From an uncultured Chloroflexia bacterium (lineage in GTDB: Bacteria > Chloroflexota > Limnocylindria > Limnocylindrales > CSP1-4), in contig CAVYIM010000003.1 in NCBI GenBank assembly GCA_963768655.1, positions 832,001-896,000 of the forward strand: a stretch of 64,000 nt of DNA, read 5' to 3'. This document shows, in pieces, positions 1 to 64,000 of the stretch. A program made the translations under genes and the position numbers. Each line of letters opens with the position of its first letter. The stretch's first letter is position 1. Below the pieces are notes generated by a model, which did not search any database, was not told where the DNA came from, and was given only the letters and a program-made list of their open reading frames with translations.

Positions 1-2
1 TC

Positions 3-707
3 AGCGACCAGACCGAGGGACGCATCCCGAAGCTGCTCGACAGCCTCGACGCCCTGACGCGGCTCGTGCTGGTGAATGCGATCTACCTCAAGGCACCCTG
101 GCAGACACCCTTCGATAAGTCCGGGACCACGAACTCACCGTTCACGCGGCTGGACGGCTCGCAGGTGAGCGTGCCGACCATGAGCCTCGGTCTGTCGGAA
201 GGCAGCTACGCCTCCGGCACCGGCTGGCAGGCCGTCGAGCTCCCGTACGCCGGCGGCTCACTCGCCATGACCATCGTGGTCCCCGACGATCTGGCCACCT
301 TCGAAGCCGGCCTCGATGCGGCCCGCTTCTCAGCGATCACCTCCGCCCTCGGACCGGCGGCCGTGGATCTGACGCTGCCCCGCTTCGATATCGAGACCAA
401 GTCCGACCTGGCGTCCGTGCTGGCGGGCATGGGCATGCCCCTGGCATTCGATCCGGATCGGGCCGACTTCTCGGGCATCACGACGCAGGAGCCGCTGTAC
501 ATCTCGAAGGTCGTTCATCAGGCCAACATCTCGGTCGACGAGAATGGAACGGAAGCCTCCGCGGCGACCGCCGTCCAGATCGAAACGCTCGCGGCTCCGG
601 CCAAGCAGGTGACGCTGCACGTCGACCGACCCTTCATCTTCGCCGTCCGCGACACCAAGACCGGGGCGATCCTCTTCCTCGGCCGGGTGGTCGATCCGTC
701 CGAATAG
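3..707 (+). CDS. Serpin family protein (5' truncated by window edge)
   Basis: Open frame from position 3 (SDQTEGRIPKLL); serpin motifs LVNAIYLKAPW, hinge ENGTEASAATAV, and DRPFIFAVRD..TGAILFLGRV. Confidence 0.95.
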   Translation, partial: SDQTEGRIPKLLDSLDALTRLVLVNAIYLKAPWQTPFDKSGTTNSPFTRLDGSQVSVPTMSLGLSEGSYASGTGWQAVELPYAGGSLAMTIVVPDDLATFEAGLDAARFSAITSALGPAAVDLTLPRFDIETKSDLASVLAGMGMPLAFDPDRADFSGITTQEPLYISKVVHQANISVDENGTEASAATAVQIETLAAPAKQVTLHVDRPFIFAVRDTKTGAILFLGRVVDPSE

Positions 708-895
708 CGGTCCGCGGCCCCATTCCTGGTGCCGCGGCTGCGTCTCGCGCGCTCCGATTCGCGCCACGCGGCGGGTGCGGCCGCTCGAGTCGGACGACGA
801 CGAGCAGAGCCGGGCCGGCGTAGCGAGGCAGCGCACGGTCGGGAGCTATCCGGGCGACTGCAGGACGAGTAGGTCGGCCGTCCACCCAACCCGGA

Positions 896-1249
896 TCAGC
901 AGGTGACGTGGATGACCGCGGCCGTGTCGGCGACATCCGCGGCCGAGAGCCGTTCGCATGCCTCGGCGGTGGGGAGCATCAGCAGCTCGACGCCTCGGCG
1001 GCGGGCCTCCTCGATCACATCCGGCGCAACTGGCAGGCGGCCCTCGGCGCCCGTCCCGACGATCAGCCGGCGGCAATGCCAGGGCAGGGGCTCCGCCGTC
1101 GTAAGCGGTGTGTGGCCGTACCGCTCGCGCTGCGCTTGCGAAGGCTTCTTGTGGCGGCGCGAAACCCGGCCACGCTCGACCAGGACGTCGTGGTCGTAGG
1201 TCTTGCCGTCGATCTCGACGAGTCCGAACTCGACCAGGCGGGCTTTCAT
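896..1249 (-). CDS. Mth938-like (DUF498/598) domain protein
   Basis: FGLVEIDGKTYDHD, LIVGTGAEGRLPV, PTAEAC and C-terminal IHVTC match the Mth938 family pattern. Confidence 0.8.
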   Translation of the reverse strand: MKARLVEFGLVEIDGKTYDHDVLVERGRVSRRHKKPSQAQRERYGHTPLTTAEPLPWHCRRLIVGTGAEGRLPVAPDVIEEARRRGVELLMLPTAEACERLSAADVADTAAVIHVTC

Positions 1250-1371
1250 GATGGCCTCAGTATGCCGCCGCGCCGGTCGACGGGGACGCGATTCGGTAGA
1301 TTGCGCGGCCCAAAGGCGAGCGGCCGCCGGGCAGGACCTTCGACGGCCGCTCTTCCATTCCTGGACGCCGT

Positions 1372-2407
1372 TCAGGCTCTGGCCCGCGTCTCCGCCAGGT
1401 ATCGGTCGAGCTGGTCGAAGGTTCCGGCGAAGCCCTGCTCCATCCCGTCGAGCCCGCCGCGGAAGGCCTGGAGCTCACTCCTCGGACGCGTTGATGGGGC
1501 CGCCTCGCAGGGTCAGCTTCGTCTTGCCGTCGTGCTCGCTGAGGGTCAGGGTGTTGAGCACCTCCAGCGGCCACCCGGCGATCCAGGGATTGCGGGTCAC
1601 TCCGCAGTTCGCATCTGAGAAGGAGTTGACGAAGACGATGCGCTCCTGCGGGACGACTTCGCGGTAGACGAACCTGCCCCACATCTCCCGGCCGTTCGGC
1701 GGCCGGATGCTGTAGTGGAAGACGCCGCCGGGACGTAGATCCAGGCTGCGCACCCGCATCTCGAAGCCCGCCGGACCCCACCACCGCGCCAGTCGATCGG
1801 GCTCGGTCCAGGCCTTCCAGACCAGGTCGCGCGGCGCATCGACGTCGTGCTCGGAAGCGAATTCGGGGCCGACTGCGGCGCCGGCGGCTCCGGCGCCGGC
1901 GGCTCCGCCTCGCCGCAGCTGTGCCAGCAACTCGTCGAGGCGGTCGAAGCTCTCGGCCTCGCCGCGCTCCATCCCCGACCCGATCATGCCGTCGCGGGAC
2001 TCGAGCGAGTCGAAGAGTAGATGCTGGGATAGCGTCGTCCTGCCGTCCTGTTCGGACAGGATGTTGGTGACGACCACTTCGTGTTCGTTGACCGGCGCGA
2101 CGTCGTAGATCTGGGTGAAGACGATTCGTCCGGGTGCCGCGATCTCGCGGTAGACACCCTTGAACGGGTGCGTCCCGCCGTCCGGCGACCGCTGGACGAA
2201 GCGATAGGCGCCGCCCGGGCGCAGGTCGATCTCGCATTCGGTCAGGGCGTAGCCTCTGGGGCCCCACCAGTTCATCATGTGCTCGCACCCGGTCATCGCC
2301 TCGAAGACGAGTGCGCGCGGCGCGTCGAAGGTGCGCGTGATTGAGACCTCGCGATCCGAGGCAAGAGTGAGCGTCATTCGATTCGCAATCTGGTCGACCA
2401 TTTCCAC
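1372..2407 (-). CDS. Tandem SRPBCC/AHSA1 domain protein, +1 frameshift near 1477
   Basis: Two AHSA1 repeats (TRTFDAPRALVF..WWGP; DAPRDLVWKAWTEP..WWGP). The track ORF stops at ASEE*, but the shifted frame continues ELQAFRGGLDGMEQGFAGTFDQLDRYLAETRARA* to 1372, the expected C-terminal helix. Confidence 0.85.
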
Positions 2408-2416
2408 GTTCCTTCT

Positions 2417-2926
2417 CTAGTGGCGCGCGGTGGGTGAGGCGCGCCGAAGCTCGGCCTCGAGGTTGTCGAGCAGCTCACGCGTGCCCTGCTCGCGCTGACT
2501 CGCGAAGTCCTGGCCGTCGAGGAAGGCATCCTGCTCGGTGAGGACGAAGTGCGTCCCGGGGCCCGAAGGCAGCAGCTCCAGCGTCGCCAACGAAACGGAG
2601 ATCAGCTTCTCGTCGAGGTGCATCTCGTAGGCGTAGACGATGCGCCGGCCGGGCACGATGTCGTGGTAGGTGGCATCGAAGATGTGCGTCTGGCCGCTCG
2701 GGGCATGGCTGCTGAGGTGTTCGTGCCCGCCGGCGCGGAAGTCGAGCCGATGGTCCGAGCTCCGCCATCGGTCGGGGCCGACGAACCATCGAGCCTTTGT
2801 CTGAGGATCGGCGAAGGCGGCGAACACCTGCGCAGGCGTCGCCTCGAACCGACGCTCGATGACGAATGTGGCGTGCTGCGCCGACGGTTCGGCGGGCCCG
2901 AGCGCGCCAGGAATGCGGAGTGTCAC
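2417..2926 (-). CDS. SRPBCC/AHSA1 family protein
   Basis: HATFVIERRFEATPAQVFAAFADP..RWF..LDFRAGG..REQGTRELLDNL; GTG start overlaps the ArsR stop (GTGA). Confidence 0.9.
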   Translation of the reverse strand: MTLRIPGALGPAEPSAQHATFVIERRFEATPAQVFAAFADPQTKARWFVGPDRWRSSDHRLDFRAGGHEHLSSHAPSGQTHIFDATYHDIVPGRRIVYAYEMHLDEKLISVSLATLELLPSGPGTHFVLTEQDAFLDGQDFASQREQGTRELLDNLEAELRRASPTARH

Positions 2927-3261
2927 TTTCCTTCTCCTGTGCCCTGCAGTTCGCGAAGGTATTCGTCCAGCCGGTCGTAGCTCTCCTCCCAGAATCTGCG
3001 GTATTGCTCGACCCAGGCCGCCACGTCCCGGAGGGGCTCCGGGTCGAGCCGGCACGGACGCCACTGAGCCCGGCGACCCTGCTCGATCAAGCCCGCGCGC
3101 TCCAGTACGCGCAGGTGTTTCGAGACGCCGGGCAGGCTCATGTCGAACGGCTTCGCCAGCTCGGTGACCGTTGTCTCGCCGAGAGCCAGGCGGGCGAGAA
3201 GGGCCCGTCTCGTGGGGTCGGCGAGGGCGGCGAGGGTCTTGCTGAGAGGATCGGCGTGCAT
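2923..3261 (-). CDS. ArsR/SmtB family transcriptional regulator
   Basis: ALADPTRRALL..VTELAKPFDMSLPGVSKHLRVLERAGLI; typical ArsR partner of SRPBCC genes. Confidence 0.95.
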   Translation of the reverse strand: MHADPLSKTLAALADPTRRALLARLALGETTVTELAKPFDMSLPGVSKHLRVLERAGLIEQGRRAQWRPCRLDPEPLRDVAAWVEQYRRFWEESYDRLDEYLRELQGTGEGK

Positions 3262-3281
3262 GACCAATGCTTAGCTGGTGA

Positions 3282-3291
3282 GTTATATAAC
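3282..3291. promoter_or_regulatory. Palindrome GTTATATAAC, putative ArsR operator
   Basis: Perfect 10-bp AT-rich palindrome between a TTGACG/TACTTT promoter-like pair (- strand) and the ArsR start. Confidence 0.5.
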
Positions 3292-3558
3292 CTGCGAGTA
3301 AAGTACGCCCCGGCTGCGAGGCGTCAATCTCGGTTCCGCACCGCGGGTCTCGGCGCCGATAGGAGTGAGGCGCGGTCAGTTGCGGCAGTCGTGGCGGTCG
3401 CGGCAGTCGCCCGCGCCCGCGCCGCGAACGCGTGCTACTGCGGTTTGGTCTGACCAGAATGCCGGCCGGGCCCGGCATCCCGCGCCGCTCCCCGCGCCGC
3501 TCCCCGCCCCGCGCCTCGCTCCACCCCGGAGCGGCCGCCGTGCCGCGGTCCCTCGAAC

Positions 3559-4536
3559 CTACACGACCCCCAGAGGCCGCTCGATGGCGGCGTCGGTGCG
3601 GAAACGCCGGTCGACGAGGACGCGGATCACGTAATCGATCTCCAGCCCTGCTCCGTCGAACGATGGCCCCGACCCGGCCGGCACGAGCAGGCTGGCCTGG
3701 GCCGCGCCGCTGTTCAGCGACGCCGGATCGATCGCCGCCGAGGCGATGATCCCCTCGGTTCCGTTGGGGCAATTCGTACGACGGTGGATCTCGATGCGGG
3801 CCCCCTGCCCGGACGGTGCCGAAGGCCAGGAGACGGTGACGTTGACCTCCTGGCCGGCCGGCGCCGGCAGCGGCGACGTCACGTTGATCGTGGCGTCGCC
3901 CACGGGCACGCCGGCCATCAGGCTCGTGCCGCCCTGCTTGCCAACCCCGGCGCGAAGAAGGTCCGGGTTCTGGGCCAGAGGCATGTACAAGGCGGCCCAG
4001 TGATCGGAGCCCATGGCGATGTCCCACCGGACCTCGAGCGCCCAGGCGATGATCGACTCGCCGAGATGCGCCGTGGGCGGTCCCAGCGGCGGCGCCGGAA
4101 CCGCGAACGTCGACTCCCATACAGTGCCAGGCTGGAGGCTGGTCGGGATCGGCGGCTCCAGGAAGGAATCAGCGCTGAAGAGCTTCCCGGAAGTCTCGAC
4201 CCAACGTTCGGTCCACTCGACCTCGCCCTTCGAGTTGCAGTGGTCTTCCTCGCGACGAACCTCGTCCAACCGCAGGCCCACGAGCCGCAGGTATGCCTTG
4301 CGAGCGTTGACCTCCATTGCGGCCGTCAGCCGAACATGGCCGGTGATGCCATCGCCGACTCGAGCCGGCTGGTCAAGGGCGAACTCACCCGTCACCGCGC
4401 CGTCGCTTGGGTTGAGCAGCTCCTCCGGGCTGACGGAGTGGAGGGGATGGCTGCCCTCGCCGCCGGCGAGCCGCGGCCCGTTGATGGCATCGAACGGAGA
4501 TGGCGCCGATCCTGTACGACCGCCGAAGAAACCCAT
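3559..4536 (-). CDS. Hypothetical protein with two arrestin/Spo0M-like beta-sandwich repeats
   Basis: GGAGGG RBS before ATG 4536; repeated motif FAVPAPPLGPPTAHLGESIIAWALEVRWD / LLVPAGSGPSFDGAGLEIDYVIRVLVD. Confidence 0.6.
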   Translation of the reverse strand: MGFFGGRTGSAPSPFDAINGPRLAGGEGSHPLHSVSPEELLNPSDGAVTGEFALDQPARVGDGITGHVRLTAAMEVNARKAYLRLVGLRLDEVRREEDHCNSKGEVEWTERWVETSGKLFSADSFLEPPIPTSLQPGTVWESTFAVPAPPLGPPTAHLGESIIAWALEVRWDIAMGSDHWAALYMPLAQNPDLLRAGVGKQGGTSLMAGVPVGDATINVTSPLPAPAGQEVNVTVSWPSAPSGQGARIEIHRRTNCPNGTEGIIASAAIDPASLNSGAAQASLLVPAGSGPSFDGAGLEIDYVIRVLVDRRFRTDAAIERPLGVV

Positions 4537-4725
4537 TGCTGTGCCCTCCACGGCGTGACGGGTTTAGCTGTGAGCGTCCGCGCGATATCGCACAGACTAG
4601 CATCGGCGCGTTCGACCAGGCGCGGCATCGGCAGAGCGGGCAGGCGGACTGCCCGCGCCGGCTCCGCCAGCCGAGAAGAGCCCGCCGGCTCATCGGCGGG
4701 CTCTGGACTCGGGCACAAAGGGCTG

Positions 4726-6162
4726 TCAAGCCGCCGGCTCGACCTCGCCTCGCAAGAGACTCGCTGCCGGCTCCCTGGTAGCGGTGCGCCGCAGCCGGGC
4801 CACGCCCGCCGGCAGCGCCAGAGCCATGGCCGAACCCAGCGCCACCGCCGCGGCTCCCGCGAAGACTCCGGGTATGAGCCCATTCACGTAGGTCTGCGGA
4901 GTGGCGTACGAGCCGCTGGCCGAGAAGATCGCGCCCAGGACGGCCACGCCGAAGACGCCGCCGAGCTCACGGATGGTGTTGTTCGCGCCCGAGGCCTTGC
5001 CTTCATCCTCCCGCGGCACCGCCGACAGAACGACGTTGGCAATCGGGGCGAAGAAGAGTCCCATGCCGGCGCCACTGACCACGAATGCTGGCACGAGGCT
5101 GGAGTAGGGGACCGTCGTAGAGGTGATGGCGGCGATCCAGCCCAGGCCGATGGCCTGCAGGGCGAGGCCCGCAGCGAGGATCGATCGCCCGCCAATTCGA
5201 CCCGACGCCCAGCCGGCGATCGGCGCGACGATGACGGGCGTGGCGGTCCACGGCAGGATGTGGAGACCGGCATCGAGCGGGCTCAGTCCGCGCACAAGCT
5301 GGAAGTACTGCGAAAGCAGGAAGATCGAGCCGAACATTCCGAACGACATCAGGAACGAAACGCCGTTCGCTACGACCGAAGCCCGCCGGCGGAAGAGATG
5401 GAGCGGCAGCATCGGCTCGGCTGCCCTCGCCTCCCACGGGAGGAAGGCAACGACGAGGGCGGTGCCGGCCGCGATGGCGGCCACGACCTGGCCGTCGGTC
5501 CAGCCGCGCCCGTTGCCATGGGTCACTCCCCAGACCATGAGGAGCAAACCGACGCTGGCGATCGCCACTCCGACCAGATCGAGCGACCGGCCCGGGGCCT
5601 TGCTTTCGCTCAGGCGCAGGTAGGCCAGGATCATCGCCGCGATTCCGATCGGGACGTTGAACCAGAAGATCCAGTGCCACGACACGCCCTGAGTTATGGC
5701 GCCGCCGACCACCGGACCGACGGCCACGGCCAGGCCGCCGATGCCGCCCCACGCTCCCAGCGCGAGAGGCCGTCTCTCCGGGGAGACAGCGTCGGACAGG
5801 ATTGTCAGCGTCAGCGGCATGGCGAAGGCTCCGCCGAGGCCCTGCAGCGCCCGAGCCAGGATCAGGGTGCCGCTGGAAGGCGACAGGGCGGCGCATGCGG
5901 AACCGACCGTGAATAGTCCCAGGCCGATGATCAACATTCGCCGCCGACCAAAGCGGTCGCCCAGCGCCGCGCCCATCAGCAGCAGAGCCGCGAAGGTGAG
6001 GGTGTAGGCGTTGACAGTCCATTCGAGGTCGCTGAGAGAGGCTCCGAGATCCCGCCGGATGACCGGTAGGGCCATGGTCACCACCAGGTTGTCCAGGCTG
6101 ACCATGAAGAGGGCCGTCGCGGTGATGATGAAAGTCCAGAGTGGCGAGGCTCGACGAGCCAT
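4726..6162 (-). CDS. DHA2 (EmrB/QacA) family MFS efflux transporter
   Basis: LFMVSLDNLVVTMALP, WTVNAYTL, LGDRFGRRR motif A; about 14 TM segments. Confidence 0.95.
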   Translation of the reverse strand: MARRASPLWTFIITATALFMVSLDNLVVTMALPVIRRDLGASLSDLEWTVNAYTLTFAALLLMGAALGDRFGRRRMLIIGLGLFTVGSACAALSPSSGTLILARALQGLGGAFAMPLTLTILSDAVSPERRPLALGAWGGIGGLAVAVGPVVGGAITQGVSWHWIFWFNVPIGIAAMILAYLRLSESKAPGRSLDLVGVAIASVGLLLMVWGVTHGNGRGWTDGQVVAAIAAGTALVVAFLPWEARAAEPMLPLHLFRRRASVVANGVSFLMSFGMFGSIFLLSQYFQLVRGLSPLDAGLHILPWTATPVIVAPIAGWASGRIGGRSILAAGLALQAIGLGWIAAITSTTVPYSSLVPAFVVSGAGMGLFFAPIANVVLSAVPREDEGKASGANNTIRELGGVFGVAVLGAIFSASGSYATPQTYVNGLIPGVFAGAAAVALGSAMALALPAGVARLRRTATREPAASLLRGEVEPAA

Positions 6163-6225
6163 CGAGATTCTCCTCTGATATAAGTGATCAGTCGCTAAGT
6201 TACGCCGACAAAAAAGGGGTGTGCT

Positions 6226-6786
6226 CTAGCAGACGGCAGGCGGCCCTCCGATCAGTGACTGAAAGAACTCCTCGACCGTTGAAGCGTTGCTGATGCTGGC
6301 GGCGACGTTGATCAGCATCCCTTCGGCGAACCAAGCTCGAACCTTGTCGGCGCCGGCGCCCGAGATATCGGTCACGGCCTGCCAGAGCGCCGCGTAGTTG
6401 GTGCCGACCACGGCCTGAATGTCGGGGTCCTGGCAAGCCGCGTAGGCCTGGAGCTGCAGCCTCAGCATGTTGCGGTCGGCCAGAAGCAGGCGGATGTAGG
6501 CATGCCCCATCTCCTCGAGGATCTGATTCGGGCCAAGACCGGCCCCGCGTGCCATCTTGCCCGACTGCTCGAAGGCCAGCCTCGTCCTGTCGAAGCAGTC
6601 GCGGACGGCGGCGATGAACAGCTCCTTCTTAGTGCCGAAGAGCTGGAACAGATACGGCTGCGAGACGCCCGCCCGGCGGGCTATCGCGTCGGTTGACGTG
6701 CCGGCGTAGCCGGTCTCGGCGAACTCGATCGACGCGGCGGCCACCACCTCGGTGCGGCGCTCTTCTGCGGTCAGACGCGTGCTCAT
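6226..6786 (-). CDS. TetR/AcrR family transcriptional regulator (probably leaderless)
   Basis: FAETGYAGTSTDAIARRAGVSQPYLFQLFGTKKELF HTH; second ATG (6786) lies 6 nt after a -10 box. Confidence 0.95.
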   Translation of the reverse strand: MSTRLTAEERRTEVVAAASIEFAETGYAGTSTDAIARRAGVSQPYLFQLFGTKKELFIAAVRDCFDRTRLAFEQSGKMARGAGLGPNQILEEMGHAYIRLLLADRNMLRLQLQAYAACQDPDIQAVVGTNYAALWQAVTDISGAGADKVRAWFAEGMLINVAASISNASTVEEFFQSLIGGPPAVC

Positions 6787-6792
6787 GGGCAT

Positions 6793-6821
6793 AACTTAGT
6801 GATTACTAAGTTTGTTGTCAA
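6793..6821 (-). promoter_or_regulatory. sigma70-type promoter overlapped by TetR operator
   Basis: TTGACA-17 nt-TAAGTT on the - strand; inverted repeat AACTTAGT-GATT-ACTAAGTT (6793-6812) covers the spacer and -10. Confidence 0.8.
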
Positions 6822-7012
6822 CTGGAGACCCTGGGCTTTGGCGCGTCAAAGGCGCCTTTCAGCCGGGCCCAAGGATCGCCGGTCACCATCCCTTCGAGAT
6901 TTGTGTTGGCGCACGTACTTCGGGCGATCTGCCTGAGACGCGATCGCCCAGCGCTCGGAGCCGTCGGCCGGACGGCGCCGGGCGAATAGCCGCGCCGCGG
7001 GGGCTCTCCTGA

Positions 7013-8716
7013 TTGGACGTGACTGGACAAGCTGACCCTCGCGACTCGAGGCTCTACTCGAGCGCCGAGAGGGCCGGATACGCTCTTCCGAACGCACCGT
7101 CGTCGGGTACCGGCAGGCTCAGGAGAGACTGGCCGCTGGCCCTGGGGCTGGCTGCGGTCGCGTTCGACGCAACCTTCAGCATCGCCACGGCGCACGCGCA
7201 CACCCCTGCGGGCGTAACCGAAACGGCAGCGGTTCGGGCCATCGTGGCCGCCGTTCCTCTCGCCGCCGCGGCGCTGGCGGCACTCGCGATCTTCCGGCCG
7301 TGGCCGGCCTTCCTGGCGGTGCTGCTGCTGACGCCGGTATGGGATGCCGCCCAGGTGTCCTGGTATACGGACAACTTCCAGGTGATCATGCAGACGGTCT
7401 TCGTAGTCGCCCTGGGAATCGGCTGTCTCGTGTCGCGAGGTCGCCGGCGCTCGGCGGCAGGTGGGGCCGCCGCGCGGGATTCCTGGTCCGCCTATGTCGC
7501 AGCCCGCACGCTTCGCAGGTTGGCGCCGTCGCTCTCCGCGCGGAGTGTCGCGGGTCTGGCCGTCGTGGGCTTTCTCGCCCTGGCGCTGGCATCGACCCAG
7601 GTCTCGCCGAACTACGTGGAGAGTCGGCTGGTGCTGGCCCACGGGATCCTGGAGCCGATCGCCATGGGCCTCATCCTGCTGGCGTTGCGACCGAATCGAA
7701 CCGATCTCGCTCTGGTCGCCATCGCGCTTGGCGTGTCGGCCGCCATCGGCTGCCTGCTCAACATGCTCCAGACCGTGCCCGCTGCGACATCTCTCTCCAT
7801 GTTGCAGGCCGGGCGATTCGACTTCTCGCTGCTCACGTACAACAACGTCGGGCTCCTCGGTGAGGTGCTGGCGATGGCGGTGCCGCTGCTGGTCGGGACG
7901 CTGCTGGCCTGGCGTTCGCTGCGCCTGGGCGCCTCGACGGTGGTACTCCTTGTCGTGGCGCTGGCGGCCTGCCTGGCGGGCCTGTTCCTGACCTTCTCCA
8001 AGAGCGCCTGGCTGGCGACCTCGATCGCGACGACGCTGCTGCTCGTGCTCGCCGCCCGGAGCTGGCGCGGCCGGGCCGGGATCGTGCTCGCTGCCGGGCT
8101 TCTGACCACCATCGTGATCCCGTGGCCGGCCCTGGTGCTGCAGTACACGCCGACGCTGGACGCCGCCTATCGGACCGTGATGGTGCGGATCGTCGGCGCG
8201 AGCCGGTTCGATTCGTGGAACCCGGCCACCGTCGCCGGCCAGGGTTCGGTGATGTTCCGAGTCCGGGCCATCGAGGCGGGCGTTCACATGGCCGTCAACC
8301 ACCCGCTGCTCGGCGTCGGCCTGGACGAGTTCCACTACTACTACATGCACGGATACGCCGTTCCGCCTATCGACACGTGGATCGACCACGCCCATTCGAT
8401 CTGGCCCGAGCTGGCCGCCGAGCTTGGCTTCCCGGGGGTGGCGCTGGCGGTCGTGATCTACGCGGCCGCGCTGCTGGCGCTCTGGCGGGTCTACCGCAAC
8501 CCGCCCGACGGCGCCACCCGCCTGCTGGCGGCGACGTTCATGGCCGCCATCATCTCGTGGATCATCGTTGCCACCGCCTTCGGCACCGACATCTATCGGT
8601 CGGCGCGGAACATGTCCTCGGAGGTCGTCATGATGGCCGTAATCGTGGCCGCAGCCTTCGCCCTGGCCCGCTACTCCCGCGAGGCGATGGGCCGCCCGGC
8701 CGGCGCCGGACGCTAG
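7013..8716 (+). CDS. O-antigen ligase / Wzy_C family membrane protein
   Basis: Multi-TM; LTFSKSAWLA, HPLLGVG and HAHSIWPELAAELGFPG motifs; start uncertain. Confidence 0.85.
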   Translation: MDVTGQADPRDSRLYSSAERAGYALPNAPSSGTGRLRRDWPLALGLAAVAFDATFSIATAHAHTPAGVTETAAVRAIVAAVPLAAAALAALAIFRPWPAFLAVLLLTPVWDAAQVSWYTDNFQVIMQTVFVVALGIGCLVSRGRRRSAAGGAAARDSWSAYVAARTLRRLAPSLSARSVAGLAVVGFLALALASTQVSPNYVESRLVLAHGILEPIAMGLILLALRPNRTDLALVAIALGVSAAIGCLLNMLQTVPAATSLSMLQAGRFDFSLLTYNNVGLLGEVLAMAVPLLVGTLLAWRSLRLGASTVVLLVVALAACLAGLFLTFSKSAWLATSIATTLLLVLAARSWRGRAGIVLAAGLLTTIVIPWPALVLQYTPTLDAAYRTVMVRIVGASRFDSWNPATVAGQGSVMFRVRAIEAGVHMAVNHPLLGVGLDEFHYYYMHGYAVPPIDTWIDHAHSIWPELAAELGFPGVALAVVIYAAALLALWRVYRNPPDGATRLLAATFMAAIISWIIVATAFGTDIYRSARNMSSEVVMMAVIVAAAFALARYSREAMGRPAGAGR

Positions 8717-8762
8717 CCGGCCGACCCGGCCGCGAGGCCGAAGCGTGGCCTGGGCCGACCGC

Positions 8763-9884
8763 CTACCGGAGCGCCTTTTCGGAGTAGCGCTCGAGCCGCT
8801 CCAGCGCCGCCGGGAGGTCCGTGCGGCCGTACCCGATCCGGAAGTGATTGCCCGTGTCGCCGAAGAGTGTGCCGGGGAGGATCAACGCTCCGGTGTCGCG
8901 AACCAGCTCCTCCGCAAACGAGTCGACCGGCCGATCCGCGAGCAGGCGGGGGAAGCCGACGCTCCCTCCGCGCGGCCGCACCCATTCGAAGACGCCGGCC
9001 CACCGCTCGAAGAACCCATCGAGATGCCGCAGGTTCGCCTCGACGATGGCGCGGTTGCGCGCCAGGACGCGGTCCCGGGCGCGCAGCGCAATGAGAGCCA
9101 GCACCTCGGAAGGGGCCGAGTTGCATATCGTCGTGTAGTCCTTGAATGCGGCGAGCCGGGCCAGCAACCGGCGGTCGCGCGTGGCAATCCAGCCGACGCG
9201 AAGCCCGGCCAGCCCGAACGACTTCGACATGACGCCGATGCTCACGCCCGTCTCGAGCGCATCGGCTCCGGCCGGCAGACGGTCGGTTGGATCGAACTCC
9301 AGGAAACGGTAGACCTCATCGACTATCAGCCGGGCGCCCAATTCGGCCGCCAGCTCGACCAGCCGGTCGAAGGTCGGCCGGTCGCTCAGCGAGCCCGTCG
9401 GGTTGTGCGGCTCGTTGACCAAAATCAGCCGCGTGTGCGGCCGAAGGGCAGCTCGCACGGTCGAGACGTCCAGCCGCCAGCCGTCGGTCTCACGCAGCTC
9501 GATGCGCGACACGTCCGCACCCGCGCCACGCGCCACTTCGGCCAGCGACTGGTACGCAGGCCGGACGATGACGGCATGGTCGCCCGGCCCGAGGAGGACG
9601 TTGTGGAGGGCGAAGATCGCCTCCTCGGCGCCGGAGAAGACCAGCACGTCCTCGGGAGAGACTCGCTCGTACAGCGCCGCTATCTCGGCGCGCAGCGCCG
9701 GGTCGCCCTGGGATTCCGTGTAGCCCAGCCGCAGCTCGTCCCACCGGCGCCGGCAATCTTCGTCCGCCAGCTCGAGAAGGTCGCGGACCGGCCAGCCTTC
9801 CACGTCGGACGCGCACAGAAGCATCTCCGCGCTGAATTCCCAGCGTGCGAAGAAACGCTCCAGGGCGAAGTCGGGCAGACGCAT
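8763..9884 (-). CDS. PLP-dependent aminotransferase class I/II
   Basis: NEPHNPTG, DEVY and SKSFGLAGLRVGW motifs. Confidence 0.95.
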   Translation of the reverse strand: MRLPDFALERFFARWEFSAEMLLCASDVEGWPVRDLLELADEDCRRRWDELRLGYTESQGDPALRAEIAALYERVSPEDVLVFSGAEEAIFALHNVLLGPGDHAVIVRPAYQSLAEVARGAGADVSRIELRETDGWRLDVSTVRAALRPHTRLILVNEPHNPTGSLSDRPTFDRLVELAAELGARLIVDEVYRFLEFDPTDRLPAGADALETGVSIGVMSKSFGLAGLRVGWIATRDRRLLARLAAFKDYTTICNSAPSEVLALIALRARDRVLARNRAIVEANLRHLDGFFERWAGVFEWVRPRGGSVGFPRLLADRPVDSFAEELVRDTGALILPGTLFGDTGNHFRIGYGRTDLPAALERLERYSEKALR

Positions 9885-10201
9885 CGGAATCCTCCGTGAG
9901 AAGGCCGTCCCGGGTCGAGCGCCGCGATGCAGCCGGCGTGCCGTTCGCGGCGGCCATTCGGATGGTCCTACGGTACCGAATCGCGGGTCGATCCGGGCCG
10001 CCGGGACTGAATGGTCGACCCGCCACGACCGATACCTACAGGGCAGGACGGCCGGACTGTCGATGGTCGACTGCGCGTTGGAGGCCGCGCGTCCGGCACC
10101 ACAAGCCGGGTGCGGCAGTCGTGCTAGCGGGTCGCCACCGATGGAGCCGCAAACCAGCCTCGGGTCGCCAGGCCATCGCCTGAGCGGGCATCCGTGATGC
10201 C

Positions 10202-12517
10202 ATGAACCTGCCTGCGGCTGGCTGGTTGGGCGTACGCCGGCGCCGGCCTGGCATGCCTCCGGTCATCGGCTTCGGTGTGCGCCGCGGGCCCGGCCACACG
10301 GTTCTCGGCCGGATGCAGGATGCGCTGGGTCTCCACGCCCAGCGACCCGGCGTCACCATCGTGATCTTCGGGTTCCTGTTGTGTGCGGCATCGGGGGCGC
10401 TCGAGCTCCTCAACCCGCGCAACTACTGGGTCCTGTTCGAAGACGTCTCGTGCGGAGTGGCGCCCGCGGCCGCGGCCGTCGCCGTGGCCATCGCCGCCAC
10501 CAGGGGTGAGCCCGGTTACCGGCGCTTCCGCGCCTCTCTCGCCGTCGCCCTTGGCCTGACCGCCGTGGGCCAGATCATCGCCGATGCACCGGATATCCTC
10601 AATCGCAGTCTCGGGCCACTGGCCGACGTATCGCAGATCTGCTACGTCATCGGCGCCGTCGTTGGCGTGGCGACGATGATGGTCGCGCTGGCCCGGCGCC
10701 TCGAGCCGGAAGCCAGGCGGGGGGTCATCCTGGACGGCGTCGTGATCATGGCGGCGGCCATGACGCTCGTCCTCGCCGACTGGCTTCACCCGAGCTTCTT
10801 CGCCGGCAGCCAGGTGGTCGACCTCTTCTCCGACCCGACCGCCAAGTTGCTCGTGCCTCTCGTTTCGGCATCGTTCTTCGCCAGCTCGGCTGCCGCGGTC
10901 GTCGCCGCCCTCTCGCTCCGCATCGAGCCCGGCAGGCGCGGCGTCTGGGCCGTCGCCCTGGGGATGGTCCTGATGGCCCTCGCCTGGCACGGCTGGCTCG
11001 AGCGGTTCCTCGTCGGGACGCCGGACTCGATCGAGCCGATGGACATCGTCTTCCCGTTGGGAGCCCTCGTTGCCGGCTACGGCGGAGTGACCTGGAGCCT
11101 TCGCCAGGGCGGCGGACCGAGGTACGAACGCTTCGCTCGAGCCATCGTGGAGTGGCTGCCGATGGTGGCCATCGTGGGTTGCGCCTTCCTCGACGTCATG
11201 CCGCGCGCTCGGCCGCTCGAGGTCGATCCGATAGCCGTTGGCACCTGCTCGGTGGTCCTGCTGACGATGGCTCGCTATCGAATCATTCTCGGGCGCGAGC
11301 GCGTGGCTTCAGAGCGGCTCACGACGGAGATGAGCGAGCGGGCCGCCACGACCGTCTCCCTGGCTCGCCTCGAGGCCGCCGCGACGGTTGAGGAAAGCGC
11401 CGACCGGATCTGCGCCGAGGCGCTGCGTATCGGCGGGATCGACACCGTCATCGTCTTCGCCTTCACCCCGCACGGCGTCGTGCCGCTGGCCCAGGCCGGC
11501 GCCGCCTGCCGCCCCGTGGCCGTCGGTGAACCGATTCCCGAGGATGCGGCCGATGAGTTGCGGGAGCACGCCGATTTCGGCCTCTGGCTGGAGTCGTGGG
11601 TGGAGCGCACGCCGCGAGGGGATTTCGATCGCGCGATCGTGCTCTCGGGTCTCCGGGCGGAAGCGCTGGCTCCCCTCATCTGGAACGACCAGACCATCGG
11701 GCTCCTGGCCATGGGTGCGACCACGCCAAATCACGCCCGACGTCTGTCCGACCGACTCGCGACCCTGACCGAGTTCAGCGTCATGTCCGCCGCCGTGCTC
11801 GGCCCGGCCCTCGCCGAGCGCGGCCAGCGCGAGGAGATGCAGGCCCAGGTGCGCGCGATCATCGCCGACCGGGCATTCCGGCCCGTCTACCAGCCGATCG
11901 TGGACCTGGCGACGGGAAAGCGAGTGGGCTTCGAGGCTCTGGCCCGTTTCTCCGACGGGACCAGGCCCGACCTCTGCTTCCTGGCCGCCGACAAGGTCGG
12001 AATGATGGTCCAGCTCGAGACGGCGGTCCTGCGGGAGCAGGTGGCGCGGGCCCGGCGGCTGCCGGCGGGAAGCTTCCTGAGCCTCAACGTGTCGCCGGCT
12101 CTGGCAACCGCGGTGATCCCGCTGCTCGACGTGCTGGCCGAGGCCGACCGACCGGTCGTTCTGGAGGTCACGGAGCACGTCGAGATCGAGGACTACCCGA
12201 GGCTGCTCGCGGCCCTGGACCAGGTCCGCCCGCACGCGATGCTGGCAGTCGACGACGCCGGCGCCGGCTACGCCGGGCTGCACCACATCCTCGAGCTCCG
12301 TCCGCAATACGTGAAGCTCGACATCTCCCTGGTTCGCAACGTCGATACGGATCCGGCTCGCCAGGCGATGGTCACGGGCATGGCTCACTTCGCCGAGAGC
12401 GTCGGCTGCGCCCTGATTGCGGAGGGAATCGAGACCGCCAACGAGCTGACTGCCTTGCGGCTGCTGAATGTGCAGTTCGGGCAGGGCTTCTTCCTGGCCA
12501 GGCCGGCGGAGGCTTAG
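10202..12517 (+). CDS. Membrane-bound EAL-domain c-di-GMP phosphodiesterase with GAF-like region
   Basis: N-terminal TM helices; YQPIVDL..EALARF, LEVTEH, DDAGAGYA, VKLD, AEGIET, QGF; start uncertain. Confidence 0.9.
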   Translation: MNLPAAGWLGVRRRRPGMPPVIGFGVRRGPGHTVLGRMQDALGLHAQRPGVTIVIFGFLLCAASGALELLNPRNYWVLFEDVSCGVAPAAAAVAVAIAATRGEPGYRRFRASLAVALGLTAVGQIIADAPDILNRSLGPLADVSQICYVIGAVVGVATMMVALARRLEPEARRGVILDGVVIMAAAMTLVLADWLHPSFFAGSQVVDLFSDPTAKLLVPLVSASFFASSAAAVVAALSLRIEPGRRGVWAVALGMVLMALAWHGWLERFLVGTPDSIEPMDIVFPLGALVAGYGGVTWSLRQGGGPRYERFARAIVEWLPMVAIVGCAFLDVMPRARPLEVDPIAVGTCSVVLLTMARYRIILGRERVASERLTTEMSERAATTVSLARLEAAATVEESADRICAEALRIGGIDTVIVFAFTPHGVVPLAQAGAACRPVAVGEPIPEDAADELREHADFGLWLESWVERTPRGDFDRAIVLSGLRAEALAPLIWNDQTIGLLAMGATTPNHARRLSDRLATLTEFSVMSAAVLGPALAERGQREEMQAQVRAIIADRAFRPVYQPIVDLATGKRVGFEALARFSDGTRPDLCFLAADKVGMMVQLETAVLREQVARARRLPAGSFLSLNVSPALATAVIPLLDVLAEADRPVVLEVTEHVEIEDYPRLLAALDQVRPHAMLAVDDAGAGYAGLHHILELRPQYVKLDISLVRNVDTDPARQAMVTGMAHFAESVGCALIAEGIETANELTALRLLNVQFGQGFFLARPAEA

Positions 12518-12857
12518 CTCGAGGCATTGCCGGCGGCGGTTGCGTTGTCGCCGGCCCACCTTCGAGGGCTGGCGCGCTTTGCCCCGGTGAACATGGCGGC
12601 CGTCACTCGCCGCCCGCCACTTCGCCGGCCGGCACTTCGCCGCCCGCTGACTGGCTCAACGTTCCGGCCGGGTGCTCAAACCCACCGGCTGCTTGACCGA
12701 TCCCTCTCGTAGAACCGCTGCGGTTCACCTGCGAACCTGTCAGCGGAGGGTGAGCCAGAATCGACGCCGGATCGAGCCTGCCGCATACCCGCCGGGCGCT
12801 TGTTCGGCGGAGCCGAGTTCCCGCTCAGACTCAGATTGAAGCTGCGAGGGCCAGCCG

Positions 12858-13646
12858 ATGGCCATCGATCCCAAAGACCTGTCGATACACGATGACGTCC
12901 TCGTCGAGACCGAAGTCGACGGCGTCCCGATAGACCTTCCGTCGTTCGTGACGAACGTGCTGGACAGGGAACTCTGGCTGGCTCTACGCCTGGCCGACCC
13001 ACGGCTGCTGCGGATCGAGCAGGGTCAGCGAATTCACCTGACCTTCGATCGCGGCGGAGCCCTGGTCGTCGAGAGCGAGTTCGTGCGTCGTCTTGGCGGC
13101 AACTCCCGAATGGGCACGCAGAGGTCGCGCGTGTTCGCGGTCCGCCGGCCACAGGGGGTGGACCAGGTCCAGCGCCGGGCTCATGTCAGGGTCGATCTGG
13201 AGCGGGACGTTCGGATCAAGTCGTTCGGCGCCCTCGCGGCCGCCAGCGTGGGCACGGGCCACACGCTGAACATCGGCGCCGGGGGCGTTCAGCTCACCAC
13301 GGAGATGCCGCTCATGTTCGGCGATCAGCTGCGCGTGGCCCTCGCCCTGACCGCGCGCGACATCATCGTCGCCGGAGGGCCGGTCGTCCGCATCGACGAG
13401 ATCCCGGCGCCGGTTCCGCCTGGTTCGGCGGGATCGTCGGACGAGCCCAGGATGGTCACCCGAGTCGCCGTCCGCTTCGACAAGATCACCGAGCCGGATC
13501 AGGAGCGGATCACGCGCCACGTTCTCGCGGCCCACAGGCGCCGCATGGCTGATGCCGGCAAGGCAGCGATCCCCGCGATCGATGCCGCAGCAGTGCCTCC
13601 GGCCACGCCGAAAGCCAGCGCTCCGACGCCCGAGCCCGAGCCTTAG
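12858..13646 (+). CDS. PilZ-domain (YcgR-like) c-di-GMP receptor
   Basis: QRRAHVR (RxxxR) and NIGAGG (D/NxSxGG-like) motifs following a YcgR-like N domain. Confidence 0.85.
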   Translation: MAIDPKDLSIHDDVLVETEVDGVPIDLPSFVTNVLDRELWLALRLADPRLLRIEQGQRIHLTFDRGGALVVESEFVRRLGGNSRMGTQRSRVFAVRRPQGVDQVQRRAHVRVDLERDVRIKSFGALAAASVGTGHTLNIGAGGVQLTTEMPLMFGDQLRVALALTARDIIVAGGPVVRIDEIPAPVPPGSAGSSDEPRMVTRVAVRFDKITEPDQERITRHVLAAHRRRMADAGKAAIPAIDAAAVPPATPKASAPTPEPEP

Positions 13647-13778
13647 CCTTAGCCGGCGCGGGCTCGAGCCGCCGCCTGCCTGATCGACGCAGCTCGGATC
13701 CGCGAAGAAACCCGCCCCGCTCGACGCGAGGCGGTGTCCCGAAGAGCGTGAGCTGCGCCCGGTGCGCCACTCCGTCAC

Positions 13779-14504
13779 CTACGGCGTGACGGTGAGCGTT
13801 CCTTGGGAGATCGTCTGGCCGCCCGAAGTCAGCGTGAACGTGTAAGTTCCCGCGTCGAAGGGGATCGCGCTCAGGTCGGAGATGTCGGCGAAGCAGTCGT
13901 ATCCCTGCGTATCGGACGTGTCCATCGCGGTGGCGGGCAGAAACTGGCTGCCGTTCTTGGTGATGGAGAGGTAGACGACGCCGGAACCCTGCCTCGATGA
14001 GAAGATGTACGTTGCGTAGACGGACGTACCTGCCGGAATCGTTGTCACCTGATGGTCGACCTTGCAGCCGGTGTTCTGACCGGCAACCGGCTGGTCGGTC
14101 GAGAAGACCACCTTGCCGGCGTCCTGGACTTGCATGTTGCCCAGGACGTATAGACCGGCGCCGGCGAGCAGCACCAACACCACGACGATCGCGGCGATGA
14201 CCAGCGGCAGGCGCGACCGCTTCGCCGGTGGAGGGGCGGCCCACATTCCGGCGGGCTGTCCGTAAGGTGCCCCGGGCTGACCATAGGGCGCCCCGGGCTG
14301 TCCGTAAGGTGCCCCGGGCTGACCAAACGGGCCGGGCTGACCGGGCTGACTGTACGGACCGGGCTGAGCCCAGGCGGGCGGTGCGTCCGGACCGGGCTGA
14401 GCCCAGGCGGGCGGTGCGTCCGAAGCGGGCGGCGGAGGGGGCGGTGCGTCCGGAGCGGGCGGCGGAGGGGGAGGTGGTGTCTGGCCGAATCCCGAGGGGT
14501 CCAT
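13779..14504 (-). CDS. Pro/Gln-rich single-pass membrane protein with small extracellular beta domain
   Basis: AGAGGA RBS; PPAWAQPGP and GQPGAPY repeats, one TM (LVIAAIVVVLVLLAGAGLYV), Cys-pair Ig-like tail. Confidence 0.75.
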   Translation of the reverse strand: MDPSGFGQTPPPPPPPAPDAPPPPPPASDAPPAWAQPGPDAPPAWAQPGPYSQPGQPGPFGQPGAPYGQPGAPYGQPGAPYGQPAGMWAAPPPAKRSRLPLVIAAIVVVLVLLAGAGLYVLGNMQVQDAGKVVFSTDQPVAGQNTGCKVDHQVTTIPAGTSVYATYIFSSRQGSGVVYLSITKNGSQFLPATAMDTSDTQGYDCFADISDLSAIPFDAGTYTFTLTSGGQTISQGTLTVTP

Positions 14505-14756
14505 CCGATCCTCTTCTTGTCTGCGGTGCCGGAGGGTATTGTTGATGAATCGAATTGGGTAGCGCATCAGGAGCATACGCGCCACTCCTGGGGCCCGTAT
14601 CGGTCGTTTCGCACCCTGTTTCGGTTCCAGCTTTCGTGTCGCGCAACGGCGGCGACCCGGGCTGCGCATGTCCGGCACAACGGTGCTACGGTCGAACCCG
14701 ACACAGCGCCGAACCACGGTCGGATGGCGAGCGCTTCGTCGGCAAGGAGTCCACCG

Positions 14757-15710
14757 ATGCGACCCTTCTTCGGTTATCACATGCCGAGCTTCACCTTCGC
14801 GGGCGTGCCCGATTCGAAGCTGTTCGACCGCGTGGTCGAGCTGGCTCAATCGGCGGAGGCGGCCGGATTCGATCTCGTGACCGTCATGGACCACTTCTAC
14901 CAGATCGGCGGCGTCGGCTCGGAGACGGAGCCGATGCTCGAGGCGTACACGGCGCTGGGCGGGATCGCGGCGCGGACGGAGCGGGTCATGCTCGGCACGA
15001 TGGTCACCGGAGTGACCTACCGGAACCCGGCCATTCTGGCGAAGACCGTCACCACCCTCGACATCGTTTCGAAGGGCCGGGCGATGCTGGGCATCGGCGC
15101 CGCGTGGAACGAGTCGGAGCACGCCGGCTACGGCATCGGCTTCCCGCCGATCGGCGAGCGTGAGGATCGCCTGGAGGAGGCGCTGACGATCTGCAAGGCG
15201 ATGTTCACGCAGGACCGCCCGAGCTTCGAGGGCCGCTACTACCGCATCGACCGGGCCCTCAACAGTCCGAGGCCGATCCAGCCGGGCGGGCCGAAGATCA
15301 TGGTCGGCGGCGGCGGCGAGAAGCGAACGCTCAAGCTGGCCGCCCGGTTCGCCGACATCACGAACTGGTTCGGCTCGTTCGAGGAGGCTTCGGCCAAGCT
15401 GGCGGTCCTGGATCGCCATTGCGAGGCCATCGGCCGGAATCCGTCCGAGATTCTGCGCACCGTCTCCGTGCCGATCGTTCCCGTGGCCAGCGAGGCCGAC
15501 AAGGCCCGCCTGCTGGAGCGGGTCCCGGCCGAGCGACGGGCGATGGTCAACCCCGTGCTCGTGGAGGAAGGTGCCGCGATCCTGCGGCGCTACATCGATG
15601 CGGGCTTCGGCGGCTTCATCTTCCGCAACGCCGTGATCAAGACGCCGGAAGCCGTGGGGCTCGTGGGCGAGCTGATCGCGACGATGCGATCGCAAGGCGT
15701 ACCCGCATGA
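14757..15710 (+). CDS. LLM class F420-dependent oxidoreductase (Rv1855c-like)
   Basis: MDHFYQI, EPMLEAYTAL, LGTMVTGVTYRNP, LGIGAAW motifs; AAGGAG RBS. Confidence 0.9.
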   Translation: MRPFFGYHMPSFTFAGVPDSKLFDRVVELAQSAEAAGFDLVTVMDHFYQIGGVGSETEPMLEAYTALGGIAARTERVMLGTMVTGVTYRNPAILAKTVTTLDIVSKGRAMLGIGAAWNESEHAGYGIGFPPIGEREDRLEEALTICKAMFTQDRPSFEGRYYRIDRALNSPRPIQPGGPKIMVGGGGEKRTLKLAARFADITNWFGSFEEASAKLAVLDRHCEAIGRNPSEILRTVSVPIVPVASEADKARLLERVPAERRAMVNPVLVEEGAAILRRYIDAGFGGFIFRNAVIKTPEAVGLVGELIATMRSQGVPA

Positions 15711-16105
15711 CGACCCAGATCGACAAGGCGGAGCTGCGGCGGCGACTGACGCCGCTGCAGTACGCGGTCACGCAGGAGGCCGACACGGAGCGGCCATTCA
15801 CCGGCGCCTACTGGGACACCCACGACGCGGGCAGTTACCGCTGCGTCGTCTGCGGCCAGACCCTCTTCGAGTCGACCCAGAAGTACGACAGCCACTGCGG
15901 CTGGCCGAGCTTCTTCGACGTGCTCGACAAATCGAAGGTCACGACGCGCACGGACACCAGCCTGGGCATGAAGCGGACCGAAGTCAGGTGCGCCAACTGC
16001 GGCGCCCATCTGGGCCATCTCTTCGACGACGGCCCCAGGCCCACCGGCCTGCGCTACTGCATCAACTCCGCCTCCCTCGACTTCGAGAAGCGGGCAGGGG
16101 AGTAG
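15707..16105 (+). CDS. msrB: Peptide methionine (R)-sulfoxide reductase MsrB
   Basis: TERPFTG, CGWPSF, HLGHLFDDGP, RYCINS; ATGA overlap with upstream gene. Confidence 0.97.
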   Translation: MTTQIDKAELRRRLTPLQYAVTQEADTERPFTGAYWDTHDAGSYRCVVCGQTLFESTQKYDSHCGWPSFFDVLDKSKVTTRTDTSLGMKRTEVRCANCGAHLGHLFDDGPRPTGLRYCINSASLDFEKRAGE

Positions 16106-16143
16106 CGGAGCGAGCCCGGTGTGGAGCATCTCCAGGCAGCGGC

Positions 16144-17277
16144 TCAGTACGTCGTGATCGACATCTTGGTCGCACCGCCGGTGATCTCGATCTCGTAGCG
16201 GTCGGTCGTCGAGTCCGCGCCCGGCGTCTGGAGGGAGACCTGGCCGCGGCCCTTGTGAACTACGCCGTCGAGGTTGATCTCGCTGGCGCCGCCCCGGACG
16301 GCCAGCCCCGCCGCCACTCCCGCCGGCCTTTGGATTTGGAGGTGGGTCATCCCGCCGCTGATCCGAATCCGAACCACTCCCACCGGCTTTGGCAACCACA
16401 GGTCGATCTTGCTGGCGCCGCCGCGCATCTCGAAGTTTTCGAGTCGCAGCGCGCGCATGTCGGCGGTCAGCCTGGATGCTCCTCCGCGCATCTCCACCGA
16501 CCAGGGCACGGCGGGGTTCAGGGCGATCTCACCGCGATCCTTGCGCCAGTGCGCCGAGACGTCGACGCTCTGGTCGCCGATCTGGGCCCGCCAGTCGAAC
16601 CAGCTGAATCGCGGATAACCCACCGTTACCACGCCATCGCGAACGCGCATCCGCGGCACTGGCCCGTCGAAGCGGGCCCTGTAGAGGTCGGTGAGAGACG
16701 CGTCGCCGCGAACGACGATGCTGGGCGCACCTGAGACGAAGACGAGGCGCCCGCTCGTAACTCCGCCGACCGGAGCCGCGTAGCTGCCGCTCGATCGATC
16801 CTCCGCGGCGGCCGGCCCGCGCAACCGGACGGCCTCGGTGCGAAAGACCTCCGCGCTGCGCGAGAGGTAGTCAGCCAGCACCTGGAGCTGGGCATCGTCG
16901 TATTCGGCGACCGCCGCCTGCCCCGCGGCGCGGAGCGAATCGTGAAGGGCGGACAGGCTGGCCAGTCGCGCCTCGACGGGTTCGACCAGGACGCGGCGCC
17001 GATCGGTCGGATCGGGGATCCGCCGGACATAGCCGGCCTGCTCGAGACGGTCGACCATCCGGGTCGCCGAGCCTGTCGTCAAGCCTGTCAGCTCGGCGAG
17101 GCGTCCTACGGTCAGCGGCCCTTCCTCTATGAGGATGTCCAGGCACTCTACGTCGCTGCCCGCGAGCCCGAGGCGGTCGGCCACCGCCTGGCTGAAGAGC
17201 GTGCCCTGGGCGGAGACCTGGCGACCGGCCCGCACGACCGCCGCGATCAGCTCGTCCCTGGAAACACCGCTTGACAT
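16144..17277 (-). CDS. MarR family regulator fused to C-terminal beta-helical (DUF2154/DUF4097-like) domain
   Basis: LAELTGLTTGSATRMVDRLEQAGYVRR..DRRRV; C-terminal repeats of (M/V)RGGAS. Confidence 0.85.
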   Translation of the reverse strand: MSSGVSRDELIAAVVRAGRQVSAQGTLFSQAVADRLGLAGSDVECLDILIEEGPLTVGRLAELTGLTTGSATRMVDRLEQAGYVRRIPDPTDRRRVLVEPVEARLASLSALHDSLRAAGQAAVAEYDDAQLQVLADYLSRSAEVFRTEAVRLRGPAAAEDRSSGSYAAPVGGVTSGRLVFVSGAPSIVVRGDASLTDLYRARFDGPVPRMRVRDGVVTVGYPRFSWFDWRAQIGDQSVDVSAHWRKDRGEIALNPAVPWSVEMRGGASRLTADMRALRLENFEMRGGASKIDLWLPKPVGVVRIRISGGMTHLQIQRPAGVAAGLAVRGGASEINLDGVVHKGRGQVSLQTPGADSTTDRYEIEITGGATKMSITTY

Positions 17278-17297
17278 CGTTCGTCTGCCCTGGCTAT

Positions 17298-17316
17298 TCT
17301 CTGCGCTGCGCAGAGA
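17298..17316. promoter_or_regulatory. Inverted repeat TCTCTGCG-CTG-CGCAGAGA, putative MarR operator
   Basis: Perfect 8-bp arms immediately downstream of TATGAT (- strand -10), between the divergent MarR and ABC genes. Confidence 0.6.
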
Positions 17317-17461
17317 TATCATAGCGCAGTAACGCACCGGCACAACACGGCCGATCGAGAACCCGATAGCGCCGAGGATCACCAGTGGAACTCACAACAT
17401 CCCAGTTTGACATCGCGGCGCCGGGCTTGCGACCCGAACGCCGCAGCGGGGGAGGTCGGGC

Positions 17462-18424
17462 ATGAACGCCGGCCCGATCGTCGAAACGAACGGCCTGCGC
17501 CGGATCTTCAAGGGCAAGGGCGGGGACGTCGAAGCGGTCTCGGGCGTGGACCTGCGTGTCGAAGCCGGCGACATCTTCGGGTTCCTCGGGCCCAACGGCG
17601 CCGGCAAGACCACGACTCTCCGAATCCTGGCGACGCTTCTGCCGCCGACTTCCGGAAAGGCCTGTGTGGCCGGCTTCGACGTCGCCCGCCAGCCCAACCA
17701 GGTCCGCGAGCGGATCGGCTACGTGGCCCAGTCCGGCGGCTCCTACCGCGAGGCGACCGGTCGCGAGGAGCTGGTCATCCAGGGACGGCTATTCGGCATG
17801 AGCAAGGCCGACGCCGGCCGCCGCGCCATGGAGATCCTCGAGGCGCTCGATCTGACCGACGCCGCCGACAGGACCTGCAGGACGTACTCGGGCGGGATGC
17901 GGCGCCGCCTCAACATCGGCATCGGTATGGTCCATCAACCGGCGATTCTGTTCCTCGACGAGCCGACGACCGGTCTCGATCCGCAGGCGCGGGCCCGTCT
18001 GTGGGACGAGATCCGCAAGCTGCGCCAGACTGGCACGTCGGTCTTCCTGACGACGCATTACCTCGAGGAGGCGGACGCGCTGTGCGACTGCCTGGCGATC
18101 ATCGACCACGGCCGCATCGTCGCCGAAGGCTCGCCGAGTGAGCTCAAGCGCGAGATCGCCGGCGACGTGCTGACCATCGGCGTGAACGGCAACGGCGACC
18201 GGGTCGTCGAGCTCATGGCCGCCCAGCCGTTCGTCCGTGAAGCCGGCCTGGAAGACGGTCACGTGAGGCTCTATGTCGATCGCGGCGAGGAGGCCGTTCC
18301 CCATGTGCTGCGGCTGCTCGACAGCCATGGCCTGGCGCCTTCGACCATGAACCTCCACCGGCCCAGCCTCGACGACGTCTTCCTCAAGAAGACCGGCCGA
18401 TCGCTGCGCGAGAGCGCGGCTTAG
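17462..18424 (+). CDS. ABC transporter ATP-binding protein (DrrA-like)
   Basis: Walker A GPNGAGKTT, YSGGMRRRL, LFLDEPTTGLD. Confidence 0.95.
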   Translation: MNAGPIVETNGLRRIFKGKGGDVEAVSGVDLRVEAGDIFGFLGPNGAGKTTTLRILATLLPPTSGKACVAGFDVARQPNQVRERIGYVAQSGGSYREATGREELVIQGRLFGMSKADAGRRAMEILEALDLTDAADRTCRTYSGGMRRRLNIGIGMVHQPAILFLDEPTTGLDPQARARLWDEIRKLRQTGTSVFLTTHYLEEADALCDCLAIIDHGRIVAEGSPSELKREIAGDVLTIGVNGNGDRVVELMAAQPFVREAGLEDGHVRLYVDRGEEAVPHVLRLLDSHGLAPSTMNLHRPSLDDVFLKKTGRSLRESAA

Positions 18425-18442
18425 CGGCCCGGGAGAACCACC

Positions 18443-19204
18443 ATGCGCGTATTCCGAGACACCTGGCTCATCTTCGAGCGGTCGCTCGCCTTGAGCCTGC
18501 GCAATCCCGTTTGGGTGATCATGGGGATCATGCAGCCCATCCTGTATTTGCTCCTGTTCGGGCCGCTATTGACGAACATCGCCAAGATGCCCGGCTTCCC
18601 GCCAGGAGGCGCGTTCAACGTCTTCGTGCCCGGGCTCCTGGTGATGACCGCTCTCTTCGGCTCGGCTTACGTGGGCTTCGGCCTGTGCGACGAGATGCGT
18701 GAAGGAGTGGTGGAGCGGATGATGGTCACGCCCATGAGCCGCGTGGCGATGCTGGTAGGCCGGTCCCTGAGAGACGTCGTCCTGCTGCTCGGCCAGGGGC
18801 TGATCCTGGTTGTGCTGGCGATCCCATTCGGGCTCGAGATCAACTTCGGCGGCGTGGCGGTCGCGTTTGCGATGCTGGCGCTGATCGGAATCATGATGAC
18901 GCCTCTGTCCTACACGCTGGCGCTGGTCCTCAAGAGCGAGGACGCGCTCGCCCCCGTGGTCAACGGCCTGGCGGTTCCGCTGCTGCTCCTGTCGGGCGTG
19001 ATGTTGCCGATGTCACTCGCGCCGGATTGGCTCCAGACCGTGGCCAGGTTCAACCCGCTCTACCACGCCGTGGCCGCAATTCGAGCTCTGTTCAACGCCA
19101 GCTACGGCGACAGCGAGATCGTGGTAGGGCTGGTCGTGCTGGTGGTACTCGCGGTCATGACGATCGCCCTCGGCTCTCGCTCCTTCAGCCGCGCGGCGAC
19201 ATAG
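18443..19204 (+). CDS. ABC-2 type transporter permease (DrrB-like)
   Basis: Six TM segments, FVPGLLVM, ERMMVTPMSR, NPLYHAV. Confidence 0.93.
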   Translation: MRVFRDTWLIFERSLALSLRNPVWVIMGIMQPILYLLLFGPLLTNIAKMPGFPPGGAFNVFVPGLLVMTALFGSAYVGFGLCDEMREGVVERMMVTPMSRVAMLVGRSLRDVVLLLGQGLILVVLAIPFGLEINFGGVAVAFAMLALIGIMMTPLSYTLALVLKSEDALAPVVNGLAVPLLLLSGVMLPMSLAPDWLQTVARFNPLYHAVAAIRALFNASYGDSEIVVGLVVLVVLAVMTIALGSRSFSRAAT

Positions 19205-19300
19205 CCAGGCCACACGAAAGCTCGCCGTCGCGGAAGGCCGCGGCGGCGAGCCGTGCGTTCGGTGCGAATTGCAGTTGGATGCCCGAAACGGCAAGCGATC

Positions 19301-19939
19301 TCAGCTGAGCGAGAACGGCGGGTACGGGATCGGGAGCAAGAGTAAGTAGGCGAGAACGCGGGCCGCGTACCGGAGGAAGCCTGCATAGAAGGACGCGAAC
19401 GCGTTCGGATACTTGCCCATCAGGAGGATCGGGATCCACAGAACGATAAAGCTGACGTATACGACGATGCCGAGGATCGCGAGCACGATCAGGTGCGGGA
19501 TCAGGACGATGTAGCGGACGAAGATCCCGAAGAAGGGGATGCCCCAGAGGCGGCTCAGCGAGCGGCCTTCGACGTCGATCTTGACGTCGACTGGGCTCGG
19601 AGCGCCCGGCTCGAGCGGCGGGTAACCGCCCGGGAGCAGCATGTAAACGTAGCCGGCGACTCGCATCGATCGGTGTATGAGCTCGGTCAGGAACTTGACG
19701 ACCAGCGATGGCTGGCGTCCCAGCAGCAGGATCGGAATCCAGCCCAGCAGAACCCATATGTAGAGGACGATGCCCATGATCGCGAGCACGATCAGGTGCG
19801 GGATCGCCATGATCATTCGCACGAACACCCCGACGAACGGGATACCCCAGAGGCGGTTGATCTCGCGTTCGTCGGTGACCGTGAGCTGAACCGGGTATCC
19901 GCCGCCCATCGGGGCGGCAGGTGCCTGAGCGAAGGCCAT
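19301..19939 (-). CDS. DUF4389-type membrane protein (internal duplication)
   Basis: Two copies of RLWGIPF..R....IPHLIVLAI.G....YPP. Confidence 0.8.
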   Translation of the reverse strand: MAFAQAPAAPMGGGYPVQLTVTDEREINRLWGIPFVGVFVRMIMAIPHLIVLAIMGIVLYIWVLLGWIPILLLGRQPSLVVKFLTELIHRSMRVAGYVYMLLPGGYPPLEPGAPSPVDVKIDVEGRSLSRLWGIPFFGIFVRYIVLIPHLIVLAILGIVVYVSFIVLWIPILLMGKYPNAFASFYAGFLRYAARVLAYLLLLPIPYPPFSLS

Positions 19940-20051
19940 AGCGGGTACCTCCTAGAGTAGGTGGACGCGCTTCAGCATAGCCCCTCGCACTCCTCTCTCG
20001 TGTGGGTAAGATGGCCCACAGCGGGAAACAGGAACACAGAGGAAGCGCGAA

Positions 20052-20967
20052 ATGGCGGCTCCCACTGGTCGAGCGACGAAGGCCTCCGAAGCGGAGGGGA
20101 CGGCCGGCGCCACAGCGGGCGGCGACCCGTCACGGGCGGCGCTACCGCGCCCGGCGCGGACGGGACGCCGCTGCAGCTGCGTCATTGGCCGCCCGTCGGC
20201 GCGCCGTGGGCCACTGTCCTGCTGGTCCACGGCATCGGCGAGCACAGCGGCCGGTACGAGCGAACAGGGCGGCTGCTGGCCGAGGCGGGCCTCGACGTCC
20301 ATGCCTTCGACATCCGCGGCCATGGGCTCTCTGGCGGCCGGCGTGTCTACGTCCGGCGGTGGGACGACTACCTCGACGATCTGGCGGTCCGGATGGCGGC
20401 CGTGCGCCAGCCCGGCAGGCCGCTCGTCCTGTTCGGGCATTCGATGGGCGCGCTCATAGCCCTGACCTATGTCTGCTCCGACCGCCCCGCGCCGGACCTC
20501 CTCGTGCTGAGTGCCCCGCCACTGGAGGCCAGCGTCCCGGGCTGGCAGCGCGCCCTGGCTCCCGTGCATCAGCCGCGTGGCCCCGACCTTCGCGCTGGCC
20601 AACCCGATCTCGGGCGAGCAGCTTTCCCGCGACCCCGCCGTGGGCACGGCCTACTTCGCCGATCCGCTGGTCCAGCCCCGTTCCACGGCCCGTCTGGGCG
20701 CCGAGCTGTTCAAGGCCATGAAGCGGGGCCGTGAGGCAGCTCGCCCGCCTCCACGTCCCGACTCTCGTGATCCACGGCGGCGACGACTCGCTCGTTCCGA
20801 CCCACGTCAGCGAGCCGCTGGCCGCCGTCCCCGGCGTGGAGCGGCGCGTCCTGCCGGGGCTGCGGCACGAGACGCTCAACGAGCCCGAAGGACCGCAGGT
20901 GGTCGCCACAATCGTCGAGTGGCTCCGGGCCCATGCCCCCGCCGCCGTGCCAGGAGCCAGGCCATGA
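20052..20967 (+). CDS. Alpha/beta hydrolase (lysophospholipase / MAG-lipase-like), broken by apparent frameshifts
   Basis: HGIGEHSGRY, GHSMG nucleophile elbow, LSRDP, HGGDDSLVP, LRHETLNEPE spread over three frames (indels near 20567 and 20735); start uncertain. Confidence 0.8.
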
Positions 20968-22199
20968 GCGTCGAGATTCGCGCCTGCCCGCCCGGATCGC
21001 TTCGCCGAATTGCTCAAGACCGCCGAGGTCGCCTTCAGCGAGGATGTCCCCGACGATCTGATCGAGCGTGTCCGGAAGGTCTCCGATCCGGCGCGGTTCG
21101 TGTGCGCCCTGGACCGCGACCGCATCGTCGCCACGGGCGGCGTCTTCGGCGTCAACCTCAGCGTTCCGGGCGGCGACCTGCCGGCCGGCGGCGTGACGTG
21201 GGTGACGGTCCTGCCGTCCCACCGCCGCCGCGGAATCATGAGCGGGATGATGCGGCTGATGGTCGACGACTGCCACGCCCGCAACGAGCCGCTGGCCATT
21301 CTGTGGGCGTCTCGAGGGCGCCATATACCAGCGCTTCGGCTACGGGATGGCGACCCTGTGCGTGAACCTGGAGGCCGAAACCGCTTCCGCGCAATACGCC
21401 CGCGACTGGCCGGTCGAGGGCTCGTGCCGGTTGCTGCGACCGGGCGAGGGGCTGGACATGATCGCGCCTGTCTACGAAGCGGTACGGGCGCAACGAGCCG
21501 GGTTTCTCTCGCGCACGCCCGACTGGTGGGTTGGCCAGCTGCCGCGGCCGGAGAAGGACGACAAGGGCGGCGAAGCCCGGCGGCTGGTCGATCTACGAGA
21601 CCGCCGAAGGCGTCGAGGCCTACGCCGTGTACAAGACCAAGGCCGAGTGGGACGTTCGGGGCGCCCACTGCACCATTACCGTGGAGGAGGCTCTCGGGTC
21701 GACGCCGCGCGGAACGCGGGCGATCTGGCGGTACCTGCTCGACGTGGATCTGATGCGCACGCTCAAGACGTGGCGCCTGCCCCCGGACCACCCCATCCTG
21801 CTGCTCACCGCCGAGCCCCGCCGCCTCGGGCTGACAGTGGGCGATGGGTTGTGGCTGCGGATCGTAGACGTGAAGGCCGCCCTGGAAGGCCGAACGTACG
21901 GCCCGGACCCGCACGCCGGCGGCCGGATCGTTCTCGACCTGAGTGACGAGTACTGCCCCTGGAATGCGGGTCGATGGATGCTCGAGGTGTCCGAAGGCCG
22001 GGCCGGCGTAGCTACGACCAGGGCGCCGGCCGACCTGGCGCTGGACGCGAACGATCTGGGCTCGCTATATCTCGGGGGTTTCAGCGCCACCTCGCTGGCG
22101 CACTCCGGACGAGTGGTGGAGCTACGCCCCGGAGGATTGGCCGCGGCCGATGCGCTCTTCCACACGGCGTTGCAGCCGTGGTGTCCGCAGGAATTCTGA
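20964..22199 (+). CDS. Eis-like GNAT acetyltransferase with SCP2 domain, three apparent +1 frameshifts
   Basis: VTVLPSHRRRG, LWAS/EGAIYQRFGYG, LWLRIVDV, CPWNAGRW, LGSLYLGG, PWCPQEF; indels near 20992, 21312, 21590. Confidence 0.88.
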
Positions 22200-22219
22200 C
22201 CCGGCGGCGAGGCCGAGCG

Positions 22220-22399
22220 TCAGCGCTCGAAGCGGACCGGCTGGTGATTGCCCGAGGGTGCGCATACGTCGCAGAGCGTCAAGCCGTCTTCGATGAGAGC
22301 GGCCCGGCGGCGACCCTGGCCGGCCACGAGGGCCACCGGGTGTTTGCATACTGAGCAGCGGGCTTGCTTCGCGTCCATGCGATCGCCTTGATCCGTCAT
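22220..22399 (-). CDS. Small putative zinc-finger protein
   Basis: 59 aa with CSVC and CDVC pairs; alternative ATG at 22378. Confidence 0.55.
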   Translation of the reverse strand: MTDQGDRMDAKQARCSVCKHPVALVAGQGRRRAALIEDGLTLCDVCAPSGNHQPVRFER

Positions 22400-22872
22400 C
22401 CCTGGATCGGCCTCGTATGAGATTAGGCGACATGGTGTTGCCTGTGGCGATCGAGGCCGATGATGGGGAGCTCGCAACCGCTCCTACGTCGGAAGTCGGT
22501 CGGCTCTTCCGAGCCGACCATCCGGCGTCTGCACCAATCTGGAGGGTGACGATCCTCCACCGCCGACCCGATCCGAACGGACTCGCCTCGGCTACGCTGC
22601 AGCGCCTAGCCCACCCACCGCAGCTGCTGCATTTCGTATGCCTACGGCAGATTCCGTACTCGTGCAGTCTACGCGTTCGATTCTGTGCAGGTGCGGTGGA
22701 ATCGCCGAAAGGTCGATTGGCCCGGCAGGCAATTCCAACATTCCACGCCTCGATCCGCCTATCCCGTCAGGTGGGCCAAGCCGGGACGCGTTGGGAACCG
22801 GAGGATGCGTCGGGGCGTCCTGCGGGCGTTGACATCGCCGCCCAACCCTACTTCGGCCATTGGAGTACGTAA

Positions 22873-23562
22873 ATGAAACTCCGTCTGCCCCCCAAGCCCC
22901 GGCGCTCGCTCCTGGTAGGGCTCCTCTTCGTTTCCGCCGCGTCCCTGGCCGCCGGTTGGACGGCCGGCGCCGTCGCCGCTTCGAGCGGTCCACAGCCTTC
23001 GCCCACCGCGGGAGCCGCGGCCAGCGACGGCGCCATGAGCGGCGCCGGGCCGGTGGTGACAGGCGGCGGCCAGGTTTCGGCGGAGCCGGGATTGACTCAG
23101 GGCTCCAGTTCCTCGAGTGCGGTCTATCCGTACCAGGTCGGCTCGTCGCTGGGTGTCGCGCCCGAGAACACGATCCTCGCCGCGGGAACCGGCAGCGCCG
23201 ACATGAAGGCCGATGGCTCCGACAGGGCGACGGCCATGTCCAAGGCCACCGGCGCCGCCCTGGCCGACGCCAGAGCCCAGGCCCAGGCCGTGGCGACCGC
23301 GATGGGCGTGGCCATCACGACCACTTATTCGGTCAGCGTCTCGTCGTCGGACAGCTACGTCTACCCGACCGGCGACTGCCCGATCCGGATCCCCGTGCTC
23401 CCCGAACCCAGCGCGGCCGGCCCCGGTGACGGTGGCCAGGCCACCGTCACGAACACGCCCGCGCCCGCCGGTCTGCCCGACGTCTGCGTGCCGGGCAGCG
23501 TCTCGACCCCGACTTCCACGCAGCTGGTTGTGACGGTCGTCGTGGCCTATCGCTTCTCCTGA
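22873..23562 (+). CDS. Secreted SIMPL (DUF541)-like protein
   Basis: Signal peptide; AALADARAQAQAVATAMGV and C-terminal LVVTVVVAYRF resemble the SIMPL C-half. Confidence 0.65.
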   Translation: MKLRLPPKPRRSLLVGLLFVSAASLAAGWTAGAVAASSGPQPSPTAGAAASDGAMSGAGPVVTGGGQVSAEPGLTQGSSSSSAVYPYQVGSSLGVAPENTILAAGTGSADMKADGSDRATAMSKATGAALADARAQAQAVATAMGVAITTTYSVSVSSSDSYVYPTGDCPIRIPVLPEPSAAGPGDGGQATVTNTPAPAGLPDVCVPGSVSTPTSTQLVVTVVVAYRFS

Positions 23563-23905
23563 TCGGGTGCCGGCCGTCGGCCCCGGCCACTCCCGGCTTG
23601 CCGCTCAGGCTTAAACTGTGGTCGTGTCATCGAGAGGCCGGCAGCGAAGCCGGTCCGGATCGGTAGGGTCGCAGCTCCCCGAGTGAGGCGGCCAGTGGGG
23701 CCGACTCCAACATGGATCTGGCGGCGCCACGGTGCACGGCCAAGCCACCGTCCCCGTCGCCTCCCAGGCGCCTTCCGGCGCGTCCGCGCCGGCATTCAAC
23801 GACCACCGCATCGGCCACTTCGAGGCCTGCGCGGCGCGCGGCCCGGATCGGGCCCTCGGTGCGTTCGAATGTGCCCGTCCGGCTCGCAGCCGGAGGGAGG
23901 CCGAG

Positions 23906-24295
23906 ATGGGAACCGTAGACGTACAGAGAGCCTTTCGATCGATGACGGTGCCTCCGCCGCGGCACGGTGAGTCGGGCGAGCTCGTGGCGCTGAAGATCGA
24001 AGAGCCGGAGCGCGTGGCCGTTGCGATCAAGGCGGGTCCCGAGTACGAGTGCCCGGACCTCGAGTGCCTGAGCGGCGACGAGTGCGAGGCGCAGGCCAAA
24101 GAAACGGCGATCCGGTTGCGGCCGATCCTCCGGGTCAGGCCACAGCCGCTGCCGCTGGTCCTCGAGTTGCTCGAGTGCGAGTTCGATCTGCGACACGGCT
24201 GCGCGGAGCGTCTCTTCTGGCTGGCCCACGAGCGAGGTTACCTGTCACTTCGCGAGGGCCGCGTGTACCTGGGCCACGTGACCGCGGGCGCGTAA
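23906..24295 (+). CDS. Hypothetical protein
   Basis: Strong GGAGGGAGG RBS before ATG; GC3-biased codons; CPDLECLSGDEC motif. Confidence 0.6.
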   Translation: MGTVDVQRAFRSMTVPPPRHGESGELVALKIEEPERVAVAIKAGPEYECPDLECLSGDECEAQAKETAIRLRPILRVRPQPLPLVLELLECEFDLRHGCAERLFWLAHERGYLSLREGRVYLGHVTAGA

Positions 24296-24364
24296 TCCGC
24301 CCGGCGGCCCGGCGCCCCGTGGCGCACGGCCGGGTGACCTGGGTCTGTCTGTCATCATTCGGGC

Positions 24365-25090
24365 GTGAGCCCAGACACGCCCTCGGCCCGAAGATCCGAC
24401 GCGCCGACCCTCGCCGATCTGCCCGAGCCGGCGGCTCTGCTGTTCGACCTGGACGGCACGCTCGTCGACACTGTCCAGCGGCGCATCGAAGCCTGGTGGG
24501 AGGCCCTGCGTCGCGGCGGGCTGACGGTGGATCGGAATCGCCTGGGGAGCTACATCGGGTCGGACGGCCGGTGGCTGGCCAGGGAGATTGCCCGGGAGCA
24601 GGGTCGCGAGCTCGACTATACCGAGACGGAGGAGTTCGATCGCGTTTCCGGCGCGATCTTCGATGAGCTGAACGCGGCGCCGGTGCCCTTGCCCGGCGCG
24701 ACCGAGCTGCTGACCGCGCTGGAGCAGAGCCGCCTGACCTTCGCCATCGCCACTTCGAGCCGGCCGGGTCAGGTGGCGGTTTCGGTCGACGCGCTGCGCC
24801 TGCCGGCGCCGCCGCCTATCACGGACGGCAGTCACGTGGCCAACGCCAAGCCCGAGCCCGACTTGCTGCTCGCGTCAGCGGCCCAGCTCGGGCTCCCGCC
24901 CGAGCGCTGCTGGTACGTCGGCGATTCGAAGTGGGACATGATGGCCAGCGTGCGCGCGAAGATGATCGCCGTCGGTGTCACGACCGGGGCGGTCGATGCC
25001 GATGAATTGATGGTCGCTGGCGCCGTGGTCGCGCTGGCAAGCCTGACGGAACTGCTCACCGAGCTGCGCAGGCGCGGAGCCGTGCCCTGA
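24365..25090 (+). CDS. HAD-IA family hydrolase
   Basis: FDLDGTLVD, KPEPD, YVGDSKWD. Confidence 0.93.
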   Translation: MSPDTPSARRSDAPTLADLPEPAALLFDLDGTLVDTVQRRIEAWWEALRRGGLTVDRNRLGSYIGSDGRWLAREIAREQGRELDYTETEEFDRVSGAIFDELNAAPVPLPGATELLTALEQSRLTFAIATSSRPGQVAVSVDALRLPAPPPITDGSHVANAKPEPDLLLASAAQLGLPPERCWYVGDSKWDMMASVRAKMIAVGVTTGAVDADELMVAGAVVALASLTELLTELRRRGAVP

Positions 25091-25243
25091 CGCCGGCTGA
25101 TCGCCCCCCGCGCCGGCCGGCACCGTCGCCAGCGAGTCGGAGGCGAGGTGGAGCGGGCACGCAGAATCGGCTCGTGCGCCGGAAGCGGCTCTTGCGCCGA
25201 AGAGGTCGTGGCCGAAGCCGCTCGACCTGCGCCAGGACCCCGG

Positions 25244-25558
25244 TCAGCCCTCGGCGGCGAGTCGCTCTATGTCGACCGCGCGAACGCGCCGCGTCTTGCC
25301 TGCCTCGGTTCGAACCATGTAGGCGGGGATCACCCCGACGACGACGGCCTGGACGACGGCGGTCTCGCCGGCGTACAGCCCGGCTCCACCGATCTTGACC
25401 CGATCGCCGACCGAGAGGTCGTCCCGCGTGTCGAGGGCCGCCAGGTTGATGCTGGCGACGGTCGTCCGTACGTAGTTCGGGTCGCTCGGCAGCCCCGTGG
25501 TCCGGGCAGGTTTCGTGGCCGTGCGGGCCACCGGATACGTGATCTTGCGTTTTCGCAC
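25244..25558 (-). CDS. Small KOW-motif protein
   Basis: LSVGDRVKIGGAGLYAGETAVV KOW-like motif; basic N-terminus; directly downstream of the helicase. Confidence 0.65.
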   Translation of the reverse strand: MRKRKITYPVARTATKPARTTGLPSDPNYVRTTVASINLAALDTRDDLSVGDRVKIGGAGLYAGETAVVQAVVVGVIPAYMVRTEAGKTRRVRAVDIERLAAEG

Positions 25559-25587
25559 TTGCTCAGCAGCTCCTCACAGTGGGGACT

Positions 25588-26850
25588 CTACCGCGCCGCG
25601 GCCGCGAACGTCTGATTGGGCCGCTGCGATCCATTCCGGCGCGACCGGGATGGCCCGCCCGCGCGCCCGCCGCCGAACCGCGCCACCGGTGTGGGCTCGC
25701 GGTTGGGATCGGGCAGGTACTCTTCGACGACTGCACACGGGATGGACTTGCGCAGCAGGCGCTGGACGCCCCGCAGTTCGTCCACCTCGTCGGGCGAGAC
25801 CAGGGAGATGGCCGTCCCGCTGGCGCCGGCGCGACCGGTTCGGCCGATGCGATGAATGTAGTCCTGCGGCTCGTACGGCAGCTCGAAGTTGACGACGTAG
25901 GGGAGATCCTCGATGTCGAGGCCTCGCGAAGCCACGTCCGTGGCCACGAGGACCTTGACGTAGCGACCCTTGAACGCCTCGAGTGCACGCGTCCGCTCGG
26001 CCTGGCTGCGGTCGCCGTGGATCGCGGAGCAGCTGACGCCGCGCCTGTCCAGGTACGCGGCCAGCCGGCTCGCCCCGATCTTGCTCCGGGTGAAGACCAG
26101 CACCTGCTCCATCGAGTCGCGCTGGATCAGGTGGATCAGAAGGTCCGCTTTGCGGCTCTGGTCGACCGGGTAGAGGACCTGGGTGAGATTGTCGGCCACG
26201 CTGTTGCGAGGCGCGACTTCGACCGTCTCCGGGTTGGTCTGGAACTCGCCGGCGAGCTTGCGCACGTCATCGGAGAAGGTTGCCGAGAAGAGCAGCGTCT
26301 GGCGCTTCGCCGGTATGTGTCCGACGATCTTGCGGACTTCGGGGATGAAGCCCATGTCGAGCATCCGGTCGGCTTCGTCCAGGACGAGGATCTCGACCTG
26401 GGAGAGGTTCACGGTGCGCTGCCCGACGTGGTCGAGCAGGCGGCCGGGCGTGGCGACGAGGATCTCGACGCCGTGCCAGAGGATCTTGATCTCCGGGTCG
26501 ATGCGCGTGCCGCCGTACACGACCGTGGAGCGGAGCGGAACGCTGCGGCCGTAGGTCTTGACGGCAGTGGCCACCTGAACGGCGAGCTCGCGGGTGGGTG
26601 TCAGGATCAGGACTCGGACCGGATGTCTTGCCGGCGAGAACCCCGTGTTGGAGTGGTGCCGGAGAAGCTCCAGGATCGGCAGGACGAAAGCGGCGGTCTT
26701 GCCGGTGCCGGTCTGCGCGGCGGCGAGAACGTCGCGGCCGGCGAGAATGAGGGGGATTGCGGCGCTCTGGACGGGCGTCGGCTCTGTGTAGCCCTCCCGC
26801 TCCACTGTGGCGAGAAGGTCGGCCGAAAGGCCGAGGTTGTCGAAAGTCAA
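25588..26850 (-). CDS. rhlE: DEAD-box RNA helicase (RhlE-like)
   Basis: Q motif, AQTGTGKT, PTRELA, DEAD, SAT, HRIGRTGR; TTG start after AGGAG. Confidence 0.92.
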   Translation of the reverse strand: MTFDNLGLSADLLATVEREGYTEPTPVQSAAIPLILAGRDVLAAAQTGTGKTAAFVLPILELLRHHSNTGFSPARHPVRVLILTPTRELAVQVATAVKTYGRSVPLRSTVVYGGTRIDPEIKILWHGVEILVATPGRLLDHVGQRTVNLSQVEILVLDEADRMLDMGFIPEVRKIVGHIPAKRQTLLFSATFSDDVRKLAGEFQTNPETVEVAPRNSVADNLTQVLYPVDQSRKADLLIHLIQRDSMEQVLVFTRSKIGASRLAAYLDRRGVSCSAIHGDRSQAERTRALEAFKGRYVKVLVATDVASRGLDIEDLPYVVNFELPYEPQDYIHRIGRTGRAGASGTAISLVSPDEVDELRGVQRLLRKSIPCAVVEEYLPDPNREPTPVARFGGGRAGGPSRSRRNGSQRPNQTFAAAAR

Positions 26851-27119
26851 ACGATTTCTCCTGATTGCGTCAGCTGACGCGGGTCCGGTCGGGCCTGGCG
26901 AGACGAATTGGGTCCCGCACCGACGGCGCGATCGGCGATTGGGGGCCGGCACCCTTGTGGCGTGCCGGAGGCAGACGCTGCCGCAGCGTGTCCGAAAATA
27001 GCGATTACATTGGTCATCGTACCACCGGAGCGGGCGAACCCGGCCAGGCCGATCTGACGAGCCCGCGCGGGTCGAGTCCTCCGCACGGCGCGGCACTCCG
27101 GGGTGCCCCGCCGAACGGT

Positions 27120-28286
27120 TCAGACAACGGCCGCCGCGAGAGCGCCGGTGGCTCGGAACGGGACCGAGGCGCCGCCGCCGGCCCGATCGAAGATGCGTCG
27201 GTACTCGGCGCCGACCTCCCACCACACCATGTTCCTGGCGTGGTCGTACGCCCGGCGACCCATCGAGCATCGCAGCTCGTGATCGCCGAGGAGTTCCACG
27301 AACGCGTCCGCGAAAGCTTCGGGCGAGTCTGAGACGAGCCGGCCGCGACCGTCGGCGAGGAGTTCCGAGGCGTAGACGTAAGGTGTCGAGACGATGGCCC
27401 TGCCGGCCGCCATGCCGTAAGCCAGCGTGCCGGAGGTGCTCAGGTCGAGGTTCGGATACGGCGTCGCCACGATGTCGGCGGCTTCGAGCCAGGTTCCGAG
27501 CTCCACCCGCCCGACGAACCGGTCGACGAACTGGACGTGCTCGCCCAGGCCGAGCGCGGCGACACGAGCCATGAGATCGTCACGGTAAGCTTCGCCGTCG
27601 CGAGCGAGCACAGCCGGGTGAGTTGCGCCGAGGATCACGTAGCACGCCGAGGGCTCGGCCTTGATCACGGCCGGCATCGCGTCGATGACGGATTCGAAAC
27701 CCTTGGCGGGTCCGAGCAGGCCGAAGCTGAGAATCACCGCGCGATCACGAAGGCCCAGGCGGGGCTTGGCCGTGTCGGCGGCGACCAGCGGCAGATGCGG
27801 GATGCCGTGCGGGACGATGGCGACGCGCGCCGGGTCCACGCCGTAGACGCTCGACAAAATCGATGCGCCTGCGTGCGACATGACGACCGACGTCTGAGCG
27901 ACGCCGACCAGCTCCCTCAGGATCTCGCGCTGAGCCGGCGTGGGCCGCGCCATCACACTGTGGAGTGTGGCCACGACAGGAACTCGCAGCGTGCGGACGA
28001 AGTCGAGGACGTACGAGCCATCGTCTCCGCCCCAGATGCCGTCGCCGTGTTGAAGGCAGACAACCTTGATCCCGCACTCATTGAGCGCCCGCGCGACGTA
28101 TGTGTAGTCCGTCTGCACGTCGCGTCTGATCCGATGCCGGACCTCGGCCGGGTACGGGCCGGGTTCGTCGGACGGGTGCAGGGCCACGATCTCACGCTCG
28201 CCGACCGTTGTGGCCAGGTCGTAGGTGAAGGTCGCAATGCCACACCGGCGTGGGGCGTAGGTGGATACGAAGGCGGTTCTCGAGAT
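27120..28286 (-). CDS. Glycosyltransferase family 4
   Basis: STYAPRRCGIATF, FGLLGPAKG, LGATHP, SGTLAY, STPY; start uncertain (GTG 28316 or ATC 28286). Confidence 0.9.
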   Translation of the reverse strand: MSRTAFVSTYAPRRCGIATFTYDLATTVGEREIVALHPSDEPGPYPAEVRHRIRRDVQTDYTYVARALNECGIKVVCLQHGDGIWGGDDGSYVLDFVRTLRVPVVATLHSVMARPTPAQREILRELVGVAQTSVVMSHAGASILSSVYGVDPARVAIVPHGIPHLPLVAADTAKPRLGLRDRAVILSFGLLGPAKGFESVIDAMPAVIKAEPSACYVILGATHPAVLARDGEAYRDDLMARVAALGLGEHVQFVDRFVGRVELGTWLEAADIVATPYPNLDLSTSGTLAYGMAAGRAIVSTPYVYASELLADGRGRLVSDSPEAFADAFVELLGDHELRCSMGRRAYDHARNMVWWEVGAEYRRIFDRAGGGASVPFRATGALAAAVV

Positions 28287-28378
28287 GAGGTGCTCCTGTC
28301 GGAGTGGGATCCGCACTCGGGCGATAGGCGAGACGCGGCCCGGAGCGATTGACGCCCGGGCCGCGAATGCCGGGCGAA

Positions 28379-28582
28379 CTAGGCTGCGCTCACCTGGACG
28401 GCGCGCGGGCCCTTGGGGCTCGTCTCGATCTCGAATGAGACACGCTCGCCGCCGACGAGGCGGTCGAAGTCGAGGGGGGCCTGGAGACCGCCGCGATGGA
28501 AGAAGTATTCCTTGCCATCCTCGGCGGAGATGAAGCCGAAGCCGCGATCGGCCACGACCTTCTTAACAGTACCGGTGGTCAT
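28379..28582 (-). CDS. Cold-shock domain protein
   Basis: GTVKK..DRGFGFI (RNP1), FFH (RNP2), KGPRAVQV. Confidence 0.95.
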   Translation of the reverse strand: MTTGTVKKVVADRGFGFISAEDGKEYFFHRGGLQAPLDFDRLVGGERVSFEIETSPKGPRAVQVSAA

Positions 28583-28913
28583 GAGTGACCCCTTTATTCT
28601 CTTCCCGAACCAGATTGCAGACGCACGGTCAGTTCGGAAAGGGGGGTAGACCACGCGAGCGTTGCCGCAAGGTGCAACAACGCCACCCACGGTACTCGCA
28701 ATGTGCCGTTTGCACAAATGTGGACCGCCGGCGTTGCGCCCTCGCCGGCGCCCCGGTCCGTGGCCTCGTCGGGGCCCAGCGCGGCGCCCCAGCCTGCGGG
28801 CTGTGTGCCTGATTGGCTTGACCTGCAGCCGCCGCGGCCCCACTGTGGTACACAGTCGACCGCGCCGGGTCACGATTCCGTCACTCGCAGCGCACGGCAG
28901 ATCGGATGCCCTC

Positions 28914-29195
28914 GTGGCCCGCAGACCCTTCGCCACGCCGGACGCGCTCATCGTGGTGAGCAGCGACGGCTACTTCGACGTGTTTCGCCCGGACCATCGC
29001 CGGCCCAATGACAAGCCCGCCTATCGCGGCGTCCTGGCCGAGCTGGGGCCGACCGTACGGGGTCAGAACGACAGACTGTCTGTCCGCCCGGATTCACCCA
29101 TTCTCGAAACCGCGGTCTTCGTCTGGGCCGCGCACCACGGCGCCGCCGCGGTGAACGGCGAGCTCGGCCTGGGCCGAAACGGCGCCCAGAGCTAG
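28914..29195 (+). CDS. Hypothetical protein
   Basis: Protein-like composition and GC3 bias in the 3' part of ORF 28662..29195; start uncertain. Confidence 0.5.
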   Translation: MARRPFATPDALIVVSSDGYFDVFRPDHRRPNDKPAYRGVLAELGPTVRGQNDRLSVRPDSPILETAVFVWAAHHGAAAVNGELGLGRNGAQS

Positions 29196-29295
29196 AACCC
29201 CGCCGAGCCGTTCGGCTGAGCCTCGGGCTTTCGCCCTGTCTCCGGCTCGCCCGGCTCGTCGCGACCGCCTCCCTGCTGCCCGAAAGGATCCCACC

Positions 29296-29538
29296 GTGAC
29301 CGAAGAAACCACCCCCACCGCACCGCGCGCCGAGCCGGATCGCGGCCGTTCCGGATTCCGTTCCGCTTCTGTGGCCACGTCGGCCGACAGCCGCTCCAAC
29401 GGTGGGTCCGGAGTCCATCGCAGCCACCTTCGCAACCGCAAGGCGTGGCTTGGGCAGCGTACCCGGGCCGGGCAGACGTGGGCCCAGCGGAAGGCCGCCA
29501 GCGTCACCTATTGCCCTGCCAAGCAGCGGGTCGGGTAG
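29296..29538 (+). CDS. Small basic hypothetical protein
   Basis: AAAGGA RBS before GTG; no recognisable domain. Confidence 0.4.
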   Translation: MTEETTPTAPRAEPDRGRSGFRSASVATSADSRSNGGSGVHRSHLRNRKAWLGQRTRAGQTWAQRKAASVTYCPAKQRVG

Positions 29539-29628
29539 CGCGAGAATCGGGGCCGGGCGGGACGGGCTCGTTGCGGCCCGCGGGTCAACGGCGGCGCCGC
29601 TCGGGCTTATCGCGCCCATCTCCGCGTG

Positions 29629-30054
29629 TCAACGGCGGCGCCGCTCGCGCGCCAGCTCGACCAGGCGGGCGTCCGAGATGCCGAAATGGTGAGCGACCTC
29701 GTGCCGGACCGTCTCGGCCACGCCCCGCGCCAGGGCGTCGGGGTCGCGGAATTGCCGCAGGTGCGGGCCGCGGAAGATCGAGATCTTGCTCGCCACCGCC
29801 GCGTCTCCCGCTCCGTACGCCGTCCGCGGTACGCCGGTATAGAGCCCGAGCAGCCCCGGCGCTCCGACTGAGGCGAGCTGGTCGAGCGTCGGCTCGTCCT
29901 CGATCACGATCGCGACGCTGCCCAGCCTCTCGCGGAAGACCGTGGGCAGCGAATCCAGCGCCTCGATCACGAGCGCCTCGAACGGGTCGGTGGCGGTCGC
30001 AGGATCCTCTGCTGCCGTGATGGGGATCGCGGGGTGCTCGATCTCGGGCTCCAT
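29629..30054 (-). CDS. Zincin-like metallopeptidase family protein (DUF1025-like)
   Basis: LLGLYTGVP, ISIFRGP, HEVAHHFGISD (HExxH). Confidence 0.9.
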   Translation of the reverse strand: MEPEIEHPAIPITAAEDPATATDPFEALVIEALDSLPTVFRERLGSVAIVIEDEPTLDQLASVGAPGLLGLYTGVPRTAYGAGDAAVASKISIFRGPHLRQFRDPDALARGVAETVRHEVAHHFGISDARLVELARERRRR

Positions 30055-30206
30055 TGGCGCATTATCGGCCGCCCGGGTGTTTTGGCCGCGGCGTCGGCTG
30101 CCGTGGCGCCCCGACAGAAATGCCGGCCGGTCCCGCCTGTAGGCTATCGGTGCGGCCGCGGTCTGCATTGGCCGCGGCGACCGTCCAGGTGCGCCCACCG
30201 CCCGAG

Positions 30207-31085
30207 GTGGAGTTGATCGCTCTGTTCCGGCAATACGTCCGGCAGCTTCTGAGCCATGACACGACCGGCCTCGCGGCCGAGTTGGCGTTCCGTTTCATGT
30301 TCGCGACCTTTCCGTTTGTGCTGTTCCTCGCCGCCCTCGGCGCCTTTCTGGCGGGCTGGCTCGGCGTCGCCGACCCGACCGCCCGGATCATGACCGCGCT
30401 CGGAAACAGCATTCCGTCCGACGTGATCGGCCCCCTGAAGAGGGACCTCGATGACGTCCTCACCCACACGGAACCAGCGCTGCTGTCGGTCGGTGCCGTC
30501 GTGACGGTGTATTCGGCGGCCGGTGGCCTCAATACCCTCATGAAGGCGATGAACCGCGCCTTCGGGGTGCGGGAAACGCGGCCGCTTCCGGCCCGCATCG
30601 GCCTGGCCATCGCGCTGACCCTGCTCAGCGGTATCGGGATCGTGGCAGGCGTAGTGGCAGTCGTCGGCGGGACGCTCATTACGAGGGATATGGCCGATCG
30701 GGCGGGCATCGGCCGCGAAGCGTGGACCGTGCTCACGATCATCCGCTGGCCGTTGGTCTTCGCCGTCCTGGTCCTGGCCGTCACGGCTGTCTTCCGCTAC
30801 GCCTCGTGCGCCCGGCCGCCGTGGCGTTGGGCGCTCCTCGGGGCCGCCGCCTTCGCCGTCGCCTGGCTCGTCGTGACGTACGGATTCGGCCTGTATGTCG
30901 CGAGCCTCGGGCACTACCGCGCCACGTACGGTGCGCTGGGCGGCGTGATCGTGCTGATGCTGTGGTACTACCTGACGGCACTCATCCTCGTCGGCGCGGC
31001 CGAGCTCGTGGCGCTGCTGGTCGCGACTTTCGCCCCGTCCGAGGGCGCCGGCCGGGATCTCGTCGCCGAGCCGCGCTCGGAGTAG
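30207..31085 (+). CDS. YihY / virulence factor BrkB family membrane protein
   Basis: LAAELAFRFMFATFP, AMNRAF, ATYGALGGVIVLMLWYYL..GAEL; start uncertain. Confidence 0.9.
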   Translation: MELIALFRQYVRQLLSHDTTGLAAELAFRFMFATFPFVLFLAALGAFLAGWLGVADPTARIMTALGNSIPSDVIGPLKRDLDDVLTHTEPALLSVGAVVTVYSAAGGLNTLMKAMNRAFGVRETRPLPARIGLAIALTLLSGIGIVAGVVAVVGGTLITRDMADRAGIGREAWTVLTIIRWPLVFAVLVLAVTAVFRYASCARPPWRWALLGAAAFAVAWLVVTYGFGLYVASLGHYRATYGALGGVIVLMLWYYLTALILVGAAELVALLVATFAPSEGAGRDLVAEPRSE

Positions 31086-31133
31086 CCCCACGGCCGCCGT
31101 CGCGATCATGCGCGGCCTGGCCTGGAAACGAAG

Positions 31134-31160
31134 ACCGGGCCGCGGGGATGGCCCGGGCCC
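31134..31160 (+). repeat. 27-bp palindromic direct repeat, copy 1 (ACCGGGCCGCGGGGATGGCCCGGGCCC)
   Basis: Identical to 32892-32918; contains CCGGGCC/GGCCCGG stem. Confidence 0.85.
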
Positions 31161-31183
31161 GGTCGTGTGCGTGCCGGCGCGGC

Positions 31184-32773
31184 TCAGCTGCTGGCGGACG
31201 GATCGTCGATGCGGCCCATGAAGAGGATGGCGCCCGACAATCCATCGGTGATGAAATAGAGGAAGGGCTTGTTGATGTGGAACTGGACGTGGGGCGGCAT
31301 TTCCGGGGCGGCGGAGCCGCCACCCATCACGACGACTGTGACCGCGGCTGCAGTCACGCCCGTCTCGACCACGTCGATGTTGGCCTGGTGGATCACGCTT
31401 TGTATGTATAGGGGCACGTCTGTCGTGATGCCCGAGAAGTCGGCTGTGTTCGGGTTGAACGCGGTCGGCATGCCCATCGCCGCCAGAATGTCCGAGAGGT
31501 CGAACCTCGTGTCGGCCGAGAACCGCGGCAGCGTCAGATCGACGTCGTAGGTCGAGACCTGGCTCTCGATGCCGGCGAGCTGGGCTGCCGTCAGGCTCTT
31601 CACGAATGAGCTCATGTCGTCGGGAACGATGATCGTCATCGAAAGCGACGACCCGTCGCCGCCCAGCGGGAGATCGACGGCCCGATAGCCCTTGCCGGCG
31701 GCATACTGGAGCCACGAGTCCATCGCCATGGTCGGAACCGAGACCTTGGATCCGTCGGCGCGAGTGAATGGCAGGGAGTTGGTCGCGTCTGGGTCGAAAG
31801 GATGCGTCCAGGGCGCCTTGAGGTAGATCGCGTTGGCCAGGGCGATGCGGGTGTCCGTGTCGACGTCGCCCGGCCGCAGGATCTCGGGGATGCGGCCCTT
31901 CGTCCGCTCGCTCGCCCATTGGTTGATGATCTGTCGGGCGGCCTCAGGGTCCTTCTCGTAGTCGACGAGCCCGACGCCGGCGCCAAAGCTGGAGCTCAGG
32001 GAATCGAGGAAGGGCTGCTCGAGGCTCATGCCCTTCTGCGAGAAGACCGCGTTGGAGACGTCCAGCTCCTGTAGCGGCGTCTTGCCGGTTTCGTCCGGAG
32101 TGGCATCGGGATCATCCGACTCGAAGTCCGAATCGTCGTAGGTGGTCTGGGCCTGCAGCTCCTGGATCAGGGCCACGAGCTCGCCGGCCCCGCCGGTAGT
32201 CCCGAAGTCGTGGAGGACCTTGTCCATCTCGGTGGCGGTCTGACCCTTCGCCCCGGCCCGGACCATGGCCAGGGCGAGGGCGATGCTCGTCGGGGAAGCA
32301 CACAGATTGCCGCTGGAGTCGAGCTGGCGGAGCAGGTCGACTCCGAAGTCGTTGATCTCGCGGCCAGCGCGCGCGCCGTAGTCGTCGGCCGGGGCCGCCA
32401 GCGGGGCCGTGCCCATGTCAGTCGCGAATTCGGGTGTCGGGGTCCGCGTGGGGCCAGGCGTGGGCTTGAGGGTTGGAGATGGCGTGGGCTCGAGCGTCGG
32501 CCACGGCGTGTCCGTCGGCCACGGTGTCGGAGTGAGCGTGGGCGATGGCGTCGGGTTGAGCGTCGGCCACGGCGTGTACGTCGGCCAGGCCGAGTATGTA
32601 GGCCACGGCGTGTAAGTCGGCCCGCTCGTGGGCGTCGGGCTGGCCATCGCGCTGCCGCAGGCGCCCACCACGATCGCCACCGTCAGCATGGCCGCCCCGG
32701 CCCGGATCCTGCGCCGCTTCGCCGTCGATCTCCGCCGCAGCGGATCTACCCACGACTGGCTGATCGCGTCCAT
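31184..32773 (-). CDS. Serpin family lipoprotein with Pro/Thr/Trp-rich linker
   Basis: Lipobox-like VGAC, (TPWP)n linker, SPTSIALALAM..AGAKG.T, NAIYLKAPW, ETGVTAAAVT, NKPFLYFI..GAILFMGRI. Confidence 0.95.
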   Translation of the reverse strand: MDAISQSWVDPLRRRSTAKRRRIRAGAAMLTVAIVVGACGSAMASPTPTSGPTYTPWPTYSAWPTYTPWPTLNPTPSPTLTPTPWPTDTPWPTLEPTPSPTLKPTPGPTRTPTPEFATDMGTAPLAAPADDYGARAGREINDFGVDLLRQLDSSGNLCASPTSIALALAMVRAGAKGQTATEMDKVLHDFGTTGGAGELVALIQELQAQTTYDDSDFESDDPDATPDETGKTPLQELDVSNAVFSQKGMSLEQPFLDSLSSSFGAGVGLVDYEKDPEAARQIINQWASERTKGRIPEILRPGDVDTDTRIALANAIYLKAPWTHPFDPDATNSLPFTRADGSKVSVPTMAMDSWLQYAAGKGYRAVDLPLGGDGSSLSMTIIVPDDMSSFVKSLTAAQLAGIESQVSTYDVDLTLPRFSADTRFDLSDILAAMGMPTAFNPNTADFSGITTDVPLYIQSVIHQANIDVVETGVTAAAVTVVVMGGGSAAPEMPPHVQFHINKPFLYFITDGLSGAILFMGRIDDPSASS

Positions 32774-32891
32774 GTCAGTGACCCCCTTTGGTCCCCGGCG
32801 TCTCGCCGAGGTCTGCCGCGTATGACGGTACCGCGCACCGGACCGTTTCGGCACTCGACAACGAAGATTCTCGGGTTGTCCGAAAGGCGAC

Positions 32892-32918
32892 ACCGGGCCG
32901 CGGGGATGGCCCGGGCCC
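32892..32918 (+). repeat. 27-bp palindromic direct repeat, copy 2
   Basis: Identical to 31134-31160. Confidence 0.85.
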
Positions 32919-33015
32919 ACGATGTACGGCAGGCCGGCCGTGCCGGGGGTCGACCACCTCGTCCGGACGGGCGAGGAACGGGACCGAGGCGGTAGGAGCT
33001 GGTATTCTCGGCGGC

Positions 33016-33840
33016 ATGGAACGGTTCGTGGAGGTTCCCGGCGGCCGGCTGTTCGCCAGGAGCGAGGGCGCCGGGCCGCCGATCGTGCTCATGCATGCCG
33101 CGATCGTCGATCAGCGGGCCTGGGATGCGATGGTGCCGGGGCTCGTCGCCGCGGGCTTCCGCGTCGTCCGCTACGACTACCGGGCCTTCGGCCGCTCGAC
33201 GACCGAGGACGTCGACTTCAGCGACCGCTCCGACCTCATGGCCGTGCTGGACGCCTTCGGGATCACGCGCGCCGCCCTGGTCGGCAACAGCCGCGGCGGG
33301 CAGATCGCCTTCGACGCGGCCATCGAGTTTTCCGATCGAGTCGTTGCGGTCGTCGGTGTGGGGTCCCGACCGGCCGGCTTCGAGGGAGCCCTCACGCCGG
33401 TCGAGCAGGCACTCTCCGACGAAGGGGATCGCCTCGAGTCGGCCGCCGAGCCGGATCTGGCGGCGATCGCCGACCTCGACGTGCGGGTCTGGGTCGACGG
33501 CCCCGGCCAGCCGCCCGATCGAGTCGACCCGGCCATCCGCGAGGCGGTGAGGGCAATGGATCGGCCGCTCTACGAACCCGGGCGCGTCGCGGGCCGGCCG
33601 ATTCGCCTGGAACCGCCGGCGAGGGATCGGCTCGTCGAACTGCGCTGCCCCGTTCTGGCGGTCGTCGGGGCGCTCGACCTCTCCGCCATCGTCCAGTCGG
33701 CGCGATGGCTCGAGGCCACGGCCCCGAACGCGCGAGCGGTCGTCTGGCCGGACGTGGCCCACATGGTCGGCATGGAGGCGCCGGACCGCCTCGACGCCGT
33801 GATCGTCGACTTCCTGGCGCCGCTGGCGCCCTGGGAGTGA
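33016..33840 (+). CDS. Alpha/beta fold hydrolase
   Basis: RYDYRAFGRS, VGNSRGG, VGALD, AHMVGMEAP; TATTCT 7 nt before ATG. Confidence 0.92.
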   Translation: MERFVEVPGGRLFARSEGAGPPIVLMHAAIVDQRAWDAMVPGLVAAGFRVVRYDYRAFGRSTTEDVDFSDRSDLMAVLDAFGITRAALVGNSRGGQIAFDAAIEFSDRVVAVVGVGSRPAGFEGALTPVEQALSDEGDRLESAAEPDLAAIADLDVRVWVDGPGQPPDRVDPAIREAVRAMDRPLYEPGRVAGRPIRLEPPARDRLVELRCPVLAVVGALDLSAIVQSARWLEATAPNARAVVWPDVAHMVGMEAPDRLDAVIVDFLAPLAPWE

Positions 33841-33969
33841 CCGGCGCTGCCCCGCGCGCCACGCACACTCTTGCCCCGCGCGACCGCCACGCCGGCGGCA
33901 AACCCGCTGCCGCGCGGCACTTGTATTGCCCGCGCCAGGCGCGCAGGCTAGACGCCTGACCGACCCCCC

Positions 33970-34239
33970 GTGCCGATGCCTCGGTTTCCGAGACTGCGTC
34001 AGGCCGGCAGCGGGAAGGTCCCAGTGCTCGCTCCGCTTGTCCGTCCGCGCATCGTGCCGCCTCAAGAGCGGCCGGAGTGTGCGGATCGCGTCGAACGGCG
34101 GGCGATGGAGATCTGGCCGAGGCTGGACCACCGCGCCCTCCATCGATGCCAGGGCGATGCCGCCCGCATCGCCGTCCACGTCGCCCGCCGGACCAAGATG
34201 ACGCCCAAGGCGATCGAGAAGCTGATCTCCGACCGGTAG
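33970..34239 (+). CDS. Small protein, possibly CsbD-like
   Basis: WPRLDHRALHRCQGDAARIAVHVARRTKMTPKAIEKLI resembles the CsbD helical pattern. Confidence 0.5.
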   Translation: MPMPRFPRLRQAGSGKVPVLAPLVRPRIVPPQERPECADRVERRAMEIWPRLDHRALHRCQGDAARIAVHVARRTKMTPKAIEKLISDR

Positions 34240-34362
34240 TCGGGCCCGGCGCGCCGCTCGGCTCAACTGTGCCCGTCCGCCGGCTCGGGTACGATCTGGC
34301 GACCCGGCCCGGTTCGACGTCGGCCTCCATCGGCGTCGCCTGCCGGCCACTCGTGGGGCTTC

Positions 34363-35118
34363 ATGGCGACCTCGATGTCTTCAAGTGAGCTGCCCTCCGG
34401 CGATGCCCACGACCCGAGCTCCCGCGATGCTCGCGAGCCGAGCTCCGGCGATTCCCGGCCGAGTCGGATCACGGCCGTCGCGTTCGACCTGGGCGGCGTA
34501 CTGATCGACTGGAACCCGCGCCACCTCTATCGCAAGCTCTTCGGCGGCGACGAAGCGAGCATGGAGCGGTTCCTGGCGGAGGTGTGCACCCCGGAGTGGA
34601 ACGCCCAGCTCGACGCCGGCCGCCCGCTCGCCGAGGCCGTGGCCGAGCTGGTGGCGGCCCACCCGGACCAGGCCGATCTGATAACCGCCTACCGTGACCG
34701 CTGGTTCGAGATGCTTGGCGGGGCGTTCGAGGGAACGGTCGCGATCCTGCGCGAGCTGCGAGACGCCGGTCTCCGAACCTACGCCTTGAGCAACTGGTCG
34801 GCCGAGACCTTTCCCGGAACGCGGCCGCACTATCCGTTCCTCGACGACATGGACGGCATCCTCATCTCGGGCGAAGTCGGGGTCGGCAAGCCCCACCCGG
34901 CCATCTTTCGCGAGTTCCTGCGGCGGTTCGGACTGACTCCGGCGGCGACCGTCTACATCGACGACTGGGATCGGAACGTGGCCGCGGCCGGCGCGTTCGG
35001 GATCATCGCCATCCGGTTTGTGGATGCGGCGAAGCTGCGCGCGGACCTCCGGGGGCTGGGGCTGCCGCTCGCGGCCGGGGCGGCAACGGCTGCCCTCGAT
35101 ACGGGGGGAGTACCCTGA
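34363..35118 (+). CDS. HAD family phosphatase
   Basis: FDLGGVLIDW, LSNW, KPHPAIF, YIDD. Confidence 0.92.
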   Translation: MATSMSSSELPSGDAHDPSSRDAREPSSGDSRPSRITAVAFDLGGVLIDWNPRHLYRKLFGGDEASMERFLAEVCTPEWNAQLDAGRPLAEAVAELVAAHPDQADLITAYRDRWFEMLGGAFEGTVAILRELRDAGLRTYALSNWSAETFPGTRPHYPFLDDMDGILISGEVGVGKPHPAIFREFLRRFGLTPAATVYIDDWDRNVAAAGAFGIIAIRFVDAAKLRADLRGLGLPLAAGAATAALDTGGVP

Positions 35119-35123
35119 TCCAC

Positions 35124-35641
35124 ATGAACGATGAATCCGGAGAGAGGCCCCACGACGGGATCCTCGGCGTGCAGTTCGAGCCGGACGCCGCGATGGCCGC
35201 CGAGATGGCCGGCCTGGCCGCCCGTTATGTCGAACGCGGCAACGCCCTGAAGGTGGCGCTCGACTTTTCGGATGCGAGCATCGAAACGGCGGACAGGGTC
35301 GGCCTGCAGATGTACGAAGCGCTGCCTCAGGACGGCGGCCGCGTCGCGCTCGAAGAGCGCAGGAGCGCCCTGGCATCCGAGCTGGGCGCCTACTTTGGCG
35401 AAACCTTCATAAAAATCACGGCGGCCGGTGGGGCTGGGTGGCCGCGACCGGCAACAGACTCTTCGGGTTGCGCACGAACGCCGGACTCTCCGCCTTTCCC
35501 CTCGGGAGGGCGAGGAAGCGCCTGCAGGGCGCGCAGAACGACAGCCTTGCCGTCGTCTATGCCTTCCTCTCGGGCTGGCAGGCGAAACAGACTCGGCGGC
35601 GGTCGAACGCTCCCGATCGCAGGCGGACCGAGCCAACCTAG
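35124..35641 (+). CDS. Hypothetical protein with -1 frameshift in an A run near 35413
   Basis: LDFSDASI..LGAYFGETFIK continues in another frame as NHGGRWGWV..FPLGRARKRL..DSLAVVY. Confidence 0.65.
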
Positions 35642-35786
35642 CCGGGCTCGCGGGCTTCATCTGTCCCCGAGTGGGTCGGCCTGCCTGGGCCGGGCTGCCG
35701 GCGCGTTGGTGTCCGATAGCTGACTGACGAGCCGGGTCGGCGATGGGATACTGGCCCGGCACGACTGCACGACGAAGGGGGACCTG

Positions 35787-37037
35787 ATGTCCGCGCCATC
35801 TGGAAGACACACGAACCGGGGGCGTGCCCTCCATGCCTGGGGCGCCGCGCTTGCCGCCGCGCTCGTCTTGTCCGCCTGTACTGCCGCCGCCCCGAGCCCG
35901 ATCCCGACGACCGGCGCGCCCTCGGCGATGCCGCTCGAAACCCCGGCGGCCACGTCGTCGTTCGTCGGCGACTGCTGCGCGCCGCCGACCGCGAGCCCCT
36001 ACGCGCTCGTGACGGCGCGGCCCGGAGGGCCCGGGGCGTATCCGCGCGCGTACGTCCAGCCGACCTCCGCGGCATCCCCGGCCGACTCGATGTCCGAAGA
36101 AGGCACCGGCTACTTCAGCCAGACGGTCCCGGCGAAGACAACGATCAAGGTTCCGCTAGGCTTCGAGGGCTCCACCTGGGGAGCCGTCGCCGTGTACGCA
36201 AAGTCGGGTGGGCTGACTGTCACGTGGGCCGGCAAGACGGTGGCGCCGCAGAAGTATCCGGCGTTCGGTGCGTCGGTCGTGGGCTTCTCGTTGTCGCTGG
36301 ACAACCCCAAAGATGGCGATCTGACGATCAAGAACACCACGCGGTCGCCCATCGCTGCCGCCGGCTACGTGATGATCATGACCCGGCGGCATCTGACCCT
36401 GACGCCATCGACGACGTTCCCCCACAAGGGTCAGCAGATCAGCTTAGACGTGACCCTGACCGAGGCCACCGACGCGGACGGGTTGACGGCCACGCTCGTC
36501 GACGAAAGTGGAGTCGCCACGCCGCTCACCGTCACGAAGGCAGGAACCGGGCACTGGACCGGCGACGTCACCATCTCTTCGACGGGCGTGTTCACTATTC
36601 GGGCTTCCACCACCGGCGGCGCCTTCCGGGACGCGATGGCGGAGCTGACAGTCGTGTCGGGCGGAGTGAGCGTCAGCACCACCTTCGACGAGCAAGTGGT
36701 CGACTCGGACCATGACGGCCTCATCGACGAACTGGACCTCACCCCGACGATCACGATGCCTGTCGCGGGCACGTACATGGCCGACGCATACCTCTACAAT
36801 TCGGCCGGCGTCGAAGTCGCCATGGACGGCACCGGCGACATAGACCTGGTTGCCGGCCCCCAGCCGCTCAAGCTCGAGTTCGACGGCAAGAGCATCTACA
36901 AGTCCGGACGCTGGGGGCCCTACACGCTCCACGTCACGATCGTCGACGACACGACGGGCTCGACCGGGGTCGAGCTGGACAACGCCGTCCTCGGAACCAC
37001 GGCCGCCTACGACTACATGCAGTTCGAGCGCGGCTGA
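35787..37037 (+). CDS. Secreted lipoprotein with Ig-like domains
   Basis: Lipobox LSAC; beta-rich Thr/Val composition; DSDHDGLIDEL Ca-binding-like motif. Confidence 0.8.
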   Translation: MSAPSGRHTNRGRALHAWGAALAAALVLSACTAAAPSPIPTTGAPSAMPLETPAATSSFVGDCCAPPTASPYALVTARPGGPGAYPRAYVQPTSAASPADSMSEEGTGYFSQTVPAKTTIKVPLGFEGSTWGAVAVYAKSGGLTVTWAGKTVAPQKYPAFGASVVGFSLSLDNPKDGDLTIKNTTRSPIAAAGYVMIMTRRHLTLTPSTTFPHKGQQISLDVTLTEATDADGLTATLVDESGVATPLTVTKAGTGHWTGDVTISSTGVFTIRASTTGGAFRDAMAELTVVSGGVSVSTTFDEQVVDSDHDGLIDELDLTPTITMPVAGTYMADAYLYNSAGVEVAMDGTGDIDLVAGPQPLKLEFDGKSIYKSGRWGPYTLHVTIVDDTTGSTGVELDNAVLGTTAAYDYMQFERG

Positions 37038-37196
37038 GCCGCCTTCGACGGGAGATCGATCGTCGTCGCGCGGACCAACGCCGACGGCGACGACCCCATC
37101 GACGAGCTCGACCTCACCGGCGGGGGGACCCAGGGCTCCGACATCGCTGCAGCCGGCCAGGACTGCCCTTACGTCGTGCCACGATTGTCGTCTACC

Positions 37197-37922
37197 TCAC
37201 GGCCGACCCGATGAGTCGACCGTCGTTGGCTGATCGGGCCGGTCGTCCTCGGCCAGAAGTCGATAGAGCGATCGGCGGGCTTCCATGAGGACTGCCTGAG
37301 CTTTCTCGAGGGTCTCGGCGCTGCCCACCTGGGACACCTGCGCCACGGCTGCGGCGAGCGGCCCGATCTGGCCGTACAGGCTCCTTGTCTTGTCCGCGCC
37401 GGGCATCTCCCAGGGCGCCGGGCTGCCGGCGGATCGCTCGGCAACCTTTCGACCGTCATCGGTGAGGGCGTAGACCTTGCGTCCGTCGCGCTCCTCGCCC
37501 TTGACGAGCCCTTCGTCCTCGAGCTGCTGGAGGGTGGGATAGACCGAGCCCGCGCTCGGCTGCCACATCCCGCCGCTGCGCTCACCGAGACGCTGGATGA
37601 TCTGGTAGCCGTGCATCGGCTCCTCGGCGAGCAGGGTCAGGATGGCCGTTCTGACGTCGCCGCGCCGAACCATCGCGCCTCGGCCCGGCCCGAAGGCCAA
37701 GTCGCCGGGCATCCACCCGAAGCGACCGCGCCCGGGTCCGCGACCGCGGGCTCGTCCGCGGCCGTGGCCCCGTGGGTCCCATGGCCCGGGCCCGGAGGCG
37801 GGGTCCGGAATCTCGTCATCGACGCGATAGTGCCGGGCGCCGCGCCCGCAACCCTCATTGGATTCCTCGGGGCGACCGTGCCAGACCCTGGCCCGTCCCC
37901 GCCCCTCTTCGCTGTGAAACAC
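37197..37922 (-). CDS. PadR family transcriptional regulator
   Basis: RRGDVRTAILTLLAEEPMHGYQII..WQPSAGSVYPTLQQLEDEGL; start GTG 37922 (GGAG RBS) or 37973. Confidence 0.93.
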   Translation of the reverse strand: MFHSEEGRGRARVWHGRPEESNEGCGRGARHYRVDDEIPDPASGPGPWDPRGHGRGRARGRGPGRGRFGWMPGDLAFGPGRGAMVRRGDVRTAILTLLAEEPMHGYQIIQRLGERSGGMWQPSAGSVYPTLQQLEDEGLVKGEERDGRKVYALTDDGRKVAERSAGSPAPWEMPGADKTRSLYGQIGPLAAAVAQVSQVGSAETLEKAQAVLMEARRSLYRLLAEDDRPDQPTTVDSSGRP

Positions 37923-38239
37923 GCTTCGTTCTCCAGTATTCGTGGTGCGCCGCTCCGTGTGGCGCTGGCTCACGATATATCGCGATACTCTCGGTTGTCA
38001 AGGGGTCCGACGAACGGCCATCGCTCGGCGCCAGGCAGCGGCCTGGAGTGCCGTGTTACCGCATCGCGCCGTGGGAGCGCCGCTGACTCGGCCGGCAGCG
38101 GAGCGCGGGATAGGCGGTGATAAGCCCGCGACAAGTCCTGATGGTCATCCTGTCTCCACGCCTGCGTGAGTCCAGTGAATCCCCTCCAGCGGGCGATGCC
38201 CGATTTCGATGCTGCTGCATTACTGCTATGCTGCATTTC

Positions 38240-38536
38240 GTGAAGACTCACTACGTTGCCGTCCAGGCGCGCGGGACCGTCGCGTTGCCGGCCGATCTCA
38301 GGCGCCGCCTGCACCTGGACCAGCCCGGGGCGCAGATACAGATCGTCGAGCAGGATGACGGCCGGATCGAGATCCGACCCGTCCTGCCGGTGCCCGCGGA
38401 CCAGCATTGGTTCTGGACCGAGCGCTGGCAGGCCATGGAGCGTGAGGTCGACGAGGACGTCGCCGCCGGCCGCGAGGTCACCGTAAACGGGCCCGACGAG
38501 CTATTCGAGTATCTCGACTCGAGCCTGAAGTCCTGA
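38240..38536 (+). CDS. AbrB/MazE/SpoVT-type antitoxin
   Basis: VQARGTVALPADLRRRLHL AbrB motif; DQHWFWTERWQAMEREVDED C-terminus; TATGCT 7 nt before GTG. Confidence 0.88.
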   Translation: MKTHYVAVQARGTVALPADLRRRLHLDQPGAQIQIVEQDDGRIEIRPVLPVPADQHWFWTERWQAMEREVDEDVAAGREVTVNGPDELFEYLDSSLKS

Positions 38537-38541
38537 CCGGC

Positions 38542-38853
38542 GTGAAGTTCCGAGTTGCGCCCGCGTTCGCCGGCGATTGGGCGCGCCTGTCAGAGTCCGA
38601 GCGCGCAACCTTTCGCTCGGTCGTCCGCGATGACTTCCACCCCGCCTGCGAGATGCATCTCGCGGACCCGGCGGCGCCATGGCCGGCGCAGCTTCGCGTG
38701 CGGCGGATCGAGGACGCGCCCGGGATATGGGAGATGACCTGGAGCTTCTCCGGCCCCGATGGGCGGGCAACGTTCGAGTGGATCCGGATCGACGGCCAGC
38801 CCGGCATCCGATGGCGTCGCGTCGGCGGCCACTCCATCTTCGGCGAGCCGTAG
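38542..38853 (+). CDS. RelE/ParE-superfamily-like toxin
   Basis: FAGDWARL..LRVRRIEDAPGIWEMTW..GRATF..WRRVGGHSIF; 5 nt after the antitoxin. Confidence 0.75.
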   Translation: MKFRVAPAFAGDWARLSESERATFRSVVRDDFHPACEMHLADPAAPWPAQLRVRRIEDAPGIWEMTWSFSGPDGRATFEWIRIDGQPGIRWRRVGGHSIFGEP

Positions 38854-38895
38854 CTCTCCGGCTGCCAGACCGCGTCCAATCTCCGGCCGGGCAGG

Positions 38896-39195
38896 GTGGG
38901 GACAATGCCCTGGCCGCGCGCGTTCGCCGACCTGCGCGGCCTCTCGACGGTCTCCGGCCGAATGGTTCGCGCCGACCGGCTGATGGGTCTCTCGCCCGAC
39001 TACCTCGGCGTGCTGCAGCGCCAGCTGGTCCGGTTCTTCGTCTGGCGCGAAGTCGCCCGCCACGAGCAGGTGGCGGCGATCGTCGGCCGGCGGATCGTGT
39101 CGGCCATCCCCGCGAACGCGAAGGGCGATCGCCTGGCCGTGGCCCTCACGGCGGACGACGGCAGCTCGATCTCGGTGGAGCTGCTGGCGAGGTAG
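38896..39195 (+). CDS. Hypothetical protein
   Basis: GC3-biased 99-aa ORF directly after the TA pair. Confidence 0.5.
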   Translation: MGTMPWPRAFADLRGLSTVSGRMVRADRLMGLSPDYLGVLQRQLVRFFVWREVARHEQVAAIVGRRIVSAIPANAKGDRLAVALTADDGSSISVELLAR

Positions 39196-39263
39196 CGCGG
39201 GAATCGGCCTCCTCGGCGTGATCACCGCCGCGATCGCGCTGGCCGCGGACGGAGTCGAGCCAG

Positions 39264-40346
39264 CTAGTGTCCCGATTCGCCGGTCGCTAGCGGCTTCCGC
39301 ACTGCCTTGGCCAGAATCTGGTCGGCCGTCTTGACCCAGAGAAAGGGCGTTGCACCCTCGTTCCATTGCGCCGTGAAGCCGTTGATCATCGCGACGAGTT
39401 CCTTGACCGAGCGAAAGCTGCCACGGCGGATGGCCTGACGGCTCAGGATGCCGAACCAGGTCTCGATCTGGTTCATCCAGGACGCGCTGGTCGGGGTGAA
39501 ATGGAAGCTCACCCGCGGATGAGCCTCGAGCCACTTTCCGACGTCTGGCGTCTTGTGTGAGCTGACGTTGTCGAGCACGACTGCGAGGTCTTTCTCGGGA
39601 TAGGCTCGCTCAACCTGCGCCAGGAAGGCCAGGAAGTCGGCGCCGGTGTGGTGGGTGCGGGTCTGCGTGGTGACCTTGCCGGTGGCGACTTCCAGAGCGG
39701 CAAAGAGGTGGGTGGTGCCGTTCCGTTTGTAGTCGTGGGTGTGGCGCTCGACCTGGCCGGGCTTCATGGGCAGCATCGGGGCCGTTCGATCGAGAGCCTG
39801 GATCTGGGTCTTCTCGTCAACGGACAGCACGATAGCCCGCTCGGGCGGAGCGAGATAGAGCCCCACGACATCGCGGACCTTGGCCACAAGATCGGGATCG
39901 GTACTGAACTTGAACGTCTCGACCCGATGCGGCTTGAGACCAGCCTCGCGCCAGATGCGCTGGATGGTCGTGACACTGATGCCTGTCCGGGCAGCCATCG
40001 CTCGCGAACTCCAGTGGCTGGTCCCGAACGGCGGCGGCTCCAAGGTGAAGGCGATGACCCGGTCCCTAGCGGCCCGGTCGTAGGTTGGCACTCGGCCGGG
40101 CCGAGGCGCATCAGCCAGGCCGGCCATGCGGTCGGCCTCGAAACGAGTACGCCAGTCGCGCACCGTCAAGGGGGTGACCCCGATCTCGGCCGCAATCCGC
40201 TCGTTCGCCGTGCCGGCCGCTGCCGCAAGCACGATCCGGGCCCGCATCGCGAGTCGCTGCTCGGTCGTTCCCGCTCGTATCAGGGCCAGTAGGGATGCTC
40301 GTTCAGACTCGCTGATTACCAACGGCGGAGCTGGATGGTTCGGCAT
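39264..40346 (-). CDS. IS630 family DDE transposase
   Basis: HTH N-terminus; VDEKTQIQAL, YKRNGT, VLDNVSSHK, SWMNQIETWF. Confidence 0.97.
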   Translation of the reverse strand: MPNHPAPPLVISESERASLLALIRAGTTEQRLAMRARIVLAAAAGTANERIAAEIGVTPLTVRDWRTRFEADRMAGLADAPRPGRVPTYDRAARDRVIAFTLEPPPFGTSHWSSRAMAARTGISVTTIQRIWREAGLKPHRVETFKFSTDPDLVAKVRDVVGLYLAPPERAIVLSVDEKTQIQALDRTAPMLPMKPGQVERHTHDYKRNGTTHLFAALEVATGKVTTQTRTHHTGADFLAFLAQVERAYPEKDLAVVLDNVSSHKTPDVGKWLEAHPRVSFHFTPTSASWMNQIETWFGILSRQAIRRGSFRSVKELVAMINGFTAQWNEGATPFLWVKTADQILAKAVRKPLATGESGH

Positions 40347-40394
40347 AGCCAAATCGTAGCTGCAAACCAGTTACCCTGCAGCGGCTCGGGACAC
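39267..40394 (-). mobile_element. IS630-family insertion sequence (1128 bp)
   Basis: Terminal IRs GTGTCCCGA / TCGGGACAC flanked by duplicated TA (39265-66 and 40395-96). Confidence 0.93.
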
Positions 40395-40912
40395 TAGCTC
40401 GGTTTGGCGGGGTTCGTCCGGGCCAGGAGCCACGGAACGGCCAGCGAGGCCAGCCCGCCCAGGGCTCCCAGCACCAGCAGCGCCGCCCGAACGGTGGCGG
40501 TGGGCTCGAGCTTGATCAGATTGTCGAAGCTGACCTGGCCGGGACCGGCCACGCCGACCGCCACGGCGCCGATGGCCAGTACGAGCGGGAATTCGAACCC
40601 GCTCTTCCCGCTGAAGAAGCCGTGAACCCAGTGGACCTTGAAGATGATCACGACTGAGAGGCCGACCAGCGCCGCGACCGCCGCGGGGGTCAAGATGCCG
40701 GCGGCGAGCATGAGGCCGCCCACCAGCTCGGCCAGAATGGACACACCGGAGAACAGCGCGACCGGGCGGAAGCCCATCCTGGCAATCGCGCCCTGCCAGC
40801 CCTTCAGGCCCGTCCCGCCCCACCAGCCGAACGCCTTCTGCGCTCCGTGCGCCGCGAAGGTGACGCCCACGCCGAGACGGATCAGCAGCATTGCCAGATC
40901 GAACGAGTGCAC
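40394..40912 (-). CDS. DoxX family membrane protein
   Basis: LLIRLGVG..AHGAQKAFGW, AELVGG, KVHW.HGFF..GFEFPL..GPG; GGAGGAGG RBS. Confidence 0.92.
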   Translation of the reverse strand: MHSFDLAMLLIRLGVGVTFAAHGAQKAFGWWGGTGLKGWQGAIARMGFRPVALFSGVSILAELVGGLMLAAGILTPAAVAALVGLSVVIIFKVHWVHGFFSGKSGFEFPLVLAIGAVAVGVAGPGQVSFDNLIKLEPTATVRAALLVLGALGGLASLAVPWLLARTNPAKPS

Positions 40913-41190
40913 CGGAGCCTCCTCCCATGGTCCGCTGCGGGAAGACCGGCGCGAAGCTCCGGGCCTGCCTCCCCGAGCCGCATGGGCCGAATGAGCCGAA
41001 TGAGCCGAACTGCCCACGACCGTACGCCCGTCCGATCGGGCCGGCAATAGGCACGCTGCCATGTGGGCGTCGGCTGCGCCCTGCGCGGGAGCCGCTGCTT
41101 GACAACCACACGGCGCGTGTCGATCATGGGTCTTGATCGAACGATCATGACGAATGATCATATGATCACAACGCATGGTCAGGAGGCCGA

Positions 41191-41742
41191 GTGTCTACGC
41201 CGCTTCTCTCCCGGGCCGTCGAGAGCGTGTGGCAGATCCTTGCGCTCAGCCCCGAGCGACCGTTCTTCCAGCGCGAACTCGCCCGATTGACCGGCGAACC
41301 TTACAACGGCGTCGTCCAGGCGCTGCGCCGGCTGGTCCGCGACGGGCTCGTGACGACCGGCGTGGTCGGCGGCAAGCCGGCGTTCTATGCGAACCGCGAG
41401 AGCCCGTACTTCGACGAGTTCCAACGCATCGCCATCAAGAGCCTGGGCATCCCCAGCGCGCTGGACGCCGGCGGAGTCGTCGCGGTCAAGGTCGCCGTGT
41501 TCGGATCGTTTGCGAAGGGTGTCGCCGGACCGCAGTCGGACCTCGACGTCTTCGTCGTCGGCAGCGAGCCTTCGCCCGGCGCCGCGTCCACAGCCATGGC
41601 CGGGATAAGCCGCAAGTTAGGCCGCCCTGTCAATGTGGTCGTCTATAACCATGCCCGATATCAGCAGGAGCGCGAGGACGCCGCTACCTTCGTGTCGGCC
41701 ATCGTGGGCGCGCCGATCGTGAACCTCCGCGGAACGCTTTGA
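41191..41742 (+). CDS. wHTH + minimal nucleotidyltransferase (MNT) antitoxin
   Basis: RELARLTG HTH; FGSFAKG....SDLDVFVV Pol-beta NTase motif. Confidence 0.9.
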   Translation: MSTPLLSRAVESVWQILALSPERPFFQRELARLTGEPYNGVVQALRRLVRDGLVTTGVVGGKPAFYANRESPYFDEFQRIAIKSLGIPSALDAGGVVAVKVAVFGSFAKGVAGPQSDLDVFVVGSEPSPGAASTAMAGISRKLGRPVNVVVYNHARYQQEREDAATFVSAIVGAPIVNLRGTL

Positions 41743-42265
41743 TGCGATCGTTCGTGTCGATTGCGGCGCTGCTCGACCACGACGTTCGGCCGGCGTTCGA
41801 ACCTTCGATAGTCAACCGCAACGAAGCCGGCAGGAAAGCCGGCGAGATGAACAAGCATCTCGCCGAAGCCGAAAGCCTCGCCAGCTTCGGCTTTCGTGAG
41901 GACGCCCAGACCAGGTACGAAGCGGCGACAATCGCCGCTGCCGACGTGCTCCTGGCGCTGTCGGGTGCCTGTCTCGTCAACAGTCACCGCGGTCGCGCGC
42001 ACGAGGTGAAGAAGCACTTCCTGGTGGCCGCGCTGAATGCCGAGGGAAGCCGGCGCCCTCGCTCGAGCAGGTCCTCGCGATAACGCACATGCGCCATCTC
42101 GTCGAGTACGGCGCCTCGGTAATCGCGGAGCACCTGACGCCGCAGGCTGCTGACGAGGCACGGCCGGTCGCGAGCATCGCGCGCCGGTCAACGCTCGAGA
42201 TTCTCGACGAGGCCGGGATCGTTGTGCCGCAGCTCCCGCTTCAGGAGCCGCACGCGCCCAGATAG
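41742..42265 (+). CDS. HEPN-domain protein, frameshifted near 42047
   Basis: All-helical; YEAATIAAADVLLA..G..H; shifted frame reads LEQVLAITHMRHLVEYG..LTPQAADEA (R-X4-Y); TGATG overlap with MNT. Confidence 0.75.
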
Positions 42266-42273
42266 CTAACTCA

Positions 42274-42829
42274 GGGTCTGTGAATGAAATCGGTATGATC
42301 GGCGGGTGGACAAGCCGACCTTGCCGTGGATGTACTACGTCTCGACCGCGTTGACCGAGAAGTCGCTCGATCAGCTACAGGCGGTGTTTGCTCGATACGT
42401 CGAGGTGCATGCCTCGGGACGCCCAGACGACTGGCGCGATGTGATGATCGGTCTGGTTCCATTCATAGATTGCGCCCGACGCCTGGGCGGCGATCCGGAG
42501 AAGGTCCTGGGGCCGATCGCGGAGTCCGGAGCGGCTGAGTTCCGAGAGACATTCCGTGCGATCGTCCGGCGATCCGACATCACGCTGGCCGCGTTCGGGT
42601 GGTCTCTGACCGAGTTTCCGGAGGGGATGGCCTATCTACATGTTCGGCCAGATCGTAAGGCCTAATCGGTTCGGCTCGACTCGCATCCAGGCGAAGAAGC
42701 AGGCGACTGCGGCGACTTCGAGCCAGGCTCGGGCGCTCGCTCCGGTTCCTTCGTAGTTCCCTGAAAGACCGCGCTTGAGGTCGCCGAGCGCGGCAGTGCC
42801 TTGCGGACACCGATTTCATTCAGAGGTTC
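42274..42829. mobile_element. Non-autonomous IR-bounded cassette (MITE/MIC-like) with passenger gene
   Basis: 21-bp imperfect terminal IRs with a perfect 14-bp core TGAATGAAATCGGT (42281-94) / ACCGATTTCATTCA (42809-22); TCA direct repeat outside both ends; no transposase. Confidence 0.75.
42306..42665 (+). CDS. Hypothetical helical protein (cassette passenger)
   Basis: TATGAT 6 nt before GTG; 119 aa with DDWRDVMIGL..DCARRLG.DP. Confidence 0.7.
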   Translation: MDKPTLPWMYYVSTALTEKSLDQLQAVFARYVEVHASGRPDDWRDVMIGLVPFIDCARRLGGDPEKVLGPIAESGAAEFRETFRAIVRRSDITLAAFGWSLTEFPEGMAYLHVRPDRKA

Positions 42830-42951
42830 TCAGTCCCGCGGCCGCAACCGGGGGAGATTCGTACCGGTCGCGTAGGGTTTGACGGCGAGTAGACTGAGCG
42901 GGCGTCTCGAGAGCGCTCCGGGGAGGAGCGCCTGCACGGGGTAGGGATCGG

Positions 42952-43787
42952 ATGGGGGAGCTCGCGATCCAGAGCGAAGGCACGACGCCGCTCAGTGAGG
43001 CGGCGCCCGTCGCATCGCGGCGCGACCGGTTCAACGGCTGGTTCGTCACGCACGAGGTGGCGTGGGAGCTGGCCATGGCGGCGCTGGCCGTCGTGTACGT
43101 CGCGCTCGGGTTCGCGGTCGACGACCTCTCGGCGGGCGAGCGTCCGGAGATCGGGGCGGCCGAGTGGGCGCTGACCGGCATCTTCGTCCTCGAATTCGGC
43201 AGTCGAATCCTGGCGGCTCGGAGCCGGACGGCCTACCTGCGCGGCCCTGGATCGACGTCATCGCCCTGGCGCCACCGATCCGAGGCGCGCTGGTGCTTCG
43301 CCTCCTGCGGCTGCTTCGACTGGTTCGGTCGTTCGCCGGCCTCTATCGGGCGGGCCTCCACATCCAGGGCCTGGCTCGACACAAGGGCTTCGCCTGGCTG
43401 CTGACCGCCTGGCTCGGCGTCATGGCCCTCTGCTCGGCCTGGATGCACATCGCCGAGAAGGGCGTCAACAGCGCGATCCAGAACCCCTTCGACGCGCTCT
43501 GGTGTGGCGTCGTCACCCTGACCACCGTCGGTTACGGCGACGTCTACCCCGTCACCACCGAGGGCCGCCTCGTCGCCATGGCGCTGATGCTCCTCGGCAT
43601 CGGGCTCTTCGGCGCCATCACCGCCACGATCGCGAGCTACTTGATGAGCAGCGACAGCCACCACGACCCGGACCACTCTCCGGCGGGCGATCTGGAACGG
43701 CTAGCGGCGCTGCACGAGCAAGGGGCGTTGACACAGGACGAGTTCGCAGAGGCTAAGTTGTGGGCGCTCAAGGCGACGGCCCGCTAG
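42952..43787 (+). CDS. Potassium channel (ion transport family) with C-terminal SHOCT, frameshift near 43245
   Basis: S4-like LRLLRLLRLVR, DALWCGVVTLTTVGYGD filter, LERLAALHEQGALTQDEFAEAK SHOCT. Confidence 0.9.
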
Positions 43788-44017
43788 AAAGGAGCGAGGC
43801 AGGGAATGGCAATGAGTTGTCTTGGCGACCCCGCGGCGCCGCATTGCCGACTAGGCCAGCGAGACAAACGCCACTTGGCGTCCCGGAGCGTGGTGCCTGA
43901 AGGAAGTAATGCGTCGACTTCGGCGTCTCGCGGAGCTGTCCCGCAGACCCTGAGCGATATCACGGCCACGCACGAGCTAACACACGGCAGTGTCGGACTT
44001 AGTCAGGTGCGATCTCG

Positions 44018-44842
44018 CTAAGGCGTGTTGGCGGAAATGAGCACTTCATTGACGTAGCGACGGTGACTCGAGTCTGCCGCAACCGACGATCGCCGGGTAA
44101 TCATCTCCGTAGCAAATCCTTCGTAGAGCGCCAGGAGCGATGGGTGATTCGCATTTGAGACGAGGACGGAACACCCAGCCTCAGCAAGCCGTCTTGCGAC
44201 GCGAGCCAGTCTCTTCTGATCGTCGAACGAGTAGATGCGTTCGTTGTAACGAAGGAACCCATTCTGGTCATGCGCTACTGTATAGGGAGGGTCGAAGTAG
44301 ACGAAATCACCGGCTGACGCAGTTTCAACTGCTACTTCAAAATCACAGGCCATGAGTTGGGTGCTCTGAAGGGCGTCGCTCAGCGCCCACAGATGGCTGC
44401 GATCACTGAAAGAGTACACCCGGTGGCCGTATGGAGTGTTGAATTGTCCCTGTCGGTTGACTCTGTATATCCCATTGAACGCGAGTGTAGTCAAGTAGAT
44501 GAAACGGGCCGCCTTCTCAATGGCGTCGCCAGGGAAGGACTTTCGAACTACATAGTACCCGGCCTCGTCGGTCGGCAAGCGTTCGAGACATTCCTGAAGT
44601 GAAGCCCGGCGGTCTCGGAGTACTGCATAGAAATTCATCAAATCAACGTTGTGATCGGACAGGACAGCGGACCGCGGACAGAGATGAAAGAAGAGGGCCG
44701 CGCCACCGGCAAACGGCTCGAAATACCGGTGGAAGTTCGGCGGCACGTGTCGATCGATTGATGGGATGACGCTACGTTTGCCACCTGGCCACCTGAATGG
44801 AGGGGCGATTGCGAAACCAGATGGCGTGTCTAGTCGAATCAC
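44018..44842 (-). CDS. Dam-family (D12 class) N6-adenine DNA methyltransferase
   Basis: FRWPGGK, EPFAGGAALFF, FNGIYRVN..G.FNTPYG, YFDPPY; GTG start overlaps the upstream stop (GTGA). Confidence 0.95.
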   Translation of the reverse strand: MIRLDTPSGFAIAPPFRWPGGKRSVIPSIDRHVPPNFHRYFEPFAGGAALFFHLCPRSAVLSDHNVDLMNFYAVLRDRRASLQECLERLPTDEAGYYVVRKSFPGDAIEKAARFIYLTTLAFNGIYRVNRQGQFNTPYGHRVYSFSDRSHLWALSDALQSTQLMACDFEVAVETASAGDFVYFDPPYTVAHDQNGFLRYNERIYSFDDQKRLARVARRLAEAGCSVLVSNANHPSLLALYEGFATEMITRRSSVAADSSHRRYVNEVLISANTP

Positions 44843-46164
44843 AAACCCAGACCCCAGACGGCGACCCGCTCTAGCCCCGCCAGAGAGTGTAGATCGGTTG
44901 CTACATCGTGATTCAGCTGTCTGTATGTTCCCGGGTTCGCGGACGCTCGCCACTTCGACAGGGCGGCCAACGAGGCCTCTGAGTCCGTCCAGAGATCAAG
45001 GGCACTTGCTGGGCGCTCAGCACCTTCGTACAACCCGCGGTCTCTCAGCACAGGCAGCCACCAAAACTCGAACGAAGGTACCGGGATTGGTGACGACCTC
45101 CGGAGCTCCAAGGCGAGTCCCGTTGCTAGCCGGAGCAGGAGCAAAGCGCGCGCGATGACGCCGAAATGCACTGACATGGAGGCGCTGGAGGCGATGGTTA
45201 TAACCGGGAGGTCAGCAGCATCCTGATGACGAAGGAGGAAGTCACGCCATGACGGAATGGCGGGAGGCGGCCCGACGCGAGCAAGTATGGTGTCGACCGT
45301 GTTGATGAAATCTGCCTGGGTTCCTGTCTGGCTGGTTTGATCAAAGGAATCCTTGATAGCGATCCGAAGAAGATGCCGATCTAGCTGGTCGAATGGTGAG
45401 TACGACGACGGCCTCAGGGCTGTCCATAGGTCAAGCAGGAACGCTGCTGTCGCGTCAGCCGTCGGGGCGGGCGACTCCAAACCGTCAGGCCGGTAGCTTG
45501 CTGCATTGCGGAGGTCGCGATCCGCCGCGTAGCGACGAAGATCGGCACCCCACAGACTGAACCATCGACTTCCGATCCTTCGCCAGGGCCAGCCCCCAAA
45601 TCCGGCCGCCATCCAGTTCGAGAGCGTGATGCCACCTGGCGCGATAATTCGGCCTACGATGTCTCCTGACCGCATTCTTGCCCCCCAATGCTCGAGCGCA
45701 AGCCAGGCCATCTCGTGCGTCCCGCGGGTCTTGGGCGAGATCAGTTTGCTCGCTGCGGCATTGTGTGAGAACACGAAGTGATCTCCGTTCAAAACCGCAA
45801 TTCCCTGCGTGGCAAGAATACAAAGTGCTGCGTGCAATGAGGCGTAGTAAGCGAGATGGACCGAATGGTTTGAATCGCCTCGGCAGGCAGCCTGAATGGA
45901 AGTCCCAAGGTAGCCCCAGCCATCGCCGACGTGACGGAGAGTCGACGCGGCAGCGTACTGGAGAAGAGACCCAGAGTCCACCTGCGGGTTGGCGCCGCGT
46001 GCGTCGTCGTGGATTCTCGCTATGTGCCGGCCCGCATAGCGATTGGATCCTGGAAGCCATCGTCCGCGACGGAGACTCGGCTGGAGCAGGGAGAACGTCG
46101 ATTGGATCGTTTCATCAGAAGCACGCCGGAGCATGCGTTTCTCGTTGCTGTCGAGTGGCTTCAC
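44839..46164 (-). CDS. Hypothetical 441-aa protein with HEPN-like motifs
   Basis: HLAYYASLHAALCILATQG, GTHE, DRDLRNAASY (R-N-X3-Y); coupled between the DGQHR and MTase genes. Confidence 0.7.
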   Translation of the reverse strand: MKPLDSNEKRMLRRASDETIQSTFSLLQPSLRRGRWLPGSNRYAGRHIARIHDDARGANPQVDSGSLLQYAAASTLRHVGDGWGYLGTSIQAACRGDSNHSVHLAYYASLHAALCILATQGIAVLNGDHFVFSHNAAASKLISPKTRGTHEMAWLALEHWGARMRSGDIVGRIIAPGGITLSNWMAAGFGGWPWRRIGSRWFSLWGADLRRYAADRDLRNAASYRPDGLESPAPTADATAAFLLDLWTALRPSSYSPFDQLDRHLLRIAIKDSFDQTSQTGTQADFINTVDTILARVGPPPAIPSWRDFLLRHQDAADLPVITIASSASMSVHFGVIARALLLLRLATGLALELRRSSPIPVPSFEFWWLPVLRDRGLYEGAERPASALDLWTDSEASLAALSKWRASANPGTYRQLNHDVATDLHSLAGLERVAVWGLGL

Positions 46165-46179
46165 GCGTTCCTGCCCGTC

Positions 46180-47679
46180 CTATCGGAGGCCCAGCGCTGA
46201 AACCACCTGTTCCGAAAGCAGCGCTATTTCCTGATCCGGCGAGCTAGTCATGTGCCTCATCACAATTCGACGAAGCAGAGGGTACCCACCATTTCCTCGG
46301 TACGCCATCCTGAGCTGCTGGTCTTCTTCCGATAGGCCAGGCGCGGCCGAGGACCGCCAGTCGAACGCCGCAAGGTGTGCGGAGACGCGCTCCAGGAACC
46401 CCGCGAAAGGCTGTAGCCTCGCCTCTCGAATTGCGTCCGTTACGTCCTTGGTATCAACTAGATCAGAGGCGCGGTCGAGCTCCCAGCCAAACAGATTGAG
46501 ACGATGGGCGGCTAGGTAGGTGAGATCGTTGTAGACCTGAAGGATCACGCGAACGCCTTGGTCGGAACTGGTGAGGCTGTTGTTCGTGAAGATGGCCCCG
46601 GTTCCACGACCATCGAGCTGCCGAACCCATTCGAGGTTCCGCGACGCTACCGAGCGCGCAAACATCTCCCAGGCTAGGATCAGAAAAGCTGCTTGCTGAG
46701 CGCGAGACCAAGGGAGGGCAAGGCGGTCTGATCCTACCGGCGCTCCGTACAGTCCGCCTACAAGCTTCCCTCTTCCTTCCCAGTTGCGAATGAAGGATGA
46801 AAGCAAGGAACGGATCCACGAAGCCTGTGTCACGCCAGGTTTGGATGGCTCACCAAGCATATTGATTCGGTTCTTCCAGATGCTGGCCGGGTGCGTCCAC
46901 AGGATCTCGGTCATCTCCTGTGCTCGAGTTTCGCGATATATGCCAGCCCCTTCGAACCGATCAAGCCAATCCTCCGTCCGGAGGAGCGGGTAGAGGTCGA
47001 AGGCAAGACTCCGGTTGATACGCTTCGGCTTTATGTTGATCGTGTAGAAGAGATACGCCTGCCAACTGATATCGAGCCCTCGGAAAGCGACGACCGGGAG
47101 TTGATAGGTTTCGGGGAGCCCTCGCTCGTCGAATGCCCACAGGCGGTGCTGCCCATCTATGATTTCCAGTGGTGGTACCTCGGCGGGTCTCCAACGGGGG
47201 TCCGCGGATCCGGGCGGGAGTTCGACCTCGGCTGTCCCCCTGTCGTCGTCCGTAACCTTGATGACCTCGGACGGCGCGACTCGCCGACCGCCGCGTTTGT
47301 CGACCGACAGGAGCATGTTGACAACCACCGCGGTCGGGAGCCAACCGGGTTTCTTCAGGTCGTGGAACTCATCGGAGGCTCGGCGGCGCGGTGGAAGGTT
47401 GGACCATGGGAAGCCAAGCTTCACGTAGTCGGCTATCTCACTAGACCGCTCTACATCGTGACGTCGCTGGATCCCAAGAGAGTCGACGCGGGCTCCGTCC
47501 GTGACTTCCCGGCGGTAGACGCCTGTTAACCTGCGTATCAGGCCAACCTCGAGTGACAGGAGATAGAACTCAGGGGCCGGCTTCCTCCGGTGATCACGCT
47601 CGGCAAAGTCGACGTCATTCCATCCCCGCAGCCATTGACGCACTCGCAGCGCGGGAACCTTGACTGGCTCGGGCGGCAT
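46180..47679 (-). CDS. DGQHR-domain (DndB/ParB-like) protein
   Basis: GIQR, WLPTAVVVN, IIDGQHRLWAF, AYLFYTINIKPKRIN; AGGAG RBS 9 nt before ATG 47679. Confidence 0.92.
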   Translation of the reverse strand: MPPEPVKVPALRVRQWLRGWNDVDFAERDHRRKPAPEFYLLSLEVGLIRRLTGVYRREVTDGARVDSLGIQRRHDVERSSEIADYVKLGFPWSNLPPRRRASDEFHDLKKPGWLPTAVVVNMLLSVDKRGGRRVAPSEVIKVTDDDRGTAEVELPPGSADPRWRPAEVPPLEIIDGQHRLWAFDERGLPETYQLPVVAFRGLDISWQAYLFYTINIKPKRINRSLAFDLYPLLRTEDWLDRFEGAGIYRETRAQEMTEILWTHPASIWKNRINMLGEPSKPGVTQASWIRSLLSSFIRNWEGRGKLVGGLYGAPVGSDRLALPWSRAQQAAFLILAWEMFARSVASRNLEWVRQLDGRGTGAIFTNNSLTSSDQGVRVILQVYNDLTYLAAHRLNLFGWELDRASDLVDTKDVTDAIREARLQPFAGFLERVSAHLAAFDWRSSAAPGLSEEDQQLRMAYRGNGGYPLLRRIVMRHMTSSPDQEIALLSEQVVSALGLR

Positions 47680-47797
47680 GTCCCCCAACTCCTGACGTGC
47701 TGGTACGAGCGGCTCGCTCCTCGGAGATCATACGTCGGCCAAGACACTCGGAACCAGCGTAGGCCTCACGTCATACGAACTCGGAGCCAGTGTTCTG

Positions 47798-52186
<4,389 letters not shown>

Positions 52187-52250
52187 CTCGTGCACCTCTA
52201 CCTGGTTCTCTGTCTCGCGGTCGGGACGCTGGTTCATCGGTGGGCCTGGG

Positions 52251-52315
52251 GTTGTTGCGTGGCGTTGTTGCGTGGCGTGGTTGCGTGGCGTTGTTGCGTG
52301 GCGTTGTTGCGCGGC
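52251..52315 (+). repeat. 13-bp tandem repeat GTTGTTGCGTGGC x5
   Basis: Five consecutive units, two with single substitutions, in the nrdJ upstream region. Confidence 0.9.
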
Positions 52316-52649
52316 GGCGGCGGGGTGGCGCTGTGGCGGCCGGGCGGCGGCAGGGTGGCGAGGCCAGGCGGGCCCTCTGGCCCGACTGGGCGGTGCCGTG
52401 GCTGCGTGGCTATCCCGTGGCTGCGCGACCGGTTCGCGGACCTTGCGCGGGCGGCGAGCGCTGGGGGTTCTCCTACCCGGTGCGAGCCCGTGCGAAGGTC
52501 TGGATCGGTTCGTCCATCGTCGCCCGCGATAGCCTGCGAGGGCTCCTGGCCGGATCCGATCGTGGTCCTTCCTTCGCCAATTCGACCGTCCTTCCTTCGG
52601 CCTGCTTGCGGCGGCCAGTGGGCCTTCGCGGAGCCCATCGACCGCCGGG

Positions 52650-52679
52650 AATGTACGCCTGCGCCGCACCCCCAGTCAA
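52650..52679 (-). promoter_or_regulatory. Putative nrdJ promoter
   Basis: TTGACT-18 nt-TACATT on the - strand next to the NrdR boxes. Confidence 0.55.
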
Positions 52680-52688
52680 GCCTTGAAA

Positions 52689-52737
52689 ACACAAGATGTT
52701 GTGGTATCGTGCCACACGCAACCCCTACATCTTGCGC
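52689..52737. promoter_or_regulatory. Tandem NrdR boxes
   Basis: ACACAAGATGTTGTGG (52689-704) and CCCCTACATCTTGCGC (52722-737) fit acaCwAtATaTwGtg, 33 bp apart, upstream of nrdJ. Confidence 0.8.
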
Positions 52738-52944
52738 CGGGCCGTGATTCTGTGGAGATCCGCCCGGAGTTGGTGCATGCCCTGTGGACCGGCTGTGGAC
52801 GAGGAGTTCCGCGGCGTTCCGGCGGGCGCTCTGGCCGTCCATCGGAACGGGCCGTGGGGGCCGGACGGCCGGCAATCGACCCGCCGCCCCTTTCCTAACA
52901 GAACGTACGTGCTATTCTACTGCGAATGTCCAGCGGGCCGCGAG

Positions 52945-53141
52945 GGCGTGGCGGCACGGGCGGGGTGTGGCCGCGCGGGGTGGCGGGGCGCGGGGCAGAG
53001 GGCGGGGGCGTGGCCGCGGCGGTGTGGCCGCGCGGGGAGTGGCCGCGCGGGGGGTGTGGCCGCGCGGGGGGTGTGGCCGCGCGGGGGGGTCTGGCCGCGC
53101 GGGGGGGTGTGGCCGCGCGGGGGGCGTGGCCGCGCGCGGGG
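52945..53141 (+). repeat. G-rich imperfect tandem repeat, core TGGCCGCGCGGGG
   Basis: About 8-9 copies of 16-19 bp with variable G runs. Confidence 0.85.
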
Positions 53142-53210
53142 CATGAGGGCCGGGCGTAGCGGCGCGGGGCCGAGCCGCGGGGCGCTGCGGCGCCTTGTGG
53201 CCCCGCTTTT

Positions 53211-53438
53211 CCCTAATACGCATGGGCTGAGTACTAAGTTGCGGGGTGGACCTGCGGATCGACCCAGGCACCCCGTCCGGGCTCCTTCGGGGTCCGCGCG
53301 GTCGGGTCGAGACCCGGCACGGCGCTCGTTGGGGGATCGAGCGGGCGGAGGCGCGCCGCGGTCGAGCGCTTCGGCCGCCTCGAAACGCGCTGGGTGCAGC
53401 CTCGGCTGTCCACAGTACTCACCCGATGCGTATTAGGG
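53211..53438. repeat. 25-bp inverted repeat pair (53211-53235 and 53414-53438)
   Basis: CCCTAATACGCATGGGCTGAGTACT versus the reverse complement of AGTACTCACCCGATGCGTATTAGGG; 23/25 identical. Confidence 0.8.
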
Positions 53439-54091
53439 AGGAACCAGACGCCGCGCAGGGGCCCGACCGGCTCCGCTAGCCAGCGGCGCACGTCGCGGCT
53501 GCGCGCCGGCAGGGCGGCGGCAAACAGCGCGGCATGCCGGGCCACGGCCGCGCGGTGAACGTTCGCGTCGGGGAGCACGAGAACGGCGGCGACGTCCTTG
53601 GGCACCCAGCCATGCTCCGACCGGACAACGCGCGGCACAACCCGGGCCTTCATGTCGAGTGTCCGCACGGTGTCCTGCAGGTCCACCAGCTCCGTCTTGA
53701 TCTCGACGACAAGGAGGGCCCGGCAGTCGGGCCGCCAGGCCAGGATGTCGACCGATCCGCGCTCGCCGTAGAAGTTGAACGACTCCTCGACGCGCACTTC
53801 CCAACCGGCGCCCGAGAGCAGGCGCGCCACCAGATCCTGCAACTGAGCGTGCCTTCGATCGAGCAGCCGAGCCAGCCTGGGTCCGCGCCATCTCAGTCCG
53901 ATCGTGAGGTCCGCCTCGAGCGTTGCGGCTATGGCCTCCAGGGCGTCCGCCGAAACGGGTCCGAACCTGCCGCGCTCGACGCGCGAGACGGTCTGTTGCG
54001 AGGTGCCGGCCCGGACGGCGACGTCGGCCTGCCGGAGTCCGAGCTCCAGGCGGATGGCGCGAAAGGTTGTGCCGAGATGGACGCGATCCAC
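53234..54091 (-). CDS. XRE-HTH + PD-(D/E)XK nuclease-like protein
   Basis: RQADVAVRAGTSQQTVSRVERG HTH; E..F..YGERGSVDILAW..LLVVEIKT. Confidence 0.8.
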   Translation of the reverse strand: MDRVHLGTTFRAIRLELGLRQADVAVRAGTSQQTVSRVERGRFGPVSADALEAIAATLEADLTIGLRWRGPRLARLLDRRHAQLQDLVARLLSGAGWEVRVEESFNFYGERGSVDILAWRPDCRALLVVEIKTELVDLQDTVRTLDMKARVVPRVVRSEHGWVPKDVAAVLVLPDANVHRAAVARHAALFAAALPARSRDVRRWLAEPVGPLRGVWFLPNTHRVSTVDSRGCTQRVSRRPKRSTAARLRPLDPPTSAVPGLDPTARTPKEPGRGAWVDPQVHPAT

Positions 54092-54205
54092 GGCGTGAGA
54101 ATGAGTTGGCCGACTTCACTCGGCCTTATCTGCAGCCAGGGCGTCGCCGCGGATCCGGCGCCCGGTCGGCCCAGTTGGGCGCCCCTCGTCGAGATCAGCG
54201 GCCCT

Positions 54206-55048
54206 CTACGCCCGCGCCAGGCGATCCAGCGCGGCCGCCAGCTCAGCGGCGTCCGCGGCGACTTCGGTCGGGCGCTCGGCGGCGGGGAGGGCCGCGAGCT
54301 GCGCCGCGGTGCTGATGCCTGTCAGCATCAGGACGGAGCGCGCGCCGACGGCGATGGCCGCCGGAATGTCAGTGATCAGGCTGTCGCCGATCATCACGGC
54401 CTCGGTCACGGGCCGGCCCATGGCGTGGGCCGCGACTTCGAGCAGCAGCGGCCCGGGCTTGCCGAGCGAAACCGGCTCGACGCCGCTGGCGGTCGCGATG
54501 GCCGCGACCACGGACCCGGCCCCGGGCATCAGGCCGTGCTCCATCGGGTAGATCGGGTCGCGGTTGGTGGCGACGAAGCGCGCGCCGGCTCGAATGGCGG
54601 CGGCGGCGACGGCGAGTCGGGCATAGGTGAATTCCAGATCGAGGCCGACGACGACGGTGTCCACACCGCGGGTCGCAGCGGCGGCGTCCCGGCCGTTGGC
54701 GGTCCAGCGCTCGGCCGCTTCAGCGGAAGGCATGACTTCGATCCCGACGTCGCGCAGCTCATGGACGAGCCCGGCGCCTCCGACCACGAGCGCGCAGACC
54801 GGCCGCGGCGACTGTTCGGCCAGGTACAGCGCCGTGGCGCGGGCCGAGGAAACGATCCGGTCGGGCGAGACCGGAGCCCCCATACTCGACAGGCGGGTAA
54901 CGTAATCCGCGCGGTACCACATCGAATTGTTGGTGACGTACACGACGTCGTCGCAGGCGGCGGCCCGAGCGGTCAGGACGGCGGCGACGCCGGGCACGGG
55001 CGCCGCGCCGCGATAGACGACACCATCGAGATCGACGAGCAGGAGCAC
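54206..55048 (-). CDS. HAD-IIA (NagD-like) hydrolase
   Basis: DLDGVVYRG, YVTNNS, ATNRD, GKPGP, IGDSLITDI; TAGCAT 7 nt before GTG. Confidence 0.93.
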   Translation of the reverse strand: MLLLVDLDGVVYRGAAPVPGVAAVLTARAAACDDVVYVTNNSMWYRADYVTRLSSMGAPVSPDRIVSSARATALYLAEQSPRPVCALVVGGAGLVHELRDVGIEVMPSAEAAERWTANGRDAAAATRGVDTVVVGLDLEFTYARLAVAAAAIRAGARFVATNRDPIYPMEHGLMPGAGSVVAAIATASGVEPVSLGKPGPLLLEVAAHAMGRPVTEAVMIGDSLITDIPAAIAVGARSVLMLTGISTAAQLAALPAAERPTEVAADAAELAAALDRLARA

Positions 55049-55080
55049 GAATGGGATGCTAGCCGACGGGCGCCTCGACC

Positions 55081-55737
55081 GTGACGCGGGCCGCACCGGA
55101 CTCCGAGCCGGCGCGGGCGCGCCGGAGTGGCTCGGTGCCTGACGATCGCCGCGTCCTCGAGGGCATTTCGCGCCTGGTCGTCGACGGCACGAACGTCCTG
55201 CACGCGATCCGGCGGTCGCCGGCGCCACTCCCCGCCGCGGCCCTGATCGGGCGACTCCGCGCCATCGTGCCGGCGGCTGTGACGATCACCGTCGTCCTCG
55301 ATGGCTCGCCGGAGCATGGGCTGGTCGCTCGCCACGTCGCTTCGGGCGTGGAGGTTCGGTACGCCGGGCGGTCCACCGCCGACGAGCTGATCGCCCACCT
55401 TCTCGAAGATCTGCGGAGCGAGAATTCGGGCACGCTGGTAGTCACCGACGACATCGAGCTGTCGAGCGTGGTCAGGCGATCGGGCGGTCGAACGGCTCGA
55501 ACCGGCTGGCTGATCGGCCGGCTCGAGCGCCAGCGCCTCGTCGCCCCCGCCCCCGGTCGGCCCGGTCTGGCGCCGCCGCCCGCGGCATCGATCGGTCAGG
55601 GAACCGGGCGGGCGGGCTCGAACGCCGGAGCTGATGGCGGGGACACGAGCGAAGCCGATTCGCCGCGCTGGTCGCCGGGCCGCGGCGCCACCCGCAAGCG
55701 AGGTCCATCGCGTCGCCGCCCGGCGGGGGAGCGGTAG
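55081..55737 (+). CDS. NYN (YacP-like, PIN-fold) domain protein
   Basis: VVDGTNV, VVLDG, TADELI, VVTDDIEL. Confidence 0.8.
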   Translation: MTRAAPDSEPARARRSGSVPDDRRVLEGISRLVVDGTNVLHAIRRSPAPLPAAALIGRLRAIVPAAVTITVVLDGSPEHGLVARHVASGVEVRYAGRSTADELIAHLLEDLRSENSGTLVVTDDIELSSVVRRSGGRTARTGWLIGRLERQRLVAPAPGRPGLAPPPAASIGQGTGRAGSNAGADGGDTSEADSPRWSPGRGATRKRGPSRRRPAGER

Positions 55738-56035
55738 GTTTCGCGCGCTTTCGCCGCGCGATTCTGCCCCGCGCCGCCGCTTCGCCCGCGCCGCCGCTTC
55801 GCCCCCCGCCGCCGCTTCGCCCTGCGCCGCCCGGGTTCCAGGGTGTATCGAATTCATGCGCCCTGGATTGAACTTCTTCCTTCGAATAGACTGGCCTCAG
55901 ACTCTTTCGGTGCCCGCCGGCAAGTTTCTGCGTCATTCGAGTGATGCCCTAGCCGCACGGTCGGGTTCAGCATTGCCATCGCCGGGCCGTCGTCCGGAGC
56001 GCGGCGGTGTCGCCACACCCTAAACGGGGAAGAAC

Positions 56036-57139
56036 TTGGACGCTCGGGTGCCACCCGGGGAGCGTCAACCGGAGACCGCGGCATCGCCTCGGTTGCCGGA
56101 GGACTTGCACGACCGGATCGGCCAGATGGTGTTGGTCGGCTTCCGCGGCATGACGCCGCACGAGGCCGAGCCGACGCTGCGGCAGATTCGAGCGGGTTCG
56201 ATCGGTGGCGTCGTGCTCTATGACGTCGACGCCCAGACCGGCGGTCCTCGAAACGTCAAGTCGCCGCGCCAGCTGAGCGAGCTGGTGATCGCGGTCAAGG
56301 CCGCGGGCCCGATCCCTCCGCTCGTGACGCTCGATGCCGAAGGCGGCTTCTTCCACAAGCTCAAGACGCAGTACGGCTTCCCGCCAACGGCCGCGCCCGC
56401 CGACGTTGGAGAGCGTAACGACCTCGCTTTCACTCGATACAACGCCAGCGTGATCGCCGACATGCTGGTCGAGCTCGGCATCGACATGAACCTCGCGCCG
56501 GTCGTGGATCTCTTGAACCCGGCAAACGCGCACGCCGGCCGCGGCCGCCGAACGCTCGCGTCGGATCCGGCGACCGTGATCGCCCACGCCCGTGAGTTCA
56601 TCTTGACCCATCGGGAGCGCGGCATCCTCACGACTCTCAAGCACTTCCCGGGCATGCGTGGCACGCTGAAGCCCTATTCACCGGGCCTCAATGAGGTGAT
56701 CGAGGACTGGTCCGAGATTGAGCTCGAACCGTTCCGGGGACTCATCAACGAGGGTCTCGCCGATGCCATCTTGACGACCCGGGTGTTGTTCCCTCAGCTG
56801 GACCCCGACTATCCGGCCTGCCTGTCGAAGAAGATCGTCGGCGGCCTGCTGCGAACGGAGCTCGGCTTCGAGGGAGTGGCCATCTCGGATCCGATGGAGA
56901 TGCAGGCGGTCTGGGACGCGTTCGGCTTCGCGGCGGGAACCGTGCGCGCCGTCAACGCCGGGATCGACCTCGTGCTGCTGTGCAACTACTCGAGCGTGGT
57001 GCCGTACAGCGACGAGAGGGCCGACGAGATGATCCGCGTTCTGTCGGAGGCGGTCGCTCGAGGCGAGGTCGCGGAGTCGCGGATCGACGACGCCTGCCGG
57101 CGAGTCCTCACCCTGAAGGCGCGCCGGGCCCGCGCCTGA
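56036..57139 (+). CDS. Glycoside hydrolase family 3 N-terminal domain (NagZ-like)
   Basis: IGQMVLVGF, DAEGG, NLAPVVD, KHFPG, LRTELGFEGVAISDPMEM. Confidence 0.88.
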   Translation: MDARVPPGERQPETAASPRLPEDLHDRIGQMVLVGFRGMTPHEAEPTLRQIRAGSIGGVVLYDVDAQTGGPRNVKSPRQLSELVIAVKAAGPIPPLVTLDAEGGFFHKLKTQYGFPPTAAPADVGERNDLAFTRYNASVIADMLVELGIDMNLAPVVDLLNPANAHAGRGRRTLASDPATVIAHAREFILTHRERGILTTLKHFPGMRGTLKPYSPGLNEVIEDWSEIELEPFRGLINEGLADAILTTRVLFPQLDPDYPACLSKKIVGGLLRTELGFEGVAISDPMEMQAVWDAFGFAAGTVRAVNAGIDLVLLCNYSSVVPYSDERADEMIRVLSEAVARGEVAESRIDDACRRVLTLKARRARA

Positions 57140-57208
57140 GCGCCGAGGCTGGCCGCGCCCTCCCAAACGCGCGCCGGGCCCGCGTCTGAACGCCCGACGC
57201 CCGGCTGG

Positions 57209-59971
57209 TTATGCGGCGTTGGCGCGGGAAGGGTTGTTGGCCGCACGCTCGCGCAGCAGGTTCGTGATCGCGTCGCATGGGAGCGGCCGCGAGAAGAGAT
57301 AGCCCTGGCCGATGTCGCACTGGAGCGTGCGCAACCGATCCGCCTGCTCCACGCGCTCCACGCCTTCCGCGACCGTTTCGAGGCGCAGCGTCTTGCCGAT
57401 CCGGATCATCGCGTCCACCAGGGCGCTGGAGGTGGGCTCCGTGGCGACGCCGTCGACGAAGGATTTGTCGATCTTGAGGATGTCCACCGGGAAGCGGCGC
57501 AGGTATGCGAACGACGAGTAGCCGGTGCCGAAGTCGTCGATCGCCAGCCGCACCCCCAGGGACTTGAGCTGGTAGAGCCGGTTGAGTGTCGCCGCCGTGT
57601 CGACCATGAGGACGCTCTCGGTGATCTCCAGGACGAGACGGTTCGGCAGCAGGCCGGTGTCGTCGAGCGCGTCGGCGATGTCGCGCACGATGTTGGGATG
57701 ACGGAGCTGACGGGCGGAGAGGTTCACGTTGAGAGCGATGGGCTCGCCGGCGGGGATCTCCTGCTGCCACACTCGAACCTGGCGACACGCTTCTTTGATC
57801 GTCCACTGACCCAGCGGCACGATCAGGCCGCTCTCCTCGGCCAGCGGGATGAACTCCATTGGCGGAACGAGGCCACGGCGCGGGTGCTGCCAGCGAACCA
57901 GCGCTTCGACGCCGGTCAGCCGACCGGTGTGCAGGTCGATCGTGGGCTGGTAGTGGAGCACGAACTGCCCCTCCTCGATCGCCGTCCGGAGCTCCGACTC
58001 GACCTGGATGCGGCGGATCGCGTCGGCATGCATCTCCGGATCGAAGAGCGCGTAGCCGGTTTCGCTGACCCGCGCCCGGTGCATGGCCACGGCCCCGTTG
58101 CGGAGCAGGTCTTCGCCCGTCTCTTCGCCACCCATTGATACGACGATGCCGATGTGGGGCTGCAGCTCGACCTGCGCCCCGGGGAGCTGGATCGGCTGGC
58201 GCAGCGCGCTCATGATCCGTTCCATCGCCATAGTGGCGTCGACGGACGAAGTGAGCCGGTCGAGGAGCAGGCCGAACTCGTCGCTGCTCAACCGCGCGAC
58301 CGTGTCCTCGCCCCGAACGCACGTCCGTAGCCGGTCCGCCACCATCACCAGCGCAGCCTCGCCCGCGCTGTAGCCGAGGCTGTCGTTCAGGCGGTTGAAG
58401 CCCTCCATGTCGCAGTAGAGAAGGGCCAACGTCGTGTTGTGGCGCTTGGCCTGGAGGAGCGCGTGCTCGAGGCGGTTGATGAACAGGGCCCGGTTCGCCA
58501 GCCCGGTCAGGGAGTCGTGGAAAGCCTGGTGTCGTAGCTCGGCCTCGAGGGCGTGGCGCTGGGTGACGTCGCGGGTGTTGAGGACGATGCCCGCGATCGC
58601 GGGCACGTTCATGAGGTTCGAGATTCGGGTTTCCGTGTGTCGCCACGAGCCGTCGGCGTGGCGGATGCGGCACTCGCACACCAGAGGAGCGGTCGCGTCC
58701 TCCACGGCGCGACGGTAATTGAGTCGCATCGGCTCCACGTCGTCGGGATGGACCAGCTCGAGGAGATCGCGGCCGACGATGTCGTGGACCTCGTAGCCGA
58801 AGACCTGCCGCACGGAGGGCGACTGGAACCGCACGTGACCGTCGGGCCCGGCGATGCTGATAACGTCGCTGGAGGCCTGGATCAAGGCCTCGAAGCGCTC
58901 CGAGCTCTGGATCTCGATGGCGCGCTCCTGGAGGTCGGTCCGCGACAGGGCCAGCGATACCTGCGTGGTCAGAGTTCGGATCGCGGTGGGCAGCTCATCC
59001 GGGATCGGCTCGGGCGACTCCACGATCAGCATGCCCCGTACCGCGTCTTCGACGCTCACGCTCGTCAGGAGAACATCCCCGTCGCGGAACGGGCCGGGCC
59101 GTTCGAGAGCGGGTGAAGGCTCGCTGCCCGGGCCGGCCTCGCCGGCCGCATCCGAACGCAGCAGGCGCTGCTCGGCCAGTCCGTCACCGGCAGGCGCCAT
59201 CGAGGACCCTTCGATGATCCGACCCCTGGCCTCGTCGGCGCCGTCTCCAATCGCGTCGAGCACGGTGAAGCGCAGCGGCCGGCCGTCCGGTTCTGCGGCC
59301 ATGGCCAGGCTGACGCGGACGCCGGTCAGGGTTCCGCACAGAGCCAGCCCGCTCTCGACCACGGCTGCGGCTATCTCCGTGAGATCGGATGCGGCCACGA
59401 GGTCGAGGCCGGTCGCGGCCAGTACCTGCTCCCGCCGGGACGTGGCCTCGTACAGCGCGATCGAGTTGACCATGCCGCTCATCAGGCAGGCCACGATGAC
59501 GAATCCGACGGCGAAGACGACGGCGATCGTGAGCGCTGCCGGATCGGCGAGCCCCTCGCCGATCTCGATCGCCACCATGGCGGTCGTTCGGAGCAGCACA
59601 TGCGGAAGCGAGCCGTAGGCCGATGTGAAGATCACGGCCGCGGCCAGCAGGGCGAAGAGGTAGCCGTGCCAGCGGTCGTCTACGGCTACGGCTATCAGGC
59701 ACATGCTGCCGATCGTCAGCGCGTCCCCGAGCGGCCCCATAGATCCATTGCGATGACTGCTCAGCCAGGTCACTACCAGGACGGGCGGCGCGATCAGGCC
59801 CAGGCTCCAGAAGAGGGGCACGTCGGGTCGGGAGACGAGGACCATGGGGAAGATGCCGGCGACGGTGAGCAGCCCGAGCGCAAGCAGCAGCAGCTGCAGG
59901 CGGCCGAGCAAGTCGCGAGGGCGGGCTCCGGCGCGGAGACCCGCGAGGATCTTCTCCGTCTTGCGTGGCAC
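57209..59971 (-). CDS. Membrane PAS-GGDEF-EAL protein (degenerate GGDEF)
   Basis: TM N-terminus, PAS (VHPDD..RHADGSWR), HDSLTGLANR, RLSSDEF, EALVRW, DDFGTGYSS. Confidence 0.95.
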   Translation of the reverse strand: MPRKTEKILAGLRAGARPRDLLGRLQLLLLALGLLTVAGIFPMVLVSRPDVPLFWSLGLIAPPVLVVTWLSSHRNGSMGPLGDALTIGSMCLIAVAVDDRWHGYLFALLAAAVIFTSAYGSLPHVLLRTTAMVAIEIGEGLADPAALTIAVVFAVGFVIVACLMSGMVNSIALYEATSRREQVLAATGLDLVAASDLTEIAAAVVESGLALCGTLTGVRVSLAMAAEPDGRPLRFTVLDAIGDGADEARGRIIEGSSMAPAGDGLAEQRLLRSDAAGEAGPGSEPSPALERPGPFRDGDVLLTSVSVEDAVRGMLIVESPEPIPDELPTAIRTLTTQVSLALSRTDLQERAIEIQSSERFEALIQASSDVISIAGPDGHVRFQSPSVRQVFGYEVHDIVGRDLLELVHPDDVEPMRLNYRRAVEDATAPLVCECRIRHADGSWRHTETRISNLMNVPAIAGIVLNTRDVTQRHALEAELRHQAFHDSLTGLANRALFINRLEHALLQAKRHNTTLALLYCDMEGFNRLNDSLGYSAGEAALVMVADRLRTCVRGEDTVARLSSDEFGLLLDRLTSSVDATMAMERIMSALRQPIQLPGAQVELQPHIGIVVSMGGEETGEDLLRNGAVAMHRARVSETGYALFDPEMHADAIRRIQVESELRTAIEEGQFVLHYQPTIDLHTGRLTGVEALVRWQHPRRGLVPPMEFIPLAEESGLIVPLGQWTIKEACRQVRVWQQEIPAGEPIALNVNLSARQLRHPNIVRDIADALDDTGLLPNRLVLEITESVLMVDTAATLNRLYQLKSLGVRLAIDDFGTGYSSFAYLRRFPVDILKIDKSFVDGVATEPTSSALVDAMIRIGKTLRLETVAEGVERVEQADRLRTLQCDIGQGYLFSRPLPCDAITNLLRERAANNPSRANAA

Positions 59972-60169
59972 CGAGTTTCCCTGTGCCTCCGGGTCCGAAA
60001 GAGCAGGCGGTGGGTACTGGACGCCAGGGCCCAGACTCAGGCCCTACCTTCGGCGTCGGACGCGGTCGCGCGCGACTGAGGGTCTACCCGTACGTCGATT
60101 GGAGGATCTTGCGCTGGGGTCATCGTTCGCGGGCCGGCATGGGCGGGGCGGTGTAGCATCGCCGCGATC

Positions 60170-61297
60170 ATGTCGTCCTCGAATCGGCCCTCACCATCCG
60201 GGTTGGATGCCGACAAGCGCCCGCTGGATCTCCTCCGGTTCGACCACTTCGGACCCGAGGAGTACGAGCTGACGCCTGCGGAGGACGAATCCGATGACGG
60301 CGACTACTCGGACGACGGGTGGCGGGCCAGGTTCAGGGCCGCGACCGTCTGGATTCTTGCGCGCGTGGCCTGGGTCGGGCTGGCTGCGGCGCTGTCGCTC
60401 GGCTCGGCGGGCCTCGTCGCCGCAACCGGACAGTCGCCGGCGAGCCAGAGCCGTCCCGAACTGACGTATGGGGCGGACCAGACGCTGTCGAGCCGCCTGG
60501 ACGCCGGCGTCCAGGCTCTGGCGAAGCTGAACGACGACGTGGTCGTGCTCGGTCAGATGGCTCGCAACGTGCTCGCCGACCTGTCGCAGATCAACCAGAA
60601 CGCGCTCAGCGCTGACTACCAGGACGGCGATCAGGCCGTCGCCGAGATCGAATCGGGTGCCGCCGCCCTCAGCACCACGCTCGAATGCAAACCGTGGCCG
60701 AGCACCCGGGACGCCGATCTGGCGAGAACGTACAGCCAGACCTTGATCGACCGCTGGCAAGCGGTATGCGCGGCCGTCGATTCGGTCGCTCCCCTGGCCG
60801 GCGACTGGGCCGACATGGAGAACGGTGCCGGCGTCGCCATGGAGGTGGCCAACGACATCAACGCCCACGACCAGAGCATCAAGGGGGCCCTGCAGTCCGC
60901 AACTTCGGGCCGATACCCCGACGCGCTCGTCCAGCTCGCGACCGCAGCAGCCTCGGTCGCGGACGCCCAGCACATTGCCGCCGAGCTCTCGCAGGTCACC
61001 GACGTCTCGACTCTGACCGACTGGCTGACCCGGACCAAGACATTCGATGACGCCCTGCAGCTGCTGTGGCAAGCGATGGTCGACTCGAATGGGAAGGTCA
61101 CGGCCCAGGTGACGGCCGCGCTCAAGGCGGAGGGCGCCGCGGAAGCCCTCCTGCCCGACAACAACTCCGTGCTTCAGGTCGTGCTCTACGAACTGGCGGG
61201 GAACTTGACCTCCGATGGACTCTCGATCGAGACTGCCAAGGGCCAGCTGGCCACAGCCCTGGCCGATCTCACCGGCGGCATGGTCGTCGGCCAGTAG
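60170..61297 (+). CDS. Hypothetical membrane-anchored alpha-helical protein
   Basis: One TM segment followed by Ala/Leu/Asp-rich helical repeats; GC3 bias. Confidence 0.75.
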   Translation: MSSSNRPSPSGLDADKRPLDLLRFDHFGPEEYELTPAEDESDDGDYSDDGWRARFRAATVWILARVAWVGLAAALSLGSAGLVAATGQSPASQSRPELTYGADQTLSSRLDAGVQALAKLNDDVVVLGQMARNVLADLSQINQNALSADYQDGDQAVAEIESGAAALSTTLECKPWPSTRDADLARTYSQTLIDRWQAVCAAVDSVAPLAGDWADMENGAGVAMEVANDINAHDQSIKGALQSATSGRYPDALVQLATAAASVADAQHIAAELSQVTDVSTLTDWLTRTKTFDDALQLLWQAMVDSNGKVTAQVTAALKAEGAAEALLPDNNSVLQVVLYELAGNLTSDGLSIETAKGQLATALADLTGGMVVGQ

Positions 61298-61454
61298 CGG
61301 CCGCTTCGATCCCTGCGGCGAGCGCGGCACGGGCCGTGGCAAGGGCGGGGCGAGTGGCTAGACTTGACACCTAAGTCATGGCCGGTCCGAGGTAGGCCGG
61401 CTACACCGTCACGTGGCGGCCGTGCGGCCGCTCCCAGCCCGGAGGATCATCGTC

Positions 61455-62966
61455 ATGCGGTTGCGTGTCGTCTCCGATCAGCCATGGGACGTGGCTGCGG
61501 ACGTGCTGGCCGTCCCGTTCGTCGGCGAGCCGCGGTTCGAGGCGAGCTTCGGCGAGATCGACCGCAGGTCGGGCGGCGAGCTTCACAGCCTGGCGGACTT
61601 CGGCGAACTCAAGGGGGAGCGATACGCGGCGGTGATCGTGGCCCCGGGTCAGCTGCGGGCGGGCCGGCTCGTCGCGATCGGCGCCGGTCCGGCCGACGAG
61701 CTGACGCGCCAGATCGTGGTCCGCATCGGCTCAGGCGTTGAGCGGCGCCTGGCCGGACGTCGGGTCAAGAGCCTGGCCATCTGGCTCGACGATCTTGCGG
61801 ATCGCCTCGAAGGCGGAGCCGAGGCGGTCGCGGAACTGCTCGCTCGAGGCGTCGTGGAGGGCAGCTTCGAGCCGGCGGAGATCTATCGGGACGACGTGAA
61901 GGCGGCCCCGCCGGCGCTGGACGAATTGATCCTGGTCGCTCCCGGCGGGAACCCGGCGGCGTTGACGCGGGCGGCTGAACGGGGCGTTGTGATGGGCGAG
62001 GGTGCCAACCTCGCTCGCGGCCTGGCCAATCGCTCTGCCAACGACGTCTCCCCGGAGGTGCTCGCCGGAGAGGCGCGCGCCATCGCCGAGCGCCACGGGC
62101 TGTCGATCGACGTGCTCGGGCCCGAGAAGGCGGCCGAGCTCGGGATGGGCATGTTCCTGGCGGTCGGCCGCGGCAGCGACAACCCGCCTCGAATGATCGT
62201 CCTGCGATCGGGCGATGCGGCCGCCAAGGATTCGGCGGGGCGGCGTCTGGCGATCGTGGGCAAGGGCGTCTGCTTCGACTCCGGCGGCATCAGCATCAAG
62301 CCGGCCGACCGGATGGAAGAGATGAAGATGGACAAGACCGGTGCCTGCACCGTCATTGCGGCCATCGCCACCGTGGCCCGTCTCGCGCCCGGGACCCCGC
62401 TCCTGGCCGTGGCTCCGGCCGTGGAGAACATGCCCGGCCCGCACTCGACGCGGCCGGGTGACGTGGTCAAGGCCATGAACGGCAAGACGGTCGACATCCT
62501 GAACACCGACGCCGAGGGCCGGCTGATCCTCGGCGACGCGATGTGCTACGCGGAGAAGCTCGGTGCGACGCACATCGTCGACGTCGCCACTCTCACGGGC
62601 GCCGTGGCCCGGGCGCTCGGCGACCAGGTGACCGGCACGTTCGGCGCTCCGCAGGCCTGGTACGACCAGGTCGCCGCGGCCGGCGCGCGCGCCGGCGAGC
62701 GCTACTGGCAGATGCCGTTCATCGAGGAGTACCGCGCCGATCTCGACAGCTGGTACGCGGACTTCACGAACACCGGGTCCGTGGAGGGCGGCTTGATCAA
62801 GAGCGCGCTCTTCCTGCGTGAGTTCGTCACCGTGCCGTGGGCCCATCTGGACATCGCCGGCACGGCGTACTTCCACAAGAAGACGCCCTACGCCCCGGCC
62901 GGCGCCACGGGTGTTTCTCACGCCACTCTCGTCGAGCTGGCCCTGGCCGGCGCGAAGAAGGATTAG
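61455..62966 (+). CDS. pepA: Leucyl aminopeptidase (M17)
   Basis: GKGVCFDSGG, MKMD, NTDAEGRL, ATLTGA, HLDIAG; GGAGG RBS. Confidence 0.96.
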   Translation: MRLRVVSDQPWDVAADVLAVPFVGEPRFEASFGEIDRRSGGELHSLADFGELKGERYAAVIVAPGQLRAGRLVAIGAGPADELTRQIVVRIGSGVERRLAGRRVKSLAIWLDDLADRLEGGAEAVAELLARGVVEGSFEPAEIYRDDVKAAPPALDELILVAPGGNPAALTRAAERGVVMGEGANLARGLANRSANDVSPEVLAGEARAIAERHGLSIDVLGPEKAAELGMGMFLAVGRGSDNPPRMIVLRSGDAAAKDSAGRRLAIVGKGVCFDSGGISIKPADRMEEMKMDKTGACTVIAAIATVARLAPGTPLLAVAPAVENMPGPHSTRPGDVVKAMNGKTVDILNTDAEGRLILGDAMCYAEKLGATHIVDVATLTGAVARALGDQVTGTFGAPQAWYDQVAAAGARAGERYWQMPFIEEYRADLDSWYADFTNTGSVEGGLIKSALFLREFVTVPWAHLDIAGTAYFHKKTPYAPAGATGVSHATLVELALAGAKKD

Positions 62967-62973
62967 CGGGGGA

Positions 62974-63615
62974 GTGGATCCGCTCGCAGTCGTATTCGGG
63001 CTGTTCGGCGCGGCCCTGGGAGTCGTCGCAGACCGCGTCTCCGCCCGCTGGCCCGCTCACGAGGACGGTTCGGTCCGGCGCGTGGACTGGCGGACTCCGG
63101 TCGTGGCTATCTTCGGGGCCGTGGCGCTGGCCGCGGTCCCGATCCGTTTCGGCGACGCGGCGGAGCGGGCTCTCTTCGGGGCAGTATTCGCGGCGCTGGT
63201 GTTGCTCATGGCCACGGATCTCGATCAGCGGCTCCTGCCCGATGTGATAACGCTGCCGCTCTTCGTCGTCGGCGCCGCGGCGCTCGTCTGGGGCGGCGAC
63301 ACGCTGGTCAATCGCCAGCCGGCATGGCTGGCCATCGCCGTCGCCATCGGCCTCCCGCTGGCGCTATACGTGGCCTCGCTTCCGTTTGGAGAGGGAGCCT
63401 TCGGCGGTGGCGACGTCAAGTTCCTGGCGGGCATCGGCCTGTTGACGGGAGGCCTACGGCTCGTCCTGGCGGTATTCGTCGGAGCGCTGTTGAGCGGCGT
63501 CGTGATCCTGGCCCTGGTGGCCGCGAGACGGATCACGTTGAAGAGCTACATCCCCTTCGGGCCGTTCCTGATCATCGGTGCGGTCTGGGCGGCACTGCTC
63601 CCAGCCGCGTCCTGA
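62974..63615 (+). CDS. Prepilin peptidase (A24 family)
   Basis: TDLDQRLLPD, FGGGDVKF, IPFGPFL; lacks the N-terminal CxxC methylase domain. Confidence 0.9.
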   Translation: MDPLAVVFGLFGAALGVVADRVSARWPAHEDGSVRRVDWRTPVVAIFGAVALAAVPIRFGDAAERALFGAVFAALVLLMATDLDQRLLPDVITLPLFVVGAAALVWGGDTLVNRQPAWLAIAVAIGLPLALYVASLPFGEGAFGGGDVKFLAGIGLLTGGLRLVLAVFVGALLSGVVILALVAARRITLKSYIPFGPFLIIGAVWAALLPAAS

Positions 63616-63691
63616 GCGCGATCCCCCGGGCTCGTTCGCCCCACAGATCCGTTCGGCCGACCGGCCCCGGTCGCTTGTCGGCTCCGTCCGG

Positions 63692-64000
63692 CTAGATGCC
63701 CTCAGCCGTCTGTCGCGTATTGCAGTTGGGGCAGTAGTAGGCGGGCGGGTTAGATCCATCCTGCTCGAACCCGAGCAGGTCCGTGATCAGCTCGCGCGTT
63801 TCGTCTGGAAGGGTCCGCGTCGACGGGTAGCCGCACTCGCACCAGGCCAGCTGCTGGTTGTTCGAGGGCTCGAACTGGTGCTCCTCGGCCAGGAAGGACG
63901 CCAGCGTGGCGCGCTTCTCCTCGTCGGTCCCCTCTCCGTCCATGACGCCGAGGGCGTGCTGGACCAGATCGAGGCGGGCGAAGGGAGAGGTTCGCTCTTC
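63692..64000 (-). CDS. Hypothetical protein with Cys motifs (5' truncated by window edge)
   Basis: Frame open to the window end; WCECGYP and YYCPNCN. Confidence 0.6.
   Translation of the reverse strand, partial: EERTSPFARLDLVQHALGVMDGEGTDEEKRATLASFLAEEHQFEPSNNQQLAWCECGYPSTRTLPDETRELITDLLGFEQDGSNPPAYYCPNCNTRQTAEGI

Follow-up and report, generated by a model that had tools for sequence, protein, structure and literature searches.

Does a block of three co-oriented minus-strand genes (g1, g2 and g3, in that order) next to nrdJ form a defence operon, and of which kind? The initial annotation of the window, that is, of the whole 64,000-nucleotide stretch of DNA analysed here, had proposed a candidate undescribed system in which a DGQHR protein, a HEPN RNase causing abortive infection and a Dam-family methyltransferase act together. 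The cassette is probably a restriction-modification-like anti-phage system, occurring in many bacterial phyla.

Gene layout and insertion site

The compact arrangement described for the trio, with a 15-nt gap and then a GTGA overlap of the g2 TGA with the g3 GTG, is seen in both the open reading frame list and the sequence (Table 1). For g2, an alternative ATG at 46134 would give a 431-aa form, as in one database entry (P0001). The cassette is AT-richer than its surroundings, as had been claimed, with a GC content of 0.54-0.62 over positions 44000-47500 and of 0.64-0.72 in the flanks, and g1 starts 118 nt downstream of the nrdJ stop. In the 30 relatives searched, the insert DNA has no match, matches being found there only for the flanks (42900-43757 and 47797-48900), and g2 is present in none of 100 relatives' genomes. 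The three-gene cassette is horizontally acquired.

Table 1. Features of the insert and its surroundings (positions in the window; the last two rows give residues of g1)
Feature	Position	Strand	Remarks
g1	46180..47679	-	499 aa; ATG start; AGGAG 8 nt upstream
g2	44839..46164	-	441 aa; GTG start 15 nt past the g1 TAG
g3	44018..44842	-	274 aa; GTG start
Low-GC insert	43760..47800		between K+ channel gene and nrdJ; GC profile
nrdJ, class II (B12) ribonucleotide reductase with LAGLIDADG intein	47798..52669	-	Pfam Ribonuc_red_lgC, Ribonuc_red_2_N, Intein_splicing, LAGLIDADG_3; coordinates of the ORF as listed, real start probably further downstream
K+ channel-like gene, Ion_trans_2 with SHOCT tail	43062..43787	+	Pfam; kept in relatives
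IS630-like DDE_3 transposase	39264..40352		Pfam
MNT-type nucleotidyltransferase	41191..41742		adjoins 114-aa ORF without Pfam match
g1 N-terminal domain	~35-243		ParB-like; AF2 model
g1 C-terminal domain	~246-499		helical; AF2 model

The neighbourhood is that of a mobile defence locus. The transposase gene accounts for the IS element noted nearby; of the toxin-antitoxin modules proposed beside it, the nucleotidyltransferase was recovered, while its small neighbour and the ORF pair at 38117-38853 gave no Pfam match. The gap between nrdJ and the K+ channel gene holds other defence genes in relatives, in line with the suggested hotspot: elsewhere in the genus it carries an N6_N4 methylase, an Eco57I-like methylase with SIR2-STAND, or GmrSD_N with a RiboL-PSP HEPN. 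Around cassettes elsewhere, 25 of the 127 immediately flanking ORFs match PADLOC models at E<=1e-15 (a raw count), the types being type I, IIG and IV restriction-modification, Hma, SoFic, PDC and Pbe. The cassette on Rhizobium tumorigenes pRt932 adjoins TniB, Mu-transposase and recombinase genes.

The three proteins

The methylase is the clearest of the three. g3 belongs to the D12 class (PF02086, E 5e-45) and scores 224.8 bits against TIGR00571 dam, above the cut-off of 114.85; against NF008152 it reaches 121.7 bits, below the cut-off of 441, and is thus not the E. coli Dam equivalog. In PADLOC it matches MTase_II (E 4.7e-71) and otherwise generic MTase_II/oMTase models. Motif I (FAGG) and motif IV (DPPY) could be read intact, as first reported, and by its sequence g3 is classed as an intact Dam-family N6-adenine DNA methyltransferase.

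In g1, the motifs singled out at the outset vary hardly or not at all across 60 homologues (Q71-R72, L114-P115, D175-G-Q-H-R179 and F211..I214-N215), with Q71-R72, D175-R179, F211 and N215 invariant; the definitions of the QR, DGQHR and FxxxN motifs follow PMC4619093. Profile matches are nonetheless below cut-off: 50.9 bits against TIGR03187 DGQHR (cut-off 58.85), 18.7 bits against PF14072 DndB (29.1) and 54.2 bits against TIGR04172 (E 1.2e-14; 450). The sole match in PADLOC-DB is DpdB at E 0.044. The AF2 model (pLDDT 86.2) has ParB/Srx folds at the top of its VIA matches, all at Z below 8 (PadC ParB-like 7.7, Pnob8 ParB-N 6.1, KorB 5.5, sulfiredoxin 5.4), and a weak match to SspE (Z 3.3). Foldseek returned ParB/Noc with probabilities of 0.72-0.84 and no row at E<=0.001, the top row being SspE at E 0.079. 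For the C-terminal domain, VIA, which a weak match could escape, gave no clear structural match and none of HEPN or HNH type.

The helical partner g2, annotated as 'hypothetical' in RefSeq, has no Pfam, NCBIfam or PADLOC match at E<=1, none of 60 members of its family is matched by a Pfam model of HEPN type at E<=10, and the PDB profile search returned chance prion matches only. Its AF2 model (pLDDT 89.4, pTM 0.91) is all-helical; Foldseek found nothing with it. The wide VIA search placed the HEPN protein 2hsb first, with a Z of 9.9 (126/126 residues, rmsd 2.7), short of the value of about 13 at which a shared arrangement of helices can be enough to make bundles match, followed by 4nqf (8.8) and 1ufb (8.5). 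Among the top 22 rows, six bear HEPN in their title; four Csm6 entries and AbiA also occur, as do 1jog, 1ylm, 3jyy, 2pbe and 3c8g, which PMC3710099 lists in the HEPN superfamily. By VIA, g2 has the HEPN-type four-helix up-down bundle, with large insertions to the core.

The best matches of the model therefore suggest a HEPN-like helical fold, as had been proposed, with a non-canonical site. Residues H78, H103, H150, D208, D215, R219, N220, S223, Y224 and R339 are invariant. Of the motif string originally read as YYA..H..RNxxxY, Y106-Y107-A108 and R219-N220-x-x-S223-Y224 are invariant (60/60), while the histidine after YYA (H111) is not conserved. Among the 60 homologues, R.{4,6}H occurs at any one position in 14 at most, and the helix closing the HEPN-aligned range contains two arginines (R339 and R345) but no histidine. 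Since g2 lacks the Rx4-6H motif and has no profile similarity to any HEPN family, the fold is the one ground left for calling it a putative HEPN RNase that causes abortive infection.

None of the three proteins contains a recognised PD-(D/E)XK, HNH, GIY-YIG or PLD domain, nor is any a dnd or dpd product, according to Pfam, NCBIfam and PADLOC; the first two domains and dnd/dpd had been reported missing before.

A constant core with an exchangeable partner

Homologues of the three genes co-occur across taxa in the neighbourhood analysis, a check set in advance, which supports the trio as a real, conserved and mobile cassette. The comparison covered 80 loci from genomes at species level that represent many phyla and include that of the archaeon Methanoregula. 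In 78 of them g2 is immediately preceded by a g1 homologue, the other two ending at a contig edge, and the spacing is 30 nt or less in 72/76 loci. Mean column identity across phyla is 47% and 37% for the core proteins g1 and g2. A single peptide pattern finds relatives of g2 in 154 of 185,579 species-level genomes scanned, and the g2 profile, run against 1.84 billion representatives, collects 1,234 clusters (50% identity), spanning bacteria and at least one archaeal genus.

The methylase itself varies from locus to locus. Where there is room downstream of g2 (78 loci), the next ORF is a D12 methylase in 62, or in 65 if L014, L045 and L023 are counted, and DPPY is retained in nearly all of these partners. 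Other methylases stand beside g1-g2 in 4/78 loci (MT-A70, N6_N4, type-I-like and another MTase_II), and dnd genes replace the D12 methylase in 5/78. Altogether a DNA-modification gene adjoins the pair in 74/78 loci, mostly overlapping g2 or within 30 nt of it; four loci (L005, L008, L075, L080) have none. On the g1+g2 tree of 60 loci, the partner type changes at least 13 times, the Dam-short partner has at least three origins, and the dnd-linked loci are sister to Dam-short loci. The g1-g2 pair is a constant core and the modification gene is exchangeable.

Readings of the cassette and related operons

We give even chances to the reading of the cassette as a restriction-modification-like, modification-coupled anti-invader system, with g1-g2 as sensor and effector and the methylase providing the self-mark. 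It draws on the constant adjacency of the core pair, on a modification partner that is almost always present and is swapped, on the mobile and defence context, and on the SspE/DndI precedent. Mechanistically, g3 would mark host DNA with m6A. On the model of SspE and DndI, g1, as a putative NTPase of the DGQHR kind with a ParB/Srx fold, would bind DNA and use nucleotide hydrolysis to read how it is modified. The predicted HEPN-fold protein g2, with its polar site (R219-N220..S223-Y224, H78, H103, H150 and R339), could be an effector that damages nucleic acid, be it that of invaders lacking the mark or that of the infected cell, or else a subunit switching a nicking activity of g1.

In the two precedents, SspE and DndI, a ParB-like NTPase senses a modification of DNA and through it governs a nuclease (PMC11662687). 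Both consist of a DUF262 ParB-like NTPase fused to a DUF1524/HNH nickase, and they are the phosphorothioate-sensing restriction partners of SspABCD and DndBCDE, respectively. They share with the cassette a ParB/Srx-type NTPase domain, predicted in g1, with a DGQ(H/Q)R motif, the tie to a modification module and a mobile defence context. Unlike SspE, DndI and GmrSD, however, g1 and g2 have no DUF1524/HNH domain in Pfam; compared with SspE and DndI, the motif of g1 is DGQHR and not DGQQR, the second function would sit on the separate protein g2, with its predicted HEPN fold, and the mark would usually be m6A, made by a D12 methylase, and not phosphorothioate. The cassette also resembles classical type II systems with a Dam/DpnM-class methylase: a single small methylase of the D12 class would be co-transcribed with genes of other kinds, within a mobile insert of low GC. 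It differs from them in that no recognisable restriction endonuclease fold is present, the structure searches having yielded nothing beyond HEPN-like and ParB-like folds, in having two partner proteins instead of one, and in a methylase interchangeable with dnd genes.

Several observations speak against the restriction-modification-like reading: a recognised nuclease domain is missing from the trio, g2 has neither the Rx4-6H motif nor a profile link to HEPN families and reaches a HEPN Z of only 9.9, the methylase stands last in the operon, an uncommon place in a system that would kill unmarked hosts, and four loci keep the pair without an adjacent modification gene. Closely related cores pair with marks as different in chemistry as m6A and phosphorothioate, which fits poorly with a protein that reads the mark directly. 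A bolder form of the idea, which we hold only tentatively, is that g1-g2 represent a new class of modification-coupled immunity. Here a ParB-like nucleotide switch would act with a new, HEPN-derived enzyme family whose invariant Arg-Asn/Ser-Tyr/His site replaces Rx4-6H, and the pair would be indifferent to the chemistry of the self-mark, be it m6A from three methylase families or phosphorothioate. Such indifference would imply that what the pair monitors is not one specific mark but either DNA modification itself, as an act or through its machinery, or some general state of the DNA.

The cassette is not rare, yet Pfam, NCBIfam and PADLOC all lack a model for its central protein, g2. If the cassette defends, it would add a widespread restriction-modification-like system without a classical nuclease, and the HEPN fold would gain, in g2, a new variant of its active site. 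The cassette would then also offer a natural experiment in exchanging the self-mark (m6A for phosphorothioate) on one effector core, which bears directly on how the ParB-like sensors SspE, DndI and DndB read DNA state.

The model of the initial annotation, a PrrC-like guard of abortive infection, is in our view unlikely. It would make g2 a latent toxin, RNase or other, restrained by g1 and/or the methylase and freed when a phage disturbs DNA modification or g1. The predicted HEPN-like fold and the lack of a DNA nuclease domain in the trio are consistent with it, HEPN proteins inside restriction-modification operons have been proposed to be PrrC-like (PMC3710099), and the fact that any modification module can partner g1-g2 is easier to explain if modification activity is guarded than if one mark is read. 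On the other hand, the non-canonical site of g2 and its missing profile match to HEPN RNases weaken this model, the toxicity of g2 is putative, and no restriction enzyme is present whose failure would need a back-up.

We regard as rather improbable a control module outside defence, in which g1, with g2, would act as regulator of the neighbouring methylase or dnd genes (their expression, level or targeting). The pair accompanies whichever modification gene is present, and in L015, L033 and L040 g1 occupies the dndB position upstream of dndC-D-E. Such roles are those of DndB, which represses dndBCDE, and of DpdB, which helps DpdA. DndB is reported to be an ATP-modulated repressor of phosphorothioate modification (PMC4507180; PMC10853773), and DpdB an ATPase needed for base insertion (PMC12839542). 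DndB has the same QR, DGQHR and FxxxN motifs as g1 and the ParB/Srx fold predicted for g1, and was described as ParB-like plus HEPN by Makarova 2013 (PMC3632139). However, g1 is longer (499 aa), falls below the DndB and DGQHR model cut-offs, is always paired with g2, and its C-terminal domain gave no HEPN match; the 64-kb window holds no dnd genes. A 274-aa methylase would also hardly need, for its regulation, two proteins so large and so strongly conserved, with an invariant site that looks enzymatic, and an orphan methylase with its regulators is not expected to move horizontally into defence hotspots.

A selfish addiction cassette, in which g1-g2 would kill cells that lose the methylase (post-segregational killing) with defence as a side effect, has little probability. 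Tight linkage, mobility and a tendency of decayed cassettes to lose several genes jointly (L017, L064, L013) agree with it. Against it, it is hard to separate from the restriction-modification-like reading because classical restriction-modification systems behave alike, and the four loci retaining g1-g2 without an adjacent methylase do not fit. Least probable is a type IV-like restriction of foreign modified DNA by g1-g2 beside a functionally unrelated methylase: GmrSD/BrxU-type enzymes are among the closest ParB-like defence enzymes (PMC4619093) and a few loci lack a methylase, but no HNH/DUF1524 domain is present and an unrelated neighbour would not be expected to be so close in 74/78 loci.

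As to novelty, the cassette matches no named system in PADLOC-DB v2.0.0, the other check set in advance, and to this extent the trio is undescribed as claimed; the theme itself is older. Links and fusions of ParB-like domains to HEPN and to modification systems are known from Makarova 2013 (PMC3632139) and Anantharaman 2013 (PMC3710099), and the latter noted the MAE_28990 HEPN (Pfam PF18737) with a ParB nuclease and methylase theme. Like the cassette, these operons have a ParB-like gene, then a HEPN-fold gene and sometimes a DNA methylase. Membership of g2 in this unrelated family was rejected: PF18737 matches 0/60 g2 homologues and 0/5 cassette-bearing genomes, and the hhalign probability is 0.15%. 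Compared with g2, the MAE_28990 proteins are half the size and carry a canonical RNxxAH, and their ParB partner is of the DUF262 kind, not DGQHR; by sequence, the two operons are a common theme built from different protein families. The MAE_28990 arrangement was found at 12 cyanobacterial loci, where a 362-377-aa ORF overlaps the 210-236-aa HEPN gene; the six upstream ORFs that were scanned all belong to GmrSD_N, and two loci (L100 and L101) have a C-5 methylase next to them.

A conserved cassette in variable surroundings

Three minus-strand genes occupy the interval between nrdJ and a K+ channel gene, encoding a DGQHR/ParB-like protein (g1), an all-helical HEPN-like partner (g2) and a Dam-family methylase (g3). 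The motifs reported by the initial annotation were all found in the three genes, and its coordinates proved exact against the ORF list and the sequence. An alternative ATG at 46134 gives a 431-aa form of g2, the version held in one database. Across the cassette GC content is 0.54-0.62; on either flank it is 0.64-0.72. A promoter/terminator scan returned no promoter-like site and one terminator-like site, within g1 on the opposite strand, a smaller total than shuffled sequence gave; among direct and inverted repeats that might delimit the insert, there were just short pairs at chance level.

Coordinates of the cassette genes, their neighbours and related loci
Feature	Position	Strand	Remarks
g1	window 46180-47679	minus	ATG start, AGGAG 8 nt upstream; 499 aa
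g2	window 44839-46164	minus	GTG start 15 nt past g1 TAG; 441 aa
g3	window 44018-44842	minus	GTG start overlapping g2 stop as GTGA; 274 aa
MNT-type nucleotidyltransferase and 114-aa ORF	window 41191-42083	plus	NTP_transf_2; second ORF without Pfam match
nrdJ (class II ribonucleotide reductase)	window 47798-52669	minus	Intein_splicing, LAGLIDADG_3 (Pfam)
Tandem peptide unit	window ~52900-53200		GGVWPRG / PRGHTP; DNA GC 0.78
g2-methylase ORF	L023:6986-9466	plus	826 aa; RNEASY at residue 220, DPPY at 696
Protein directly after the trio	L020:6950-9247	plus	765 aa; DndB/DpdB-like domain 227-404, Swt1-like HEPN 630-746
Plasmid trio (L106)	pRt932 442066-455139		Rhizobium tumorigenes

A single conserved g2 peptide pattern, run against 185,579 species with one genome each, led to 154 confirmed relatives; the analysis used the best 80 loci. 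Their hosts belong to the Planctomycetota, Elusimicrobia, Chloroflexota, Cyanobacteria, Actinomycetota, Patescibacteria and many Proteobacteria, with Methanoregula as archaeal carrier. Directly upstream of g2, a g1 homologue (39-57% identity) is present in 78 of these 80 loci, the remaining two starting at a contig edge, and no more than 30 nt separate the two genes in 72 of 76. g1 and g2 form an obligate gene pair. Downstream, 78 loci have room for a further gene, and in 62 of them the next ORF is a D12 methylase. This conservation across the best 80 of 154 loci bears out the proposal of a three-gene cassette: the trio is real, its g1-g2 pair is invariant and the modification gene is replaceable. 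At a larger scale, a g2 profile searched against 1.84 billion representatives found 1,234 clusters at 50% identity, of which 927 reach E ≤ 1e-30. Phage records contained no g2 relatives and plasmid records one, on pRt932 of Rhizobium tumorigenes.

A search of the genomes of 100 relatives, including 50 from the same genus, found no g2. When a 6-kb DNA query was compared with 30 relatives, its matches were confined to the K+ channel gene and the nrdJ 3' end, and positions 43760-47800 of the window had no DNA match in those 30. In six relatives (L088-L093) nrdJ and the K+ channel gene lie 2.6-6.5 kb apart, with different cargo in between: an N6_N4 methylase (genome G012), an Eco57I-like methylase with a SIR2-STAND NTPase (G010), GmrSD_N with RiboL-PSP HEPN, HTH and HSDR_N_2 (G015), an Eco57I-like enzyme (G016), and ORFs without a Pfam match (G001 and G008). 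The gap is a genus-level defence hotspot. Around the cassette elsewhere, 25 of 127 immediately flanking ORFs match PADLOC models at E ≤ 1e-15, a raw count that includes a few generic models; the matches comprise type I, IIG and IV restriction-modification (R-M), HmaB, SoFic, PDC candidates and Pbe/Dnd.

On pRt932 the trio, named in RefSeq 'DGQHR domain-containing protein / hypothetical protein / DNA adenine methylase', lies beside TniB, a Mu-type transposase and a recombinase, which suggests that a Tn7-like or Mu-like element carries this copy. Within the window, genes for an IS630-like transposase and for an MNT-type nucleotidyltransferase are located 2-5 kb from the cassette. A 114-aa ORF begins inside the nucleotidyltransferase gene, and the two are possibly an MNT-HEPN toxin-antitoxin pair. 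The nrdJ gene is interrupted by an intein that has a LAGLIDADG homing-endonuclease domain, and its true start is probably far downstream of the listed ORF start. Upstream of it, overlapping ORF translations with a tandem short peptide unit point to a GC-rich tandem repeat.

Exchange of the modification partner

With three further cases, namely L014 (detected by tblastn), L045 (methylase upstream) and L023 (fused), the D12 partners number 65. About 17 are short and Dam-like, as in the window, and the others are a longer divergent form of ~380 aa that keeps DPPY. Single-linkage clustering had presented this ~380-aa third gene as a g2 paralogue; Pfam identified it as a divergent D12 methylase.

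Five loci carry dnd genes beside g1-g2 in place of the methylase. Three of them (L015, L033, L040) have dndC/D/E; L078 has a DndD/PbeC-like ATPase, a DndA-like desulfurase, a DndE-cluster ORF and a helicase-PLD protein, and L054 a DndA-like desulfurase only, followed by the contig end. Other methylases occupy the position in four loci: MT-A70 (L010), N6_N4 (L068), a type-I-like enzyme (L076) and MTase_II (L013). A further four (L005, L008, L075, L080) have no adjoining modification gene, and two (L031, L074) lack the room to judge.

A maximum likelihood tree was built from concatenated g1 and g2 of the 60 loci where neither gene is damaged, excluding 20 with truncated or split genes. Partner type changes at least 13 times on this tree, the least possible number being 6 and the average with shuffled labels 23.9. 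The short Dam-like form originated at least three times, and the dnd-linked loci occur at two positions on the tree, at one of which they are sister to loci with the short form. The window copy sits on its own long branch amid loci with the long D12 form.

In L023, g2 is in frame with a long D12 methylase, whose sequence is 59% identical to the L006 methylase. Either the fusion is natural or the ORF results from an error of assembly, the latter being possible because g1 is split in the same assembly. Apart from it, a search for longer g2 relatives found no fused forms, which is weak evidence.

Features of the three proteins

g3 matches PF02086 (E 5e-45) and scores 224.8 bits against TIGR00571 (cut-off 114.85), with FAGG and DPPY both intact; judged by family and motifs, it is a Dam-family, D12-class adenine methylase. 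NCBIfam scoring ruled out its being the E. coli Dam equivalog.

The QR, DGQHR and FxxxN motifs of g1 are invariant across 60 homologues, and the protein falls below the curated cut-offs of both the DGQHR and the DndB models. Its predicted model (pLDDT 86.2) has an N-terminal domain that appears ParB/Srx-like, with structural matches to PadC (Z 7.7), Pnob8 ParB-N (6.1), KorB (5.5), sulfiredoxin (5.4) and SspE (3.3); the C-terminal helical half has no clear structural match. Foldseek against the PDB gave ParB/Noc at probability 0.72-0.84 and weak SspE/ParB matches, none at E ≤ 0.001, and a PDB sequence search a single chance PPR match.

For g2, Pfam, NCBIfam and PADLOC returned no match even at E ≤ 1, and HEPN models at E ≤ 10 matched none of 60 family members. 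Its predicted model is confident (pLDDT 89.4, pTM 0.91). Foldseek against the PDB found nothing at E ≤ 0.001, and the all-against-all structural search was headed by the HEPN domain 2hsb (Z 9.9, 126/126 residues, 2.7 Å), followed by 4nqf (8.8) and 1ufb (8.5), with Sacsin HEPN, ST0689, a HEPN toxin, four Csm6 entries, AbiA and AbiV also among the matches. Since HEPN domains top this search, g2 is HEPN-like in fold, at a Z-score below the ~13 under which similarity may reflect the arrangement of a helical bundle alone. The label 'HEPN-like' therefore stands at the level of fold and not at that of the catalytic signature: Rx4-6H occurs at any one alignment position in at most 14 of 60 sequences. 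Invariant in all 60 are R219-N220-x-x-S223-Y224, H78, H103, H150, D208, D215 and R339, which look like a distinctive site for catalysis or for binding a ligand. A PDB search with the g2 profile gave chance prion matches only, and the ESM Atlas, queried with the homologue P0012, unnamed clusters only, the nearest named one (YaaC, 0.77) being at chance level. Complex prediction for g1 and g2 gave a score of 0.03 (mark 0.32), which neither supports nor opposes binding.

Possible function and relation to known systems

The g1-g2 pair is closely linked to a DNA-modifying enzyme that looks active and whose type can be exchanged, and the cassette is mobile and resides in defence hotspots. Precedents for g1 exist: passages of Makarova et al. 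2013 (PMC3632139) describe DndB as ParB-like plus HEPN, and COG1479/DUF262/DGQHR proteins as linked to modification systems and often fused to HNH, PD-(D/E)xK or HEPN. In SspE and DndI, according to PMC11662687, a ParB-like NTPase senses the DNA mark and gates a fused HNH nickase, and DndB is discussed as a possible NTPase or nuclease in passages of two Dnd/BREX reappraisals (PMC10853773, PMC12839542), the main-text passages of which do not contain the cassette.

We give an even chance to an R-M-like system, in which the methylase would mark self DNA, g1 would hydrolyse nucleotide on DNA to distinguish marked from unmarked, as in SspE/DndI, and g2 would carry out the damage or else switch g1. 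Against this reading stand the lack of a known nuclease fold and of the HEPN catalytic motif in g2, the position of the methylase as last gene of the operon, the four loci without a neighbouring modification gene, and the pairing of sister g1-g2 cores with either m6A or phosphorothioate. Because the marks swap, g1-g2 might instead monitor DNA modification whatever the mark and couple this monitoring to a new HEPN-derived enzyme, a reading we put forward tentatively. The same swap makes serious rivals of two further models, a guard acting through abortive infection, which we consider unlikely, and a DndB-like regulator, slightly less probable. The initial annotation, which had proposed a HEPN RNase and abortive infection, is confirmed in what it observed and supported in part in its interpretation.

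No named system matching the cassette appeared in the literature searched; supplementary tables of Aravind-lab papers may list the neighbourhood. The HEPN family of published ParB/HEPN/methylase operons, MAE_28990 (PF18737; Anantharaman et al. 2013), was rejected as the family of g2: it matches 0 of 60 g2 homologues, with a profile-profile probability of 0.15%, and nothing in five cassette-carrying genomes. PF18737 does match in 65 of 301 cyanobacterial-phylum genomes. At the 12 best of these loci (L094-L105) the HEPN ORFs are 210-236 aa long with RNxxAH and directly follow a 362-377-aa ORF, identified as GmrSD_N/DUF262 in six of six scanned; their 4-8-nt overlaps are a product of longest-ORF calling. 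In L100 and L101 a C-5 cytosine methylase adjoins the pair. The ParB/HEPN/methylase theme is thus already in print, in the shape of the MAE_28990 system, which is built from other protein families than those described here. The cassette is a widespread, unnamed variant of this known theme and not categorically new. In L020, the protein encoded directly after the trio is a fused ParB-HEPN beside the split form.
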